IMG/VR virus record: IMGVR_UViG_3300025603_000009 | Location: 1-64,000 of that record | Direction: 5' to 3' (one strand) | From: a virus | Length of the DNA: 64,000 nt | Shown here: positions 1 through 64,000 of the stretch, piece by piece | How the letters are laid out: the number at the start of each line of letters is the position of its first letter | Position numbering within the stretch: position 1 is the stretch's first letter | Made by a program: the position numbers and the translations under genes | Notes under the pieces: model-generated | Told to the model about the DNA's origin: nothing | Database searches by the model: none | Seen by the model: the letters and a program-made list of their open reading frames with translations, nothing else

Positions 1-25
1 TTAGAATAAAAAGGTGGGTGTTTAA

Positions 26-88
26 TTACCTACAACGGTGGTAATATGAGCCGTTTTTTCTATGGCTTATATTTAGTGTTAGCAGTAG
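26..88. repeat. attC-like imperfect palindrome (cassette-junction type)
   Basis: TACCTACAAC...GTTAGCAGTA ends (AAC 34-36 / GTT 78-80) enclose the inner stem AATATGAGCC/GGCTTATATT. Confidence 0.45.
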
Positions 89-182
89 TACGGTAATTAA
101 CCACAAATGCTCAATCGAAGAACTGAATTAAGCACTTGTAGGTAACACCCGAATAAATCACCCCCAACAAACAACTAAGAAA

Positions 183-428
183 ATGAACAGACAAGATAAA
201 ATAACAATATTTGTTAAGAGGCTACAAAAGCTAAATGTAGAAATAAAACTGTCTGCGAATTATCCTTGGATTTACATATCTCATATAAACGGAAAACAAG
301 TTACTGAAAAGTTCCAAGCCAATCACGGATTTACTGTAGCATTTACCCCGATTAAAAAAGGTCAAGAACTAGAGTTCACAGATATAAGAGAAATTTTTAA
401 ACTAGTAAGAAAGTATTGTGATAAATAA
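183..428 (+). CDS. hypothetical protein
   Basis: 81-aa ORF with an A-rich leader, co-oriented with neighbours. Confidence 0.7.
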   Translation: MNRQDKITIFVKRLQKLNVEIKLSANYPWIYISHINGKQVTEKFQANHGFTVAFTPIKKGQELEFTDIREIFKLVRKYCDK

Positions 429-486
429 TCTTCTTAGCGAATACTAGTACGTTGGCAAAATAGATACATTTTTTAATATTACAATT

Positions 487-801
487 ATGGAGTTTACACC
501 TAAAGATCCTGTTGGACATACAAGAGTAATTAAATGGTGTGTAGCAAGAGGAAATCGTGCCGCTTATAAATATAAATTTATGAGTTATTTTATTAATAAA
601 AATAAAATAAAATATGAATTGTACAAAAACGGTAAATATAGAGTTTATATTGTGTATTCAGATGATGAAAACATTAAAAATAAATTTTTAGAAATGACAG
701 TTTTAATATTCAATGAATGTTTCATTGATTTTCACATGAAAAAATTACTTTTAGCTGATAATAAATCTATTGAAAATATTAGTGATGCTAGAAAACGTTA
801 A
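487..801 (+). CDS. hypothetical protein
   Basis: 104-aa ORF in the co-oriented gene run. Confidence 0.6.
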   Translation: MEFTPKDPVGHTRVIKWCVARGNRAAYKYKFMSYFINKNKIKYELYKNGKYRVYIVYSDDENIKNKFLEMTVLIFNECFIDFHMKKLLLADNKSIENISDARKR

Positions 802-831
802 AATTTTATAACACATATAAAAAATTTAAAA

Positions 832-1104
832 ATGGAACAATTACGTATAAAAAACATTTCTGTTAAAAAAAAAGAACAGTATTTAGATACAAGTTTACCT
901 TTTGATTTAAAAGCTAAATTACTATTACATTATAAAGATAAAAACGGTTCACACATTGAACATTTTGATTCAAGTTATAATGCAATAAGGATTAATCATG
1001 CTTTAGATAACTTTAATAAAACATTACGTCCTGGAGAATCGGCACGTAAAGTAGTAGCAATATACGAAATAATGACAGCCGTTAAACTTACAAAATTATG
1101 TTAA
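832..1104 (+). CDS. hypothetical protein
   Basis: 90-aa ORF overlapping the next start. Confidence 0.65.
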   Translation: MEQLRIKNISVKKKEQYLDTSLPFDLKAKLLLHYKDKNGSHIEHFDSSYNAIRINHALDNFNKTLRPGESARKVVAIYEIMTAVKLTKLC

Positions 1105-1955
1105 TAGGTGTATCTGGAAAAATAGGAAGTGGTAAAGACACTTTTGGTAAAATGCTTGAGTATTTACATCATAAACATCTTAATAAAATTCCTCTTATAT
1201 CAGTAACAGAATTTTTAGATTCTTATGATGACGTATATACTAACGAAGATTATAACAATACTAACGGACTTTTTACAATAAAAAAGTTTGCAGACAAGTT
1301 AAAAGATGTAGTTTGTTTATTAATTAATTGTTCAAGAAAAGAATTAGAAAATCATGAATTTAAAAATAAACCTTTAGGTGAAGATTGGATACATTATAGG
1401 TATGCTGATGGTTTTACAAAAGATCATAATGGTAATACTTCAATGCTTAGTAAATCTTGTAGTAAAGATAAATATGAAGAAGAATTTAAAATAAATTGGT
1501 CTACTGCTTATAAAACTGTACTTACTCCTAGAATATTACTTCAATTATTAGGTACTGAATGTGGTAGACAAATTATTCATCCCAATATTTGGATTAATTC
1601 TTTAATGTCTACATATAAAGAATCATATAAAAATAATCGATATTATGCTAATAAGAATGTTTTTAATGTATCTGAAGAAGACGAAGTAAATAATCCAGCT
1701 ATGTATCCTAATTGGATCGTAACAGATTTAAGATTTCCTAACGAGTATGATGCTATTAAAGATAACGGGGGTATAACTGTTAGAATAACTCGTAATAATT
1801 CAGCTGAAAGTCAATCTACTCATGAATCTGAAACTGCTTTAGATAATTATAAAACCCACGATTACGAAATTACAAATGATGGTTCTTTACATGACCTTTA
1901 TTTAAGCGCAAACACTTTTTATGTAACTTTTATAAACACTAAATATAATGACTGA
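1098..1955 (+). CDS. deoxynucleoside monophosphate kinase (T4 gp1-like)
   Basis: P-loop LIGVSGKIGSGKDT plus FADKLKD, PRILLQLLGTE and IVTDLRFPNE family motifs. Confidence 0.9.
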   Translation: MLIGVSGKIGSGKDTFGKMLEYLHHKHLNKIPLISVTEFLDSYDDVYTNEDYNNTNGLFTIKKFADKLKDVVCLLINCSRKELENHEFKNKPLGEDWIHYRYADGFTKDHNGNTSMLSKSCSKDKYEEEFKINWSTAYKTVLTPRILLQLLGTECGRQIIHPNIWINSLMSTYKESYKNNRYYANKNVFNVSEEDEVNNPAMYPNWIVTDLRFPNEYDAIKDNGGITVRITRNNSAESQSTHESETALDNYKTHDYEITNDGSLHDLYLSANTFYVTFINTKYND

Positions 1956-2496
1956 AAAATTATTAGACCTAAATAATACTCCAAATGCGGAAGTATTAGT
2001 CAAGAAATTTACTAATAAAATTTTAGAAGGTACTATAGATTCTGTAAAAGCTGGTGTCATTTTAAAAATAATGGCTAAAGTATCTGAAGAAGTATTAGCT
2101 AATCCCGAAGTTAAAGCTACAATTAGCGTAGCTACTGTAAATGCTATTACAGGTCTTGCAAAAGGTGAAAGATTGTACGGAGCAAAAATTAGTTATCGTG
2201 CAACAAGTACACGATATGATTATAGTGATTGCGGTCACACAGAATATAATTCGTTAGTTGCAATTGAACAAATAATTAAAGAGCGTAAAAAAGCTATTGA
2301 AGATAAACTTAAACTTGTTCTTAAAGATTCAGAAGCATCGTATTCTAATTCTAAATCTTTAGGTATATCTACATTTACTGAAGATATTATTATAGCTGAT
2401 TTACCAAAATTAACTTTTGAACCAAATGGTGAAATTGTTTCAGTTAAAGCACCCATTAAATACCAATCAAAAGGTTGTGTATATTCTTTTAAATAA
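1948..2496 (+). CDS. hypothetical phage protein
   Basis: 182-aa ORF overlapping the kinase stop; RYDYSDCG motif followed by a coiled coil. Confidence 0.75.
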   Translation: MTEKLLDLNNTPNAEVLVKKFTNKILEGTIDSVKAGVILKIMAKVSEEVLANPEVKATISVATVNAITGLAKGERLYGAKISYRATSTRYDYSDCGHTEYNSLVAIEQIIKERKKAIEDKLKLVLKDSEASYSNSKSLGISTFTEDIIIADLPKLTFEPNGEIVSVKAPIKYQSKGCVYSFK

Positions 2497-2526
2497 TAAT
2501 TAATTAACAATTAAAAATTTATTGTA

Positions 2527-3018
2527 ATGTCAGATTTAAAAATTACACCTAACAACGATATTATACCTTTTGCCAAACTTCATGGAAAAGCTAAAAATAT
2601 TGCTATACGTACACCTAAAATAACTGTTGAAAAATACATAGAATTATTTTCTTGGTTACAGTGTTCAAAAAATGCATACATTACTGCAATGCCTACGCAT
2701 AGTAAAGTTACAGAATCAGGTATATTTATTAATGAAGAATCTGCTAAAGAAGACTGGGCAGAAAGTGCTCGATTTGGTTATCCAATTATTAGTATAGGTG
2801 CAAATTGTAAAGAATACGAGCCACTTATAAAACTACATTTGTTAGCTTCAATGTCTGGACAACCGTTAAAAACTTTTGAAGTTGTTGTTGCATCTCCTGA
2901 TTATCCTGATGAAAGGGCTTGTGACCGAGTTTATTTAGTGGCTGTTCACCGTGTTGAAAGTATAGTTTCTTTAGTTAATCCCGATGATGTAAAGTTAGAT
3001 AAAAATTATAAATTTTAA
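2527..3018 (+). CDS. putative divergent GroES-like co-chaperonin
   Basis: KVTESGIFI resembles the GroES mobile loop (KTxSGIII), followed by IISIG. Confidence 0.45.
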   Translation: MSDLKITPNNDIIPFAKLHGKAKNIAIRTPKITVEKYIELFSWLQCSKNAYITAMPTHSKVTESGIFINEESAKEDWAESARFGYPIISIGANCKEYEPLIKLHLLASMSGQPLKTFEVVVASPDYPDERACDRVYLVAVHRVESIVSLVNPDDVKLDKNYKF

Positions 3019-3023
3019 GAGAT

Positions 3024-4040
3024 ATGGCTGATAATATAAATTACGCAAAGGGTAAACACTCTTTTGCCAGTGCTGTTTTACCAGCATGGCATAATCTAGG
3101 TCAAATTGTTGACCATGCTATGACTTCTGAAGAAGCTATAGTTGCATCTGGATTAGATTTTACTGTTAAACTTACACCTGTTGTAGGTGAAGTTTATAAT
3201 AAGTCTATAGGAAGGAACATACCTTTAGAAACAAATAAATTTATTACATATCGTGATGATATATATGAATCTTTAGGTGTTGTTGGTGCAAGATATGAAC
3301 CACTTCAAAATGTTAACGCATTTGATTTTTTCGATGAAATTGTAGGTTCTAAAGAAGCTATATACGAAACTGCTGGTGCGTTAGGTAATGGAGAAATAAT
3401 TTTTATTACTGCTAAATTACCTAATCAAATTAGAATTGGAAATTCTGATGATGTTACTGATATGTATTTGTTATTAACAACAAGTCATGATGGTTCAGGT
3501 GCTACAAAAGTAATGTTTACACCAACAAGAGTTGTTTGTGCTAATACTTTAGCAAGTGGTATAAATAACGCAAAACGTAAGTTTTCTGTTAGGCACACAG
3601 TTAACGCTAAAAATAGACTTGAAGAAGGTAAAAAAATTCTTCAAGTAAGTCATGTATTAAGTGACGAATTAAATGAAATTTTTAATGCTATGTCTAAAAC
3701 TCGTGTTTCAGACAATGTAGTAGAAAAGTACATTACTAATGTTTTTTATGATTCTAAAGAACTACAATCTATAGTAGATGGTAATAGTAATGAAGTAATT
3801 TCTACTCGTAAAAGAAACACTGTTAAAGACACTATTAATTATTATCATACGGGAGTAGGTCAAGATATGATTACTACTAAAGGTACTTTGTGGGGGGCAT
3901 ATAATGCTGTTACAGGTTACTTTCAAAATAATAAATCTTATACTACAAACGAAAAAAAGTTTAATTCTATTTTAACTGATCAAGGTACATCTAAAAAATT
4001 AACTGAACGTGCTTTTGATTTAACTAGTAAATATCTTTAA
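3024..4040 (+). CDS. DUF932 family phage/plasmid protein
   Basis: PAWHNLG, LGVVGARYEPLQN, YETAGAL, LLLTTSHDGSGA, TPTRVVCANTL and GTLWGAYNAVT motifs. Confidence 0.9.
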   Translation: MADNINYAKGKHSFASAVLPAWHNLGQIVDHAMTSEEAIVASGLDFTVKLTPVVGEVYNKSIGRNIPLETNKFITYRDDIYESLGVVGARYEPLQNVNAFDFFDEIVGSKEAIYETAGALGNGEIIFITAKLPNQIRIGNSDDVTDMYLLLTTSHDGSGATKVMFTPTRVVCANTLASGINNAKRKFSVRHTVNAKNRLEEGKKILQVSHVLSDELNEIFNAMSKTRVSDNVVEKYITNVFYDSKELQSIVDGNSNEVISTRKRNTVKDTINYYHTGVGQDMITTKGTLWGAYNAVTGYFQNNKSYTTNEKKFNSILTDQGTSKKLTERAFDLTSKYL

Positions 4041-4042
4041 TC

Positions 4043-4073
4043 AAAAAAGGAGGTAGAAATACCTCCTTTTTTT
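4043..4073 (+). terminator. intrinsic terminator (potentially bidirectional)
   Basis: A6-GGAGGTA-GAAA-TACCTCC-T7 immediately after the stop. Confidence 0.85.
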
Positions 4074-4084
4074 AATATTTTGAC

Positions 4085-4756
4085 ATGAACGAAATTGATT
4101 TATACGAAAAGTTAGAAACTCTTGTAGATGGTATTAATTTAACACAAGAGGGACTTGAACAAGTCGTGCAAACACTGACTACTGAAGAATCACATAAATT
4201 TCAAACTACAGTTGATGTAGAAGAATTTATGAATACAATGGAACAACGTATTGCAAAATATCCAGAAATTCCTAAAACTAATACTGTAATATTGCGTATT
4301 AAATTACTTCTTGAAGAAGTTGTAGAATTTGCTGTTGCGGCTTTAGGTAAAAAAACTGGAATTGAAGCTTTAAATGCAATTGTAGACGGGCAACATAAAA
4401 ATAAATTTTTAGATCCTAAATGGGAAAATCCAAATATTGTTGAAATAGCTGATGCATTTGCTGATATTGAATATGTACTACATGGAGCAATTGCTGCTTT
4501 TGGTATGCAAGATATATTTAAAGAATGTTTTGATGCAGTTCATGCTAATAATATGACTAAATCTGTAGAAAATAGAACTACTGCAGAAGCAACTGTAAAT
4601 ATTCTTTCTAATCAAAATATAAAAGCTAGCGTAAAAGAAACTAAAACTGGCAGATATTTAATTACAAGAGATGGAGATAATAAAATTCTTAAACCTTCTA
4701 ATTATAAATCCGTCGATTTAACAATTATTGTTAACCAAAACATAAGGAAAAAATGA
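4085..4756 (+). CDS. MazG-like nucleotide pyrophosphohydrolase
   Basis: LLLEEVVEF, EIADAFADIEYV, VHANNMTK and KILKP motifs. Confidence 0.85.
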   Translation: MNEIDLYEKLETLVDGINLTQEGLEQVVQTLTTEESHKFQTTVDVEEFMNTMEQRIAKYPEIPKTNTVILRIKLLLEEVVEFAVAALGKKTGIEALNAIVDGQHKNKFLDPKWENPNIVEIADAFADIEYVLHGAIAAFGMQDIFKECFDAVHANNMTKSVENRTTAEATVNILSNQNIKASVKETKTGRYLITRDGDNKILKPSNYKSVDLTIIVNQNIRKK

Positions 4757-5424
4757 TAGATAAGCAACTAGAAAAAGAAGCTCAAAATTTATTTTCACTG
4801 TTTCATATATGTATGAGATACATGGATACTATGCTTGATAACAAATATTTTGTTAAAGAAGAGAAGCAAAGAGCTAATAATCTTATGGCATTTTTAACTA
4901 AACGTTGTGATACTTATTGGAACACTATAAAAAATAATGTAGACAATGAAGAACTTACTATTTACAGTAATCTTATAGAAGATTTTGAAAGTATTATAGT
5001 AAGTATGAGAACAATGTCGCCATTTGAAGTAAAGTGTGTATATGAAACTGCGAAAGTTATACCTTCTTATATTACTACAGAAAAAACTATTATTGATATT
5101 AATGAAATAGTAAAAACTCATGTACATCCTCAAGCTGTTGTATCTTTAAGTCAATTATTAGCTAAAAGTAGTAAAAAAGATATAGATGTACTTGTTATAA
5201 ATGTCAATGGTATCAATTGTAAAATTTCTAGTACTCACGGTAATGTAATAGTGTTTGAATATGACACTAGTGAAGGAAAACGCAATTTTGCATACACGAT
5301 TAATAACTTAGATACTGAAACTTTGTGTAGTATAAATAATTTTTTGTATACTAGGTTACAAATTAGTGAAAAAACTAAACTACCCTCGTTAGAATCAGCT
5401 ACAGAACACACAACTGTACAATAG
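4753..5424 (+). CDS. hypothetical protein
   Basis: 223-aa ORF; last + strand gene before the convergence point. Confidence 0.75.
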   Translation: MIDKQLEKEAQNLFSLFHICMRYMDTMLDNKYFVKEEKQRANNLMAFLTKRCDTYWNTIKNNVDNEELTIYSNLIEDFESIIVSMRTMSPFEVKCVYETAKVIPSYITTEKTIIDINEIVKTHVHPQAVVSLSQLLAKSSKKDIDVLVINVNGINCKISSTHGNVIVFEYDTSEGKRNFAYTINNLDTETLCSINNFLYTRLQISEKTKLPSLESATEHTTVQ

Positions 5425-5491
5425 CACAGTATAGACCACTACAGCAAATTTAACGTAAATAGCGTGTAACTTGTTGATTATCAGACAGTTA

Positions 5492-5530
5492 GAAGCCATG
5501 ATTACTTATTGTAGTCATGGCTTCATTTTT
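5492..5530. terminator. terminator hairpin between the convergent gene blocks
   Basis: GAAGCCATGATTAC-TTATT-GTAGTCATGGCTTC followed by a T tract. Confidence 0.75.
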
Positions 5531-5618
5531 CCCCCTTTTATTTAACTTAATCAACAATTATACACCTATCATATCTAAAAACAGCTTCTAAAAAAAATTT
5601 ACGTCCGTAAGTGGATAA

Positions 5619-8600
5619 TTATTTGCGATAAACTCCTTGACCTGTACTATATAGTCTATATGCTTGTGTTCCAAGTGGCATTAATTGTAATGTTTCACGT
5701 AGTAATCTACTATCACCTGAATAAATACCCGTTGCAATAGTATCATCATTTTGTATAAATCTACCACCAGCAATAATAAACTCATATAAATCTGTAACTA
5801 ATGTACTTACAGGAATAAGATTTTTCATAAGTGCTTGTTGCTCTTGTGGATTTACATAAAATGTTATATCTGTTTGCATACGAGTTAACATATTTATTAA
5901 ATAGTTTGAATAAAGTTTTTGATCTTCATCATCATCATCTAATGACGCTTTAATTAAAACGTGAATTGCAATAAGTCCTGCATATATAACTAACTCTTGT
6001 AAATTAGCTCGCATATTAGCAGCATCTACTTCATTAAATCTATCATCAAATTTAGTATCTCTAAAAGTAGCTTTTCTAAATAATTGATTTAATGTAAATA
6101 CAACATTAGATATACCACTTGTTTCTATATTAGATACTTTAGGTGTAAAATATAAACTACTTATAGTTCTATATCTACCTTTACGAGTATATTCTAAGTG
6201 TGAATCATACTTTTCACTTTCAATACGTGAAGCCCAACCTTCAAACATCCAAGTTCTAAACTGTGCTAACGCTCTACCTAAAAACTTACGTTTAATAGCT
6301 AAAGGTGACAAGTGGTCATAATTACCATGATTCTTTTTAATAACTTGATCTAAGTTATTTTTAAATCTATTAGAAGATTTATTATGTGCATAATCAGCAG
6401 GATTACCACTCCATTCATTATTTTCAGCAAACTCTTGTGTATTCCAATTACCTTCATTATCATATGCTTCCCATAAAGTACGTTCTTCTCCATTAAGATC
6501 AGTAATTTTTTTGTTTAACATCATAGCAATCATTACAGGAGCTTGATTTAAATACTCACTACGCTTCTGTAAATTATATGCTTCTAAAAACTTTAATCTT
6601 GTATTTAATGTTGTTTCTTTAGAAGTTTTATAAAGTTCATTTGACGCATCTTTTAATACATCAAATTTATCCATAATCGCTCTAATTTTAAGAGCCAACA
6701 TTGCAACATTTGATTGATCAAATTTATCTAATTGGTGTGCAGTTAAATTTCTACCTATACTACTCCAAGTCATTCTATACGCTTTACGTAATTGACCTTG
6801 TGTATAATCTCTACCATCAGCAGCAGTAATTAAATTAGAAATATAACCAAATCCCATGTTAGCTACAGCAGAAAATGTATTCCAACCCATACCTTTAAGT
6901 TGCATCCACTGTAAAAGATTATCTCCTACACGTGAAGCAGCAATATATCCACCTACATTTTCTGCTTTAAGTTCTAATTCAGCCCTAAGTGATGTATATT
7001 CTTCATCTTCAATATCATTATTAACTTTTAATAATTCTAATTCTTTTAATAAATCTTCATACTTTTTCTTTTCAGCTTTTTCAATAGGCGTAAGAAATTT
7101 GATATTACTTACACCTTCTACTTCACGGGCGTACCCATAAAATACTTTAAAATAATTTTCGTAAGCAGTACGTAAATTTTTAAAACTATCAATTTCTGAC
7201 TTCTGTACAACGTTATCATACGGATCAGTAATTTTTTCATTTTTAGGAGTAAATCTACTTTCTCTTGATTCGTTAATAATGTTTCTAGCAATTTGAACAT
7301 AATCTTCAATAGCTGATTTGTGTTTATAACTTAACACTGCCATTGAATACGCTTTAATAACTTTACCTAAATCAAATGATTTAGTTTCTGCAACTTCATT
7401 AGTAGCTTTTCTACGTAAATTTTGAACATAAACTAAATCAGGTTCAGAATTAGTTTTAATACGAAATTCTAAAACACCTTTTTCAACTATTTGATCAATT
7501 GCACGTTTTTGATCGGGTAACATTTTTACTTCAAGTTGTGCATCAACTTCTCCTGTTATAGGGTCAATATCTCCATACATTGTATCTTTAATACTACCTT
7601 CTGTTGTACTAGCAATAAGTTTATCATATACAGAAGCTAACCCAGTTTTAAGTCCACCTTCATCAAACTGTTCTATTACAGCTTTTAAAATAGTTGGAAG
7701 TGTATTTACTTGTACGTTTTTACGACTATTGTAAGGTAAATATTTATGTAATGATGAAAAAGTATCAATCATAAATTCATAAAATTCACTTAATGTTTCA
7801 TCATTAGCAATAGTATCAAATCTTGAATCATTCCATATAGTAGCTTCACCAGTTTCTAAATTAGTTTTACGTGGTGTTTCATATGTAAAACGATGACCCA
7901 TAGGTTTAATAAAATTACCATCAATTTTAATACTTTTACCTTTATTAACAGCGTTACTATAATAATAAGGAGAATTTTCAATTTCCCATATTTTCATACG
8001 TTTCTGACGCTCTGACAAGCTACCAAATCCATTATCTACAATCTCACTGTACATGACGTCGAACTCTTCAAAGAACGTCGCCATACGTGCTTCCATACGC
8101 TTTGACAGAACGTTGTAGCGATATTCCCCCATATTGTTTTTTAACTCTGCAATATGTTTTGCTTTAGCTTTTTCATCAAATTTTCCAACATACGTTAATC
8201 TATCATCTGCAACAACAGGTGGAGCTAATAATCTAGCATCCATTAAAATTTCATTATTATGTTTCCAATCAAAATAATTATCCCACATAGCAGGATTATC
8301 AGATTCATTAGCACGATTAAATAATGCTTTTTTAGTCTCAAAAAATTCTTGTGTATAAGGATATATAATATTACCAGTTTTTTCACCCGTATTATATTTT
8401 TGCATAAACGGTTCATACAATGCTGTACCATTTGTTGTTTGTTGTATAGCTTTTAATTTTGCTTGAACTTCAGGAAGTAAACTATCTAGTTTAGCGTAAA
8501 TTTTATTTGCTTCATCAAATGCTCTTGAATTTGCATTTTTAACAGCATCAGATACTAAATCTAACATTACAAAACCGTATCTACTAATATCTAATACATT

Positions 8601-11600
8601 AGCAGATGCAACACTAATATCAGCTTTATTTGATAATTCTTCAGTAACGTCAGAATCAGGACTTCGTTCTCTTACAAAATCATTCATACTTTCAATATTC
8701 AATATAGAAAGTTTAGTATCAAATTGATTTATTTTTCCTTCAATTGAAGAAAACATATTAGAAATAGTTTCACTAAGTTTTTCTGCATCATTTAAGAAAA
8801 TTTCACTAGCATTTTTCCACAAGTGAATTAACTTTTTAGCATAAAGAAGATCACCAGTTGTCATATCATTACTAAAGATAACTTCTAATTCATCTATATC
8901 TTTTTTAGCAAAAATTGCAATTTCTTCAACAGTTAAAGCATCAGTTAATTCATCTATTTCTATATTTAAATCAGCAATTGTATCTTCTAATACATTTACA
9001 CGATAAAAATCTTTGTTATTATTTGCTGTAGCTATTTGTTGATACAACATTTTTTTACGTGAACGTAAATTTCCTATTAGTTTATTAAAACGATTAGAAT
9101 TTACATCAGTTGAATCTCCACTACTTAATGCAAAATCTGTAGTATCTTCTTCAACTACAATAACATAACCATAGCCATCTGCACGAGCAGTAGCTTTAAT
9201 ACCACTGTATTGCTTATTAATGTGACTAGCAATACCAGGGTCAGTTTTTAAAGTCCAACCACCTTTACGATTTTTAAGTTTAAATCTTTTTATAATATCC
9301 TGTACAGTGCTACGTTGTTTTGCGCCCGTGATAGAAAGATCACGATCTTTAAATTGATTAAGTAGTGTATTATATAATTTAGTATCAGAAGCATTTCCAA
9401 ATTCAACATATATTAAATTATCTTTAGCATTTTTTAACGCGGTTACAAATTCAGGATTTGTAGCGTGTAAATAAGTAAAAAATAATTTCATTGATTCTTT
9501 AAGTTGTACATTAGTAATATTACTATTACCTTTAAATGCTAAATAGGCTTCTTCTAAATTAGCATAATTATACATACCTAATGATATACCCCCACTATTT
9601 TTAGGATTTAATACAGAATCTTTAGTTACTTTGACAACATTTTTAGCGGGTTTACCAGTTTTTGTTTCAAGTAAAGATAACACATAAGTCATAGCTGCTT
9701 CAAGTTCGCTATTTTCATTAATGTTAGTACCTGTAAATAGTTGTGAAATGTATTCAACTATTTTTTTCCAAAAACTAATATCATCATTATAATTAGTTTC
9801 ATTTAACAGTGCTTGAAAATCTGGTGAAGTTAAAGCTAATGCAACGTATTCTTTAATATTATAACCAGCATAAATTACTTCAGCTTCTTCTTCAGTAATT
9901 ACAACGTCTTTCTTTTGTTTTAATCGTTCAATTTTTTGTACAAGTGCTTGCAATTTTTTACTATCTACTCTATTTCTAAAATTAATAAACAAACCATTAA
10001 TTTTAGCTACAAGTTGTATTTCTTCAGCCGTTTTAGGATTTATAAGTGTACTATTTAAAGCAGAGTGTACTAATTCGTGCAACATTACCTTCTCTAATTC
10101 AGCAGAATCTTGTAAAGCATCAGGATTAAACGTTAAAACTTTAGTTGCATTATTAAATTGTGCAGGATTACCTTTAGATAATCTTACATCTATTTGTAAT
10201 GCAGCTAATTCAAGTTTTGAACTATTTGCAAGAAGTGCTTCGGCTACTAATTTATTTCTTGAATTAGTAGATTTTTCTATAACCGTCTTTAAAAAATCTT
10301 TTGTTCTTTCAACAGCATTTTTTTTACTTATAAGACCATAACTTTCAGCAGTACTTTGTTTAAGTACATTTTTAACTTTTTTATTGTCAATAGGTGTTGT
10401 TTCTAATGTAGGATTATTAGCGGGTAATTCATAAGTAGTAGTTTTATTACCGACCATCATTGATTTTGCAACTTCTGCTCCAGCATCATATTCAGAATGA
10501 CCGTGTGCATCACCCAATCTATCAAGAATAACATACGTATTACCAACTCTAAGATAAGGATAAAACTTTTTATTTGTAGGATTTCTATATTTAATCATTG
10601 AAGGTACCGAGTTCATATCTAACCCTTCAATATAAATATTAAGACTATCATTATTTATTGTACCATCTTCATTTACTAAAGGGTCAATAAAATCTAATTC
10701 TTCTCCATTTTGCAATTCGTTAACATTATGTTGAAAATATTGCATAGCCATAAAACTAACTCTTTCTCTTACTCCTGTAGATAGTCCAAATAAAGAGGCG
10801 TTATTTAATGAAGCATTTTCAGTAAGTTGTTTTGCTATACCAGAACGAATAAGATATTGTGGTGGAATATATTTAACATATTGAACAGCACTTTGAACAC
10901 CACCATTTAAATACATTAACTGTATTAATGATTCCATTAATCGTGTTGTTGTCCACTCTTCACCATTGTACGTACCTATAACTTCATTAGAAGTTAATAA
11001 ATCAGCAACAGCACTATATATTGCAGTTTCATCTGAATTTTCAGCTGTACTTGCATACATCATAATATCAGCAGGTAACGAACTATTTTTACTTGGCGTA
11101 GCTTGTAATCTACTTAAAAAAGCATTTTGTCCAATAGGTTTATTTCTTAAATCTAATAATATTGAAGCAACAGACATATGAATATGTTCTGTATTTATAC
11201 CATCAAATGTATATTTATCATACATTAATTGTGAACGTGATTCAAATGCGTCATCAGTAATTGTATCAAGCGAAGTATATACAAAAGACTTCATAGCATT
11301 AAAAACTTTTATTCGTCTTTCAATGCTAGTATTTAAATTAAACTCTGCGCCAGCAAGTCTTTCAATTTCATCTACAACTCTACTTGGTACTGCATTTGTA
11401 TAAGGAAAGAATTTTGACCAAGATGCTACAGTTGTATTTAAAGCATAAACTGTAGCCATACCATTAATAGTACGTGGTCTTATATAGGTTGTAGCATTAA
11501 TTTTAACATAACCTAATTTTAAAAAAGTTTCTGAATCAAGATCTTGTCCTATAGGTACTTTTTTATAATCTCCAATAATAGCTTCAACATTCATAATGTT

Positions 11601-14600
11601 GGTACTATATGGAAGATTAGAAACACCGTCAAGTTTTGTTTGTGCGGCAATTAAAGAAGAACCTTTAGTTGATCTACCAATACTTACACTATCACTATTT
11701 ACTAATGCTTGTACTTTTCTTAAATCTCTACCTTGGTCTTCTAACATCATATTCTTTTTAAGAATAGCAAGTTGTGAAAAACGATAAGATTCTGATTCTT
11801 TATTTTCAGTAGCTAATAATTCAATAAGTTTAGTTCCTGAAACATCTGCATTTTCATCATATTTAGATGTATATTTATTACCACTATCATACTTTTCAAA
11901 AAGTGTAATATAAGCTAATTCTTTAGCTTTAACATAAGGCATTTCTTTACTTAACTTAGAAATTAATTTATGATATTCACTAATAATAGGTTGACTAATA
12001 AACGGTATAATTGTAGCTTCGTCAAATCCTTGACCTACTAATGTACGTATAGTATTAAAATTATCACCTACAACACTTAAAGGGTCCATTAGTAGATTAT
12101 TTTCATTATCTACTGAGATATTTTGAAAAGCCGAAAATACATCAATTTTTGTACGTACACCCTTATCATTAGTTTTTGGTTCATTTAAATTATTACTAAC
12201 TAAATCGCCAAATCTAATTTGTTGTACAACAGGTTTACCTGTTTCATCGGTAGTATAAAAATATACAGGAGATTCAGATTGTTGCAATGCAGCAAAATAT
12301 ACACTGTCCATACTAAAGCTACCAATACCATCTTTACCTTCACGTGCGCCTAAATAACGTTCTGTTTGATACTGTTCACTTAGTCCCGAAACAAAATCTT
12401 TTTCACCTTTTGCTTTAACTACAGCTTTATACAGTTCACCATCTTTACTCATAAGACCAAAACTTAATGGTCTTTTAATTCGCGCTTGAACTTCTTTATT
12501 AGAATTACTCATAACAGCAATATGAATATCCAAAAGCCTATTATGAAGATTTTTAATTTCTAATTTTCTACGAATAACTTTAGCATCTGCAGAATCAAAT
12601 TCTGTAGAACCTAAAATATCTCTAATTACTTGATCATTAAGAGCTTCAATTTCTTCTTTTGTATCGTAACTTACTGCACGTAAACTTTTACGAATTATTT
12701 TATCTGCAAATGTACCATCATTACGAACAAAATAATTGTTAGCTTTAGCAAATTCTTTACGACCTCTTGAGTCATCAAATTTGTCTATATTTTTACGAAT
12801 AATATCTCTTTTTGCCTTTGGAGAGTAATTATCAGTCGATATGAACTTTTGATATTCTTCTTCAATTTCATTAGGTTTTTTATTATTATTTGCGTATTCA
12901 GCTTCAACATATGTTGCACGTGACATAGCATATAAACTATCTACATCAAAATCTGAACCCATTCTAACAATAAAATCTCTAGGTGCAATAATAATATCTC
13001 CCATAGCTTCAGGAAGAAATCCTACAACTTCAATATAAGACATACTATTTTGAGCAGAAGTAGGAATACGATAACCAAACATATCTAATATTTCCGTAGG
13101 TAATTTAGATACATCAAGCATATTTCCAACCATAAAATCTGCAATATTTAATGTATTACCATAGTTATCTTTAAATTTAAACGGAACTAATACTTGATCA
13201 GGAGTTACTTTACCATCTTTATCATAAGAAGATGGTTGTAATCCTTTAGCAGCATCATAATTTTTTGTATAAATTATACCGTTTTTATCTTTATTAGTAA
13301 TTTCATCTTCAGTAAAAGTAGTTTTTTTCCAACCTTCTTGAGGTGCAAGAACATAAGAACTACCTGTTACAAGAATTTTTCTAATCTTATTTTCAACTAA
13401 TGAATTTAATAATGCTTCAAATTTAGAAGCAGAAGGAGAAAAGAAAATGGGAATTATAAAATTATTGTTATCAAGTTTTAACCCTTCAATTTCATTAATA
13501 TTATAGTTACGTTCTCGCGCTTCTTTTAAAATTATTTCATTAATTTTATTATTATTAACTGTACCATCTTCATTAAGAAGTTCATCTTTAAAATCTGCAT
13601 AATGAAGTTTATACAAATTATTATAAGTATCTAAAAATGTTTTGTTTAATTGCTTACCATTAATTTTTTTACCTTTATATGTAAAGTCTTGAACGTGTAG
13701 AATATCAGCAAACAATAATTTTCTTTGTTGAGAACCATCATTAATTACACCTTTTTCTTTAAATGGAACTTCATTTTGAATACCAAAATCTCTTCTATCA
13801 AGTTGTTTAGTATAAAGTGTAGAATCAATATCTTTTAAATCTTTAATACTACCATCTGAATTCCATATATTTAAAGGTTGTTCTAAATTACCTTGTTTAA
13901 TACCTGAACCATAAACACTTCTATCAATATCGTTAGCTTCCATAAACTCACGTAATTTATCAATATCGTGACCTTCTGTAAACTGTTTAAGTAAAGTTAT
14001 TTCTGCTAATTTAACATAAGTTTTAATATCAACATCAAATTCTTCAGATATTTCATTACCGTTAAAAACAGGTTTTTCAGCACCTAATACAATTTTTAAT
14101 TCTTTTTTAGAAAGTTTATCTCCTCTATCATGTTTTACAATTAATTCATTACCACGTTTTTGTGTAATAATACCTTTACCTACAAGGATTCTTACTTTTT
14201 CTTTTAGTGTAGTAACACCGTGTGCATCTGTAGTTTCAATTGCTTTATATTGTGCAGAATCTTTACCTAATATTTCTTCATAATGTGCAAGAATAGCAGA
14301 ATCCATTTTTAAATCCTGTAAATACAACATAGTAAATTGTTCATCTTTACTATTAGCTAATTCTTGTCTTGGCGCAGCTTCTCCAGCAAGACGTTTACTA
14401 ATATTTTCAAATGTATCTTTTATTTGTTGTTGAACACTGCTATTAGGATTACCTTTATACGATAAAGCAGGATCTCCTGCAAACATCATATACATATTTG
14501 CATTAGCAACAAGATAATTAATTTCCATGTCTGCGGCTGCTACACGTGCAGTATCAATATTAGCATCTTCTGCTACATCTGTAGCTTGTAAATTTAATGT

Positions 14601-16961
14601 AGCGGTGTAACGTGGATCTAAAAATTGAGATGCAACTTTACCACCATCAGTAATAATTTCAGCATCTTGCCACAATTTAATACGATTGTTTATTAAAGTA
14701 TTTACGTGTGTATTTAAAATTTTATAAAAAGTAGGTTTAAATTCTTCTAACAACACATCAGGAGAAACAGTTTTCTCACTCATTTTAATACTGTCATTAC
14801 CTATCTCAATATTGTTATCTTCAAGAAAAATTTCATACGCATCATTTAATTCAGGTATAAAATAAAATATGTTTGCACCTTCATTATAACCTTTAAGATT
14901 AACTTGTTTAACACGCTTTTGATGATTTATTGTACGTAATAATTCTGGAAGTACAAGAGTATCATACAACATATCTAAAGTAGGTTTACTTAACGATCCA
15001 GTAGATGTTAATGAAATAGGATAACGAGGTGCTGTAATTTGGTGTACAGTCTTTTTATCTGATGTATTTAAAAAATTATAAATGACATAATCTTTTCCTT
15101 GATTTTGAAACATATGTAATTTATACTTTAGTAAATCATCAGAACTTAATCGTTCAATAGGAATTGGACGACCATCTGTATCTCTATAAGTATCTGCATA
15201 AGTGATTTTTAATTTATCTTTTAAAACAGAATCATCTTTAGCTAATTCTCGTAGCCATTGTGAACCCGAATTAAAAGACAATTTTAATAACCCTTCAACC
15301 AAATTTGGTTCTGTTTTTAGACGGTTTAAACGGTTAATCATGTGTTTATTGTTGCTGTAAAACCATCTAGTTTTACCTTCACCATCTCTACCAGAATTAG
15401 AATATAAGTTATTACTAAAACGAACAGTGTGTTTTGCTAATGAAACAACAGCAGTATCAGAAAATAAGTCATTTTGTGTTAATGATGTTTTACCACGATT
15501 TCTAAAGTTTTTAGCAATTTGATCAAAAACATTATTTTTACCTAATAGTGTATCAAAACTAACTAAATCTCCTTGATAATAAATACCGTAATCAATTAAA
15601 GATTTAACAGCAGCGTCTGACATATCCATACCTACACTAGACAACCAACTTTGTACCATTTCAATTGTAGGTGTAGTTTTTTGTAATACATCAAAAGCAT
15701 CTAATATATCTTTAACTTGTTGTGTGTCTGTATTAACAAATACATCTACATCGCTACCTGATTCATCTGATTGTACAAAATCTTTTGCAATGTAATTACT
15801 ACGCCATTGTTTAAGTATACGCTTTTCTGCACTTGCACTATTTACATCACCCACATTTAATTGAATTGTACCATCTTCTCTAACAACACGTCGAGCATAA
15901 TTCATTTCAACGTAATGTTTAATCATATTATACTGAATAGCATTTTGTATAGAACTATCTGCTTCTTCAATACGCTCTGCAACTTGAGATAAAAATGGTT
16001 TATCATTTGCTGCATCATCTAAACGTGCAATTAATGAATCTATATCAGTATCACTACCAGCTAAAATTTCAATAACACTATCGTATACTTGATCAAATGG
16101 TACACGTTCTTTAAGTGCTAAGAAATTTGCTTTAGGTTTTTGATCTGCTTTTACATCTATAATATTAGCAAAAAATCTACGTAATTGTGTACTAGCTCCA
16201 GATTTAGGGTCTATAGATAAACTTCTTTTATCATTATAATTATTATTAGCAACACCTCCTGAAGTTTCTAAATCTTCGTCATATGTATTATCGTCAGACA
16301 AAACAAAACCTTGTTGATTTTCAATACGATTTGTAGCATAAGTTGTAAAACTTTCCCAATCATCTAATACTCTTTGAATATTATTAGCAACTACATTAGA
16401 TATTTTAGTGTCTTTTGCTCTAAGTTCCCTTTGATGTTTTTCAAGATTGGTTCTTGCAACTTTATACGCCTTTGATAGAGTGATAGGATTACTATCTTCT
16501 GCTTCATTTTGTTCTAATAATTGCCCTTGTACTGAACCTACAATTACATTAATAACAGATTCAGCTTGTGTAGGAGTAAATCCATCAATAATATATTTGG
16601 AACCAAAATCATCTTTTAATTCTGAAATAGCAGAAGCACTTAAAGCCATATCTTCTACACTACGAACGTGTTCAAGTAAAACTTCCAATTTAGGTTCTTC
16701 ATCTAGTCTACCATTCTCCTGTTCAAAGGCGGGTGTATACATATAAGCCTTATACCTAAAAGCTAAAGCGCGATCATTATCTACGTCATCTAATTTAAGT
16801 ATTTTATTAAAAAGTGGAGAACTAACACCTTCGCTAGTTTTGTCAATATTATGACCTTTATTAGCAACCCACAATAAATCAGCGGTATTTGTATTACCAT
16901 TAAAAGCGTTTAATAATTCTTTATATTCAGAATTATTACGGTTTGGACAAAATGTACTCAT
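5619..16961 (-). CDS. virion-packaged DNA-dependent RNA polymerase polyprotein (two-barrel RNAP, zincin, C-terminal cargo region)
   Basis: GYRIPT...MGSDFDVDSLY catalytic motif (12939-12953); LHELVH zincin motif (10065-10079); size and position after the cargo genes as in crAss-like phages. Confidence 0.9.
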   Translation of the reverse strand: MSTFCPNRNNSEYKELLNAFNGNTNTADLLWVANKGHNIDKTSEGVSSPLFNKILKLDDVDNDRALAFRYKAYMYTPAFEQENGRLDEEPKLEVLLEHVRSVEDMALSASAISELKDDFGSKYIIDGFTPTQAESVINVIVGSVQGQLLEQNEAEDSNPITLSKAYKVARTNLEKHQRELRAKDTKISNVVANNIQRVLDDWESFTTYATNRIENQQGFVLSDDNTYDEDLETSGGVANNNYNDKRSLSIDPKSGASTQLRRFFANIIDVKADQKPKANFLALKERVPFDQVYDSVIEILAGSDTDIDSLIARLDDAANDKPFLSQVAERIEEADSSIQNAIQYNMIKHYVEMNYARRVVREDGTIQLNVGDVNSASAEKRILKQWRSNYIAKDFVQSDESGSDVDVFVNTDTQQVKDILDAFDVLQKTTPTIEMVQSWLSSVGMDMSDAAVKSLIDYGIYYQGDLVSFDTLLGKNNVFDQIAKNFRNRGKTSLTQNDLFSDTAVVSLAKHTVRFSNNLYSNSGRDGEGKTRWFYSNNKHMINRLNRLKTEPNLVEGLLKLSFNSGSQWLRELAKDDSVLKDKLKITYADTYRDTDGRPIPIERLSSDDLLKYKLHMFQNQGKDYVIYNFLNTSDKKTVHQITAPRYPISLTSTGSLSKPTLDMLYDTLVLPELLRTINHQKRVKQVNLKGYNEGANIFYFIPELNDAYEIFLEDNNIEIGNDSIKMSEKTVSPDVLLEEFKPTFYKILNTHVNTLINNRIKLWQDAEIITDGGKVASQFLDPRYTATLNLQATDVAEDANIDTARVAAADMEINYLVANANMYMMFAGDPALSYKGNPNSSVQQQIKDTFENISKRLAGEAAPRQELANSKDEQFTMLYLQDLKMDSAILAHYEEILGKDSAQYKAIETTDAHGVTTLKEKVRILVGKGIITQKRGNELIVKHDRGDKLSKKELKIVLGAEKPVFNGNEISEEFDVDIKTYVKLAEITLLKQFTEGHDIDKLREFMEANDIDRSVYGSGIKQGNLEQPLNIWNSDGSIKDLKDIDSTLYTKQLDRRDFGIQNEVPFKEKGVINDGSQQRKLLFADILHVQDFTYKGKKINGKQLNKTFLDTYNNLYKLHYADFKDELLNEDGTVNNNKINEIILKEARERNYNINEIEGLKLDNNNFIIPIFFSPSASKFEALLNSLVENKIRKILVTGSSYVLAPQEGWKKTTFTEDEITNKDKNGIIYTKNYDAAKGLQPSSYDKDGKVTPDQVLVPFKFKDNYGNTLNIADFMVGNMLDVSKLPTEILDMFGYRIPTSAQNSMSYIEVVGFLPEAMGDIIIAPRDFIVRMGSDFDVDSLYAMSRATYVEAEYANNNKKPNEIEEEYQKFISTDNYSPKAKRDIIRKNIDKFDDSRGRKEFAKANNYFVRNDGTFADKIIRKSLRAVSYDTKEEIEALNDQVIRDILGSTEFDSADAKVIRRKLEIKNLHNRLLDIHIAVMSNSNKEVQARIKRPLSFGLMSKDGELYKAVVKAKGEKDFVSGLSEQYQTERYLGAREGKDGIGSFSMDSVYFAALQQSESPVYFYTTDETGKPVVQQIRFGDLVSNNLNEPKTNDKGVRTKIDVFSAFQNISVDNENNLLMDPLSVVGDNFNTIRTLVGQGFDEATIIPFISQPIISEYHKLISKLSKEMPYVKAKELAYITLFEKYDSGNKYTSKYDENADVSGTKLIELLATENKESESYRFSQLAILKKNMMLEDQGRDLRKVQALVNSDSVSIGRSTKGSSLIAAQTKLDGVSNLPYSTNIMNVEAIIGDYKKVPIGQDLDSETFLKLGYVKINATTYIRPRTINGMATVYALNTTVASWSKFFPYTNAVPSRVVDEIERLAGAEFNLNTSIERRIKVFNAMKSFVYTSLDTITDDAFESRSQLMYDKYTFDGINTEHIHMSVASILLDLRNKPIGQNAFLSRLQATPSKNSSLPADIMMYASTAENSDETAIYSAVADLLTSNEVIGTYNGEEWTTTRLMESLIQLMYLNGGVQSAVQYVKYIPPQYLIRSGIAKQLTENASLNNASLFGLSTGVRERVSFMAMQYFQHNVNELQNGEELDFIDPLVNEDGTINNDSLNIYIEGLDMNSVPSMIKYRNPTNKKFYPYLRVGNTYVILDRLGDAHGHSEYDAGAEVAKSMMVGNKTTTYELPANNPTLETTPIDNKKVKNVLKQSTAESYGLISKKNAVERTKDFLKTVIEKSTNSRNKLVAEALLANSSKLELAALQIDVRLSKGNPAQFNNATKVLTFNPDALQDSAELEKVMLHELVHSALNSTLINPKTAEEIQLVAKINGLFINFRNRVDSKKLQALVQKIERLKQKKDVVITEEEAEVIYAGYNIKEYVALALTSPDFQALLNETNYNDDISFWKKIVEYISQLFTGTNINENSELEAAMTYVLSLLETKTGKPAKNVVKVTKDSVLNPKNSGGISLGMYNYANLEEAYLAFKGNSNITNVQLKESMKLFFTYLHATNPEFVTALKNAKDNLIYVEFGNASDTKLYNTLLNQFKDRDLSITGAKQRSTVQDIIKRFKLKNRKGGWTLKTDPGIASHINKQYSGIKATARADGYGYVIVVEEDTTDFALSSGDSTDVNSNRFNKLIGNLRSRKKMLYQQIATANNNKDFYRVNVLEDTIADLNIEIDELTDALTVEEIAIFAKKDIDELEVIFSNDMTTGDLLYAKKLIHLWKNASEIFLNDAEKLSETISNMFSSIEGKINQFDTKLSILNIESMNDFVRERSPDSDVTEELSNKADISVASANVLDISRYGFVMLDLVSDAVKNANSRAFDEANKIYAKLDSLLPEVQAKLKAIQQTTNGTALYEPFMQKYNTGEKTGNIIYPYTQEFFETKKALFNRANESDNPAMWDNYFDWKHNNEILMDARLLAPPVVADDRLTYVGKFDEKAKAKHIAELKNNMGEYRYNVLSKRMEARMATFFEEFDVMYSEIVDNGFGSLSERQKRMKIWEIENSPYYYSNAVNKGKSIKIDGNFIKPMGHRFTYETPRKTNLETGEATIWNDSRFDTIANDETLSEFYEFMIDTFSSLHKYLPYNSRKNVQVNTLPTILKAVIEQFDEGGLKTGLASVYDKLIASTTEGSIKDTMYGDIDPITGEVDAQLEVKMLPDQKRAIDQIVEKGVLEFRIKTNSEPDLVYVQNLRRKATNEVAETKSFDLGKVIKAYSMAVLSYKHKSAIEDYVQIARNIINESRESRFTPKNEKITDPYDNVVQKSEIDSFKNLRTAYENYFKVFYGYAREVEGVSNIKFLTPIEKAEKKKYEDLLKELELLKVNNDIEDEEYTSLRAELELKAENVGGYIAASRVGDNLLQWMQLKGMGWNTFSAVANMGFGYISNLITAADGRDYTQGQLRKAYRMTWSSIGRNLTAHQLDKFDQSNVAMLALKIRAIMDKFDVLKDASNELYKTSKETTLNTRLKFLEAYNLQKRSEYLNQAPVMIAMMLNKKITDLNGEERTLWEAYDNEGNWNTQEFAENNEWSGNPADYAHNKSSNRFKNNLDQVIKKNHGNYDHLSPLAIKRKFLGRALAQFRTWMFEGWASRIESEKYDSHLEYTRKGRYRTISSLYFTPKVSNIETSGISNVVFTLNQLFRKATFRDTKFDDRFNEVDAANMRANLQELVIYAGLIAIHVLIKASLDDDDEDQKLYSNYLINMLTRMQTDITFYVNPQEQQALMKNLIPVSTLVTDLYEFIIAGGRFIQNDDTIATGIYSGDSRLLRETLQLMPLGTQAYRLYSTGQGVYRK

Positions 16962-19900
16962 TACTTACAAGGATTTTCTTTACGTTCAAAAGTATCGTTA
17001 ATTACAGATATACTCATATCTGACACTAAATCATCAATATCACCTAAATCTTCATCTATAAAATTATCTGATATAGAGTTTTCAGTAGCTTCAACAATTT
17101 CTTTTTTAATATTTGCTATTTCAGTTTCTATACTTTTAATAGCAGTTTTTAATTTTTTTATATCATTAGGAGTAATGCGTTTATTACTATTTTTCTTTTT
17201 TCTAAGAGCTAATAATAATGCTGTTAAACCACCACCTAATTCTACGGGATTAGGACCATCTGCAGGATTAGGATCAGTATTTGGAATAATTAATGCACCA
17301 GCAGAATTAGGGTGAATGTCATTATACCCACTATACTGATCAGTTTCTAATACACCATCTTTTGCAAGAGGTTTAGCTGTATAAGAACCTGCATCATATA
17401 CACCTATTGTTAAATTATTTGGTAATACACCAAATTGTTTCATAATATCATTAGCTTCTGTTTGAAGCCTCGCAATTGAACCTGTAACATCTCTTACAAT
17501 AGTGTTACCTTTTGCGTCTTTAAATATAAATACAGCAGATGCGCCAGAAAATCTTGAATATGCTTTTGGACCAGCCGCTGTTTTAACAAAATTAGGTACA
17601 GTTTTACCATCAACAGTTGTTATACCCCAAGCACCTGAAAAACCAATATCAGATTTACCTTGCCAATTTAATTCACCGTATTTATATTGATGTAATCTTG
17701 TTATTGTTATATCACTTTCTTCAACTTCACTAGCTAATTTATATTTAACAATAATTCTATAACCATCACGTTTAAATACAGGTACATAATCGGTTGAATC
17801 AATATCTTTACCAATTCTATTTCTTTTAAAATCTTTAGATGCTTGTTCTAATTCTGCATCGGATGTTTTAAATGTTAAATCTACACCATTATCATCAAAT
17901 ATCATAAAGTGTGCTACACCTTTAACACCCCCTTGTATACCGCCTTTTGTATCTTCTCCAATGGTTTCACCTGCTTCCATTCTAGATTTAATAGGTCCAG
18001 CTACATACACAAAACCATTTTCATTAAAAAACTGGTTTCTAATCATTAATAATGAATCATTAGCACCTTTTCTTGCCTTATAATGCGAATCTTTTATTCT
18101 ACCTAATTCTTTAAAATACGTATTATCTTTTATATACTGTTCTTTTTCAACTTTTGTAGCTTCAGCTTTAAGTTCAACTACTGTAGGTGCTGCTACAATA
18201 GCTTCTTCATTTACAACTTCTTCTGTTTTAGTATAATTGTATACCCCGTATTTAGATAAACCTCTAATAGCAGTTTGTTGCAATGTTTGACCTAACACAG
18301 AAGTTGTTATTTCAACCATTTGATTTAAATCTCCAGTAGCAGCAACAGAAGCAACAGTAGTTGTACTTCCTAAAATAGCAATAACTAATATAGCCTTTTT
18401 AATAGCTTGAAAAATTCTATTAACAAGTGCTTTAAATCCGTTTGTACCAGTTACTTCTACTTCAGGGTCTTTAAGTTTTTCTTTTACTTTTTCAACGATT
18501 TTTACTTTAGTTTCTTCTACAGTATCATCTTCTTCTGCAGCTTCTTCTACTTCGTCATCTGTAACTTCATTTTCAAGAACTTCTTCAACAGCTTCTGTAG
18601 TATTAGTTCCTAATTTTTCTACAGTTTTTTCCGCTTTTTGTCGTTTTTCTTCTGTAGTATTGATTTTATTATCTGTACTTGAATCTTGTTCAAGTTCTTC
18701 TAATAATTCATTAGCTTCTTTTAATTCTTTTTCTTTTTGTGTTAAATTATCATTTAACGTTTTAAGTTTTTCTTTAGAATCAGCTGCAATCTTTTCTTCT
18801 TCTTTCTCTTTCTTTTCTTCTTCTTTTCTCTTTTTTTCTTCTTCTTTTTCTACAGTTTCCTCTACAACTTCTTCTTCTACAACCACTTCTTTTACAGTTT
18901 CTTCTTCTACTACCTTTTCTACAACTTCTTCTACAGTTTTTTCTGCAGTTTCTTCTTCAAAATTTAATTCAGTTTGATTATCATCTTTTTCTTTATTAGG
19001 TGGTTTAACAGGAGTTGTTTTTGCTTTTTCAACTTCTTTTGTAGTTTCTTGAACAGCTTCAACTACAACTTCTTCGGCAACTGGTGTAGGTATTGTAGTT
19101 AAATCTAAAGTAATAGACATAGGATCAGCAACATCTTCTTGTTTTATTCCCGGTACACCTTTAACATCAAATTTAATTACAGGTTGTAATGTATAAGCAT
19201 AATTACCATTAGGTAATTTTATAGACATTAAATTAGTTACTGTATTAAGTTTAATGTGGTCTGTGTATGTATTTTGTACACTTGATACTTTACCGTCTGA
19301 ACTAATATAAGGTACAACATATTTAGTTGTACCTAATTTAGCTATATCAAATCTTGTATAATGTTCTTTAATATGAGCTTTAAAAACAGCCATAGTTGTT
19401 TCTGCCGCTTTAGTAGTCATACCTTTATAAAAACCAAGTTTACCTCCAGCACCTTTACCACGTGTAAAATCAAGACTGTTTGTTTTTGTATTAACATCTA
19501 AAAGATGAATAATACTATCAACTTTTTCTGCGATTTCATTAATATCAGAACCTACACTATGAACAAATAAACCAATATAAGATTTAAGTCCGTTTGTAGT
19601 AAGTATATTGTATCCATAATTATCTAATTCTTTAGTTAAATCAGAAGGAACACCATCTATCCACGCCTGAACTGCTTGAACTATACTTTCAGATGCTTGT
19701 TCACTAATTTTTTCTTTCTGTAATGGAACAGGCAAGTACATAGTTTCTCCATCTTTTTTACCTACAGGTAAAAGAGCATAAGTATAACCTTCTCTTCTAT
19801 TAGATGCTTTACCAATTACTTTACCTTTAAATTTACGACCTTTTCCAGTCATTAAAAAACCTTGTTTAGATATAGCAAATCCAAGATTTTCATCAGGAAA

Positions 19901-22900
19901 TCTTTTAGCAACACTTTCAATTTTATTTTTTGATGCTTGTATTAATTGTCCGTAACTTTTTTGAGTAACTTCTGTTTCAAAAGAACCTTTATCCATTACA
20001 TGATTACGAATACGTTGTAAAATTTCTTTTTGTTTACTAACTTCACCTAATACATTTTCTGTTTTTATCCAAGCTACATCATGCACATATGCTACAAGTT
20101 GTCCATCAGCCCAAATACCGATAGGTACTAAACTATTTTCTCGTAAATTTTCATCTTTTTCACGTTGACGCAAACTATCATAAGATACAATATCTCCATT
20201 ATCATACGTTTTAAGAAAACTTGTAGCAGGTCTTAATGTAATTTTAGTACCAGGTTGATATTTATTAATATCAAGTATAGTTGGATCAATTAAACCATCA
20301 TTAAGAAAATCATCAATATCTTGTTTTTTAACATATACACTATCTTGAACTGCACTTATAACTTTTTCATACGCCCGTGAAAGATACGCAAAGTTATTAA
20401 ACCCTTGTCTAGTTCTTAATCCATCATATACAACACCACCATTATCTCCCATATCAAGTGCATGAACAATTGCATGAGTTAATAAATCAGCAGCCATTTT
20501 AGTTTCTTCTCGCACTAATCGTTCGTCACCTTTAGAATAAAATTCATCACCAACAGGACGACGATTAATTTTAGCTTGTAATGATGCTACTTTTTCTTGT
20601 TCGCCATCATTAAGAAACACATCTTCAAAAGTTAATTCAGTTTGTACTGTAGTATCAGCAAGAGCATTAAATAAATTTTTAAATCTTGGAAAGATATTAA
20701 TCATTTTATCTGTACCTACAACACTTGAAATATATTTACTAATAGCTGCAAAATCATTTATATCATAACCAATCTTTTCAAGATTATCTACCATTTCTGC
20801 CATTTTACTTAAAGCAGCAGCATTTTTAGTCCAGTTATTAGCTTTTGATTTTGCACTATTATCTCCACTAGAAATAGCAAGATCGACTTTACTGCCATCA
20901 TCTTCGCTTTCATCATCAGAAAGAATATTACCTAATTCTTCAGCAGCTTTTCTTGCAGTTTCTTCTGCTTGATTATTATTTTTAAGTATTTTATTTTTTT
21001 CTTTTTTAGCCCAATTAACAACTTGCTGTTCAGTTTTAGTTAATTTTTTACCAGACCTAGATTGAGTATTAATAATATGATTTAAAAATTGTAATTTTGT
21101 ATCTAAATCTGTATACTTATTATACTCAGCTTTAATTTTTGCTAATACTTGACCTGTAACATCAGAAGCAGCTTGAGCCGCATCTTTTTCTTTTTTGGCT
21201 TTTTCACGTTTTTTACGATTAGTATCTTCTTGTGCTTTACGTTCTTCTTCTGCTTTCTTTATATCTTTATCAGAAGGGGGTTTAGCATTTGGGTCATTTG
21301 CTTCAGCAGCAGCTTTTTTAGCATTTTTATCAGCTTCTCTTTTTGCTGCTTCGTCTGCATTTTTATTTTTATTTGCAGCGTTTTTACTTTTATTTTTAAC
21401 TTTTTCTTCTGCTGCTTTTTTCTTTTTATCTGCGGCAACTTGTCTTTTATCTTTTTTAAGTTTCTTTTTAGCGTCTTTTAACTCTTGTTTAAGTTCATCT
21501 TGTTTTTCATCTGAAATAAGAGTAGCGTAATCTTTATCAATTTCGGTTACTTTTTCAGTTGATGATGTAACAAACGTATTAAGTGCTTTATAATCTTCTA
21601 CAGCAGCCGCAGAAGTTTCAGTCATTTTATCTTGAAGTATTTTAATTCTAGTTTTTCCTTCTTCATTAACACCTGTTAAATCAGGATTTAACAAAGATTG
21701 CAAACTTGTATCAATAGTTTCTCTACGAACAACTTCACCATCAGGACCAACAACATCATAAAAAGTTTTTAATTCTGGTTTACCCTGAAGAATAGCTTGA
21801 AATCTTTTATTAATTTTTGCTTCAACTTCTGTACGTTCTGTTGTAGCTTCATCTATATATTTTTCTGCTTGTGTAATTTTTGCACGATTAAAATATACTT
21901 CTCTACTATTTACAAACTCTTGTGCATTTATATATGCAGACTCTAATTGTTCAATACGTTGAATTGCAGCATCTGCACGTTTTGTATGTGAAAGTTTAGC
22001 AGGACCGTTTTCACCTTTAGTATAACCTTTTGCCGTAGCTTCTTCTTCAGTCATTGATTTAAATGCTGTATAAGCCTCAATAAGTTGCTCTGTTGTACCG
22101 TTTTCAAAGGCAGTTAAAGATTGAGCTTCAAGTAATTTTTCAGTTAACGCTTCAGCTTTAGAATCATCACCGTTTACTCTAGCTTCTTCTATTTGACTAT
22201 ATAACAACATTGCATCTCTTGTAGAAAGAAATGCGTCAGTAGCATTAGGAATATTTTCAGTTTCACTAAATTCTTTTAATTTTTTAAGTTCTTCTTGTTG
22301 TCTAGTATAACGTTCTTTATCTTTTTTAGCTAAAGAAACTCTTTGCCCATTTTCATCTTTTTTACCAGAAATTTTACTATTACGATAAGCAGCAGACAAC
22401 ATAGTTTGTCCACCTCCACCCATAGCACCAAGTAAACCAGCTTCAAACCCTTCAAGAGAAGCCATATCATCAAAAGCATTACTTAATCCATAATCTTCAC
22501 CATATGAATCAGCAAGTGCAGCATTTTCTGCAATCATATTAATATCTTCTTCTAAATACTCTTGTGCTGATTCGTAACCTACTTTTTTAAGTGTATTTTT
22601 TTTAGTTATATCTTTTAGTACCTGACGTGTCATATGAGGTACTTTCATAAACATTCCTGCACTAGTCATATTAAGTGCAATGTTTAATCTGTTTATATTA
22701 ACTGATTGTGATGCGTGTAAAGCAGCTTTTTGTTTAGCATATTCAACTTGCGGCATACCCATTTCAGGATTCCATTCTTCAAAAGCATTAGAATAAACTT
22801 GATTGTATACACCCGTTGCAACACCTATACTTTCTGCTTGATTTAATATAGCAGAATTTAAAAATCGGCTTGTAATTTGTTCTGCTTTTAAAGCGGCATT

Positions 22901-23545
22901 ACTACTACCTCTTGCACCTTTTTCTAAACCTCTTATCCATTTAAGAGCATTAACGCCTTTACCAACTTCGGCAAGTGTTAAAGGTCCAGTTATAGCACCC
23001 GTAAGAACAAATGCACCTGCACTTTCTACAATAGAACTACCATTTTCTGCCCACCATGCAAAATCTCCTACATCTAAAGTTTTACCAGGATTATCACGAT
23101 AAATATTAAATGTTTTATCTAAACCACGTTTTTTATAATCAAGCCAATTTGTTAACGCATTTCCTACTTCATCATCTTGATTAAAATAATCTTCTATATC
23201 TAACATAGAAGCTAAATTACCAACAGTTGTTAATCCAACTTTACTTACTATACGACCTAAAGCATTACCAGCTTGTTGCCAATTACTTTGATTAGCTGCT
23301 CTTAAACTATTTAATTTAGTTTTGCCATGTTCAGGACGAAATGATACCATATAATCTTCATAGTTATCACGACCATGATTATAATTAACAGGGTCAGGAA
23401 TACTTGAATTTCTACTAGCATTATTAAATACGTCCATAATACTTCCACCACTTTTAAAAGGTGATGAATTTTTCATACCTCTATTGTTATTAACAACATC
23501 ACTAGGTGAAACAGTACGATTAAATAAATCTATTGGATTAGCCAT
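16961..23545 (-). CDS. large ejected cargo protein
   Basis: 2194 aa; hydrophobic N-terminal helices, K/A-rich and E-rich linkers; immediately upstream of the vRNAP gene. Confidence 0.75.
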   Translation of the reverse strand: MANPIDLFNRTVSPSDVVNNNRGMKNSSPFKSGGSIMDVFNNASRNSSIPDPVNYNHGRDNYEDYMVSFRPEHGKTKLNSLRAANQSNWQQAGNALGRIVSKVGLTTVGNLASMLDIEDYFNQDDEVGNALTNWLDYKKRGLDKTFNIYRDNPGKTLDVGDFAWWAENGSSIVESAGAFVLTGAITGPLTLAEVGKGVNALKWIRGLEKGARGSSNAALKAEQITSRFLNSAILNQAESIGVATGVYNQVYSNAFEEWNPEMGMPQVEYAKQKAALHASQSVNINRLNIALNMTSAGMFMKVPHMTRQVLKDITKKNTLKKVGYESAQEYLEEDINMIAENAALADSYGEDYGLSNAFDDMASLEGFEAGLLGAMGGGGQTMLSAAYRNSKISGKKDENGQRVSLAKKDKERYTRQQEELKKLKEFSETENIPNATDAFLSTRDAMLLYSQIEEARVNGDDSKAEALTEKLLEAQSLTAFENGTTEQLIEAYTAFKSMTEEEATAKGYTKGENGPAKLSHTKRADAAIQRIEQLESAYINAQEFVNSREVYFNRAKITQAEKYIDEATTERTEVEAKINKRFQAILQGKPELKTFYDVVGPDGEVVRRETIDTSLQSLLNPDLTGVNEEGKTRIKILQDKMTETSAAAVEDYKALNTFVTSSTEKVTEIDKDYATLISDEKQDELKQELKDAKKKLKKDKRQVAADKKKKAAEEKVKNKSKNAANKNKNADEAAKREADKNAKKAAAEANDPNAKPPSDKDIKKAEEERKAQEDTNRKKREKAKKEKDAAQAASDVTGQVLAKIKAEYNKYTDLDTKLQFLNHIINTQSRSGKKLTKTEQQVVNWAKKEKNKILKNNNQAEETARKAAEELGNILSDDESEDDGSKVDLAISSGDNSAKSKANNWTKNAAALSKMAEMVDNLEKIGYDINDFAAISKYISSVVGTDKMINIFPRFKNLFNALADTTVQTELTFEDVFLNDGEQEKVASLQAKINRRPVGDEFYSKGDERLVREETKMAADLLTHAIVHALDMGDNGGVVYDGLRTRQGFNNFAYLSRAYEKVISAVQDSVYVKKQDIDDFLNDGLIDPTILDINKYQPGTKITLRPATSFLKTYDNGDIVSYDSLRQREKDENLRENSLVPIGIWADGQLVAYVHDVAWIKTENVLGEVSKQKEILQRIRNHVMDKGSFETEVTQKSYGQLIQASKNKIESVAKRFPDENLGFAISKQGFLMTGKGRKFKGKVIGKASNRREGYTYALLPVGKKDGETMYLPVPLQKEKISEQASESIVQAVQAWIDGVPSDLTKELDNYGYNILTTNGLKSYIGLFVHSVGSDINEIAEKVDSIIHLLDVNTKTNSLDFTRGKGAGGKLGFYKGMTTKAAETTMAVFKAHIKEHYTRFDIAKLGTTKYVVPYISSDGKVSSVQNTYTDHIKLNTVTNLMSIKLPNGNYAYTLQPVIKFDVKGVPGIKQEDVADPMSITLDLTTIPTPVAEEVVVEAVQETTKEVEKAKTTPVKPPNKEKDDNQTELNFEEETAEKTVEEVVEKVVEEETVKEVVVEEEVVEETVEKEEEKKRKEEEKKEKEEEKIAADSKEKLKTLNDNLTQKEKELKEANELLEELEQDSSTDNKINTTEEKRQKAEKTVEKLGTNTTEAVEEVLENEVTDDEVEEAAEEDDTVEETKVKIVEKVKEKLKDPEVEVTGTNGFKALVNRIFQAIKKAILVIAILGSTTTVASVAATGDLNQMVEITTSVLGQTLQQTAIRGLSKYGVYNYTKTEEVVNEEAIVAAPTVVELKAEATKVEKEQYIKDNTYFKELGRIKDSHYKARKGANDSLLMIRNQFFNENGFVYVAGPIKSRMEAGETIGEDTKGGIQGGVKGVAHFMIFDDNGVDLTFKTSDAELEQASKDFKRNRIGKDIDSTDYVPVFKRDGYRIIVKYKLASEVEESDITITRLHQYKYGELNWQGKSDIGFSGAWGITTVDGKTVPNFVKTAAGPKAYSRFSGASAVFIFKDAKGNTIVRDVTGSIARLQTEANDIMKQFGVLPNNLTIGVYDAGSYTAKPLAKDGVLETDQYSGYNDIHPNSAGALIIPNTDPNPADGPNPVELGGGLTALLLALRKKKNSNKRITPNDIKKLKTAIKSIETEIANIKKEIVEATENSISDNFIDEDLGDIDDLVSDMSISVINDTFERKENPCK

Positions 23546-26352
23546 TATTTATTGTAATTTTCTACGTGTACGTGTTTATGAGGGGCATTAACACTATCAT
23601 GTATTAAATAACGCAAGCCCATTAATTGTGTATTATCACCACCCACTGTTAAAATTCTCCATCCAGGTGCATTAACATCTTCTATAGAATTAGCTTCTAA
23701 ATTAGTTTGTAAATCAGGCGTTAATTTTAAATCCATAGCATTTCCTATACTATGTTCACCACCACTATAAGCAAGATTGCCCATACTCCGTGATAAAGAT
23801 ACCGCTGATGTATTAACAGGAAGTATATTATTTAACACATATAATTTTCTAGCAAAATCGGCTTTAAATTTAAAACCAGTTAATAAACTTTCACTAATTT
23901 GAGTTTCATCTATATTTATATTACTAAACGTATCGTCAGTCATAGGTACAAATACCGCATCTCTAGCAAGAGCTTCTAAACCATTTTGAAAAGATAATAA
24001 ACTGCTATTAGGCACAGATTTTTCTCCAGTTTGTTTATCAATTATACTATAAGATGTTTCACCACGTTCATTAGTTTCTCTATATGCATCTACAGATGTA
24101 ACACCACCAAAACCATCATCTCCAACTATAAATTCAGTTGTTAAATTAGTATTTGGTTTTTGTTTAGTGTAATAAAAAGGGGCTAATTGTTGTTCTGTAT
24201 TATCATCTACAATTTGATACGCATAATCAACAACATTACCATATTTTTCAATTGCAACATTTCCTTTATCTGTATAATAATTAGAAAGTAATTCATTAAA
24301 GATTTTTCCTGAAACACCAGAATTTACTGTACCAAATTTTGTAGGTACAACATAAACATTACCTTCTTTACCTTTATCATTACTGTTTGTTCTATCTTTT
24401 ACATTAAATTTTCCTGCTAGTAAAAAACCTTTACCGCCAGGAACCCATGTAGTAGAACCGTGTACACTAAAACTTGCATTAGCTGCTTCAGGTGTAGTAC
24501 CCGAAACTTTTAAAAATTCATCATATGTTAAACTGTTACCTTCGTAAATATATGTGTATTCTTGAGGTTTATTATTTACCCATGCACTTAAAGTTTTACT
24601 AATAGTGCTTTCTTTACCTTCTTTATCTACACTAAAATCTATTACAGTTGGTTGATGTTCATATTGACTCCTAGTAGCAAAATATTCATCACTGTATTCT
24701 TCATTATTAACTTTATGATATGCACTTACTATAGGTTTTAAATCTTCTAGTGTTTCTCTAAGTCGGGCTAATTTATCACCATCAAAATCTCCACTAAACG
24801 CTCCTTTAAGATAACTAGGTCCAAACACACCATGATTTTTTAAATGGTGATTAGTGCTAATTATTCTACCTAAAAAAACCTGATCACGCGAGTCACGAAG
24901 TTTTCTTTTTGCTACTTCACTTAATACAGGTGCATAATTTAAATTATCAAGTGTTATTTGTGCGTTAGCGGGGTCAGAATTTGCTAAAGCAGGATTTGTA
25001 TCAACATTAAGTAAATCATCAGCCATGTTTATACTAACATCGTCGTACCTGTTAAGAGTTTCATTAAATATATCTTTTTTATACACAGAATCATCAGAAC
25101 TCACAATTTCATGTTCTAAATTAGTCAATTGCATATCTTGTATTAGATATGGGTCTATAGGGTCACCATTTTTATCTGTAGGATTTCTTAAATAATCATA
25201 ATAATCTTGACCACGAATTTTAGTCATATTATTTAATTTAGCTTGTTCAAGAAGTATACTAGAAGCATATTTTTGAGCTTCTATTTCTGCATCTGCTCTT
25301 TCACGATCTGTTGCATTTGGGTCTACAGAAGTTGTATATGCTTCATTATGTGACTTAGTATATGAACCTATTAAATCTTCTTGTGTAGAATACATTTCAT
25401 CATATTCTACACTAGTAGGTGGAAGTCCAGCAGGATTAGTAATAGCTTCTCCAATTGTATAACCTAAATAAGCAGATTTTGTTGATAGTTCTTGTTCAGA
25501 CGTTTTTCGTGCTTTAGTAGCTTCCGCTCGATTTAAACGTTCTAAATCACTAATATATGCTGCATCTTCTACTTTAAAAACCTTCATTAAACCAACATCC
25601 ATTAAACTTTGTTTAATGTTAGCTTCAGCCCATACAATAGGTTCGCCTTTGGAAGTATACGTACCGTCTAATTCAACTATTTTTTTGCGCTCTTGTTGAC
25701 CTTCAGGAGTTTGCATATAACGTTTATACGCATAATCATTTAAATTTTTAATTTTAGTTGCACTTATTTGAGTAATTTGATTGTTTTTAATTAAAGCAAA
25801 TTCTTCTTCAGTAATTAAACCTTGTGCAACTGCATCTTCTTGAATAATTCCCCAAATATCTTGTTTACGTTTGTCGTAATCTAATCTAGGTTGAACATCA
25901 GATTGGTAAGTTTGTATATTACCTTCATCATTATATGTAGCAAATTTATCAGGATCGTTAAATACTAAAGTATCTAAACCTTGAGATTTCATTTCACGAA
26001 TAAGTTCACGATCTTTATTAATAGCGGCTTTATTTTTTACTGCGGCATTTAATCCCTCATTTGTAGCTAAATTTTTACTAGCAAATCTAATTTCTGGTGT
26101 TAAACTTTCGTAATCTCCAGTTTTAGACATTTTGTTAATTTGTTCATTTAGAACATGAATAGCCTCGTCTTTAAGATTTTGATCATTTTCGCTTACATCT
26201 AAATTTGCAGCTAATACTTCTATAGTATCTATAGCTTGTAAATTATCGTCATAACGATTTTGAAGAACTCCCATTGTTTCATCAATTTGTTCAGTAGGCA
26301 TACCAGCGTATGTACTTTTAGGAGTTGCGTATGATAGTTTACTATAAGGCAT
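23545..26352 (-). CDS. cargo protein with C-terminal peptidase M15-like (LAS) domain
   Basis: Position in the cargo cluster; C-terminal GEHSIGNAMDL...HKHVHV. Confidence 0.7.
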   Translation of the reverse strand: MPYSKLSYATPKSTYAGMPTEQIDETMGVLQNRYDDNLQAIDTIEVLAANLDVSENDQNLKDEAIHVLNEQINKMSKTGDYESLTPEIRFASKNLATNEGLNAAVKNKAAINKDRELIREMKSQGLDTLVFNDPDKFATYNDEGNIQTYQSDVQPRLDYDKRKQDIWGIIQEDAVAQGLITEEEFALIKNNQITQISATKIKNLNDYAYKRYMQTPEGQQERKKIVELDGTYTSKGEPIVWAEANIKQSLMDVGLMKVFKVEDAAYISDLERLNRAEATKARKTSEQELSTKSAYLGYTIGEAITNPAGLPPTSVEYDEMYSTQEDLIGSYTKSHNEAYTTSVDPNATDRERADAEIEAQKYASSILLEQAKLNNMTKIRGQDYYDYLRNPTDKNGDPIDPYLIQDMQLTNLEHEIVSSDDSVYKKDIFNETLNRYDDVSINMADDLLNVDTNPALANSDPANAQITLDNLNYAPVLSEVAKRKLRDSRDQVFLGRIISTNHHLKNHGVFGPSYLKGAFSGDFDGDKLARLRETLEDLKPIVSAYHKVNNEEYSDEYFATRSQYEHQPTVIDFSVDKEGKESTISKTLSAWVNNKPQEYTYIYEGNSLTYDEFLKVSGTTPEAANASFSVHGSTTWVPGGKGFLLAGKFNVKDRTNSNDKGKEGNVYVVPTKFGTVNSGVSGKIFNELLSNYYTDKGNVAIEKYGNVVDYAYQIVDDNTEQQLAPFYYTKQKPNTNLTTEFIVGDDGFGGVTSVDAYRETNERGETSYSIIDKQTGEKSVPNSSLLSFQNGLEALARDAVFVPMTDDTFSNINIDETQISESLLTGFKFKADFARKLYVLNNILPVNTSAVSLSRSMGNLAYSGGEHSIGNAMDLKLTPDLQTNLEANSIEDVNAPGWRILTVGGDNTQLMGLRYLIHDSVNAPHKHVHVENYNK

Positions 26353-26370
26353 ATTAATGTTTTTATAACG

Positions 26371-26400
26371 AGAAAAGCCCTACACTGTATAGTGTAGAGC
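26371..26400 (-). terminator. intrinsic terminator/attenuator within the cargo cluster
   Basis: Minus strand GCTCTACACT-ATAC-AGTGTAGGGC-TTTTCT. Confidence 0.6.
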
Positions 26401-26432
26401 ATTAATATTTTTTACGTAAATAGCAATAGTAT

Positions 26433-28598
26433 TTACGTAGATTGTTCTTGATTTTTTATAAATTCTTTTAACCACGGTGTAGCTTTTCTATCCCAAACAC
26501 CGCTATCACGGTATTTAATCATTATCATTTCAATAGTTTGCCTATCAAGAATACGTTGATTATTATCAATACGCGCAGCAGTTAAATCTTCTGACATATT
26601 AGCATAATTCTCCGATTTTCTTCCTTGTATAGCATCGGGTCTTACAACCAAACTATTAGTTCTAAAATCGTTTATTGTATCTGTATTCTTATTTATAACA
26701 GTCTGAGCATTTATCATATTACGCTCTTTTTGTTGTTGTTCAGCTCTATTTACTTGACCTTCAAGATCAGTTTGTCCTTTTATTGTGGCAGCAAGGTTAG
26801 CGGCAATTCTATTAGATTGCGCACTAGAAGACCCACCTGCATTTCTAGTAGCTTTATTAGCCGACTTTTGTGCAGATAGCATATTATTTCTAATATCTGA
26901 TGTATTAATATCACCAGATGTAGGAACAACTTTTGCTAATTCAGGAGTAGGAAATTTTGGAGTATTATTTGTAAGCGTTCTATTAAGAATATTATCACTA
27001 AATCTACCAGCCATTTCAGAAATACGATCAAAATTTATATTTTTTGCTGCATTCTCTGTAGGTGTAGTAGTTTTAGTTGTAGGTAATTTTAAGCTTTTAT
27101 CTAAGTTATTATCTAAAATTGTAGGTCCAATTTTTTCCATCTTTTTCATGGATTCTTCAGGTTTTTTACCAGGAACTAATCCACTAGTTTTAGCAAAATC
27201 TTTTCGTAGTATCTCTAAAACTTCGTCTGAAATAATACCATCTTCAGACACTGCATACGGTACATTATCTTGTTTTGCTTTATATGGAGCATTTGTAGAA
27301 GCATCAGTATTATACTCCTTTTTAAATCTACGCATAGATGGACTCATTGACAATCCACTAATTTTAGCAAGATCTTCACGAGTTCTTGTTAATGATTCTG
27401 CAGACATAATACTATTATCTTGTGTAGCAGTAGGACCAGCCGTAGATGTTTTATAAGGTGCAGGGTCTTTAGTTTTTGTTTTATTTGGTAATTTTCCTAA
27501 ACCACTTATTTTATTATACGCCCTACTTATCTCTTTAAAATCAAAATCACTATATATACTATCATCAGAAGAAGCGGGCGCACCTCTTGCTACATCAATA
27601 TTATCTTGTCTAAATGGTATTCCATTGTCATTAGGCGAATCAAAACCTTCTAATCCACGAAGTAAACCATAAACAATATCGTCTTTTCCATCTTTATTAT
27701 TTCCGTAAGCATACTTAGGTACACGTGTACCATAAGCACCCATAGGTGTAGCCATTTGTCCTTGTTGCGGTTGTTGTTCATTAGCACCCATAGGTGCTTG
27801 TTGAGGTGCTTGTGGACTTTGTTGACCTTGTTGTTCTCCAGGATTACTTACACCTTCTTGCTGTTTAACCATTTCTTGCATCTGAAAAAGTTCCTCCATA
27901 GGATTTTTCATATTCTCTGCAATATGCTTACCAGAATTTATTTTATGTACATCACCTGAAGTCATATATTCTTTAGACTCCTTTTCTTCTTTTTTAAACT
28001 TAATATAAGCTGGAGATTTAGCTACTTCTGCAGCTGCATCAGCAAATGTTACACCATTAGGTAAAGTAAGTCTTGTACTAAATACTTTATCTTCAACTAC
28101 TACTTCTTTATCTTCAACTTCTACAGCAGGATTACCACTAGGATCGGATAATGTAACACCTGATCTACCATCATTATTTGTATCTTGTTCATGAGTATCT
28201 CCCACAATACGTTGCGCACCATTACCTTCAGGCACCATTTTACCACCCATAGCACCACCCATCCCCATAGTAGGAATTTTAGCACCGTATTTAGCATAAT
28301 AAGACGCACCATTAAACCCTCTTGTAGGATAATTATTTATGATTTGCCTAGACATCATTTCTTCATTTTCTAAACGCATACGTTCAGCTTCAGCTTCAAC
28401 ACGCATACGTTCTTGTTCTTGAGCTTTCGCATCAAAAATACTACCAATACCACCCGCTAAAAAACCAATACCTGCACCAATAGCGGCACCTTTTTTTCCA
28501 GGGGCTATAGCATTACCAACTTCAGCACCTGTACCTACACCACCCATAGCACCACTAAAGAAACTACCACCATAACTACGTTTAGGAACTGCATACAT
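26433..28598 (-). CDS. cargo protein 1-like (membrane-inserting ejection protein)
   Basis: N-terminal glycine zipper; GDTHEQ...GV...VEVEDKEVV...VFSTRL motif; directly follows the muzzle gene. Confidence 0.75.
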   Translation of the reverse strand: MYAVPKRSYGGSFFSGAMGGVGTGAEVGNAIAPGKKGAAIGAGIGFLAGGIGSIFDAKAQEQERMRVEAEAERMRLENEEMMSRQIINNYPTRGFNGASYYAKYGAKIPTMGMGGAMGGKMVPEGNGAQRIVGDTHEQDTNNDGRSGVTLSDPSGNPAVEVEDKEVVVEDKVFSTRLTLPNGVTFADAAAEVAKSPAYIKFKKEEKESKEYMTSGDVHKINSGKHIAENMKNPMEELFQMQEMVKQQEGVSNPGEQQGQQSPQAPQQAPMGANEQQPQQGQMATPMGAYGTRVPKYAYGNNKDGKDDIVYGLLRGLEGFDSPNDNGIPFRQDNIDVARGAPASSDDSIYSDFDFKEISRAYNKISGLGKLPNKTKTKDPAPYKTSTAGPTATQDNSIMSAESLTRTREDLAKISGLSMSPSMRRFKKEYNTDASTNAPYKAKQDNVPYAVSEDGIISDEVLEILRKDFAKTSGLVPGKKPEESMKKMEKIGPTILDNNLDKSLKLPTTKTTTPTENAAKNINFDRISEMAGRFSDNILNRTLTNNTPKFPTPELAKVVPTSGDINTSDIRNNMLSAQKSANKATRNAGGSSSAQSNRIAANLAATIKGQTDLEGQVNRAEQQQKERNMINAQTVINKNTDTINDFRTNSLVVRPDAIQGRKSENYANMSEDLTAARIDNNQRILDRQTIEMIMIKYRDSGVWDRKATPWLKEFIKNQEQST

Positions 28599-28601
28599 AT
28601 T

Positions 28602-31600
28602 TTAAAGAGTTTTTATTGCAATTGGTTTTACATCAAGTAAACGAAATGTTCTAGGAGTATTTGTTGTATACTCCAATCTAACTATTATGAATTTACTAAT
28701 AATTTCTGACAAATCAAACCAATTCTTCAACAAATTTATATTAGTAGTATTAACTTCACCATCATCATTAATTAAAAATACAGTAGGATCAATAACAAAA
28801 TCACGTATTTCATTAAACCGCCACTCACCTTTATCAAAAGCAACGTTATTATCAAACCAAGGAACATAATCTCCATCTATAGGAATACGTCCAGTACATT
28901 GCGTATCAGTATAAATAGTAATATGTGTAATAGTATCTTGTGGACTTGCACCTCTAGCACTATTATACACTTCTGAAATCCATTGAATAGCTTGTAATAC
29001 AAATGTACCCGCATCAGGAGAATTAAACAACAAATCTATATAACTTCCAAATCTTTCGTCTTCATAAAATTGTCCTCGTTTTAATTCAGTTTTTGAATTA
29101 TGACCATAAATTTTATATTCATTACCATTAATATTATTTCTAACAGAATATAAACGTTGAGATGTTCTAAAATATAGATTAGGAATATAGTCATGTTCAC
29201 ACACCCACATTTTTCTTCCAAAGTCATATGAAACAGTAAATTCACGTTCTGGTTCAGATGTTTTATTTTTAGTAACAAGAAGTCTATTATAAACTGTATC
29301 AAAACCTACAGTAAACCCACCAACACCCATAGGATTATCAGAAGTTGAATTAGCTTTAGGTAGATTATCTTTAAAAAATACTCTACGTCCTTCATTACTA
29401 AGAATTTTAACAGCACCATCATATTGTACTATAAAACCTTCATTAGATGATACAAACAAATAACCATGTCTACACAATACAAAACCAAACTTATCAGCTA
29501 GTCCTAATTCCCCAATAGCATCGTTAAGAACTTCTTTTGGTTCATATTCAAAAATTTCACCGTAACCAATATTAGCATTTTCTGCACCAACATTAATAGT
29601 AGCTCTTGCAGCAGTTACATACAACCCGTGTTCAAGATGTATCATTAACCTATCTCCAAAGGCGCATACGGCAACAATGTTACCACGTTTTTTAGGCATT
29701 TCATAATAATCATTAATAAGAAACACACGCCATGTTAATTCATATTCTTCTCTAGTGCTAGGTATAGATAATGCAATTTTACTTGGAAATATATCTTGAA
29801 TTGCTACACAATCTGTAGAAGGATTATATGGAAAAGCACTTTTTAAATAATTTAATTGTGAATAATCTTCATTATATAAATAAAGACTATCATCAACTAA
29901 TGCTAAATCATCTTCTTTAGGGTAAGATTGAATATTATTATTAACGTCATCAAATCTTAAACCAATATTTGCTGCACTTTCTACAGGTATATATGTAAAA
30001 TACGTATTTCCTGCAGACCTACGTTCAAATCCATGACCGTTTATAAAAATATCACCACCATTTTCATTTTTAACTTCGTATGTATCATTATCGTTAATAA
30101 AATAAATTTTTCCTGTACGAACTAATTGTTGATTATAAAAATCTTTATAAATATCATTTTTGTAATACATAAGATTACCAATAGTACCATAAGGATTTAA
30201 TATTACATTTACTAACAAATTATTATCTCCTCTAGACCAAGCAAATCTATGTGAATATACGGGTTTAAATCGCATATTTTCATTAAATTTTCCCCATAAT
30301 ATTTCTTCACTATTAGCATTATTAATATAACCTGTAGTATTTCTAGGTACATATAAAAGTTCATCAAGAATACGCAATTGAAAAGCCCCTTTATAGCCAT
30401 TTCCAAAAGTTTCATTAGATGTTAAAAAATTATAATTGTTATTTACTAACAAATCAGTTTCATCTAATGCAAAACCATATAGTTGTTGCTTAAAATATGC
30501 AGGAAAATTTCCAGGTTTAGTTTTAAGAGAATCAAAACCGTGAAATCTAAAATCATCTTCTCCTGTATTTATAATACTATTACTATCAATTCTATTATCA
30601 GTAAATGTAGTAAGAATAGATTGATCAAAAATTAATCTATTGTTAGCATCTCTTTTAGCATACAGTATTTCAAATCCTTGTATTTCTGCTTTAATTTCAG
30701 GGGGGAAATATATATCTTCTAATGCAATACCTAATACAGTTGTATCTATTTCACTCTGACTAAAATCATATGTGTTAGTAACAGCACTAGGTACAATTTT
30801 AATAACAGGGTTCGCCCTTGAAGATGATGGTGGAACTAATTCTCCATCAGTACCATTATGATCACTTGTAAATTCGACTGTAGGTGCAGTGTGAGCAAAT
30901 CTAATTTTAAAATAATCATATACACTTACGTCAATATCATTAATTCCTACACTAACATTTAAAGCAGAAGGTACTACACCACCAACATTTTCTGCTGCGT
31001 GTGTAGCTAATAAAACACCATCTTGACTATACTGCTCTAACCGAAATACACTAATAACATTAATTGCACCACTAATAATATTAAAATCAAAATCTATAAT
31101 TAAATCTACAGTCTGTGTTGCCATACTACGACAATAAAATACTAATTCATCATCATCAAAAGACAATACCCAATTAGCATTATGACCGTTAAGAGCTTTA
31201 TCTGTAATAAGAGATGGAACACAATATGCAGTATCAAAATATCTAAATTTAATATTACGACAACTATCTACTTCAGAAGGTTGTGAAACATGATCGTCTA
31301 CAAGAATATGAAATTCTCTACTTAAATTAGTACTTACAGTATTTCTTGTAACGTGCGGTATACCCCAATCACTAAGTTTTTTTAAGCTAGGCATTTTATG
31401 ATGTCTAACTTTTGCACTACGAATATTACCAATTACACCACCTGAATCTACAACATCAAAATCGTCTGTATCAGGATAAATTTCAGTTTGATTTTCCCAA
31501 TATCCCATACGTCTATCAATACGTGCAGTATCATAAATTTCATGTGCTTTTGCAGTATCACTTAATTCTTGTGCATATAGTCTATTAATATAATTATAAT

Positions 31601-32840
31601 TATCTGGACCAAGTTCAGTTAATAAAGCATTTTCTAAATAATTATTATCTGTATATGGTAATGCTATTGCAGACCTACCAGGGATATGATAAGCTTTAGT
31701 ACGTTCACCATTTTTTAAAACTAGTGCAATATACAATGCGTATACTTCGTCACCTTGAAATCCTTTTTTATTATAAACTACTGTACCTTCTTTAAATGTC
31801 TTATTTATAGTATTTAAACTTACAACAGTTTGTTTTCGCCATTTTACTTTAATATTATTGGCGTATTTTTGATAGTCTAAATCTCTTATTTCTTTAACGT
31901 GCGCTAAAACTAATCTGTCATTTATAACGTCTATAGCTTCCGCACCGTCGTATATTGCATTTGAAACTAATACACTACCTAAATCAATTAATTCAGCGTC
32001 TAAAAGCGTAGTTAAGACGTATTCAACGCTATCAGCTTGCTGTATAGCGATTTTAGTGACCCTATAGGTTTGAATTTCTTGCGCTATAGACGTACTAATA
32101 CCAATAATGATAAATTCATAGGAATTGTCGAGGTTTGAAAAATCAATTACAATAGATTTTGTACTAAATTGATCGGCAGGATCACCATCATATTCAACAA
32201 AAGTATCACCATCATTACTTAAAACAATAGGTACAGGATTAGATAATGCAGACCAGCTTGTAATACTACCATCAGATAATTCATATGCTGTAAATATAGA
32301 ATATGAACCTGTAGCTAAGTTACCACCCGTATCTCTAATTTCTCTTACATTAATTACAGGAACAGTATAATTAGGAAAAATGTTTAATAAATTAATATCA
32401 TCAGCATTAACAAAATCATTATTAATATCTAATTCAAAAGGTAAACAATCTACATTTAAAATTCTAGGTTTATTATGTCCAGTTTGAACACCATCTACCC
32501 ACGCTATAACTAAATTACCATTAAACATATAACGAAAAGACCCTCGAATAGGGTTATCTGTGTTTAAAGACAATAATTGACTATTAATTATAACAGTATA
32601 AACACCACCTCTTACAACAGCAATTTCGTTATCTGTATTATTAGTAGAATAAATAATGTATTCTTTAGGCGTACCAAGAACCCCGCAAATAGGATAAGGG
32701 GCGTCTTCTAAACCGTCAAAACCAGGTTCATTTTCTACATCATTACTTTCTCCACTAAGAACAATATTCTTAGCTTTTCTCCAACTAAGTGTTTCAGAAC
32801 TTAAAGGAGAAAAATCGTCTTTATTACCTTTTAACTGCAT
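28602..32840 (-). CDS. tail muzzle / stabilization protein (P22 gp10-like)
   Basis: 1412 aa; RLVLAHV, GFQGDEVYALYI..AYHIPGR, MGYWEN.EIYP, VRHHKMP and FTVSYDF..WVCEHDYIP motifs typical of the crAss muzzle. Confidence 0.85.
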   Translation of the reverse strand: MQLKGNKDDFSPLSSETLSWRKAKNIVLSGESNDVENEPGFDGLEDAPYPICGVLGTPKEYIIYSTNNTDNEIAVVRGGVYTVIINSQLLSLNTDNPIRGSFRYMFNGNLVIAWVDGVQTGHNKPRILNVDCLPFELDINNDFVNADDINLLNIFPNYTVPVINVREIRDTGGNLATGSYSIFTAYELSDGSITSWSALSNPVPIVLSNDGDTFVEYDGDPADQFSTKSIVIDFSNLDNSYEFIIIGISTSIAQEIQTYRVTKIAIQQADSVEYVLTTLLDAELIDLGSVLVSNAIYDGAEAIDVINDRLVLAHVKEIRDLDYQKYANNIKVKWRKQTVVSLNTINKTFKEGTVVYNKKGFQGDEVYALYIALVLKNGERTKAYHIPGRSAIALPYTDNNYLENALLTELGPDNYNYINRLYAQELSDTAKAHEIYDTARIDRRMGYWENQTEIYPDTDDFDVVDSGGVIGNIRSAKVRHHKMPSLKKLSDWGIPHVTRNTVSTNLSREFHILVDDHVSQPSEVDSCRNIKFRYFDTAYCVPSLITDKALNGHNANWVLSFDDDELVFYCRSMATQTVDLIIDFDFNIISGAINVISVFRLEQYSQDGVLLATHAAENVGGVVPSALNVSVGINDIDVSVYDYFKIRFAHTAPTVEFTSDHNGTDGELVPPSSSRANPVIKIVPSAVTNTYDFSQSEIDTTVLGIALEDIYFPPEIKAEIQGFEILYAKRDANNRLIFDQSILTTFTDNRIDSNSIINTGEDDFRFHGFDSLKTKPGNFPAYFKQQLYGFALDETDLLVNNNYNFLTSNETFGNGYKGAFQLRILDELLYVPRNTTGYINNANSEEILWGKFNENMRFKPVYSHRFAWSRGDNNLLVNVILNPYGTIGNLMYYKNDIYKDFYNQQLVRTGKIYFINDNDTYEVKNENGGDIFINGHGFERRSAGNTYFTYIPVESAANIGLRFDDVNNNIQSYPKEDDLALVDDSLYLYNEDYSQLNYLKSAFPYNPSTDCVAIQDIFPSKIALSIPSTREEYELTWRVFLINDYYEMPKKRGNIVAVCAFGDRLMIHLEHGLYVTAARATINVGAENANIGYGEIFEYEPKEVLNDAIGELGLADKFGFVLCRHGYLFVSSNEGFIVQYDGAVKILSNEGRRVFFKDNLPKANSTSDNPMGVGGFTVGFDTVYNRLLVTKNKTSEPEREFTVSYDFGRKMWVCEHDYIPNLYFRTSQRLYSVRNNINGNEYKIYGHNSKTELKRGQFYEDERFGSYIDLLFNSPDAGTFVLQAIQWISEVYNSARGASPQDTITHITIYTDTQCTGRIPIDGDYVPWFDNNVAFDKGEWRFNEIRDFVIDPTVFLINDDGEVNTTNINLLKNWFDLSEIISKFIIVRLEYTTNTPRTFRLLDVKPIAIKTL

Positions 32841-33232
32841 TATCGTTCTTTATATGGTAAATTTACAAGTAATATAGCATTTTTTGGAAATTGTTTTACT
32901 ATATCACTATTTGATGTATTTTTAGACATTGTAATATTTAATTCTTCTGCTAAATTTACAACGTCTACAGGGTCTACAATAAAAGATAATAAACTTACAA
33001 GTGTTTGAGAATTTACTAAATCAACATATTTATAAGTTACTTCTGGCATATTACCATCTTTTATTAAAAAATTATTATCAATTTCTTTTTCAACTCTATA
33101 TTTTTTAGTGTCAGGATACGAAAAAATAGGTAGTTTAAAAGCTATACTGGCTTTGTTAATTTCAACAACAAGCCACCCTTTTGATAACCTATTTTGGTTA
33201 TTATTAATTGTACCTATATATAAACTAACCAT
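32840..33232 (-). CDS. hypothetical tail-region protein
   Basis: Likely ATG at 33232 in a TAATG overlap with the upstream stop. Confidence 0.65.
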   Translation of the reverse strand: MVSLYIGTINNNQNRLSKGWLVVEINKASIAFKLPIFSYPDTKKYRVEKEIDNNFLIKDGNMPEVTYKYVDLVNSQTLVSLLSFIVDPVDVVNLAEELNITMSKNTSNSDIVKQFPKNAILLVNLPYKER

Positions 33233-34812
33233 TATGAATGTGTTATTGAACAACCATTATTATTTAAATAGGTAGCATCTGCAATACCTGTAGAAGAGGG
33301 TGCAGAATTTCCTGCTAAATCAATATCAATAGCTCTATTAACGGCATCATAACTAGTACGTGCTTGAGCAATAATTTGATCAACTTCTGATTCAGGTAAA
33401 TTACAATTTAATATTTTAAATGTAACAAATGTATTTTCAACTGTATTTGTCCATGTTACTAAAGTAGCATTTGAACTAAAATATAACGTAATTGCATTAG
33501 AAAAATCTGCACTACTGGATACATCTTCAATTTTATTGTTATCAAGTCTTATATTAGTTGCGTTTTCATAATTTAATACAGGTACACTTACTAATTCATT
33601 AGCACTTAATAATATGTCAGTCCAAGATGTAGATGTTGATAATGGAAAAGATATTAAATCGTTAAATTCAGCACTAACTCTTTGAATATTGGCAAGTGTT
33701 ACTGAAGGTAATGAAACAATACTATTGTTTCTAAAATATAAATCTTCAATACTATCTGTTAACCAATTAGCAGGTATAGAAGTTAATGCACAATATTGTA
33801 TATATAAATCTTTAACAGTATCTAAATCCCATGTTGAATTAAGTACAATATTATTATTATAATCTAATCTTACACGACCTATTCCACAGTTAACATTATC
33901 AGGACAAGTTTGTAAATCACAATTCCAAAAATCATAATCTACACAAGAAGGCATTGAAGCATCAGGTGGGGCAGTAAGTAAAGATGAAGATGTAACTCTA
34001 AATTGTAAAACACTAGCACCATTAAATGCACCTATACTAGTTATAGATTGTGTAAACATTCTTACTTGCCTTATTAAAACACCATCAACAATATATATTT
34101 TAATAGTTTTACTAGTTGAGTCAGAATATGATTTTGTTAATGCAGGTGTTGATACACCCATACTTGAAACTTGAGATGTATCATCACCCCACAAAACTAT
34201 AACAAAATCTGTACTTGTTGTATTTATGGTATTAGTATGTGTACCAGATTTAGTTGTAGTATATTCAAATAAATTATAATTATACTCGAAAGTATCATTC
34301 ACCTCTGAAGAAAGACTTGAAGCCCCATTAGACGCTTGAATAACCATTTCTAAATTACGAGAAGGATGTGTCTCAATAGTACCACTAGCAATAAGCCAAT
34401 CAGTCATAGCAAAATTAAGTACCATACCGTTCGTTATTGTCAAAGGCGTAGTTATATTAGACTCAACATCATCTACCCAGTTAGATTCAGCAGATGGTGC
34501 ATTAGTACCTATTACATCACCTATAGCATATTCAGCAGAAGCTATTATAGTTGAATCATCTGCATCTCTAATACTAATTAAAAATCTAGAACCATTACTT
34601 AAAGGAGCACCTTCAGCATTTTCTAAAGTAATTGTAAAATCTTGTTGATTTGTAATTCCTCCAGTAATACTAGCTACAATATTTATTGTACCAGTAAAAT
34701 CAGCTGCTCCCGTATCTGGTAATATAATATGTTTAATAGACGTAAATATACTATTTGCACTAATTTTTAGTCCATTAATAAAATTAATACTTCGAGTAAT
34801 TAAATTATCCAA
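33232..34812 (-). CDS. leucine-rich-repeat protein with N-terminal beta-rich domains; candidate receptor-binding protein
   Basis: Repeats such as IEDLYFRNNSIVSLP, DILLSANELVSVP, NIRLDNNKIEDV; lies in the tail cluster. Confidence 0.65.
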   Translation of the reverse strand: MDNLITRSINFINGLKISANSIFTSIKHIILPDTGAADFTGTINIVASITGGITNQQDFTITLENAEGAPLSNGSRFLISIRDADDSTIIASAEYAIGDVIGTNAPSAESNWVDDVESNITTPLTITNGMVLNFAMTDWLIASGTIETHPSRNLEMVIQASNGASSLSSEVNDTFEYNYNLFEYTTTKSGTHTNTINTTSTDFVIVLWGDDTSQVSSMGVSTPALTKSYSDSTSKTIKIYIVDGVLIRQVRMFTQSITSIGAFNGASVLQFRVTSSSLLTAPPDASMPSCVDYDFWNCDLQTCPDNVNCGIGRVRLDYNNNIVLNSTWDLDTVKDLYIQYCALTSIPANWLTDSIEDLYFRNNSIVSLPSVTLANIQRVSAEFNDLISFPLSTSTSWTDILLSANELVSVPVLNYENATNIRLDNNKIEDVSSSADFSNAITLYFSSNATLVTWTNTVENTFVTFKILNCNLPESEVDQIIAQARTSYDAVNRAIDIDLAGNSAPSSTGIADATYLNNNGCSITHS

Positions 34813-35707
34813 TTGATTTAATTCTATGTACTAGTGATACTTCAATATAACAAGTACCAGTTGCTACAATTTGAAAATTACTAAGTTCAGCAACATCTCC
34901 ACCAGGTCTATCAGGATGATCTCCTAAAATAATTATTGTTGCATCTCCGACAGTTTTAAAACCTAAACCCGTTGTAGTATTTGGAGTTGACCCGTCTATA
35001 GTCCATCTAACAACTTCTGAACCATTATATACAACAATCATAGCACCTGTTGCATTATTTTCTGTTAACAAATCAACAACTGTAGTAACAGTTTCAGCTA
35101 CTTGACAAGTATTAAGTTTACTTGCAGTTGTAGTTAATCTTTTAGATGCTCTACTTTTTGCAGCTCTTATATATTCGTGATCTAATATTTTAACTCTTGA
35201 CATTACTAAAGTCATAGTATTAGTAGTAAATTGTTTACTAGTTATACTATAAACAAACGCTAGTGTAGTAGCATCTTGAGCAGGTGTTTCTGATAACCCT
35301 GTTTTAATACCATATACAATAACATATTCATCAGCATTAATACTACCTAAAGTACCAGTTACTTGAAACCACCCTATTTTAAACGTAGTAAACCCTTTTT
35401 TACTATATACTTGTTGCTGAAGATTAGTTATAGCAGTTATTAAACCCGTTGTATTTGTATTAATACTTTCTACAGCAGCAACAACATCATCTAAAAGCCC
35501 CATAGAGGTACTAGTATTTGATTCTATTCCTGTAGTATTTGTTTCTATTAGTGTATTAATATCTTCTAAATTAGAAAGACTTGCAAGTAAAGTAGTTAAA
35601 TCTGCTTCAATAGCGGTGGTATCACAAGAACCACCTCCAGCTGACATATTATTAATAGCAATTTCAATTCTTTTTAATTCAAGAAATATAGTTTTTAAAT
35701 CAGACAT
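34805..35707 (-). CDS. putative tail fibre/adaptor protein
   Basis: Real start probably MSDLK at 35707, 1 nt after the upstream stop; N-terminal heptad coiled coil and beta-rich C-terminus. Confidence 0.55.
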   Translation of the reverse strand: MSDLKTIFLELKRIEIAINNMSAGGGSCDTTAIEADLTTLLASLSNLEDINTLIETNTTGIESNTSTSMGLLDDVVAAVESINTNTTGLITAITNLQQQVYSKKGFTTFKIGWFQVTGTLGSINADEYVIVYGIKTGLSETPAQDATTLAFVYSITSKQFTTNTMTLVMSRVKILDHEYIRAAKSRASKRLTTTASKLNTCQVAETVTTVVDLLTENNATGAMIVVYNGSEVVRWTIDGSTPNTTTGLGFKTVGDATIIILGDHPDRPGGDVAELSNFQIVATGTCYIEVSLVHRIKSIG

Positions 35708-35708
35708 T

Positions 35709-36458
35709 TTATGTAGATATTGTAAAAGGATTAGTAATACGAGTTCCAGGAGTAATGCCAGTAGAACCTGCACCAGCTTCTCCATAAAATTGTCTAAACA
35801 TATCTCCGCTATATGTAGGATCTAACCACCTATCCATAAAAGCATTCATATCATCAAGACTATTCCAATCTATTTCATTTCTTGCTCTTGTAGCAAAATT
35901 TTCATAAATAGAATTAACTTTTTCCCAATTTCTATTAAAAACAGGGTGATTATAACCACCTAATATCATACGACCTATAACATAAAAACCTAACGCATCA
36001 GCATAAGATTTGTTATCAGGTATCATAGGCATATTACACTTATCTAAAGGTATCCCTTGATAAAACAATTCTAATTCTCCAGTTTCAAATGTAACAGTAA
36101 ACCAAGGGTCTTTAAAATTGTAATAATGATTAGGATGGTGAGAAAGTGTTTGATTATCAGGAAAACTATTCCAGTTTGTAATATCTTCTAAAGAACTAAT
36201 ATTAGGATTTTTATCAAGTTTCATTCCTTGATACCGCAATCCAATAAAATTATCAACTGCACAAGGCAATACAAATTTATAATTTTCTACAGTTATTTTA
36301 ACACTACAAATTTCTCTTGAATAATATGCACCTATATCTTGAATAGCTTCACCTATCCATTCATAAGCATCACCTATCCACTCTGTACTTTTAGGTTTAA
36401 AATCACGTTCTATTTTAGCAATAACAGAACTAATTGAACGTTTAGTAACTTGAAACAT
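35709..36458 (-). CDS. tail tubular / ring protein
   Basis: YEWIGEA, LFYQGIPLDKCNMPMIPDN..YADAL motif; crAss gene order. Confidence 0.75.
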   Translation of the reverse strand: MFQVTKRSISSVIAKIERDFKPKSTEWIGDAYEWIGEAIQDIGAYYSREICSVKITVENYKFVLPCAVDNFIGLRYQGMKLDKNPNISSLEDITNWNSFPDNQTLSHHPNHYYNFKDPWFTVTFETGELELFYQGIPLDKCNMPMIPDNKSYADALGFYVIGRMILGGYNHPVFNRNWEKVNSIYENFATRARNEIDWNSLDDMNAFMDRWLDPTYSGDMFRQFYGEAGAGSTGITPGTRITNPFTIST

Positions 36459-37239
36459 AATCTAACATTTTATAACGCAAATCAACATTATTTTTTGATT
36501 TACGTTCAACATTTAATTCAGTAATAAATGGGGCAGACGGTTTAAATGAAAAAAAAGCTTTATTTGCAACAAACGACGTTTTTTTAACCCAAGAAATCCA
36601 ACAGTTAATATTGTCAGCATATACAAACCATTTTTCTCCACCATTATCTTTAATAGGATTTCCTAATTCACATCTTTCAGTAACTTTATACGGAAGTCTA
36701 TCTTGTTTAATTAGTTGACGTTTAAGAATATTTGAAGCGTTCCAATCAATTCTTTGTTTATCAGATTTTTTTCTAATAATTTCTAAACACCCTAATCTAG
36801 CGGTTAAAGCAATACGTTGTCCGTCTATTAAATTTCTACGTATAATATAATTATTAGTAAAAATAATAGTTTTAAAAACTTCAAGTGTAGGTAATACACT
36901 ATTTAATTTATCAATTTCAAATTTAATAGCATTAACAGCTTTAATTTCTTTAATAAGTTTACTAAGTTTTTTTGTTACATCAGTAATAAATGCAACATTT
37001 GTATCTAAAGAATACACTATCTTAATTTCTTTTTCAAGTTTAATAGATTTTTTTATAAACGCAAAATCAAGATTTGCTTTTTTATTAAAGTAAATCTTGT
37101 TAGGTTCAAGTTTATTCCACATAATATCAAGAGATGTATTAATGCGTATATAATAAGATTTTAAAGATTTTAATTTCTTTATATCTTCATTATATATACG
37201 GTCATACAACATTCTTGTATTAATCATTTGTCGTTTCAT
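36442..37239 (-). CDS. IHF/HU-like crAss protein
   Basis: LTARLGCLEI...IDWNAS...FSFKPS; basic; sits between the ring genes. Confidence 0.65.
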   Translation of the reverse strand: MKRQMINTRMLYDRIYNEDIKKLKSLKSYYIRINTSLDIMWNKLEPNKIYFNKKANLDFAFIKKSIKLEKEIKIVYSLDTNVAFITDVTKKLSKLIKEIKAVNAIKFEIDKLNSVLPTLEVFKTIIFTNNYIIRRNLIDGQRIALTARLGCLEIIRKKSDKQRIDWNASNILKRQLIKQDRLPYKVTERCELGNPIKDNGGEKWFVYADNINCWISWVKKTSFVANKAFFSFKPSAPFITELNVERKSKNNVDLRYKMLDYVSSY

Positions 37240-37846
37240 CTACTTCTATTTCTGTATTTTGTGTACTAGTACTAAACTTTTTAAGAAGCATATCTTTAAT
37301 TAAAAAAACCATATCTGCGGGTATACCAACAAAAGCGTGTTGATCTAAACAATCGTTAGCTTTACATACATCTTCTACATCTATAAAAGGAGCTTTTATA
37401 TGTGCATATCTTATTTTACAATTATTATATACATATAAATAACCATTTACATAATCATAACGTATAAAGTTTTGTGTATATTTATTGTGTTTAGTGTGGC
37501 ATAAAACCTCAACGGGTGTATGTATAAATGCACCCTTGCGATTTCTAGTGCTTACACTTATAAAAGGAGCGCGACCATGCAACCTTACAGGTTCAGGCAA
37601 CTGTTCAATACTTCTTAACCCATCAAGTCCTGCAATATTACATAGATCGTTAGCTTGAATAGGTGCTAATTCAACAGTAATAGTAGTCATATAAATATCA
37701 GAACCGTTATTACGTTCTGAATCACGACGTAATAACAAAGCAAAAGCCTCTTTTATTTCAACAATTAAAGTTTGTTTAAGAGTATAATTTCCTATTTGAT
37801 TAAGAGCTACTAAAGTAGTATCTGCTATGTCGCTGTAAGTAGTCAT
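37220..37846 (-). CDS. tail ring protein
   Basis: RSIEQLPEP, NKYT..YVNGYLYV and IPADMV motifs; gene order. Confidence 0.65.
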   Translation of the reverse strand: MTTYSDIADTTLVALNQIGNYTLKQTLIVEIKEAFALLLRRDSERNNGSDIYMTTITVELAPIQANDLCNIAGLDGLRSIEQLPEPVRLHGRAPFISVSTRNRKGAFIHTPVEVLCHTKHNKYTQNFIRYDYVNGYLYVYNNCKIRYAHIKAPFIDVEDVCKANDCLDQHAFVGIPADMVFLIKDMLLKKFSTSTQNTEIEVDETTND

Positions 37847-37849
37847 ATT

Positions 37850-38314
37850 TTAATTATCTTTATTGTTACCTAAAATATGTATTTTCTTTGTTGTAGGTAA
37901 TGTAAGGAATTTTTTTTCAGTAGCAAAGTCAATGTAAAAAGAACTGTTTTTTATATTTACAAGAATATGGTGCGTTACATATGGAGGAATTAATAAATAT
38001 TCATTTTCATGAATTTTTATATCTCTAACATTTTCAACAATTGTACCTTTAATAACATATATTAATTCCCAATGATTGTGTTTACACAACTCTAATTCGC
38101 CTTTGGAAGTAAAAAGTAAAAGATAACGTTTAAAATTACCATTAACTTTTATATATGTAGACTTAATAAAATCTTTGCTAAGATTAGAAAAATGTTTTAC
38201 GTTATTAATAATGTCTATTATAGGTATATCTATATCAACATATCTTAGCCTATTACGTGTTATTCGTAATGATTCTCTAGCTTCAATTATCGGTTTAATT
38301 ATTTTTGTTTGCAT
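37850..38314 (-). CDS. cupin-domain protein
   Basis: HNHWELIYVIKG...LLIPPYVTH two-motif cupin signature. Confidence 0.7.
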   Translation of the reverse strand: MQTKIIKPIIEARESLRITRNRLRYVDIDIPIIDIINNVKHFSNLSKDFIKSTYIKVNGNFKRYLLLFTSKGELELCKHNHWELIYVIKGTIVENVRDIKIHENEYLLIPPYVTHHILVNIKNSSFYIDFATEKKFLTLPTTKKIHILGNNKDN

Positions 38315-38618
38315 TAATAGTAGCTTTTACTTCTGTTAAAACGGTATTTATATCAATAAGTGTAAGATTAATATCTTTACTAATTGAAGATTGAGCTTCC
38401 ATTTTTGTTACAATTGTACTAGTAACTAATGTAACTTCAGCAGTTAAACTAATAAGTTGTTGTACAAGTTCAGACTTTTCAGTTTCATATTTATTACGTA
38501 AAATTATACCTTCTGTTTTTTCTTGTCTATACATACGTACTGTATATATAAGTATTAAACCCAGTACAACTATAATAGGAGCTTGTTCTATTAACCAGTC
38601 TAATATTAATGATTCCAT
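38295..38618 (-). CDS. holin-like single-TM coiled-coil protein
   Basis: APIIVVLGLILIYTV transmembrane segment followed by a coiled coil. Confidence 0.5.
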   Translation of the reverse strand: MESLILDWLIEQAPIIVVLGLILIYTVRMYRQEKTEGIILRNKYETEKSELVQQLISLTAEVTLVTSTIVTKMEAQSSISKDINLTLIDINTVLTEVKATINANKNN

Positions 38619-38645
38619 TTCTTAAATTAGTATTATTAGATATGT

Positions 38646-38677
38646 AAAAACATCTACAATATAAAATTGTAGATGTT
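38646..38677 (-). terminator. intrinsic terminator
   Basis: Minus strand AACATCTACAAT-TTTAT-ATTGTAGATGTT-TTT. Confidence 0.65.
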
Positions 38678-38706
38678 AGTATTTTCTTTATGTTTATAGT
38701 AAAAAA

Positions 38707-39162
38707 CTATACTGGACAATCAAGAGGTTCGTAAATAGCTTCATCTTCATTAGGTGTAGTGTTTGTAAAACAAGTAACAATACCACTATTTTCATACAAA
38801 CTAGAAATATCTTCAGTTATTACAGCAGCAGGTAAATTATATGCAACATCCATGATAGGTTGTATATTAAATTTACAATTAGTAAAAAGACACTTTATTA
38901 CATCATAACTTAAAATTGTATTTAATTCTACGTCCGAAGTAATATAACCATCTTTAACAGAACGATAGACATTTAATCCATACATAACAGCAAGAAGTCT
39001 AATTAAAGCCCCTTTATTTATGCACGAACTTCCATTATATCCTTCATCAATATGGTGTTCTTTTAAATAATTTGCAACATCATTACGAACAATAGAAAAT
39101 AATTCAATCGCTTTGTTATCAATAGGTGTTAATAAACCGTAGTCAAAAAACATAATTAACAA
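38707..39162 (-). CDS. putative tail hub/structural protein
   Basis: Position after the Cys-rich structural gene. Confidence 0.5.
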   Translation of the reverse strand: MLIMFFDYGLLTPIDNKAIELFSIVRNDVANYLKEHHIDEGYNGSSCINKGALIRLLAVMYGLNVYRSVKDGYITSDVELNTILSYDVIKCLFTNCKFNIQPIMDVAYNLPAAVITEDISSLYENSGIVTCFTNTTPNEDEAIYEPLDCPV

Positions 39163-40739
39163 TCTTTACATGGGTCAGTACAACAATAATTTTGTAATCC
39201 ACTAATTATACAAGCTAAATCTAAAATTTTGTTTAGAGTTACTGAATCAATATTTTGAAGTGCTTGTGAAAATATTTCATTGTCGTGCATAGTTAACAGA
39301 AAATAACCAGCACCACTTATAGCTAATGAACCTATATCATACATAGAATCACAACCAGAACAACCATCAGAACAGCCACAATCTCCTTGACCTATTGTTA
39401 TAGTTTTAGCTAAAAGACATTTTTGAAAATTACAATCTGCAACAAAATAATAATATTTAATAACTTCACCATTTGTCCATTTAATACGGTATACACCATC
39501 AGTTGGAGCAGTAAAAATAACAGTATCGTTAATATCATTAACAGTGTCAACAAGAACTTCAGCTATATTATTACTACTTAAATGTTGTTCTACTTTCCAT
39601 GTTGCACCATCTAAAGCATAATTTGTAATATTAAATGTATTACATTCACTACGTGTAATATTAAAGTTAGGGCAGATAACAATTGTTTTTGATGTTTGAC
39701 ATTTCATCATTGTTTGACCACTAAGTTTAAAATAAATTTCAGCTAAAACAACTACAGTACCATATTCAGTAGGCTCATAATTAAACAGTGTATTAGCATC
39801 ATTCCAAGCCCCAGGAGTACACGCTATATCTTCCATATCTTGAACTAATAACACTTCTCCAAAAGGCGAATAGATAGTATATACTACTTGAATAGCAGTA
39901 AACAAATATGCAGGAAGTGAAATACCTTCACCAGCATTAGTAATACGAACTTTCATTACTTTATCAAAATCCATAACCATACGGATTTTTAAATTTTCTC
40001 CAACTATTGCCCCACAATTTTCACTACAATTTGCACAAATTGAAAGAATACTTAATTCAGGAACTTGTGTTTCTTCAGGTACAGCAATATCAAGAATACA
40101 AGGTGTAGTTACTAAAGCGTTATTATCTTGTACGCTAAATTCGTAATTAGACTCACCTTTATCACATATAAGAAATTGATCACCATTTGTTTCAACAGCG
40201 TCAACATCAATTAATTTTTTATTCGCAGCTCCAGTAGAAGACGAGTTACAAATACGTAAATTATTTGTAAATGGTATACGGTATTTAACTACAGAAGCAT
40301 ACGCTTCAACAGAACTATTACCTTCAATATAAGGTGATTCAACTAATACAAGTTCAAATACAGGATGTTCTGCATGATTGTTAGCATCTTTACCTAAGTC
40401 ATAACCAGATATAGTAAATGTTTTTTCATAACTTACAACACCTAATTGTATCATTTCAATTTTAAATGTATGTTCATTTTGTAGTACCCAATTAGGTAAA
40501 ACAACCTGACAATAACCATTAACAAAACTGTGTACAAAAGCAGCAACAGTTGATATAGGGTCTGTTACAGCGGCAGTAGGAAAAGTGTCAGTATCGACAT
40601 CATCATTATTATAGATGACAGTATTATTTAATGTCATTCTACAAAAAAGATCCTGTATTGATACAGCATTAATAGTGCCTCCGCATAAATCGGAGGCACT
40701 ATCTTCAGCTGTTCTTTTAATACTAATATTTAAAACCAT
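39156..40739 (-). CDS. putative tail hub protein with Ig-like domains and a Cys-rich C-terminus
   Basis: FTAPTDGVYRI, CGCSDGCSGC and CCTDPCKDC; follows the auxiliary capsid gene. Confidence 0.55.
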   Translation of the reverse strand: MVLNISIKRTAEDSASDLCGGTINAVSIQDLFCRMTLNNTVIYNNDDVDTDTFPTAAVTDPISTVAAFVHSFVNGYCQVVLPNWVLQNEHTFKIEMIQLGVVSYEKTFTISGYDLGKDANNHAEHPVFELVLVESPYIEGNSSVEAYASVVKYRIPFTNNLRICNSSSTGAANKKLIDVDAVETNGDQFLICDKGESNYEFSVQDNNALVTTPCILDIAVPEETQVPELSILSICANCSENCGAIVGENLKIRMVMDFDKVMKVRITNAGEGISLPAYLFTAIQVVYTIYSPFGEVLLVQDMEDIACTPGAWNDANTLFNYEPTEYGTVVVLAEIYFKLSGQTMMKCQTSKTIVICPNFNITRSECNTFNITNYALDGATWKVEQHLSSNNIAEVLVDTVNDINDTVIFTAPTDGVYRIKWTNGEVIKYYYFVADCNFQKCLLAKTITIGQGDCGCSDGCSGCDSMYDIGSLAISGAGYFLLTMHDNEIFSQALQNIDSVTLNKILDLACIISGLQNYCCTDPCKDC

Positions 40740-40748
40740 GACGGTAGA

Positions 40749-41741
40749 TTATGCAGCAGTTTCACTACCAGATTCCGGCTGTGCAGCAGAATCAGTTGCG
40801 AAAACAACAGCCATTAATGATTCAAAATTGGCTTGCGAAATAGTTGAAGCACCATTTGGCATAGCTACAACATATTCATTAAGAGCACCTGGTTGGTTAT
40901 TAATACCATTAAAATTAACAGTATTCCAACGAATCATATACAAATCATAAGTTCCAGTTAAACTTAAATTAGTCTCACGACTAAAATAAAATTCAGCTAG
41001 ATGTGTACGATTTCCTTGACCAAATTCAGGATTTGCGTAATTAATAAAATCTTTTACTTGTGCAACAGTACCAACACCAACAGTTCCTGCAACAGAGTTG
41101 CCTGCACCATCTTTAACAATATCTGCACTTTCAAGAATACCACCAAATCCAACATCAAAAGCAACACCTACGGCATTACCTGTAAATGAAATACCATCAG
41201 CAGCTACAACAGCCGCAGTTACAGTAATGTCAATGAGTGCATTAATCTTTGCTACCAAAGCAGCAAGAATAACAGCAGCATCATCGCCAGTTTTTACAGT
41301 GTAACTTGCGTTCCATTTACGTCTACCACCTTGACCAGGAGATAAAAGACCCGTACTACGATCAATAACTCTAATATATGCTTCATCACCTGCTACAAGA
41401 GTAGGTAAATTTAATGAAGGTGTTCCTGTACCATCGTCACCAAGAAAATCTACTTGAGCAAGCCCAGCAACATAAGTCTTAGCATTATAATTAGCACCAA
41501 TACGTACAATTGGATCAGAAAGAGAGGCACCACCACCAGGTTTACCTACAGCAAACTGAATCGCTTTTACGTCATTAAGACTTGTAGAGGGTGTTTCCAA
41601 CGCTGGAACAACCACACCTTTATCATTAATGATAGCTAATGCACCAGGTGCTAAAAGATCAATTTCATTAATACCTGAAATTACACCTCCACCTGTTTTA
41701 GCTAAATACGCCACATTGTTTAAAACGTGAATTTTGTTCAT
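40749..41741 (-). CDS. auxiliary capsid protein (crAss conserved)
   Basis: 330 aa, Ala/Gly-rich, third gene after MCP. Confidence 0.65.
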   Translation of the reverse strand: MNKIHVLNNVAYLAKTGGGVISGINEIDLLAPGALAIINDKGVVVPALETPSTSLNDVKAIQFAVGKPGGGASLSDPIVRIGANYNAKTYVAGLAQVDFLGDDGTGTPSLNLPTLVAGDEAYIRVIDRSTGLLSPGQGGRRKWNASYTVKTGDDAAVILAALVAKINALIDITVTAAVVAADGISFTGNAVGVAFDVGFGGILESADIVKDGAGNSVAGTVGVGTVAQVKDFINYANPEFGQGNRTHLAEFYFSRETNLSLTGTYDLYMIRWNTVNFNGINNQPGALNEYVVAMPNGASTISQANFESLMAVVFATDSAAQPESGSETAA

Positions 41742-41761
41742 AATAAAATAATTTTATACTG

Positions 41762-42844
41762 TTAAGAGTTAAATACATTTTCTTGAACAAACGCTTCATA
41801 ACCACTACCTTTTTTTAAAGCAATGATTTTTTGAGCGACATTTTCAACTATCTTTCTAGATACATTTGTAGATAACTCAGGGTTCAAACCTAAAGATAAC
41901 GAAATAGGCATCGGTTTCCTAATATAATCTATCGTAGCTTCTCTAACTACGAAATCAGGTGTGTGATGAACACTAAGTTGATTAATATTTAAATTAGACA
42001 CGGGTGAAGACCAAATTGTTTTTGTAAGACTAAATTTAAGTGTACCTCTTATATCATTTATTTCAGTTAATCTATTAAGAGATTCTAATTTTTTTTCAGT
42101 AATAGTATCTTTATATTGAGACAATATAAGCGATCTACTAGCTGTAGTAACTATTTCTTGATCATCACCAGTACCAGAAGTAGCACTAAATGAACCTTGA
42201 TCGGGACCAATTATAATAAAAGTATTAGGATAATGTGTACCCCTCCAATATTCCCAATGCGCTTCATAACCATCTAATAAATTTATATCGTTAAGAATTA
42301 AATCTATTAATACAAATTTTTGTTTATTATCTCCAAAGCCTCCACTTAAATTAGTATAATTATCAATTGAAAATAAAATATCTTGTGATTCACCTTGTGG
42401 AGTATATGCGAGGGTATAACCATCAAATTTAGCAACATTATCTTCAAACACTAAAGAAGAATAATGTAGTTCAACATTATTTCTATTAGTGGCAACGTTT
42501 AATGTACTACCACATTTATACTGAAGATCACTAGATATATCTTCTAACAAGTGTAAATAATTAGAGGGTAGCTGACCAGCCACCCTCTTATCATTTATAT
42601 AGTATAAACTAATTGGATAATCTAATACGTACAAAGTCTGTAAATCATCTAATCTTTTTTGAGAACTATCTATAGTAGTTTTATCAGGCGTATTAGCAGG
42701 TGCAAGACGTTGACGAATAAAATCTAATTGACCTTGTGTAAAAAACCAATCTTTTTCTTCAGGTCTTATATTACCTACAGATTTAGACATTACCTCTTGA
42801 ATTTTAAGGTCTAAATCAACGTGCATTTCAAAAACAGTATACAT
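41762..42844 (-). CDS. head-tail ring protein
   Basis: EMH...PEEKDWFF...QKRLDDLQTL...IDYIRKP motifs. Confidence 0.75.
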   Translation of the reverse strand: MYTVFEMHVDLDLKIQEVMSKSVGNIRPEEKDWFFTQGQLDFIRQRLAPANTPDKTTIDSSQKRLDDLQTLYVLDYPISLYYINDKRVAGQLPSNYLHLLEDISSDLQYKCGSTLNVATNRNNVELHYSSLVFEDNVAKFDGYTLAYTPQGESQDILFSIDNYTNLSGGFGDNKQKFVLIDLILNDINLLDGYEAHWEYWRGTHYPNTFIIIGPDQGSFSATSGTGDDQEIVTTASRSLILSQYKDTITEKKLESLNRLTEINDIRGTLKFSLTKTIWSSPVSNLNINQLSVHHTPDFVVREATIDYIRKPMPISLSLGLNPELSTNVSRKIVENVAQKIIALKKGSGYEAFVQENVFNS

Positions 42845-42854
42845 AGTATTTTAA

Positions 42855-43958
42855 TTACTCAGGATTAAAAGATTTTTTAGCAGTTTTATTAGAGTGTTTA
42901 GTAGTATCAGTGCCGTCAAAAATTATTTCTTTAACAACGGGTAAATCATTAACTACATCCTCTTTTATTTTATCAAGTACTTCATTACCTGTAGTAGATT
43001 TAACCTTTACTGCTTTAATATTTCCATCATCTGTTAAAGATAATTGTGCAGGAACTGTAGGTGGATTACTAGATAATTCATCATTAAGTTTTAATCTAGT
43101 TAAAACAATAGATATAATTGGATCGTCTGCTTGTGTTTTAAACTTAGCAATTAACTCAGCAATAGAAGTTGATATAGTTTCAGTACCATACTGTATAATT
43201 TCAGTATTCGGAACTTGAGTAATAATTTTAGCGTCTACAGCATTTTGAATTGCAGCTTTATAAATCAAATCTTTGTCATTAGCAATAATAACAAAGTTTT
43301 TTGATTTTGTAATAGCTAAATCTTGACACAAAACAGTTAGATTTTCTTCTAATACATTCTTATATTTAGCATTATCAGGTGCAAGTAATCGCATACCGAT
43401 AACAATATTTCTAAGCATTTTATTATCATTTGCTATTTCAAGATACTTTGCCATCGCCTGTGAACGGAGTTCAGTAATCTTTCTAGCGGCAGCATTTTTG
43501 GCGTCAATAGAATCCATATAAAAACGAATTTTTTCAGACTTGTGCTGTTCTTGTGGTGTGTTAGCTACACGACCATACACTAAACAATATCTCCAAAGTA
43601 CATAATCTGCAATATTTAAAGGTTTGCCAAATTCATGCTTATTTTCTTCATTTGCACTTTCTCCTAGAGAAGCATTTTTAGTGTCTGTATAACTGAACCC
43701 AGTTTCAAGAAGTAATCCTTCAACTGGTACAATTTTACCAATATTTGCCCAATAATCAGAAACAGCTTTTTCCCACCTATCACTAGAAGGGCGTGTATCA
43801 ATTATCTTTACAAGATATTTATTCTCTTCTTCGTATGTAAGAGGACGTGTTTTTGTAAAAGATGCACCTATTTTTTGAACAGGTTCAATATGTTCTTGTC
43901 CAGGAAGAAAAGAACGACGACGTAAAAGTATATTAACTTTTTTAGACTTATTAATCAT
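42855..43958 (-). CDS. conserved crAss protein downstream of MCP
   Basis: PLNIADYVLWRYCLVYGRVAN..KIRFYM motif; gene order. Confidence 0.75.
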   Translation of the reverse strand: MINKSKKVNILLRRRSFLPGQEHIEPVQKIGASFTKTRPLTYEEENKYLVKIIDTRPSSDRWEKAVSDYWANIGKIVPVEGLLLETGFSYTDTKNASLGESANEENKHEFGKPLNIADYVLWRYCLVYGRVANTPQEQHKSEKIRFYMDSIDAKNAAARKITELRSQAMAKYLEIANDNKMLRNIVIGMRLLAPDNAKYKNVLEENLTVLCQDLAITKSKNFVIIANDKDLIYKAAIQNAVDAKIITQVPNTEIIQYGTETISTSIAELIAKFKTQADDPIISIVLTRLKLNDELSSNPPTVPAQLSLTDDGNIKAVKVKSTTGNEVLDKIKEDVVNDLPVVKEIIFDGTDTTKHSNKTAKKSFNPE

Positions 43959-43976
43959 TGTCTTTATATTAAAAGT

Positions 43977-44007
43977 AAAAAATAGAGGCGTATTTCTACG
44001 CCTCTAT
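43977..44007 (-). terminator. terminator after MCP
   Basis: Minus strand TAGAGGCGTA-GAAA-TACGCCTCTA-T6. Confidence 0.85.
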
Positions 44008-44028
44008 AATGAATAATTAAACTATAAA

Positions 44029-45501
44029 TTAGAATGTTTCAATGTCACACTCTAAGTTGAAACAGTGAGTTGCACGATTAATGCAAATACCCTTAGAACT
44101 TAAAAAGTGTACACTTGACATATCTTGATCGGTTGCTATGTTATTAACAGCATTACCACCAAAATCATATGGCGTATCAGCCATACCGTGAAGAACACCA
44201 GTCTTCATTGAACGTCCACGTTCTGTAGCCATTTGAACATTACGAACACCGTCGTAATTACTCATATCTAAGAACACCATACGATAAGACTCAAGAGGCT
44301 TACCCGATTCAGGGTGTAAATTAGATTTTTGAGCACGTCCACCTTGATCAAAAAGAGGAATTTTCTTAACAGTAATGGTATGACCATCTACGTGACGGTA
44401 CGTACTAAAGTAAGCACCATACACCATATCATAGCCTTGTCCTGTAACAAACTTATCACCGACATTAGACTGCTTAACCATTTCAAATCCACTACCATCT
44501 TCTTTAATAGCACGATCAAATTCTTCAGCACCACCTTCTCCAGTAAACAAAACAACATTCATTTGACCTGTATCAGTCGCTCCGTACATAACGTCTGTAA
44601 CAGTATTTTTCAGCTTACGTAAAGTAAGACGAGAATATGTATCGTTATTAGGAATTTGATCTAGTACACCTGCACCAATTGGAATAGGCTTACCAGTCTT
44701 TTTATCTCTTTGCGGAATAGTACCATCTGCAAGTCTGTTATAACGAGAATACCAATAATGTTCTTCACACGCTTGTTTCCAGTTTAACATATGTTGCCAC
44801 CGTTCAAAATCAATCCACTTACTAGTCTTTTTACCGTTAATATTAAATTCAACAGTTACATACTTGTTGTTAATATTACCAGCAATACCATAAGACTTAC
44901 GTAGAATTGATATTTGGTTCTTCATTTTTCCAGGAGTAACTACATTACTCTCATTTCCAAACGATAGAGATTGTGCTACAGGAGCACCACCAACCATACC
45001 CCAAGTATTCCCAGAAGCAAGTTCAGAAGGATTACAATAAGCACTAGCATCACCATTGGCAAGAATCAGTGTGTATTGCCACCCACCAGGAACTTGTTCA
45101 CGATTACGAATAAGTGCTTGAGTATTTTCAGGAGACTCAATCATATGTTGATCACGAAGCCAATTTGTCTTAAACACAACAAAAAATTCTGTGTGATTAA
45201 GTCCAGGTTTATCACTAGCACCATATGAATTAGAAACTACAATATCTGTAGTTTTAAGACGGTTAAAAGTATCCCATTCGTACTCAATATCATTAAGTTC
45301 AACGGGTTTTATACCACCTTTTTGACCTTCTGTTAGGAAAGACAATGGAAATCTTTTATCTTCACGACCTGCAAGGTGTGTGATTACAGGATTTATCTTA
45401 TCGGGCTTTGTTAACAATGCACGTGTAAGTGTATCCTGATCTGTAAAAGACGAACCATCATAACCATCGCTATAAAGGACACGAGCTGTATTACTAGACA
45501 T
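44029..45501 (-). CDS. major capsid protein
   Basis: 490 aa; FPLSFLTEG, MKNQISILRKS, IPIGAGVLDQI, FSTYRHVDGHTITV and PLESYRMVFLD crAss MCP motifs. Confidence 0.92.
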   Translation of the reverse strand: MSSNTARVLYSDGYDGSSFTDQDTLTRALLTKPDKINPVITHLAGREDKRFPLSFLTEGQKGGIKPVELNDIEYEWDTFNRLKTTDIVVSNSYGASDKPGLNHTEFFVVFKTNWLRDQHMIESPENTQALIRNREQVPGGWQYTLILANGDASAYCNPSELASGNTWGMVGGAPVAQSLSFGNESNVVTPGKMKNQISILRKSYGIAGNINNKYVTVEFNINGKKTSKWIDFERWQHMLNWKQACEEHYWYSRYNRLADGTIPQRDKKTGKPIPIGAGVLDQIPNNDTYSRLTLRKLKNTVTDVMYGATDTGQMNVVLFTGEGGAEEFDRAIKEDGSGFEMVKQSNVGDKFVTGQGYDMVYGAYFSTYRHVDGHTITVKKIPLFDQGGRAQKSNLHPESGKPLESYRMVFLDMSNYDGVRNVQMATERGRSMKTGVLHGMADTPYDFGGNAVNNIATDQDMSSVHFLSSKGICINRATHCFNLECDIETF

Positions 45502-45528
45502 TTTTTAAGTTTTAAAATTAATATTCAA

Positions 45529-46761
45529 TTATAAAAATTTGCCAAGATCGACATCATCTAGGCTTAACAAGCCTTCAGGATTTTGACGTGATTGACTTTG
45601 AGTAGAAGTAGATTTACTTAGAAGTTCTCTAAGAGATTTTACTTTTTCTTTTTGAGCTAAATCTTTTGCTAAATCTGCAACACTCAATTTTTTAAACAAT
45701 AGATAATCCATCATAATAGCATCTTCATCACTAAGATTTTGATAGTCAAGTCTAGCTTGACTATTACCGTTAGCATCAACAGAAGAAGCACGATACTTAT
45801 GAAACGTATCAGCAGTAGTTTTATCTAATTTTATAGTACCCGCAGTAGTAACAATTTGACCACTTTTAACTTTAGCTTCTTGAGCTAACCAGTAATCTTT
45901 AATTTGTTTTGTTTCTGCTTGTTGACTTAATGCAATCTGACTTTCTTGAGCAGCCATCTTTTGTGCATCTATACCAACTAATTCTTTTTTAGCATTTGTA
46001 GCTTCAATAAAGGAATCTTTAGTTTCTACAATATTTGTAGCTACTGTACTAGCAAGTTCTTTAGGAATACCTCTAGCAACTAAAGAATCAACAATAATAG
46101 ATTTATGTTGAGCAGTATCTTCTTTTGCAATATTTACACTATTCCAATCTTTACTTCCTGATAAATCTTCAAGTTTTCCACCTGTAGCAAGTGTAGTATA
46201 AATTCTACGAAATTGCGGATGTGAATCTAAAAGAGAATCTATACCACTTTGTCTTTGTGATATAGAATAATCTGATAAGTAATCTTTTACACTAGTGTAT
46301 TTTTTAGGTGCATTATTTTCATCTAAAGGACTAAAACCAAGATTGCTGCTAAGAGCTTTAAGTGTTTTATCAAGACCAGTACTATCGCTAGTATCAACAT
46401 CCTTACCAAACTCTTTTTCCAGTGTGTCAATGTCTGCCAAAACAGTACCATTTGCATCAACAGCGTTTCCTTTATCATCAAATTTAATAGCTTTGTATTT
46501 CTTTAAAATACTATCACGAAATTTATCTTCTGCAGATTTATTATCGTCACTATCATCATCGTTGTTACTGTCACCATCATCGTTAGACGCTGTATATTCA
46601 GTACCATCAATGTTTACGCGTTGACCTTCTACATTTTTATATGTACCATCATCGTTTTTACTAACACCTTCACCAAGTGAAGAATCATCTTCATTACCTG
46701 TATCAAGTGTATCTATAAGACCGTCAAGGTCTAAACCATCCAAATCTATTTCTTCTGACAT
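45529..46761 (-). CDS. acidic scaffold-like protein between portal and MCP
   Basis: D-rich N-terminus and helical body; likely ATG at 46761. Confidence 0.7.
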   Translation of the reverse strand: MSEEIDLDGLDLDGLIDTLDTGNEDDSSLGEGVSKNDDGTYKNVEGQRVNIDGTEYTASNDDGDSNNDDDSDDNKSAEDKFRDSILKKYKAIKFDDKGNAVDANGTVLADIDTLEKEFGKDVDTSDSTGLDKTLKALSSNLGFSPLDENNAPKKYTSVKDYLSDYSISQRQSGIDSLLDSHPQFRRIYTTLATGGKLEDLSGSKDWNSVNIAKEDTAQHKSIIVDSLVARGIPKELASTVATNIVETKDSFIEATNAKKELVGIDAQKMAAQESQIALSQQAETKQIKDYWLAQEAKVKSGQIVTTAGTIKLDKTTADTFHKYRASSVDANGNSQARLDYQNLSDEDAIMMDYLLFKKLSVADLAKDLAQKEKVKSLRELLSKSTSTQSQSRQNPEGLLSLDDVDLGKFL

Positions 46762-46764
46762 AAT

Positions 46765-46795
46765 CAAATATATTACTTTATGTTTTTATATGAAA
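46765..46795 (-). promoter_or_regulatory. Bacteroidota sigma-type promoter
   Basis: TTTC-N19-TATATTTG versus consensus TTTG-N19-21-TAnnTTTG. Confidence 0.6.
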
Positions 46796-46832
46796 CTTAT
46801 AGTGTATTAAACTCCTAGTATATAAATCATGC

Positions 46833-49118
46833 TTACTTATTAGTAGCCTGATTAGCTTTATTTCTTTCAATTGCCATTTTATCATTATGTTGTTGACGTT
46901 TAAAGGCTAATTCTTCATCTTTTGTAGCATTTTCATTTGCAATACCATCGTTATCTGCATCATTATCTGCGCCTTGTAAGGAACGAATATTTGCAACTTC
47001 AATTGCTTCTCTGTATTGACTATCAGCAACATATTGACTAGTTTCAGATTGTTTATCAATTTTATATTTATCGCTTTCAGATTTAATTTTTGCTGTATTT
47101 TCGTCCATTTTCTTAAGACTCATATTATACTGACGCTCAATTTTATCTGCTTTATCAACAATAACTTTTATTTTAGCAAAATTATCTTCATCAATTAATT
47201 CAACTAATGTATTAGCTTTTAACCCATTTTGTAATAGTGGGTGTAATGCTGCTTTCAGCATCTCAATTTTTTCTTTTTCTTTTTTACTTACTTTATGAAA
47301 TACATCATAATTATTTAAAGCATATACTTCAGGTTCAATATTTAAATAAACAGTATCTTGTAAGCTATTAACATATTTAGCTTTTTTACCATCTATCCAA
47401 GCAACACGAGAAGCATCTATTAAACCGGTTTTATCTTCTTCTTGAAATACAGTAAATTTACGAGATAATTCAGCAGTAATCATACCACTACGATGAAGAG
47501 CTTCTTGAGTAACAGCTTTACCATCTGAAGCTTTAGCTTCACCTAAACGTTGACGATTAAATCCTACAGTATCCCACCACTCATTTTTAATGTACTCTAA
47601 TAGCTTAGTAATATCGGCTATATATTGACCTGTACTTAAATCAACGTCTTTTATAGCTTGTATAATTTGTTGAAATCTATCATGTGTTTCATCCCACCAT
47701 AGCATACGAGTTGAATCAGCAGTATATAACCACTTATCATAACTCCAACCTTTAGGTTTAAGTCCTTTAGGCATTAACAATAGCTTACCTTTATTAGCAG
47801 CCATCATTAACTCTAAACGATAATGATAAATATTAAACAATACTTGAAACGGTAAACCCATTTTACCGTATGACACAATTTCAGATGAATATGTACTTTC
47901 AACAATACCTGAATAAGGCAATCTACATTTACTTGTATTATTAATATCTTGACGCTGTAAAGGAATAAGTTTCCAACAATTAGGACGTTTTACTTTACCT
48001 TTATCTGTTTCTTCTTGAACGTCACTACCTATACCAGGATATATATTTTCATCTAAACGATAACCTTCAGCAACTGCATTAATATATTCTGTATCAAGTT
48101 TAATATCACCTCTTGTTTTATCTAATTTATATGTTTCATCAACTTCTTTTTCACTTTCTTCACCTAACGCTGTAGTATAAGTTAAAATTTTAATCTTTTT
48201 TTGAGTTTTCCAAACAATATGAAACTCATAAATATAACTATCAAAAGATAAAGGATCTTGAGCCGTACTTATAAAAGTACCTGTTAAATCTCCAGGAATA
48301 ACACTTTCATACTTTTTATTAAGTGCCTCTAAATCTTTAGTACTTAAATGTTTTCTATGTTTGTCTATAGCTTCACTAAAAGTTAATCTTTTTCTACGTA
48401 CAGCAACATCTTTAAGTTCAACTGAACGTGTATTAGGGTCACCCGCAACCCACAATTCATCGGGTCTAACATATTCATAATGTACATCGTTAAAGCGTAC
48501 ATCTTTATATGAATAACAACGTCCTGTAATTATATAATCTTTCCAGCACTCTTGATGTTTATCATTTATACGGTTCGCATAAATTAAATACTCCAAAGCA
48601 TTTTGACCTTGAATTGTAGCACTATCTTTAAAAGATTTTTTACGTTCATCCATAACTTGCGCTATAGGTGGAAGTTCTTCTTTTTCAGAACCTGTATCTA
48701 TACCCAGTTCTTTTAATGTATTAGCAACACGAAGTTGAATTTCATTACGTAAGGTACTTGATAGAAATGTTAAATATTCATTTTCTGTTTCAGGATTGGT
48801 ACTAATTACATTAGCACTACTAGGTTCAAATATCTTTTCTCCTGTCATTGCATCAATAACAGGTTTTAAAATATTTATACTTCGCATTTTTGCAGGTAAA
48901 TTTCTAGGTACATTTTCCTCACTGTTATAAGGATTTGTCACATACTTGTACATATCAGCATCAATCTCCCCTTCATACGCTCTATAAATATCCGTTATTT
49001 GTGACAACGAATAATTAGAAAGTCCAGATTGTTCAACATAATAATCTATATTAGCTTTGCCCCATTCAAAACTTTTTTCTTTAAACGGAACAGCTTGTTT
49101 TGGAAGTGTACTACCCAT
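46833..49118 (-). CDS. portal protein
   Basis: 761 aa; YKYVTNPY..LPAKMRSINILKP, CRLPYSG, PFQVLFNIYHYRLE..ANKGK and GFNRQRLG motifs. Confidence 0.92.
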   Translation of the reverse strand: MGSTLPKQAVPFKEKSFEWGKANIDYYVEQSGLSNYSLSQITDIYRAYEGEIDADMYKYVTNPYNSEENVPRNLPAKMRSINILKPVIDAMTGEKIFEPSSANVISTNPETENEYLTFLSSTLRNEIQLRVANTLKELGIDTGSEKEELPPIAQVMDERKKSFKDSATIQGQNALEYLIYANRINDKHQECWKDYIITGRCYSYKDVRFNDVHYEYVRPDELWVAGDPNTRSVELKDVAVRRKRLTFSEAIDKHRKHLSTKDLEALNKKYESVIPGDLTGTFISTAQDPLSFDSYIYEFHIVWKTQKKIKILTYTTALGEESEKEVDETYKLDKTRGDIKLDTEYINAVAEGYRLDENIYPGIGSDVQEETDKGKVKRPNCWKLIPLQRQDINNTSKCRLPYSGIVESTYSSEIVSYGKMGLPFQVLFNIYHYRLELMMAANKGKLLLMPKGLKPKGWSYDKWLYTADSTRMLWWDETHDRFQQIIQAIKDVDLSTGQYIADITKLLEYIKNEWWDTVGFNRQRLGEAKASDGKAVTQEALHRSGMITAELSRKFTVFQEEDKTGLIDASRVAWIDGKKAKYVNSLQDTVYLNIEPEVYALNNYDVFHKVSKKEKEKIEMLKAALHPLLQNGLKANTLVELIDEDNFAKIKVIVDKADKIERQYNMSLKKMDENTAKIKSESDKYKIDKQSETSQYVADSQYREAIEVANIRSLQGADNDADNDGIANENATKDEELAFKRQQHNDKMAIERNKANQATNK

Positions 49119-51280
49119 TATATATATATTTCACGTTCAAAAAATTCATCATCATTATTATATTCACTTGCTTCAGCTTTATACATAATGTTATACATTT
49201 GTTCTTTTAAATCAAACATACCAACTAATAAAGCTGAAACCCTATCAAAGTTACCTTTTAAATTCCATGATAGCAATTCTTCTAAGGTAGGAATGTCCGT
49301 AAAATAATGATAGTTATATACGTCATTACCATAAGCATCTTTACTTCTAACAGTGTACAACCATTCTTTTAATGCTTTTGCCGCAACAGGTTTACGTTGA
49401 GCATTTTTACCAATAGACACACCAAATTTTCTACCTGTTTTTCCAGCTATTTCTTGATTCCATGCAATTTCTGGTTCAAGAGCTAACCTATCAGTATGTT
49501 TAAATCGTTTTGCATAAGGATATACTTCACCACGATCATTTTCATACTGAATTTTTCCATTTACATAGTTTGCAAGACTAAATAAATTTTCATTATAATC
49601 ATCAACTTTAAATGGACGACCAACATATGCACCAACAATTACATCTCCTTTTGTTTTAGTAAATGTATTAGGTAGTTCATAAACAAAAGTAGCACCTAAT
49701 GAATCTTTTAAACTACGATTATCTTCATCTTTGTCTGTAGCATATGGATCATGCCATAATCTATACAAGTCTTTAGGCGGTTTTCCATCTGCGCCTTTGA
49801 ACATAGGATGGTATTCTACATAACAACCCTCTAAATCTTCACCAGTACGTGTAGGAAAATTAACAATAGGCTTATGCCTATCTGTTTCAACAAAGTTATA
49901 ACCTTTATCTGTAGATATAATTTCACCATAACGGTTAGCATTTTTAAGAGTATCGTTATGCTTTATATTATCAAGATGTTCTTTAAGACCTGGGCTATAA
50001 AAGTAATTTTCTTCACTCTTAGTAAATGCTTCACTTGGACTGTTAGCACGTTGACCACACCAAATTAAATAATCTCCAGGAGTTTTAGATAGTTCTTTTT
50101 GTCGTTCTTTTGTTTTATTAAATACCTCATCAGCTTTATTAATTAAGCTGTTACCGTGTGCATCCATATAAGGAATCATATTCCTACGTTGTGGATGAAA
50201 AAATCCACAACCTGTATTACTTGCATTTTTATCCCATACGTTAGAAAAAATTAACATATTAAACAACTCGGGAGCATAAAACACTTTTTCAAAATCAACC
50301 CAGTTAGCACCTTTAGTACCACCCGTACCAAATATTGTAATAAGACCAGTAATTAAATCTCCATCTTCCAGTGTAGGTAACGTAACATCTAATGCTTCAA
50401 TAAGATTTGGAAACTTACCAGCCTCCTCAAAGAAAATTTCTTCAGCATCTTTACCAATAGCTGCATCAGGATTATCTTGAAATGATACACCAATAATAGA
50501 ACTTTTAAAACCATGTTCTTCTTGTGTACCTTTATATTTAAACCCTGAACGATAGAAATCTTTACTATCATTTAAACGATGTTTTTTCCAAGCAGTGTGA
50601 GTATTAATCCAATCAAGATATTTACGTACCATTGTCATAGTACCATCACCTTGTGTTAAATACTTCATATCAAAGGCGCCAATAACCGTTGTTCTATTAG
50701 GGAACATATCATACGTATTAGCAGCAACCCAAGCATTTTTATAACTATAACCCTTACGACGGGCTTTAGCTACAGTCATATGTTTACCTAATTCTTTACT
50801 CTTTTGTCTAGCATGAAAATAATAATAATCGCCATCCCAAAAATCAGGAAACGATAAATCTTTTTTACCAACTTTACGTGCATGAACTATATCTTTCAAT
50901 GCTTCTTTAAGAACAGCTTCATCTGTACTAACTGTACGAATAATAGGCGCGTAATTTAAATAACCGTAATGTTCTCCAGTAATATGAACTTGTTGAAGAT
51001 AATAACCTTCTTTATTATTGTGCATTAACTTACCAGGAAGAGTAACACCGTACATACGTTTACGTTCTTCCCTATCCCAAAATTCTTTATAATCTCTTTT
51101 ATTATACACAGAATCAGCCTTTGTATATACTCCGTACTTTTTATAATAGTTACCTGCGGCACTAAGTTCGGAAGTATTTACAAAGGCTATTTCATCAAAA
51201 GTACAATGTCCTCTATCGTTAATTTTAACAGGACTTTTGTAAATTGTATTATCTATGTGACTTATTGCTATAGTTGACAA
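49118..51280 (-). CDS. terL: terminase large subunit
   Basis: KARRKGYSY Walker A, FFEEAG Walker B, FGTGG, HDPY and GNFDRVSA nuclease motifs; TTG start. Confidence 0.95.
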   Translation of the reverse strand: MSTIAISHIDNTIYKSPVKINDRGHCTFDEIAFVNTSELSAAGNYYKKYGVYTKADSVYNKRDYKEFWDREERKRMYGVTLPGKLMHNNKEGYYLQQVHITGEHYGYLNYAPIIRTVSTDEAVLKEALKDIVHARKVGKKDLSFPDFWDGDYYYFHARQKSKELGKHMTVAKARRKGYSYKNAWVAANTYDMFPNRTTVIGAFDMKYLTQGDGTMTMVRKYLDWINTHTAWKKHRLNDSKDFYRSGFKYKGTQEEHGFKSSIIGVSFQDNPDAAIGKDAEEIFFEEAGKFPNLIEALDVTLPTLEDGDLITGLITIFGTGGTKGANWVDFEKVFYAPELFNMLIFSNVWDKNASNTGCGFFHPQRRNMIPYMDAHGNSLINKADEVFNKTKERQKELSKTPGDYLIWCGQRANSPSEAFTKSEENYFYSPGLKEHLDNIKHNDTLKNANRYGEIISTDKGYNFVETDRHKPIVNFPTRTGEDLEGCYVEYHPMFKGADGKPPKDLYRLWHDPYATDKDEDNRSLKDSLGATFVYELPNTFTKTKGDVIVGAYVGRPFKVDDYNENLFSLANYVNGKIQYENDRGEVYPYAKRFKHTDRLALEPEIAWNQEIAGKTGRKFGVSIGKNAQRKPVAAKALKEWLYTVRSKDAYGNDVYNYHYFTDIPTLEELLSWNLKGNFDRVSALLVGMFDLKEQMYNIMYKAEASEYNNDDEFFEREIYI

Positions 51281-51854
51281 ATCCTTCTACAATTGATAAT
51301 GCTAATTCATTTCTATACGAATCTCGTAATAGATAATTTAAATCTCTTACGTTAGTCATAAAACCACTTTCTAAAAGAATCCAAATACCTTTTGTTCTTT
51401 TAAGCATAGCAAAATTTTGCTGACGTACACCCCTATTTTTTACAATGGTTTTATTTTCAATATTACGGTGCATAATTTTATCATGAATTGAAATACCCAA
51501 TTCTTTACCAGACTTACTATAATAAAAAGTAGTAATACCATGTGCAGTAGGTTCTGTAAACGCGTCTGCATGAATACTAATACCTAATACAGTTTTTCCA
51601 GTTTCAGAAAATATACGATGTTCTTCATTAACTCGATCATTAAGATTTTCATCTTTCCAACCATTTGCTAACATAGTATAACTTACACCAGACACACCTA
51701 ACATAAAACCTACTTTGTCTTGAACAGCACTATTAAATTCATTTTCTCTTAATGAATCATCAGTGCTACGTTTTCCAGCAGTATCCCAACCATGTCCAGC
51801 ATCAACAATAATATGATAATTATGTAATGCTTCTCTTATAGCTAATTTATCCAT
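51249..51854 (-). CDS. N-acetylmuramoyl-L-alanine amidase (Amidase_3 endolysin)
   Basis: IIVDAGHG...E...SIHAD...LLESGFMTN. Confidence 0.92.
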   Translation of the reverse strand: MDKLAIREALHNYHIIVDAGHGWDTAGKRSTDDSLRENEFNSAVQDKVGFMLGVSGVSYTMLANGWKDENLNDRVNEEHRIFSETGKTVLGISIHADAFTEPTAHGITTFYYSKSGKELGISIHDKIMHRNIENKTIVKNRGVRQQNFAMLKRTKGIWILLESGFMTNVRDLNYLLRDSYRNELALSIVEGFVNYSNKSHR

Positions 51855-51866
51855 ATTCTAAGGTAT

Positions 51867-51896
51867 AAAAAAAGGCTAGAATAAACTAGCCTTTTT
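51867..51896. terminator. bidirectional terminator
   Basis: A7-GGCTAG-AATAAA-CTAGCC-T5. Confidence 0.8.
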
Positions 51897-51925
51897 AAAA
51901 TTATTATGTAAATATTATTTAAATA

Positions 51926-52822
51926 CTATTCGCGAATAATATTCATTAAAGATGTAGTGCTAAACACAGCTTTGTTATAAACAAAAGACAACTCTAATTT
52001 ACCAACATTGGTTCCAACATTTAATGGAATATTATATGAAACAGCCCCAGGATACCCAAAAGTAACATAGTTTACATTTTTCTGAACTAAGCTACCATTC
52101 CATTTCCACTCAATTCTTGACATATGTTCACGTGGGATGATTTGCCCATTTATTGTGCTCATATTCTTAACATTGCTGGTTTTATAATCTTTAGCAATTA
52201 ACGTTTGAGAAGGCTTAAACTTTACATCAACTTTTCCGGCAACAGGTTCTAAATCAACCGCTATAGGTAAAATAGTATACACAATAACTAAATTGTATGC
52301 TGGTAATACAATAAACATTTCTCTTTTATTGGTATCAAGATAAACATCAGCAGCAGGTAAATGGTTTAAACCAAAAGTAACGTAATTTTTAGTTGAACCT
52401 TCATTAACAAATACGTTTGCAATTCTGCTTAAATAATTTACAGGTAAATCAAATGAGCTTACAATAGTACCAACTTGTAAAACTTCATTTACTATACCCC
52501 CGTTATATCTAGTCATTTTACTAATGAAGTATTCATTAGGGTCTAAATAATCAAGTAAAGTTAAATTAGTTTTAGGTTCTATATTAATATTTATATTATT
52601 ACGTGAAGGTATAGCACTTCTAGCTGCACCAGCAGGTATAGGGAGTTCATTTACAGAGATCATATTATCTGTATCTTTGCTACCCCCTAAACTTAAAAAT
52701 ACAGTATTAAATACGTCTTCAAGAGGGTCATTATAATCAACATTATTTTTTGTAAGTAATTGTTTAATTTCCTCTGCAAAAAATAAAATAGTTGCAACAA
52801 CAAGTAAAATAAGAATTTTCAT
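51926..52822 (-). CDS. exported or membrane-anchored hypothetical protein
   Basis: N-terminal MKILILLVVATILFFA; beta-rich body. Confidence 0.7.
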   Translation of the reverse strand: MKILILLVVATILFFAEEIKQLLTKNNVDYNDPLEDVFNTVFLSLGGSKDTDNMISVNELPIPAGAARSAIPSRNNININIEPKTNLTLLDYLDPNEYFISKMTRYNGGIVNEVLQVGTIVSSFDLPVNYLSRIANVFVNEGSTKNYVTFGLNHLPAADVYLDTNKREMFIVLPAYNLVIVYTILPIAVDLEPVAGKVDVKFKPSQTLIAKDYKTSNVKNMSTINGQIIPREHMSRIEWKWNGSLVQKNVNYVTFGYPGAVSYNIPLNVGTNVGKLELSFVYNKAVFSTTSLMNIIRE

Positions 52823-52834
52823 AGTAGTTTTTAA

Positions 52835-53653
52835 TTAAATATTAGATTTAGAATAAAAATAAATTTTGTAAAATTGACCTTCTTTATAACCTTCAAAGAA
52901 AAATGTATTAATAGGACTAGGAACATTTGAATTATCTATTTCATCAATAGGTGTAACCTTAATAAAACTTGCTTCCCAATCATCCATGTCAAGAAACCAT
53001 CCAGAACTAAATTTACCTAATACACAAGCATTTTCTAAATTAGGTAATTGGTATTCAGGTGGTGCAGTATCTCCAAAAGAATTTATTGCAATTAATAAAT
53101 CAGCCGTGTTAACAATTGTGTCATCATTATAACTATATACAGGACCTTGATTTATTTCGCCATATGAAGCCATAAAATCCATGAACGCTGCTACATCAGG
53201 TACATATACATCTTCAAATACAACATTATTATCTACATCTGTAACTTTTACGCGACCTATATAATAATTATCTAAACTATTACCTACAAGGTCTTCTGCA
53301 ACAATTGAACAATTTTCATTAAATTTAATATCAAGACCATTAATTTGTAAAGCCCCATTTATATTTCTAATGGTTTCAGAAGGTGCTTGACGTATTTTTT
53401 TTTCTTTATTAGTAGTTACTTTTGAAGAGTTTATCGACATATTGTCAAAATCACCTGACATAGCTTTATTATTATCTGACATAGCTTTATTATTATCAAG
53501 GAGGGCGTGTAAAGAATTAGCCGCCATAGTTATATTGATGTTATTAAATGTACTTTCTATATACGGTTTACCGTCTATATCTACTTTTTTATAAATCATA
53601 GCATTAGAATTAAAAAGAAAAAAAGTAATAACAGTAATCAATAAAATTTTCAT
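52835..53653 (-). CDS. exported protein with a dockerin/EF-hand-like motif
   Basis: Signal peptide MKILLITVITFFLFNSNA; YNDDTIVNTADLLIAINSFG. Confidence 0.65.
   Translation of the reverse strand: MKILLITVITFFLFNSNAMIYKKVDIDGKPYIESTFNNINITMAANSLHALLDNNKAMSDNNKAMSGDFDNMSINSSKVTTNKEKKIRQAPSETIRNINGALQINGLDIKFNENCSIVAEDLVGNSLDNYYIGRVKVTDVDNNVVFEDVYVPDVAAFMDFMASYGEINQGPVYSYNDDTIVNTADLLIAINSFGDTAPPEYQLPNLENACVLGKFSSGWFLDMDDWEASFIKVTPIDEIDNSNVPSPINTFFFEGYKEGQFYKIYFYSKSNI
53456..53497. repeat. perfect 21-bp tandem duplication (DNNKAMS x2)
   Basis: TGACATAGCTTTATTATTATC twice. Confidence 0.95.
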
Positions 53654-53724
53654 AACTTTAGTATTTAGAGTGAAAGTTTCAGCACTATTAAAAAGTTAGT
53701 CCGTCTTATTAATTACTGTATTTT

Positions 53725-54189
53725 TTACAGGTAAATAGTTGATTTTGTGTCTTTAATTGCTCTTAATGCAAAACCAAGCATAAATCTAGCTTCAACTAAA
53801 TTAGAATAAATATTATTAAAACAAACTTTTTGTAAAGGTGTAACTTTAACAGCCGTATATTGATCAGTAAATTCTGCAATTAATTCAGCTATTCCTTGTT
53901 TAGTATCATCAATAAACTTAACACCATCTCCTACTTCAACACCTAAAGGATAAGTTTTAGCATCTGCATCTTCAATATCTTTTACAGTTTGACGTTTACC
54001 GTCATTTGCATACGGGGATGTACCACCGTAATAACTACACATATTACCAGTCCATGCTTTTGCTACAAACATACAACGTATAGCAGAAGTAAGTTCTTGC
54101 GTACATGATGGTAATGATTCTCTTGCAGAAACAAGTATTCTACCTTGCGCATCTAAACTTTTACGATAGTTTTCTAAAAACTCTTTCAT
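53725..54189 (-). CDS. tandem Acb2/Tad1-like helical hairpin protein (putative)
   Basis: Two related helices ELTSAIRCMFVAKAWTG and NNIYSNLVEARFMLG resemble SLAxTKLEEAxMWxG. Confidence 0.45.
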   Translation of the reverse strand: MKEFLENYRKSLDAQGRILVSARESLPSCTQELTSAIRCMFVAKAWTGNMCSYYGGTSPYANDGKRQTVKDIEDADAKTYPLGVEVGDGVKFIDDTKQGIAELIAEFTDQYTAVKVTPLQKVCFNNIYSNLVEARFMLGFALRAIKDTKSTIYL

Positions 54190-54195
54190 AGTAAT

Positions 54196-55227
54196 TTATT
54201 TTATTGTGTTTAAATATTTAACTCCTTCAGTATTACAATTTTTTTCACAAAAGTCAACTAACATATTTTTAACCTCTTCTTTTAAATATGGTATTTGATA
54301 AAACAAAGGAGAAAATTCTACATCTTCATTTCTTCTAATATGACATAGTTGTAAATCTAACTGTACCATACCCCAACATTCACATAGAAAAGCATACAAA
54401 CTTAATTGCATACTATAAACTGAACCTTTACATTCATCTAAATGACCAATAGGATATAACAATCTATTCTCATTTTTAATCCAATGTTCAGTACGTACCT
54501 TACGACGAACACCATTAACATCTTTCCACGCTTTTTTATAGTACCCAGATTCAAAACGAAGTAAATCTTTATTAGTTTTCCAATCAAGTATTATAAAGTG
54601 TTTTCCTTTAGCCAAGAATACATCAATCATACCCGCAAGTCCTAAAATAGGGTTGTATACACGTTTTTCAGCGTATAGGGTGAAGCCTTGCATAATAGCG
54701 TTATATATATACTCGTATACAGTAGGGTACTTTAATTGCATAGGAGAATTTTCAAGTTCTTCTATATTAGTGATTTTAAGAGCATACCCGTCAGTATTTA
54801 TACCGGGTTTTGACACATTCAAATCTTTTATATCTGCAATATTATAAGACCCACTATTACTAAACATATTTATACTATCTTCAAGATAGTCATGAGTTTC
54901 ATTTCCACGGGCGCAAGCATCGGCAGTAATTTTAGCCCACTCTGCTTTTAATTCTTCAACAGTATATTTAAAAGATAATACGCTAGATGTTATAACTTCT
55001 TCTAGTGTATAATGCTTATTATTAATTATAATTTCACGGGTTTCAGGAGAAGGCTTACATGGTAAACCACTATCTCTAACCATACTCCATGCAGCCCAAT
55101 ATTCACTGTCAAAAGCTTTTTTATAAAAACCTATTACAGTTGTTACTGAAGTATATACAGTATTTTTTTCGTCTGAATATTTATGTTCTTTTGCATTAAA
55201 AGAAATTGTCCGTTTTTCTAATTGCAT
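54196..55227 (-). CDS. PD-(D/E)XK exonuclease-like protein
   Basis: YTSVTTVI, RGNETHDYLE, LAGMID...ILDWKTN and YSMQLSLY motifs. Confidence 0.85.
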   Translation of the reverse strand: MQLEKRTISFNAKEHKYSDEKNTVYTSVTTVIGFYKKAFDSEYWAAWSMVRDSGLPCKPSPETREIIINNKHYTLEEVITSSVLSFKYTVEELKAEWAKITADACARGNETHDYLEDSINMFSNSGSYNIADIKDLNVSKPGINTDGYALKITNIEELENSPMQLKYPTVYEYIYNAIMQGFTLYAEKRVYNPILGLAGMIDVFLAKGKHFIILDWKTNKDLLRFESGYYKKAWKDVNGVRRKVRTEHWIKNENRLLYPIGHLDECKGSVYSMQLSLYAFLCECWGMVQLDLQLCHIRRNEDVEFSPLFYQIPYLKEEVKNMLVDFCEKNCNTEGVKYLNTIK

Positions 55228-55964
55228 TAATCCATTTTTATTACTATTTTTTGATCTAGTTTTTCTAGTCCAATATCTACTATTCCTTCATTTTCTTTTA
55301 ATCTTTTTCTATATCCTGGAAGTTCTCTATCACTTATAGCACCACCTCCAGCTTTTTCACGTTTTTCAGATGCTTCAAGTCTTACTTTCTTTCTAACATT
55401 TTCTAAGCTATCAACTAACTTAGGGATGTCAGCACTAATAGATTGTATTTTTCCAATATTGCCCATCAATGTTCCCATTTTTGTAGCAATTAAATCTTTG
55501 TCTACTGCATTTTCAGTATTAGGATCAATTTGTCTAAGTTCATCTAAAGTTTTTTGCATAACTTCAGTAAGGTACTCAATAGTATCATTACTTAAAGCTA
55601 ATCCTTTTAGTGAACTTTTAAGTAGACGTAAAGAAGACACATTTTGTAATTCTGTATACTTTTCAATCGCCGTTTGAAGGGTGTCTGTAATCGAGAACTT
55701 ATCCTTACTTTGAAAGCCAGCTTCTTTAGCACATTTTTGAATAAGTACGTTGTATGTAAAACCAGCTTCAAAATAAGGAGACTGGTAATCACACATAAAG
55801 TATATAAAACGTATAGCTTTTCTATTATACAATTTCTTTCTACCGTATGCATCGTCTTTACTCTTTTTTACAACGCGCCACAAAGCATCAAATTCTTTAT
55901 GTAAAAGAACTTCATCTCTATTGAATGTAACTTCATCATCTTTAAGTACAAAAAGCTTAACCAT
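55227..55964 (-). CDS. conserved crAss late protein (possible small terminase)
   Basis: FIYFMCDYQSPY motif; position upstream of the nuclease and terminase. Confidence 0.55.
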   Translation of the reverse strand: MVKLFVLKDDEVTFNRDEVLLHKEFDALWRVVKKSKDDAYGRKKLYNRKAIRFIYFMCDYQSPYFEAGFTYNVLIQKCAKEAGFQSKDKFSITDTLQTAIEKYTELQNVSSLRLLKSSLKGLALSNDTIEYLTEVMQKTLDELRQIDPNTENAVDKDLIATKMGTLMGNIGKIQSISADIPKLVDSLENVRKKVRLEASEKREKAGGGAISDRELPGYRKRLKENEGIVDIGLEKLDQKIVIKMD

Positions 55965-56283
55965 AGTATTCTCTAAATATATTTAAATGATGCTTTCTTA
56001 AATATGTAATGTGAGTATTATGTTTAATATTATAATCAATTTCATCAGGAGTTAATTTATTCTCCATTAATTCCTTATACTTATAAATTAAATAACCATC
56101 ACTATTAAATTGGAATCTTCCCAACTTAGCTAAATCAACAGACTCTTTACATTTTAAACATTTAGCAACTTCATTATAATATTTAATTAAAGTAGCTTTA
56201 ATTACAACAGTAGATACGTCAACATCATGTTCACGTTTCACATCTCTATTTATTGCATTAAGTATATCTACTTCATTATTCAT
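55957..56283 (-). CDS. HU/IHF-like DNA-binding protein
   Basis: ESVDLAKLGRFQ motif; first gene of the late block. Confidence 0.55.
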   Translation of the reverse strand: MNNEVDILNAINRDVKREHDVDVSTVVIKATLIKYYNEVAKCLKCKESVDLAKLGRFQFNSDGYLIYKYKELMENKLTPDEIDYNIKHNTHITYLRKHHLNIFREYYG

Positions 56284-56287
56284 ACTA

Positions 56288-56336
56288 TAAATATACGATT
56301 TATATTTGCTAATTACAAATATTATATGTATCTTAA
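56288..56336. promoter_or_regulatory. overlapping divergent Bacteroidota-type promoters
   Basis: Minus TTTG-N20-TATATTTA and plus TTTG-N20-TATCTTAA around the palindrome ATATTTG-CTAATTA-CAAATAT. Confidence 0.55.
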
Positions 56337-56357
56337 AGTAGATAAAATCTCAATGTT

Positions 56358-56657
56358 ATGGAGAATTTTGATCATATTGTAGAACAAATTAGTTATAATA
56401 CTAATTGGATAAAAACACTTATAGTTCCTAAAGATGAACTAATAAACTTTCATGCTGTATTTTATAATTTTAATATAAATATAGTAGCATCTAGTAGACT
56501 TACTAATATGAATCAATTTGCACCTATTATAATGTCTGCTAAAACTATAATTAAAGAAGATGTTGATTTTGCCGCTACTCGCGCTTTATTAACTACTGCA
56601 TATCATAGTCAAATGTCTGAAGGTAATCTTTTATATAAACAAGTTTTATTTAATTAA
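56358..56657 (+). CDS. hypothetical protein
   Basis: 99-aa ORF downstream of the plus-strand promoter candidate. Confidence 0.55.
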   Translation: MENFDHIVEQISYNTNWIKTLIVPKDELINFHAVFYNFNINIVASSRLTNMNQFAPIIMSAKTIIKEDVDFAATRALLTTAYHSQMSEGNLLYKQVLFN

Positions 56658-56754
56658 AAATACTAGTTTCATAGCTGGTGATTTGTGTTTTAAGTTGTCT
56701 AAGTTAGAGGGGGAAGTAGTGACTCCCCCTTATACTTAACTCACTACTATGAAT

Positions 56755-56797
56755 TATGAGTATCTCATATATGAGGGTATATGAGGGTATATGAGTG
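56755..56797. repeat. 10-bp phased TATATGAGGG repeats with an inverted copy of the core
   Basis: TATGAG-TAT-CTCATA, then TATATGAGGG x2 and TATATGAGTG. Confidence 0.85.
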
Positions 56798-56809
56798 GTT
56801 TTGGTTAAC

Positions 56810-56848
56810 AAGAAAAGATGGTGGAAACGTTCACCATCTTTTTCTTTT
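56810..56848. terminator. bidirectional terminator
   Basis: AAGAAAAGATGGTGGA-AACG-TTCACCATCTTTTTCTTTT. Confidence 0.8.
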
Positions 56849-57047
56849 ACATACTTATTCAAAGGCGCAACTAAATAATAATGTAATATAAATTAGGTAT
56901 TTTAATAAATATAACTTAACTTGTATATCTAGTTTAAAGAGTATGTCCGTACTCTATAAGTGCTGTCTAACACGAATACTATTAAACGTAGTAGTATTTT
57001 GTTTACTATTTATTATGTGGTTTTGTCATGATTTTTCCACATACATG

Positions 57048-57086
57048 AAAAAGGTTATAAAGTTTAATACTTTGTAGCCTTTTTTT
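57048..57086 (+). terminator. intrinsic terminator
   Basis: AAAAAGGTTATAAAGT-TTAAT-ACTTTGTAGCC-T7; the G-U pairs favour the + strand. Confidence 0.7.
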
Positions 57087-57338
57087 GTGTCTTATATATT
57101 TATATAAATACTAATATGGATGGGACTTAAAAAAATTATATAAATTATATTATAAATGTTGTTAGTTCGCTTTATGTTTGTAGTCGCATTGTTTGTATAC
57201 CCCCGTATGTACATATGATTACTAAGTGTACTACCCACCTTGATTCAACCCCCCTTACTTATTTTTGACATGAAAGTACCCGTGGGTATTCGAGCGTCAT
57301 CACTATTTATTCACATTATCTTAATACACACAAATCTT

Positions 57339-57944
57339 ATGAATACTTTTACCATTACTAACGTGCGTCTGTTACCTCAGATTGGAACTAACGCGCCTGC
57401 TATGATTATTGATGTTGCTAACCATACTACTGGTATTTACCGTAGTGAGAAGGTGGCACTGATTGACCTTCGTGATGCAGGCATCACTGCTACTAGATTA
57501 GCTGACGTTGAACTCGTTGAACTACGTGAACGCTTCATTGGCGGTAGAGTTAGTGGAGACATTATCTTCCACAATGCTGGTAGCACATACATTGCTGATG
57601 CAAACTCTACTGCTGTCGTTAGCGGTGCTGTCGAAGTTGGTGCTACACTCAAACGTAAGGCTGACCAATTTCGTGTTGAACGCTTTCTTACCATCTCCCG
57701 TAGTGATAACGCGATGCTGCGTTCTGCTATTGCAAAGGAAGCTGGTCAGGCAATGGCACAGCTATGCGGAGGGTTTGTTCCTTCTGCTAACGTTGGTGCT
57801 AGTGCGCAACCAGCATTAGAGGTTGGCGGTAATCATCCTGATGAAGATGATACTGTTGATGGTGACGCTGAAGAAGCTACTGAAGAAGCTACTGAAGAAG
57901 CTACTGCTCCTGTTGGACGTAGAAGCCGTCGCAAGACAGCATAA
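57339..57944 (+). CDS. first early-region protein, function unknown
   Basis: Likely ATG at 57339 after an A/C-rich leader; visibly GC-richer with GCT/CGT/GGT codons; acidic EEAT repeats and a basic tail. Confidence 0.8.
   Translation: MNTFTITNVRLLPQIGTNAPAMIIDVANHTTGIYRSEKVALIDLRDAGITATRLADVELVELRERFIGGRVSGDIIFHNAGSTYIADANSTAVVSGAVEVGATLKRKADQFRVERFLTISRSDNAMLRSAIAKEAGQAMAQLCGGFVPSANVGASAQPALEVGGNHPDEDDTVDGDAEEATEEATEEATAPVGRRSRRKTA
57870..57905 (+). repeat. 12-bp tandem repeat x3 (EEAT)
   Basis: GAAGAAGCTACT three times. Confidence 0.95.
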
Positions 57945-57946
57945 TA

Positions 57947-58018
57947 TGCGAAACGACGATAGTAGCGATACTATCGTCGTCTATCACACGTGATGGTGTG
58001 GTACTGATGAGCAGTCAC
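57947..58018 (+). ncRNA. type II hammerhead ribozyme
   Basis: TGC-GAAA-stem III (GCGA loop)-GTC-stem I-CTGATGA-GCA with every core nucleotide present, plus a loop I pseudoknot to GTCAC. Confidence 0.92.
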
Positions 58019-58158
58019 TAATGTACGCATACGTAGTTATTACGTGTGTGTACGTAAGCATAGTCTAATCATACTTACAGCGCGAACACTGTAATGTCTC
58101 AGACTTGTCTCTTTATTAATGTCTTAGAATTAACAACACAAATAATACCACAGAAATT

Positions 58159-58530
58159 ATGATTAAGTTTTCTAAAGTGATTAGAACTATACTACTATCA
58201 ATAGTATTAATAATATTATTCATACAATTGTATGGTGATGTATTCAGTACTACTATGCCAGTATTACTTATGGCTCAATTGATGGCTTGTATTGGTATTG
58301 CATTCATATTCTTTACAGATCATAACGAATATGATGATTGGACTCAAGTAAAACCTAAAGACTGTGATGAATCTCGTAGATATTGCAATGATATAAAATG
58401 TATTAGTGGCAATACTACATTTCTTGGTAGTAGATATGATTCCAGTGATGCAGTTGTATACAAGTATAGGTGTTATGATTGCAATACTACATATGAAATT
58501 GCAGAAGTACGTTTAAGAAAGAGGTTGTAG
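58159..58530 (+). CDS. membrane protein with two TM helices and a C-terminal Zn-ribbon-like motif
   Basis: Two hydrophobic segments; CNDIKC...CYDC. Confidence 0.65.
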   Translation: MIKFSKVIRTILLSIVLIILFIQLYGDVFSTTMPVLLMAQLMACIGIAFIFFTDHNEYDDWTQVKPKDCDESRRYCNDIKCISGNTTFLGSRYDSSDAVVYKYRCYDCNTTYEIAEVRLRKRL

Positions 58531-59139
58531 ATTAACAATGATAGTAGTATTTGCATGATTAATGATATTGTGCAGATACTACTTGATTTAATACTTATAA
58601 TAATACTAGTATCTTAGCATTGACATTGATCGAAAGAAAACGAATGTGTTAGTGTATATTCATACCATACTAATTAGTATATGTCAATATTTAGTGTATA
58701 TTATATATAAGGTATAGATACATTGACAAGTCTACGTACACATACAATACTATATTCAATAGTATTTGCATACACACAATCCCTAATTATAAGTTTATAC
58801 TATACTTGTACACATAATATAGTGACATATACTCACTGTATTTATGCAATTACTCAAGATAAGCGTATAACTAACAGTATTAGAGTAGCTATTTGCATTA
58901 ATAATAATAATGTATTAATACTATTCACACTATTTATTACTACTTCAGATACTTGAACTAATGATAGTATCAGAGTTTATTATGTATTAACTTTCACAAG
59001 CGTTTCCTTATAACTTTGGAATGTTAGTCTTACTCTTATGCTTTAGTCGGCAATAACATTTATTACAATTAGAAGAAATACCTAGTGTATAGAACAGCAC
59101 ACTAATTGTAGTATTTGTATCATCATAAAAATTAGCATT

Positions 59140-59346
59140 ATGAAACTTAGTATGAAAAGATATACTGTAACTATTAATTTCATTTTTAATAAGACAGGTA
59201 ATGTAAAGAGTATTGTTGAGAATGTAAAAACATTAAAAGAAGCATTGTCTTATAAAGATATACTTGATGAAACTGTATCTACAGCACGTATTAAAAATAA
59301 TGTTACAGGTAGAATTAAATGGTTAATACCTCACACAATTAAATAA
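59140..59346 (+). CDS. hypothetical early protein
   Basis: 68-aa ORF with an A-rich leader. Confidence 0.65.
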   Translation: MKLSMKRYTVTINFIFNKTGNVKSIVENVKTLKEALSYKDILDETVSTARIKNNVTGRIKWLIPHTIK

Positions 59347-59358
59347 ATAATAAGAATT

Positions 59359-59526
59359 ATGAGCAAGCGAGTAACAGCAAAGTTTTTACCTGAAGAAAAG
59401 AAAATGAAATTCTTAACAGTATCTAAAGAATACATAGTATTGCGAACAGATGCAGGTGATAATGTATTTATTACAGCCGACGATGGTACTGTTCGTCCTT
59501 ATGCACGTAGTATGTTCGAGAATTAG
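59359..59526 (+). CDS. small hypothetical protein (not in the ORF track)
   Basis: MSKRVTAKFLPEEKKMKFLTVSKEYIVLRTDAGDNVFITADDGTVRPYARSMFEN, 55 aa; fills the gap between genes. Confidence 0.7.
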   Translation: MSKRVTAKFLPEEKKMKFLTVSKEYIVLRTDAGDNVFITADDGTVRPYARSMFEN

Positions 59527-59565
59527 TATCATCATTTCAATTCATTGTTTTAATACCTACAACAG

Positions 59566-59730
59566 ATGAAAAAAATATTAGTATTAGTAGTAGTATCTAT
59601 GATGGTAACATCATGTGTAACTAAACACACAACACAGGGATACAAAAATGTGTGGGAAACTAAAGATGGTAAGATGCGCAAAATGCGTACAACTGAACGT
59701 CCGTTATGTATTGATTCTTGGAAGCCATGA
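59566..59730 (+). CDS. small lipoprotein (not in the ORF track)
   Basis: MKKILVLVVVSMMVTS-C lipobox, 54 aa; ATGA overlap with the next gene. Confidence 0.75.
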   Translation: MKKILVLVVVSMMVTSCVTKHTTQGYKNVWETKDGKMRKMRTTERPLCIDSWKP

Positions 59731-59939
59731 GTGACAACACGAGACATATATGGGAGGGTTGGACAGTCCAAAACTTCATTGATGAACTGGAAATAACTTT
59801 CGGTTATCAAAAGCTAAAAGATCTTAATGCACTAAAAAAATGGTGTATGAGTGAGCAACCATACTACAAAAAGCATATACCAGAAGTGTACAATCACTTC
59901 AAACAAAAGTTTGTGCCTGCGGTTGATATGTGGGACTAA
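59727..59939 (+). CDS. hypothetical early protein
   Basis: ATG at 59727 coupled to the upstream TGA; IWEGWTVQNFIDEL...QPYYKKHIPEV. Confidence 0.75.
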   Translation: MSDNTRHIWEGWTVQNFIDELEITFGYQKLKDLNALKKWCMSEQPYYKKHIPEVYNHFKQKFVPAVDMWD

Positions 59940-59952
59940 TCATTAAACATTT

Positions 59953-60034
59953 AAAATGTCTCTTTTATGGGCGAGGTTAATAATCCACTTTTAAATAAGC
60001 ATTATTAATAGTGGTTCAAGTCCACTGCATTTTT
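59953..60034 (+). ncRNA. tRNA-like RNA 1 (non-canonical)
   Basis: 7-bp acceptor-like stem AAAATGT/GCATTTT abutting a canonical T-arm AGTGG-TTCAAGT-CCACT. Confidence 0.6.
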
Positions 60035-60040
60035 TATAGT

Positions 60041-60148
60041 AACTTTCATCCAATTGCGGGTGATTAACCATATCAGATAAACATTGTTATTGCTCAATCT
60101 AGTTATAGAGCCTTTGTTTCTTGTCAAGGTGCAACCTTGTGAGAGTTA
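60041..60148 (+). ncRNA. tRNA-like RNA 2 (non-canonical)
   Basis: 8-bp closing stem AACTTTCA/TGAGAGTT abutting CAAGG-TGCAA-CCTTG. Confidence 0.45.
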
Positions 60149-60187
60149 TTATTTATTTAAGTATTTATAATCATTAAAGAAAAAGAA

Positions 60188-60418
60188 ATGGAAAAAATGC
60201 ACGTTCAAATAAACGAAGAACAACCTCTTGCAGCAATAGAAGAAGTATTAAAAGCAGCAGATGTTGCAAAAATAGACCCTTCTTATCCAAACGAAAAACA
60301 AGTTTTATTAGTTATTTATTCAGATGCTTTTTACTGCACTTATAGACATGATGTAAGACTATTTGACGAGGAATTAACTACATTACCACAACTACTAAAC
60401 ATTTTAAAAGATGCTTAA
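60188..60418 (+). CDS. hypothetical early protein
   Basis: 76-aa ORF in a tightly packed run. Confidence 0.7.
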   Translation: MEKMHVQINEEQPLAAIEEVLKAADVAKIDPSYPNEKQVLLVIYSDAFYCTYRHDVRLFDEELTTLPQLLNILKDA

Positions 60419-60725
60419 TTTAGGAATAGAACAAATACTAGCATTTTTATTGGGTGTTTTATTTATGTTTACTTGCATATTTGTATCAAGTGTAATTAAC
60501 TACAGACGCAAAAAAGATTCAAGTGAATCTACAAGTACATCAATGGTAGACAGTGTAAATGCAGTTAAAGTACAACAACAGAAAGTTAATTCATTACTAA
60601 TTTCGCCTTTGAATGATGAATTAGTGGGAATACATAAAGATGTAAACTCAACTACATTTGTACAAGACCAAATAATAGAATCTGCAATAGAAGATGTGTT
60701 ATCAAACTACTTACAAAAACTATAA
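60411..60725 (+). CDS. single-TM hypothetical protein
   Basis: N-terminal TM segment followed by RRKK. Confidence 0.7.
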   Translation: MLNLGIEQILAFLLGVLFMFTCIFVSSVINYRRKKDSSESTSTSMVDSVNAVKVQQQKVNSLLISPLNDELVGIHKDVNSTTFVQDQIIESAIEDVLSNYLQKL

Positions 60726-60730
60726 ACAAA

Positions 60731-60937
60731 ATGGAACAATCAGAAGAATTAAAAAGATTGTTAGTAGATGCAAGTTATATAGGTGACGGTGCATATGTAA
60801 CTTTAGGAGCATCTGCAATTGAAATAATTGTATTTACTTCAAATGGTATTGATGTACAAAATCAAATACATTTAGATTTAGTAAATCTAACATTAATATC
60901 AGATTTTTATCACTTGCATAATAACGATGTCTTATGA
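60731..60937 (+). CDS. hypothetical early protein
   Basis: YIGDGAYV motif; tightly packed. Confidence 0.7.
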   Translation: MEQSEELKRLLVDASYIGDGAYVTLGASAIEIIVFTSNGIDVQNQIHLDLVNLTLISDFYHLHNNDVL

Positions 60938-61446
60938 AACCAAGAACAGAACTTTCAATAAACGTATTTTTAAAAGCATTAGAAACAGACACTATTGTAA
61001 AAGGTACGTGTTCAGCTTGTGCAGTAGGTAATATGATAGCAGCAGCAAATTCTGTACGTGTACGTAAACATCCAACACAACAATTTGGTAAGGATATGTT
61101 AAATTACGTAACAGACAACTTTATACCAAACTGGGTACGAGTGTTTGTAACAACACACAAGGGTGTACAACGATATTATCCAGAAAAATTAACAGGTGCA
61201 ATAGAAAAAATGTTACTTAAAACAAATTTTACTATTGACGAATTAAGAATAATTGAACACACATTTGAAACAACTGCTAAACATCATTATCTATCTTATC
61301 CTACATTACATCCAAACATTGTACGTCAAGATATACTCAATGGTTTAATTGCTGTAGTAGAAGAAATGTTATTATTTGACAAATCTACAAAAGATGTTAA
61401 AGATGTATTTACATCTAAAGCTCTATTAATTCCAGTTAATTCTTAA
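60934..61446 (+). CDS. hypothetical protein with a CxxCAVGN motif
   Basis: KGTCSACAVGNMIA. Confidence 0.75.
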   Translation: MKPRTELSINVFLKALETDTIVKGTCSACAVGNMIAAANSVRVRKHPTQQFGKDMLNYVTDNFIPNWVRVFVTTHKGVQRYYPEKLTGAIEKMLLKTNFTIDELRIIEHTFETTAKHHYLSYPTLHPNIVRQDILNGLIAVVEEMLLFDKSTKDVKDVFTSKALLIPVNS

Positions 61447-61448
61447 TT

Positions 61449-61745
61449 ATGAAAAAGCAAGATATAGTAGCCTTAATAAGTAGGCATTGTTTAAAAACTA
61501 CTAATACAAAGAAACACGGATTAGTAGGTTCAGAAATATCTATAAACACTTTTGCTGATGCATTACTTGAAGAATTAGACTTTTCTTCTACACCCATGCA
61601 AAAACTTCACAAGCTGATGGCAGAACATGACGGTGTAGCACTACATCTACGTCATTTATTTGAGAACAAACAGTACGACAGAATATGCTATATTACAGGC
61701 ATTGATGTTGCATATATTCATAAACCAATAGTACCAAAAACATAG
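61449..61745 (+). CDS. hypothetical early protein
   Basis: 98-aa ORF, tightly packed. Confidence 0.65.
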   Translation: MKKQDIVALISRHCLKTTNTKKHGLVGSEISINTFADALLEELDFSSTPMQKLHKLMAEHDGVALHLRHLFENKQYDRICYITGIDVAYIHKPIVPKT

Positions 61746-61749
61746 TATT

Positions 61750-61944
61750 ATGCAATGGACACCAACAACAGCATGGATAGATGAATGTGTATTTATGTTA
61801 GTATTTGTTCCAATAGGTATTATTCGCTCTATATGGTATAATGTATCAATATGTTATACTAATATGTATCCACTTAAACATACTCATGTATGTTTATTAA
61901 CACTGCTATTAATTTTTATTCTCGTTTTAACTTTAACCATTTAA
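61750..61944 (+). CDS. small membrane protein
   Basis: Two hydrophobic segments; tightly packed. Confidence 0.55.
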   Translation: MQWTPTTAWIDECVFMLVFVPIGIIRSIWYNVSICYTNMYPLKHTHVCLLTLLLIFILVLTLTI

Positions 61945-61954
61945 ATTTTTAATT

Positions 61955-62413
61955 ATGAGTAAGTCGTTAGAAAATGCAGTTCAATTAGAAGCGCACGAAA
62001 TATTACTTTTAACTCCATTTCAAAAAGCAACTAATGCTATAATATGGATAAAAGAATTGTTAGCAACAAAAGCTAAACAAGGAAATAGTAAACTTGGAAA
62101 TGCAAAAGTAGGTTTTTGTTGTTTAGGTGTAGGGTGTACAATTTTAAACATAAAAGATTATAGCTTTGTTGCAGGTACAGATGCAAGATTTACAGCAAGC
62201 GTAGGATTAATAACTCACGTTGGTTATCCACACTATCCTGATCATAAAGACCCATTTTTACGGTCATTAACAGAGTTAAATGATAATGAAAAGTACACGT
62301 TTAAACAAATTGCTGTACATCTTTGTAAGCATCATTTATACTATTTTCATAAAGATGTATCTGATCAAATAGGTATATTATTAAAAGAAGAAAATTTAAT
62401 ACAAACCTCTTAA
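61955..62413 (+). CDS. hypothetical phage protein
   Basis: FCCLGVGC...LTELND..TFKQIA motifs. Confidence 0.75.
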   Translation: MSKSLENAVQLEAHEILLLTPFQKATNAIIWIKELLATKAKQGNSKLGNAKVGFCCLGVGCTILNIKDYSFVAGTDARFTASVGLITHVGYPHYPDHKDPFLRSLTELNDNEKYTFKQIAVHLCKHHLYYFHKDVSDQIGILLKEENLIQTS

Positions 62414-62423
62414 TTCTATTCTC

Positions 62424-62612
62424 ATGTTTACATTATTTGTTATTTGTTTAATAATTGGAGTAGTTGCATCGGTTGTATTACTTATAGCTGCAGGAAATTC
62501 TTCTGATTCTATACCATCAAGTAAGCATCTTAAAATGTTATTATTTATTGTTGTACTTATGTATGTTATTGGATGCATCGCGTATTCAAATGTATATCCA
62601 CCACTTGATTAA
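62424..62612 (+). CDS. small two-TM membrane protein
   Basis: Two hydrophobic helices. Confidence 0.6.
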   Translation: MFTLFVICLIIGVVASVVLLIAAGNSSDSIPSSKHLKMLLFIVVLMYVIGCIAYSNVYPPLD

Positions 62613-62623
62613 TATTTACAATT

Positions 62624-63106
62624 ATGAATATCCAAAACTTAAAAAGAATACGTAATTACATTCAATCAATACCAGAAGATCGTATTGATATGAGAACATT
62701 TGGAAGTTCTTCTAATATACTTTTAGATTTCAGAACAAAAGAAATTGACCCAGAAGCAGTAAAAGAACTTACAGACTGTAATACAGTAGCCTGTATAATA
62801 GGTCATTCTATAATATTAGATTTAGATTTGTATGCAGAAATAGCAAAAGAAAACGCATACAAATCTACAAATTGTACAGAATGGGCTACAAAATTTTGTG
62901 AACTTGATAATACGTATCAATTTTCATGGTTATTTGGACCAACATGGCACGCCAGTTTTAAAACTGTTGCTGATATAACTGTACGATTGAATTATGCAAT
63001 AGAACATAATTCAATACCAATAAATGCGTTAAAGCAAATAAAAAGCGGAGTTTTTTATAATGTAATGTACATTTTATTTAAGCACAATTTAAAATATATA
63101 CCATAA
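62624..63106 (+). CDS. hypothetical phage protein
   Basis: IDMRTF...CNTVACIIGH...WLF motifs. Confidence 0.75.
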   Translation: MNIQNLKRIRNYIQSIPEDRIDMRTFGSSSNILLDFRTKEIDPEAVKELTDCNTVACIIGHSIILDLDLYAEIAKENAYKSTNCTEWATKFCELDNTYQFSWLFGPTWHASFKTVADITVRLNYAIEHNSIPINALKQIKSGVFYNVMYILFKHNLKYIP

Positions 63107-63429
63107 TGGAAATTCAATCTTCTATACAAGCAGTGTTAACATTTTTTTTAATACTATTAACAGGTGCTTTTATTTACACATCGGACAAAAGTGTTGAAAA
63201 TGTTACAACAAAACCTGTTATTACTTCTCATGTAATAGTAGCTACAGTGGTTTTAAAAAAAGATACTGTAAAAATACCATTTAAATTACAAGGGAAGCCT
63301 TATTATGATATAAACGATGCTATAACTGTACGTTTTATCAATGATACAGCTATAATTATTAACAATAGACTTACAACTTTAGATGGTATTGCCACTTATA
63401 AAGGAGTAGTCGTAAAAATCGTAGAATAA
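63106..63429 (+). CDS. single-TM hypothetical protein
   Basis: N-terminal anchor; TAATG coupling on both sides. Confidence 0.7.
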   Translation: MEIQSSIQAVLTFFLILLTGAFIYTSDKSVENVTTKPVITSHVIVATVVLKKDTVKIPFKLQGKPYYDINDAITVRFINDTAIIINNRLTTLDGIATYKGVVVKIVE

Positions 63430-63656
63430 TGGCTATTATATTGTTACCTACAACACACGAAAAAATGATGTGTTTGATAAAGGATTTTAAGCACACAAAA
63501 AAACTTCTTATTATAAATGTAAGTGCAGCTAATTATTTTAGAAAAGCATTTATAAATGCAATGGTAGATGGTGATTCACAAACTGTTAAATTGTTATATA
63601 TTGAATATTGTGATCGCAAACACAATGTTAATTATATTAAAACATTGTTAAATTAA
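63429..63656 (+). CDS. hypothetical protein
   Basis: 75-aa ORF translationally coupled to the upstream gene. Confidence 0.6.
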   Translation: MAIILLPTTHEKMMCLIKDFKHTKKLLIINVSAANYFRKAFINAMVDGDSQTVKLLYIEYCDRKHNVNYIKTLLN

Positions 63657-63687
63657 CAATAAAATAAATACTGAATTACTATAAATT

Positions 63688-63939
63688 ATGGCTTACGATA
63701 TAGAAATAAAAAAAGAAACACCCAACTTAAAAGATGTTAAAGTAGCTGATTTACCTTGTTTAGGTAAAAATAAGATTACTGGGAATATTTCCCAATTAAT
63801 AGGTGTAAATGGTAATCAATTTATTACACATAGCCGTAGATCTAGTGCAGTGTGTGGTGATAGTAGTAAGGGTGTTAGATTGTTATCAAACTACACTTTA
63901 GCACCTCCTAACACCTCAATAACAATCACCCAACCCTAA
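63688..63939 (+). CDS. hypothetical protein
   Basis: 83-aa ORF. Confidence 0.65.
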   Translation: MAYDIEIKKETPNLKDVKVADLPCLGKNKITGNISQLIGVNGNQFITHSRRSSAVCGDSSKGVRLLSNYTLAPPNTSITITQP

Positions 63940-64000
63940 TACCAATAATAATCTATATACTTACTATAAACAACACAAATAAAATAGTTGGTATTGTAAA

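Follow-up and report, generated by a model that had tools for sequence, protein, structure and literature searches.

Ribozyme, hairpins and mobile RNA modules at the head of the early gene block of a Crassvirales-like phage

The head of the rightward gene block

Here, we analysed the head of the early gene block of IMGVR_UViG_3300025603_000009, a Crassvirales-like phage of salt-lake origin with a genome of 82,585 bp, within a window of 64,000 nucleotides (the whole stretch of DNA that was analysed). All 24 runs with sequence of this phage are labelled salt lake metagenome, none of them being listed as an RNA run, and at least half of its sequence words were found in six runs from six studies, beyond six possible source runs. 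The otherwise tightly packed plus-strand gene array is interrupted by non-coding gaps of 214, 609 and 248 nt between co-oriented genes, which bears out the large intergenic spaces described for this region in a first-pass annotation of the DNA. The genes and features are listed in Table 1.

Table 1 Features at the head of the early gene block (nt, positions of the window).
Feature	Position	Strand	Remarks
P0001, 201 aa	57339-57944	+	first gene of the rightward block; family of unknown function
Type II hammerhead, Rfam RF02276 (Hammerhead_II)	57946-58020	+	53.3 bits, gathering cut-off 37, E 3.7e-8 (64-kb window)
15-bp hairpin with G-U pairs	58021-58055	+	immediately 3' of the ribozyme
Second gene, 123 aa	58159-58530	+	hydrophobic N-terminal half
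Non-coding gap, 609 nt	58531-59139		hairpin at start; TATTTGCAT three times
17-bp hairpin	58543-58583	+	near start of the 609-nt gap
Four small ORFs, 68, 55, 54 and 70 aa	59140-59939	+	without family
Module T, tRNA-shaped RNA	59953-60033	+	11 distinct sequences (alignment A2); not in Rfam
Module A	60040-60149	+	11 sequences (alignment A3); not in Rfam
Gene after module A, 76 aa	60188-60418	+	start 38 nt past module A

P0001 carries an acidic EEAT repeat and a basic tail, and its gene has a GC content of 0.41 compared to about 0.29 genome-wide. It has 31 remote homologues, and in the relatives L002 and L006, too, the divergent block opens with a homologue. P0001 matched nothing in Pfam or PHROG (0 of 32 family members) or among PDB sequences and the ESM Atlas, and tblastn with P0001 and P0007 against GenBank phages gave no match. 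In both relatives an ORF occupies a similar position after the gene-1 homologue; the L002 ORF looks membrane-like by eye, and the likeness of the L006 ORF is one of position. The long gap behind gene 2 is kept at the same place in L002 and L006. At the nucleotide level, positions 57000-60400 had no match among GenBank phages (blastn). No related loci were found via P0001, a 342-aa exonuclease-like protein or alignment A5, and the sole return of the homologous-protein search was a strain variant, 98% identical.

Hammerhead ribozyme, hairpins and transcription signals

Only 2 nt past the stop codon of the first gene starts a complete type II hammerhead, which scores above the gathering cut-off of RF02276 and covers the full model (1-66). 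This confirms the hammerhead that the first-pass annotation had placed in the early region. It is the sole Rfam family above cut-off in the window and present in single copy in the genome, and none of 14 control genomes matched Hammerhead_II. According to the model alignment, stem II is open-ended and comprises 3 bp (UGC 57947-49 with GCA 58011-13), flanked by the core motifs GAAA (57950-53) and CUGAUGA (58004-10). The 12-bp stem III (57953-64 with 57969-80), capped by a GCGA loop of the GNRA type, and the 8-bp stem I (57982-89 with 57996-58003) are both recovered in the minimum free energy (MFE) structure (z -3.48). Read by eye, loop I (GUGAU, 57990-94) and the strand 3' of stem II (GUCAC, 58014-18) match as complements and could form a pseudoknot. 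The cleavable GUC triplet places C17 at 57981, and the predicted cut after C57981 would leave the 12-bp stem III with its GNRA loop on the upstream fragment. With every feature needed to cut in place, self-cutting by this hammerhead is a well-founded prediction.

Contigs of four runs contain the hammerhead with 0 differences, the available copies being near-identical only. No Hammerhead_II match at or above cut-off was found in the records of ten distant relatives, nor any in the other carriers of modules T and A. Where the hammerhead stands in this phage, L002 and L006 have a strong GC-rich plain hairpin directly behind the gene-1 homologue; this position therefore appears to call for a hairpin-ended 3' end.

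Two strong hairpins follow on the plus strand, the 15-bp hairpin with -20.3 kcal/mol (z -4.91) and the 17-bp hairpin with -20.2 kcal/mol (z -7.16). In neither case was any of 200 shuffles as good, and both are about twice as stable as on the minus strand (-10.7 and -12.0, respectively). The first-pass annotation had spoken of several long hairpins with G-U pairs; two of them stand, but not more, since a sliding scan revealed no further significant plus-strand structure within 57945-60150. By the same scan, positions 58640-59140 are unstructured.

We also searched for canonical transcription signals. A terminator consensus scan yielded a single weak plus-strand candidate in the non-coding gaps, which coincides with the T arm and U run of module T (60009-60027; six pairs, three of them G-C, followed by CAUUUUUU at a stem-to-U-run distance of 3 nt). 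A second plus-strand call (57533-57558) lies inside the first gene. The late block, in contrast, has canonical terminators (e.g. 44007-43982), in agreement with the earlier observation that obvious U-tract terminators are missing from the early region, unlike the late one. Sigma-70-like sites were not enriched (43 found, 54 expected from shuffles). The Bacteroidota-type pattern TTTG-N17-23-TAnnTTTG was absent from 57945-60150 and occurred twice on the plus and four times on the minus strand of the genome. Five TAGTATTTG-like sites were unconvincing as a promoter motif when aligned.

Two mobile RNA modules, T and A

Module T combines a 7-bp, A/U-rich acceptor-like stem, a 3-bp D-like stem whose loop contains GG and a canonical T arm (AGUGG-UUCAAGU-CCACU, 5-bp stem) that is followed by a U run. 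Instead of an anticodon arm it carries a long, swappable variable arm of 22 to about 100 nt across loci; a single nucleotide separates this arm from the T stem, and there are neither junction linkers nor a variable loop. All 227 cells pair in alignment A2, with compensatory changes at three pairs (10/21, 30/124 and 31/123). The acceptor stem is paired in all 11 sequences without variation and the T arm is likewise invariant, which leaves both helices without covariation support because they do not vary and the 3' 28 nt were set by the search pattern. This 3' 28-mer was found at 14 metagenome loci. The 5' half (AAAAUGUCUCUUUUAUGGGCGAGGUUA) was not selected for and is conserved in 13 of these, the remaining locus (L025) being cut off. 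In 10 of 10 loci, T runs in the direction of the small ORFs that flank it. A U precedes the first A in 9 of the 11 sequences, and CCA is encoded in none.

The four-way fold is the MFE structure in this phage and in 5 of 11 sequences overall, and model R1 scores T with 95.6 bits, with one T in the genome; the locus L028 is part of the R1 training set, yet is not returned by R1 at default filters. Thermodynamic stability is ordinary (z -1.32 for T, -1.08 for A and -0.39 for the whole gap). Of the helices of T, RNAalifold recovered only the T arm from alignment A2, along with a local hairpin on the 5' side, and missed the acceptor, D and long-arm helices. The motif GGUUCRANYCC has one match (60013-60023) versus 0.07 expected, with at least one match in 7 of 100 shuffles.

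Is module T a tRNA? At default settings, ARAGORN called no tRNA in the window. At a threshold of 80% it does call T, in a setting where the genome gives 31 matches versus a mean of 33.8 in random sequence. Rfam returned no tRNA match even at E<=10 for 261 nt around T and A, and no tmRNA or Y RNA match for T. By ARAGORN or Rfam, T is not a tRNA. An attP site or tRNA remnant was rejected as well: the 5' half is conserved, the D-like stem covaries, the phage lacks an integrase, and 185,579 species genomes, scanned twice for exact patterns, gave 0 matches. Neither did we retain a Y RNA acting with Ro, as the genome has no TROVE gene (PF05731) and Rfam no match, or ligation or circularisation by RtcB, whose gene is absent from the genome.

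Module A is built from an 8-bp closing stem (AACUUUCA/UGAGAGUU), a conserved UCCAAUUG and a variable body, and a conserved hairpin (CAAGG-UGCAA-CCUUG) adjoins the 3' strand of the closing stem. Pairing is found in 96.5% of cells, compared to 34-55% in slid controls. The closing stem, which RNAalifold recovered, covaries at pairs 6/156 and 8/154, with CG, AU, UA and UG at one pair. Model R2 scores A with 80 bits and there is one A in the genome. Between 59930 and 60190, no ribozyme family of Rfam 15 matched at E<=10, HDV-like/theta, twister, pistol and hatchet included. Of tRNA geometry, A has only an acceptor/T-like stack of 8+5 bp. The two tRNA-like folds of the first-pass annotation are thus conserved RNA modules, one of which is tRNA-shaped, but neither is called a tRNA by the detectors.

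Both modules recur in phage contigs of ocean and other metagenomes. In L027, an unrelated phage contig of 98.8 kb, the T+A pair is about 98% identical while the flanks differ, from which we conclude that T+A moves as a cassette. Likewise, a contig of run X12 (depth 45) matches 59950-60147 only, with unlike flanks. A small ORF at 63688-63939 is common to L027 too (76% amino-acid identity). Order and number of the modules vary across contigs and include a further module, B, which is absent from our genome: A-A-B-T, A-A-T, T-B-A-ORF-A, A-T and T-A, with spacers of 4-17 nt between modules. T and A both end in U-rich tracts. In other contigs they stand beside tRNA, tmRNA, twister-like and RAGATH-1-like matches on the same strand, and those of L016, L027 and L028 lie in tRNA/tmRNA clusters.

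The four near-complete relatives contain neither T nor A. As to the comparative structure search in relatives that the earlier annotation had proposed, L002 and L006 have a plain hairpin after gene 1 and keep the long gap; the hammerhead (0/10 at or above cut-off) and T and A (0/4) are not found.

Possible roles in early RNA processing and comparison with known systems

Early gene expression of crAss-like phages is poorly known, and their virion polymerase is without recognised promoter or terminator signals. What could a ribozyme, hairpins and mobile modules do at the head of such a gene block? With the hammerhead absent from ten distant relatives and T and A from four complete ones, we see the head of the block as a patchwork of coding-strand RNA elements that act in cis, and not as an inherited system. 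The first-pass annotation had supposed a long early RNA that is cut into units. This is partly supported. Compatible with it, the element types named there are all present, each on the coding strand and between genes of one orientation, and the core of the hammerhead appears cleavage-competent; against it, the parts are not co-inherited, as their absence from the four near-complete relatives indicates for T and A.

We suggest that the ribozyme, the hairpins, T and A probably cut and protect the early message. In detail, the hammerhead would cut itself after C57981, so that the mRNA of the first gene would end in the GNRA-capped 12-bp stem III with a cyclic phosphate, and the downstream RNA would carry a 5'-OH, with stem I and then the 15-bp hairpin behind it. 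The fate of the first gene, which we take to be highly expressed, would thereby be uncoupled from that of the later genes while transcription is not stopped. Further downstream, the portable T+A cassette occupies the non-coding stretch that separates the last of the four small ORFs from the gene behind them. With its stacked acceptor/T-like helix (7+5 bp in T, 8+5 bp in A), each module would most likely serve as a cut-and-protect sign for tRNA-processing enzymes of the host and be released as a small RNA. The sequences show the motifs together with their conservation, strand and mobility; a single long transcript, each of the cleavage events and the enzymes acting on T and A are what we infer from this arrangement; that RNase P, Z or III would be the enzymes cleaving T and A is conjecture. 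Taken together, cutting of the first-gene RNA by the hammerhead combined with mobile T and A as cut-and-protect signs has, in our estimate, roughly an even chance of being correct.

A second explanation, which we hold to be possible but doubtful, is that T and A (and B elsewhere) are free-standing, trans-acting small RNAs whose position between genes is incidental, for example a tRNA-shaped decoy or sponge for tRNA-directed enzymes or defences of the host, with the swappable arm conferring specificity. The near-invariant frame of T across metagenome contigs with wholesale replacement of its arm would fit such a role, as would the varying order and number of modules, their presence within tRNA/tmRNA clusters and the U-rich tracts at their ends, as in small RNA genes. 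However, spacers of 4-17 nt leave no room for promoters of their own, so the modules would be co-transcribed with their neighbours and processing would be needed anyway; a partner protein is also lacking, given a genome without TROVE/Ro, RtcB and integrase genes. This explanation is compatible with that of cut-and-protect signs, and the two are not exclusive.

It appears improbable that T and A act as DNA or plain transcription signals with RNA folds of secondary importance, be it as cassettes for the recombinational shuffling of small early genes or as compound terminators or promoters. Mobile promoter/stem-loop cassettes are known from T4-type phages, and transfer of the cassette between unrelated phages has left edges that coincide exactly with the ends of the modules; the neighbouring ORF common to L027 and the fit of the T arm and U run to the terminator consensus point in the same direction. 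Yet compensatory changes keep helices whose strands are 60-140 nt apart, G-U pairs (U7-G146 in T and the U-G in the closing stem of A in this genome) work only in plus-strand RNA, and the conservation of the single-stranded UCCAAUUG as well as the GG and T-loop features would stay unexplained. Least probable of all, and in our view very unlikely, is that only the hammerhead is functional, with the hairpins and the 609-nt gap as spacer or replication-origin DNA and early genes with promoters and terminators of their own: the lack of local structure in 58640-59140, the TATTTGCAT repeats as potential protein-binding or promoter sites and early promoters of the crAss-like virion polymerase without known motif, which make separate transcription units possible, speak for it, but none of 200 shuffles reached either hairpin, both of which are strand-asymmetric, T and A stay conserved in contigs that are otherwise unrelated, L002 and L006 retain the gap behind gene 2, and such gaps yield abundant early RNAs in phage phi14:2 (10.1101/2020.03.07.982082).

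Coming back to cutting and protection of the early message, a wider proposal can be made, which we put forward tentatively and would not expect to hold in full. T, A and B might be undescribed phage RNA families which, in the form of small cassettes, pass from one crAss-like phage to another, unrelated one in saline and marine waters, with T as an anticodon-less scaffold with a swappable arm and A as a compact, possibly pseudoknotted RNA with invariant single-stranded bases, either a new self-cleaving motif or a handle for RNase P or Z. Classical ribozymes and these modules would then make up a portable 'RNA punctuation kit' which, if real, sets ends and lifetimes of early messages without host terminators. 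RNAs found beside ribozymes have yielded new ribozyme classes before, and A and B are candidates of this kind. The T family is also a natural case of a tRNA scaffold with exchangeable hairpins. With a defined hammerhead behind the first early gene and two conserved, mobile RNA modules that are absent from Rfam, early RNA processing in this abundant phage order has concrete handles that are cheap to test.

With regard to known RNAs, the tRNA-like domain of tmRNA and bacterial Y RNAs (YrlA) possess an acceptor stem, a T arm with canonical T loop and a GG-containing D-loop analogue, together with a long helix where the anticodon arm would be and a variable loop that is all but missing. Module T has counterparts of these features, with an acceptor-like stem. 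It differs in its third acceptor pair, which is A3-U70 and not G3-U70 as in tmRNA, in the missing CCA (0/11), in having no mRNA-like domain and in the lack of a TROVE/Ro gene in the phage.

Theta ribozymes, which are minimal HDV-like ribozymes, adjoin phage tRNAs and were proposed to process the 3' trailer of the tRNA in cis, as far as the available text of that study goes (PMC10879173). Module A resembles them as a small structured RNA a few nt from a tRNA-type fold, and theirs occur in phages of Bacteroidota. Unlike theta ribozymes, A has no HDV-like match in Rfam, and on visual inspection the outermost helix of A is at odds with the nested topology of HDV. Plant mitochondrial t-elements and tRNA punctuation provide a further parallel: tRNA-like folds between coding regions define 5' and 3' ends of mRNAs via RNase P and RNase Z (PMC1920247, available portion). 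Those are organellar and experimentally mapped, whereas cleavage is predicted here and T is without anticodon arm, variable loop and junction linkers.

Among crAss-like phages, phi14:2 likewise has long intergenic regions among its first rightward genes, from which abundant early non-coding RNAs of unknown function arise (Drobysheva et al., 10.1101/2020.03.07.982082). In its available part, that account describes no common early promoter motif and gives neither sequence or structure of these RNAs nor a ribozyme or tRNA-like element; the likeness drawn here is one of position.

Within the literature searched, no work links hammerheads to crAss-like phages, and the novelty for these phages assumed by the first-pass annotation holds to this extent; the terms 'tRNA-like' and 'crAss-like' do co-occur there. 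Ribozyme punctuation of transcripts as such has been in print since 2011: according to the available text of Perreault et al. (PMC3088659), hammerheads of phages and prophages flank genes, and haloviruses HF1 and HF2 have one at the head of an early operon. A close parallel to our locus stems from the same text, namely pseudoknotted type II hammerheads between co-oriented phage genes, proposed to cut polycistronic RNA into gene-length pieces. Compared to the cases presented there, the ribozyme described here occurs once and follows immediately 3' of the first early gene, in a Crassvirales-like phage whose relatives carry a plain hairpin at this place.

Hammerhead ribozyme and the first gene of the rightward block

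The window comprises bases 1-64,000 of an 82,585-bp IMG/VR virus. Its leftward block codes for a major head protein, recognised by PHROG at E 5e-101, and for a 3,780-aa protein containing a DFDVD motif. The phage can be classed by sequence as Crassvirales-like, since its head protein shares 37-40% identity with its counterparts in GenBank crAss-like phages. All 24 listed runs are labelled salt lake metagenome, six of them being possible sources, and another six runs, from six studies, contain at least half of the sequence words. The region analysed here (57945-60150) contains three long gaps of the rightward block (214, 609 and 248 nt). Upstream of the first gene, the divergent junction is strongly structured on both strands (56640-56920 and 56960-57160, z down to -5.4) and carries a 10-nt tandem repeat (TATATGAGGG, x2.8) as well as a terminator-like hairpin (57047-57085). 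The only tRNA called at default thresholds, tRNA-Thr(UGU) (85 nt in ARAGORN, 35.2 bits in Rfam), lies outside the window at G000:C1:71695-71779, far from the cassette of modules T and A.

Two bases past the first rightward gene's stop codon begins a Hammerhead_II motif, the sole above-threshold Rfam match in the window. Its core is complete (CUGAUGA, GAAA, GUC). Stem III is perfectly paired over 12 bp and capped by a GCGA loop, stem I comprises 8 bp and stem II, with 3 bp, is open; five bases of loop I are complementary to the strand directly 3' of stem II. Score and core confirm the hammerhead that the first-pass annotation had placed in the early region, and we regard the element as a genuine ribozyme. 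Self-cleavage is predicted after C57981, and the expectation that it yields a 2',3'-cyclic phosphate and a 5'-OH is well founded in knowledge of the family. The genome holds no second copy, and 14 control genomes gave no match. With regard to covariation, the other copies (contigs of four runs) are identical, with 0 differences. None of ten records from distant relatives, with a terminase 32-42% identical to that of the window phage, holds a match at or above the cut-off (best 15 bits, E 0.15).

Remote homologues of the first gene's product, P0001 (201 aa; gene GC unusually high at 0.41 vs about 0.29 genome-wide), number 31 and resemble it in length; Pfam, PHROGs, PDB sequences and the ESM Atlas offered no annotated family. 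In tblastn, the divergent block of L002 and that of L006, two distant crAss-like relatives, likewise open with a homologue, so that this unannotated family of about 200 aa occupies that position in three distantly related crAss-like phages. Its N-terminal part is beta-rich (R..KQF..DL.NS and GG.V.GD....AG..Y ... DG.RVEGFL), and an acidic linker followed by a basic tail forms the C-terminal side. In both relatives, a strong hairpin without ribozyme directly follows the homologue's stop codon (in L002 G+C-rich with about 9 bp, in L006 with about 18 bp), then an ORF, by eye membrane-like in L002, and a long non-coding stretch spanning at least 544 nt (L002) or 366 nt (L006). These gaps after gene 2 (L002:810-1723 (-), L006:4008-4373 (-)) have no sequence in common with the 609-nt gap of the window; their first half is purine/G-rich and their second pyrimidine/C-rich, a skew which suggests a long-range fold.

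Given the hairpins at this stop codon in L002 and L006, a hairpin-ended 3' end of the first message seems to be required at this position. Since stem III remains with the upstream product, we infer that the hammerhead provides such an end here while transcription runs on; this would account for a ribozyme located exactly after the first gene.

Features of the phage and of contigs carrying modules T, A or B
Feature	Position	Strand	Details
Leftward block	5619-56283		long; major head protein, portal, large terminase, 3,780-aa protein
Rightward gene block	57339-82407	+	dense packing apart from few long gaps
P0001 family gene	57339-57944	+	first rightward gene
P0001 family gene	L002:2166-2744	-
P0001 family gene	L006:5098-5718	-
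Hammerhead_II	57946-58020	+	Rfam 53.3 bits, cut-off 37, E 3.7e-8
Hairpin	58021-58055	+	15 bp, -20.3 kcal/mol, z -4.91, matched by 0/200 shuffles
Hairpin	58543-58583	+	17 bp, -20.2 kcal/mol, z -7.16, matched by 0/200 shuffles
Module T	59953-60033	+	248-nt gap
Module A	60040-60149	+	248-nt gap
Module B (approximate)	L016:1650-1835		adjoins T and A
Module B (approximate)	L017:2170-2400		adjoins T and A
Module B (approximate)	L018:755-900		adjoins T and A
Module B (approximate)	L028:4910-5050	-	adjoins T and A
Twister-P1-like match	L028:2479-2528	-	43.6 bits, below cut-off 67.2
RAGATH-1-hammerhead-like match	L015:574-644	+	38.4 bits, below cut-off 56.3
Full tmRNA	L016:975-1347	+	T/A-bearing contig
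Cut-off tmRNA	L028:1-436	-	T/A-bearing contig

Hairpins and the 609-nt gap

Several long G-U-containing hairpins had been described for this region. Two of them were borne out by shuffling, each about twice as stable on the plus as on the minus strand owing to its G-U pairs; a sliding scan found no further significant plus-strand structure within 57945-60150, and 58640-59140 is unstructured. Inside the 609-nt gap, a span of 350 nt carries TATTTGCAT three times on the plus strand (58548, 58763, 58890), and only one further plus-strand copy exists in the genome; related TAGTAGTATTT(T)G sites are found at 56989 and 59105. A preprint on the crAss-like phage phi14:2 reports that two long gaps among its first genes give rise to abundant early non-coding RNAs and that early transcripts have no upstream motif in common (10.1101/2020.03.07.982082). 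By analogy, the 609-nt gap may be of the same kind.

Modules T, A and B

The two tRNA-like folds of the first-pass annotation are rejected by tRNA detectors (ARAGORN, Rfam), and their folding energies are unremarkable against shuffles (z -1.32 for T, -1.08 for A, -0.39 for the whole gap holding both); what stood of the claim is that they are conserved RNA modules, one of them tRNA-shaped. A 28-nt pattern from the T-arm region of module T was found at 14 loci in metagenomes of the ocean (TARA) and of other origin, on contigs including ones of 75, 97 and 99 kb. The 5' half, outside the search pattern, is also conserved in 13 of the 14 (the remaining one, L025, is cut off). The middle segment differs completely in sequence and length among loci, and the whole element thus ranges from 81 to 152 nt. 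In the alignment of 11 distinct sequences, a four-helix model (7-bp acceptor-like stem, 3-bp D-like stem, long-arm base, 5-bp T stem) is paired in all 227 cells, vs 40-73% in slid controls, and on this model module T is tRNA-shaped; in addition, its T loop reads UUCAAGU, the D-like loop contains GG, and a stack of 7+5 bp is present. Compensatory changes affect three pairs, the one in the D-stem stemming from a single sequence. The acceptor and T helices are invariant in the alignment, the 3' 28 nt by construction, being fixed by the search pattern. The unconstrained MFE adopts the four-helix shape in 5/11 sequences. RNAalifold yielded the T arm plus a competing hairpin on the 5' side, and none of the other three helices. 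An actual tRNA was rejected, as T has no anticodon arm, one base for the variable loop and no junction linkers; CCA is encoded in none of the 11 sequences. The base preceding T is U in nine of them, which fits a preference of bacterial RNase P. An attP site was likewise rejected in view of the conserved 5' half, the covarying D-like stem and the lack of an integrase gene.

Module A (11 sequences, about seven body types) is closed by an 8-bp stem which covaries (CG/AU/UA/UG at one pair, CG/UA/UG at another), is paired in 96.5% of cells vs 34-55% in slid controls and was independently recovered by RNAalifold. UCCAAUUG, following its 5' strand, is nearly invariant, and a 5-bp hairpin, CAAGG/CCUUG, adjoins its 3' strand (GC to AU in 2/11 sequences). 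The loop UGCAA could pair alternatively or additionally with a conserved UUGCA (90.9% of cells, one compensatory pair). Beside T and A, four contig types carry a third conserved, RNA-like block, module B (GGGGAAAGC.GAAAUCCCUUAAA.AAAUAGAAGCUAGAGCUACAU ... hairpin ... GUGCUGAUGUAGAAGG), which the window phage's genome lacks and for which Rfam gives no match at E<=0.1.

The order T-A is found in the window phage and L027; elsewhere, A-A-B-T, A-A-T, A-T and T-B-A-small ORF-A occur. T follows the orientation of flanking small ORFs in 10/10 loci. In larger contigs, tRNA genes, tmRNA and ribozyme-like matches adjoin the modules, on the same strand where given. T and A have no family in Rfam 15 and no match in 185,579 species genomes (two exact patterns). 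T and A recur in metagenome contigs and are absent from four near-complete distant relatives. A contig of one run (depth 45) matches 59950-60147 only, with three substitutions and one deletion, its flanks being unrelated on both sides, and the terminase of carrier L029 is 30% identical to that of the window phage. Overall, the modules are patchily distributed, and T+A has recently passed as a pair from phage to phage. An ORF at 63688-63939 (83 aa) shares 76% protein identity with L027:2700-2924 (-), on a 99-kb contig that is otherwise unrelated and has the same T+A cassette, which suggests that small early genes are exchanged between co-occurring phages.

Proposed early RNA processing and known systems

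How might these elements act together? The first-pass annotation had proposed a long early RNA cut into units by the ribozyme and host nucleases, and this is supported in part. Motifs, strand, conservation and mobility are established here; on the proposed reading, one long early RNA would span the elements, stem III would protect the first message after the hammerhead cut, the 5'-OH and hairpins would protect the downstream RNA, and RNase P and RNase Z would recognise the 7+5 (T) and 8+5 bp (A) stacks. The main rival casts T, A and B as small RNAs acting in trans, e.g. tRNA-shaped decoys whose arm confers specificity; such a role is compatible with excision from the same transcript, because the inter-module spacers measure only 4-17 nt. 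A role of T and A at the DNA level is unlikely in view of the long-range compensatory pairs and the G-U pairs.

Phage hammerheads flanking genes are a known kind (PMC3088659), and the window hammerhead is a further member. The idea of tRNA-shaped punctuation has been described for organelles (PMC1920247), and theta ribozymes adjoin phage tRNAs (PMC10879173). The searched literature contains no report of a hammerhead in crAss-like phages; in a crAssphage paper, 'ribozyme' denotes group I introns, and one preprint uses both 'tRNA-like' and 'crAss-like'. New are the joint presence of ribozyme and RNA modules where the early block of a crAss-like phage begins, a ribozyme in place of the hairpin at a conserved position, and two uncatalogued RNA families, three with module B, that move as cassettes.

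Follow-up and report, generated by a model that had tools for sequence, protein, structure and literature searches.

A putative type II hammerhead ribozyme directly behind a stop codon in the rightward genes of a crAss-like phage

Natural type II hammerhead ribozymes are abundant in bacteria, and loop I-tail pseudoknots of at least 4 bp have been described as typical of them (Perreault et al. 2011, PMC3088659). The same report describes prophage hammerheads that flank single genes and suggests that they cut long phage transcripts into gene-length mRNAs, an idea also discussed in a review according to which the roles of bacterial and phage self-cleaving ribozymes remain largely elusive (PMC6765202). 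Using cyPhyRNA-seq, three type II hammerheads were found to be active in Desulfovibrio vulgaris (PMC8782182). In phage phi14:2, the early genes are transcribed by the virion polymerase, no early promoter motif common to them was found, and non-coding RNA is produced at high levels from long intergenic regions between the early genes (10.1101/2020.03.07.982082). Hatchet ribozymes are largely confined to Crassvirales according to a 2026 preprint (10.64898/2026.03.07.710320). We found no report of hammerheads in crAss-like phages in the literature; the supplementary alignments of PMC3088659 may include metagenomic examples.

Here we describe a type II hammerhead motif in the virus record IMGVR_UViG_3300025603_000009, located in a window that comprises the first 64,000 nt of the record (Table 1). 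As far as the published description of bacterial and prophage type II hammerheads goes (RF02276; PMC3088659), the motif shares with them the core, the topology and the pseudoknot between loop I and the 3' tail, as well as the siting on the sense strand between phage genes, directly behind a stop codon. It differs from them in being present as a single copy where they are clustered, no second Hammerhead_II being found in the whole 82,585-bp record, and in residing in the genome of a crAss-like phage with a virion RNA polymerase. A motif of this kind in such a place is ordinary for phages (cf. Perreault et al. 2011), and what is new is the crAss-like setting together with an optional, type-switching ribozyme around one conserved gene. 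We consider it probable that this is a genuine cis-acting type II hammerhead, carried in the rightward mRNA of the phage and cleaving the message between genes, with both cleavage and transcription predicted from the sequence.

Table 1 Positions of the ribozyme motif, its elements and the neighboring features in the window.
Feature	Position	Strand	Basis and remarks
Virion protein with RNA polymerase module, 3780 aa	5619..16961	-	PDB 6VR4 'DNA-dependent RNA polymerase', E 2.7e-25, residues 738-1705; phrog_16227
99-aa ORF, first of the rightward block	56358..56657	+	ORF list
Terminator-like hairpin with T-run, preceding the transcription unit	56812..56843	+	Terminator scan
Second terminator-like hairpin with T-run, upstream of the 201-aa gene	57047..57085	+	Terminator scan
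Upstream gene, 201 aa	57339..57944	+	ATG 57339, TAA 57942-57944; unannotated family
Weak 4-bp mini-hairpin GCAU-AAU-AUGC	57939..57949	+	MFE folds; includes the stop codon; alternative partner for the UGC strand of stem II; may be chance
Type II hammerhead motif, whole Rfam match	57946..58020	+	RF02276, 53.3 bits; descriptor type II, stems 8/3/12
Stem II, 5' strand UGC	57947..57949	+	Pairs with GCA 58011-58013, 3 bp, open stem; from sequence; descriptor stem II = 3
Core G12-A13-A14	57950..57952	+	From sequence; matches GAA in the model alignment
Stem III hairpin, 12 bp, GCGA tetraloop	57953..57980	+	Basal pair A15.1-U16.1 (A57953-U57980); 3' end of the predicted upstream product
Predicted cleavage, C17 (57981) / U1.1 (57982)	57981..57982	+	GUC position in the model alignment
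Stem I hairpin, 8 bp including one G-U, 6-nt loop GUGAUG	57982..58003	+	Strands 57982-57989 / 57996-58003; 5' end of the predicted downstream product
Core C3-U4-G5-A6-U7-G8-A9 (CUGAUGA)	58004..58010	+	Sequence and model alignment
Stem II, 3' strand GCA	58011..58013	+	From sequence
Pseudoknot tail GUCAC	58014..58018	+	Complementary to loop I GUGAU 57990-57994
15-bp hairpin, several G-U pairs forming only on the + strand, no U-tract	58021..58055	+	Folds
Downstream gene, 123 aa, two N-terminal hydrophobic segments	58159..58530	+	ORF list

The record is rated 100% complete by CheckV, and PHROGs name a terminase, a portal and a major head protein in it. Its terminase large subunit (TerL) is 25-37% identical to Crassvirales terminases among the matches listed and 31-32% identical to terminases of Flavobacterium Fipvunavirus phages. 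The giant virion protein matches PDB 6VR4, the solved virion RNA polymerase of phi14:2, so that the phage encodes a candidate for the virion polymerase that the initial annotation of this DNA presumed to make the transcript. Taken by its crAss-type terminase, portal, head protein and giant RNA polymerase protein, the genome can be assigned to the crAss-like phages, an assignment by gene content and not by tree-based placement in the order. All 24 public runs listed with 57100-58700 or a part of it are labeled salt lake metagenome, and all are DNA.

In standard nomenclature, the hammerhead core consists of CUGANGA, GAA, an A15.1-U16.1 pair and a nucleotide other than G at position 17, and all of these are present here, with three helices around the core, of which stems I and III are loop-closed and stem II is open, as in the type II topology. 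Hammerhead_II (RF02276) matched in full (model positions 1-66), with a score well above its gathering score of 37 and an E-value of 3.7e-8 for the 64-kb window, both strands and all 4227 Rfam families, and no other Rfam match was obtained in the window at E ≤ 1. Since two bracketed stem II columns in the printed alignment are one column off the pairing register, stem II was taken from the sequence. The predicted pseudoknot, as judged by complementarity, comprises five pairs (four Watson-Crick and one G-U) and its tail starts directly after stem II. The stems, core, GTC site and loop-tail pairing that the initial annotation had read from the letters are each present as described, and the Infernal search against Rfam that it called for bears out its claim of a full type II core; the observation as such is confirmed, while the interpretation attached to it is supported in part. 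Another of its proposals, tRNA-like elements at 59953-60152, was not recovered: ARAGORN called no tRNA there and Rfam returned nothing at E ≤ 1.

Folding agrees with the model match. RNAfold recovered stems III and I both from the isolated 75 nt (-29.1 kcal/mol, z-score -3.48, none of 200 shuffles equally stable) and in a 266-nt stretch of context, and a purpose-written descriptor for the three hammerhead topologies called the motif type II with stems I/II/III of 8/3/12 bp. Loose matches to this descriptor occurred in shuffled crAss-like sequence at about 2.5 per Mb (2 in 0.93 Mb; 8 in 3.1 Mb), and none of the eight from 3.1 Mb was compact and strong, defined as summed stems of at least 14 and a length of at most 90 nt. 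Four DNA runs gave short contigs of low depth that are identical to the window; those of three runs (X13, X14 and X19) cover the ribozyme, with no differences over it, and so show no variation in the stems. Compared with deposited phages, the ribozyme gave only 31-nt matches in Pseudomonas phages at E 0.3, which we take as shared core plus chance, and blastn of 56300-59000 gave no match. A search for a trans-cleavage target found no second copy of the 17-nt cleavage-site sequence in the window with up to three mismatches.

The leftward genes end at 56283 and the rightward ORFs begin at 56358. Within this rightward block, the ribozyme begins 2 nt past the stop codon of the 201-aa gene (distance to G12, 5 nt) and, read in the sense direction, occupies the spacer between two ORFs of its own strand; the opposite strand bears no ORF of at least 50 aa at this place. 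Because two terminator-like hairpins lie upstream and the + strand from 57559 to 59200 is free of sites that the scan called terminator-like, the ribozyme appears to lie within a transcription unit and to separate its first gene from its second. It had initially been placed directly after the first early gene; the motif does abut the stop codon, but this gene comes second among the ORFs of the rightward block, with the 99-aa ORF and both terminator-like hairpins preceding it on the same strand, and 'early' is itself deduced from gene order. The absence of a U-tract, noted at the same time, agrees with the terminator scan: an intrinsic terminator would need a G+C-rich hairpin with a run of U behind it, and no U-rich sequence follows either stem III or the 15-bp hairpin. 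The further proposal that the ribozyme stands in for a terminator goes beyond this; no terminator-like site follows, but self-cleavage would create an RNA end without stopping the polymerase. A scan for sigma-70-type promoters was uninformative (17 sites versus 18.4 expected), and the next gene may have a promoter of its own, located behind the ribozyme.

By established chemistry, a hammerhead that cleaves yields an upstream RNA ending in a 2',3'-cyclic phosphate and a downstream RNA starting with a 5'-OH, and in bacterial RNA decay ends with a hairpin and cyclic phosphate, or with a 5'-OH, slow exonucleases and 5'-end-dependent nucleases. Under the reading that we favor, the RNA would gain the ability to cut once transcription has passed CUGAUGA, the 3' strand of stem II and the tail of the pseudoknot; since this catalytic strand comes last, cutting would follow completion of the 73-nt motif. 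The RNA would then cut itself between C57981 and U57982, and as the products would be joined by the 3-bp stem II alone, the anatomy suggests that they separate fast. The upstream product would be a single-gene message for the 201-aa protein with a 37-nt 3' untranslated end, finishing in the 12-bp GCGA-capped hairpin, one nucleotide and the cyclic phosphate; the hairpin-protected end that had been proposed for the upstream mRNA would thus be formed if cleavage occurs. The first nucleotide of the downstream RNA, with its 5'-OH, would lie at the base of the 8-bp stem I, and this RNA would carry the 15-bp hairpin and the later genes, so that both predicted products fold with terminal hairpins. The likely effect would be that stability and translation of the first gene are uncoupled from the terminator-less remainder of the transcript without a host nuclease. 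Like an intrinsic terminator, the ribozyme would leave an upstream RNA that ends in a stable hairpin, but it has no U-tract and would cut the RNA while not releasing the polymerase, so that downstream genes could still be transcribed. Self-cleavage of an mRNA likewise alters the fate of the message in the glmS ribozyme and in reporters with twister in the 3' UTR, as reviewed in PMC6765202; these belong to other ribozyme classes, and no ligand dependence is known or suggested for the present one.

The gene that would be released in this way belongs to a family that most searches did not reach. Its 201-aa protein had no match in Pfam, PHROG or PDB sequences, no usable match in the ESM Atlas and no tblastn match in 50,697 phage records, and a word-indexed protein search returned one protein, 98% identical. 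An exhaustive HMMER search yielded 32 remote homologues at E ≤ 0.001, five of them at E ≤ 1e-10; ten homologues (P0002-P0011) come from Logan or ENA. Family proteins are 137-248 aa long and have a common core, marked by the motifs GD, AG..Y and EGFL, and a tail that is first acidic and then basic; in the 201-aa protein this tail consists of three acidic EEAT repeats followed by basic residues at the end. Among metagenome contigs, one family alignment (A3) found no relatives and another (A4) found one (L133), whereas single-protein scans with family members returned only the contigs of the queries themselves; a degenerate DGxRVEGFL pattern hit nine loci in viral contigs, none of which is a family member.

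For comparison we used 12 IMG/VR contigs whose terminases are related to that of the present phage at 32-42% identity. Hammerhead_II scored over its cut-off in none of these 12, and no diverged copy of the ribozyme was found among them. Two of them, G001 and G005, have the family gene, and with L133 from the metagenome scan and the present phage this gives four loci, in all of which the family gene is followed by a strong hairpin and then by a gene for a two-TM protein with two N-terminal hydrophobic segments. The conserved hairpin and two-TM gene indicate that a defined RNA structure is kept at this junction, and the 15-bp hairpin at 58021-58055 is probably the counterpart of the hairpin behind the family gene in the relatives. 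Around this common arrangement, the ribozyme varies. The present phage has its type II hammerhead between the stop codon of the family gene and the hairpin. G001 instead has a type I hammerhead with a complete core and stems of 8/4/9, which ends about 40 nt before the start codon of the family gene and scores below the cut-offs in Rfam (16.9 bits for Hammerhead_1, cut-off 34; 24.7 bits for the RAGATH-1 hammerhead). No ribozyme was found near the family gene of G005 (Rfam at E ≤ 10; no descriptor match beside the gene) or L133 (Rfam at E ≤ 10; core motifs checked by eye). As types and presence differ across the four loci, the ribozyme is an optional addition to a conserved junction, and with none of the 12 relatives having Hammerhead_II over the cut-off and two of the four family loci lacking a ribozyme, it is dispensable for the family gene in relatives.

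To place the motif among viral type II hammerheads, IMG/VR was scanned with a consensus pattern, which returned at least 120 stretches; 80 loci gave 102 descriptor-verified strong type II hammerheads, a sample biased towards the consensus subclass because the pattern requires GCGAAAC and CTGATGAGC. Among the matches listed, these loci are mostly G+C-rich (median 0.61). In 52% of the 102 hammerheads, again among the matches listed, a same-strand ORF of at least 60 aa has its stop codon at most 10 nt before G12, compared with 3.5% of 5100 random positions in the same 80 loci. Potential loop-tail pairing of at least 4 bp was seen in 60 of the 102 listed. Their stem III spans 3 to 12 bp, and among those listed two further hammerheads reach 12 bp; the present stem III is thus as long as any in the sample, which fits a role as a protective 3' hairpin.

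The comparison with relatives also bears on another explanation, namely that the ribozyme is active and has no important role, being a near-neutral insertion that is sporadically gained and comes and goes at gene junctions. We regard this as unlikely. It would account for the patchy distribution, with a type II hammerhead behind the gene here, a type I in front of it in G001 and none in G005 and L133, for the absence of Hammerhead_II over cut-off from the 12 relatives and of hammerhead types I, II and III over the Rfam cut-offs from 14 reference genomes (13 Crassvirales and Fpv20), and for the hairpin that follows the gene in relatives being still present downstream of the ribozyme. A neutral element would, however, be expected to decay, whereas no flaw is seen in this motif, its pseudoknot and its unusually long stem III included, and the strong enrichment of viral type II hammerheads right after stop codons argues for a selected position.

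The same closeness to the stop codon, shared by about half of the 102 viral type II hammerheads among the matches listed, could be taken to mean that cleavage depends on ribosomes reading the upstream gene, through competition between the hairpin at 57939-57949 and stem II. The alternative hairpin does appear in the MFE folds, but 4 bp with a 3-nt loop are weak and arise easily by chance, and compact gene packing together with 3'-end formation explains the closeness equally well, so that we consider such a translation-linked switch quite improbable.

Downstream of the ribozyme, the 140 nt that follow hold the 15-bp hairpin with its strand-specific G-U pairs, and the G+C content stays at 45% to about 58100. 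This, and the highly transcribed early intergenic RNAs of phi14:2, would be compatible with a ribozyme that serves to release a discrete structured RNA, from 57982 to about 58110 with stem I, the 15-bp hairpin and further stems, instead of shaping an mRNA. Yet no Rfam family was found past the ribozyme at E ≤ 1, 58019-58165 folds with a modest z-score (-2.34) that is nearly matched by the other strand (-2.08), there is no obvious 3' boundary and the relatives have a single hairpin there; we therefore doubt strongly that this is its function. That the motif is a chance match without ribozyme activity is extremely improbable given its E-value, the presence of all core bases, three stems and the pseudoknot, and the lack of any compact and strong match among the eight from shuffled sequence.

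The hammerhead predicted here to cleave between genes is not the only hammerhead in crAss-like phages. A descriptor scan of whole records of eight of the terminase relatives (539,755 bases) gave seven matches; the other four, G004, G007, G008 and G010, were scanned through loci that span the whole record. G012 has a type III hammerhead over the Rfam cut-off (RF00008, 52.6 bits; cut-off 48.5) on the sense strand about 50 nt after an 80-aa ORF, and additionally a compact type I descriptor match at 18680-18737 (stems 6/7/3) for which Rfam gave none at E ≤ 5. One descriptor match in G009 reached 37.1 bits in Rfam, under the cut-off (E 2e-4). The scan of reference genomes covered 11 of the 14 (1.05 Mb; all but W09, W11 and W12, with W01 scanned up to its last 648 bases), and its only compact and strong match is a canonical type I hammerhead in cr272_1 (NC_055903.1), with stems of 6/5/4 and 20.9 bits against a cut-off of 34, located 10 nt after gp67 and before a terminator-like hairpin. 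Weak descriptor matches in the present phage (2901-3002), G005 (2537-2640), G009 (39989-40036) and G011 (42235-42311), and eight in the reference genomes, occur at the rate seen in shuffled sequence and were rejected as chance. Like the present ribozyme, the hammerheads of G001, G012 and cr272_1 are sense-strand cores beside small genes; they differ from it in topology (type I, type III and type I, respectively) and in the junctions that they occupy.

Hammerheads of all three topologies thus occur sporadically in crAss-like phages, and the Rfam cut-offs miss two well-formed type I hammerheads (G001 and cr272_1). To crAss-like phages with a virion RNA polymerase, the present motif adds a clean and testable hammerhead, and the conserved gene, which is followed by a ribozyme in one phage, preceded by one in another and has none in two more loci, offers a natural comparison set for effects of such ribozymes on the message. 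Speculatively, and with a good deal less confidence than in the ribozyme itself, ribozymes may set mRNA ends independently of the host in those crAss-like phages whose early genes are read by the virion polymerase; the slot around the conserved early gene would then accept different elements interchangeably, a type II hammerhead behind the gene here, a type I in front of it in G001 and a plain hairpin in G005 and L133, and the placement of viral type II hammerheads at stop codons would reflect a coupling of cleavage to the end of translation.

The base composition of the 201-aa gene deserves mention. It is the most G+C-rich ORF of the genome (0.467 versus a median of 0.30), with 0.63, 0.49 and 0.29 at the first, second and third codon positions, respectively, and the family genes of G001 and G005 are likewise above the G+C means of their own genomes. 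We considered that such a G+C island might mark a horizontally acquired cassette of gene plus ribozyme and rejected this, because the excess lies mostly in codon positions 1 and 2 and recurs in the homologues, which points to the amino-acid composition of the family and not to recent transfer.

Viral type II hammerheads adjoin stop codons: among the matches listed for the 80 IMG/VR loci recovered by a consensus pattern scan, an ORF ended no more than 10 nt before G12, the first base of the core GAA, in 52% of the 102 strong type II hammerheads verified by descriptor, compared with 3.5% at random positions. On some IMG/VR contigs hammerheads are arranged in arrays, with at least 11 pattern matches in locus L209 and at least five in L157 among the matches listed, and the eight positions given for L209 span about 3 kb.

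In the RF02276 alignment of the predicted type II ribozyme of the window (57946-58020), the two columns bracketed as stem II correspond to U57947/G57948 and G58011/C58012, one column off the pairing register of the sequence, which forms the pairs C57949-G58011, G57948-C58012 and U57947-A58013.

The 201-aa gene preceding this ribozyme encodes a member of an unannotated protein family in which the N-terminal domain is conserved and the tail is first acidic and then basic; 32 remote homologues of 137-248 aa were found, and no match to the family was obtained in Pfam, PHROG or PDB. Downstream of the family gene, a strong hairpin followed by a gene for a two-TM protein is present in all four loci with DNA context (Table). 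The gene-free stretch upstream of the gene in the window also contains two terminator-like hairpins. Of the copies of an A-rich motif, a possible promoter or common leader element, those at 58128 and 63651 end 11 nt and 17 nt, respectively, before a rightward start codon, and the third lies at the end of the window. For the region 59953-60152, where the initial annotation had noted tRNA-like folds, Rfam gave no match at E <= 1, and ARAGORN predicted no tRNA anywhere in the window.

Features of the window and of other loci
Feature	Location	Strand	Remarks
Family gene	window 57339-57944	+	201 aa
Family gene	L002 2166-2744	-	relative G001
Family gene	L006 5098-5718	-	relative G005
Family gene	L133 831-1433		metagenome locus
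Gene-free stretch	window 56658-57338		680 nt, upstream of ribozyme-bearing gene
G-rich hairpin	about 56710-56730		inside gene-free stretch
TATGAG(G/T)GGT-like units	about 56768-56800		three tandem copies, same stretch
A-rich motif AATTAACAACACAAATAATAC	window 58128-58148		21 nt
A-rich motif copies	window 63651-63671, 63965-63985		two, 81%
Type I hammerhead	L002 2776-2839	-	G001; well-formed, stems 8/4/9, full core
Type I hammerhead	NC_055903.1 (cr272_1) 5502-5578	-	canonical; = L073 about 1489-1565
Type III hammerhead	L040 1148-1204 = G012 20948-21004	-	Rfam 52.6 bits, cut-off 48.5
Type III hammerhead	L036 1875-1933 = G009 61275-61333	-	37.1 bits, E 2e-4, below cut-off

Some crAss-like genomes carry hammerheads of the other topologies. 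In G001, a TerL relative, about 40 nt separate the end of the type I hammerhead from the homologous family gene downstream; the hammerhead scores under the cut-offs of both Hammerhead_1 in Rfam (16.9 versus 34 bits) and the RAGATH-1 hammerhead model (24.7 versus 56.3 bits). Likewise under the Rfam cut-off, at 20.9 bits, is the unannotated type I hammerhead of the reference Crassvirales genome cr272_1, located 10 nt past the hypothetical gene gp67 and with a terminator-like hairpin just after it. Type III hammerheads were found in two further crAss-like IMG/VR genomes, G012 and G009. In G012, the surroundings of the hammerhead region (L039 11838-15311, minus strand) include four tRNA genes, and the permuted tmRNA model matches there below its threshold (40 versus 47 bits).
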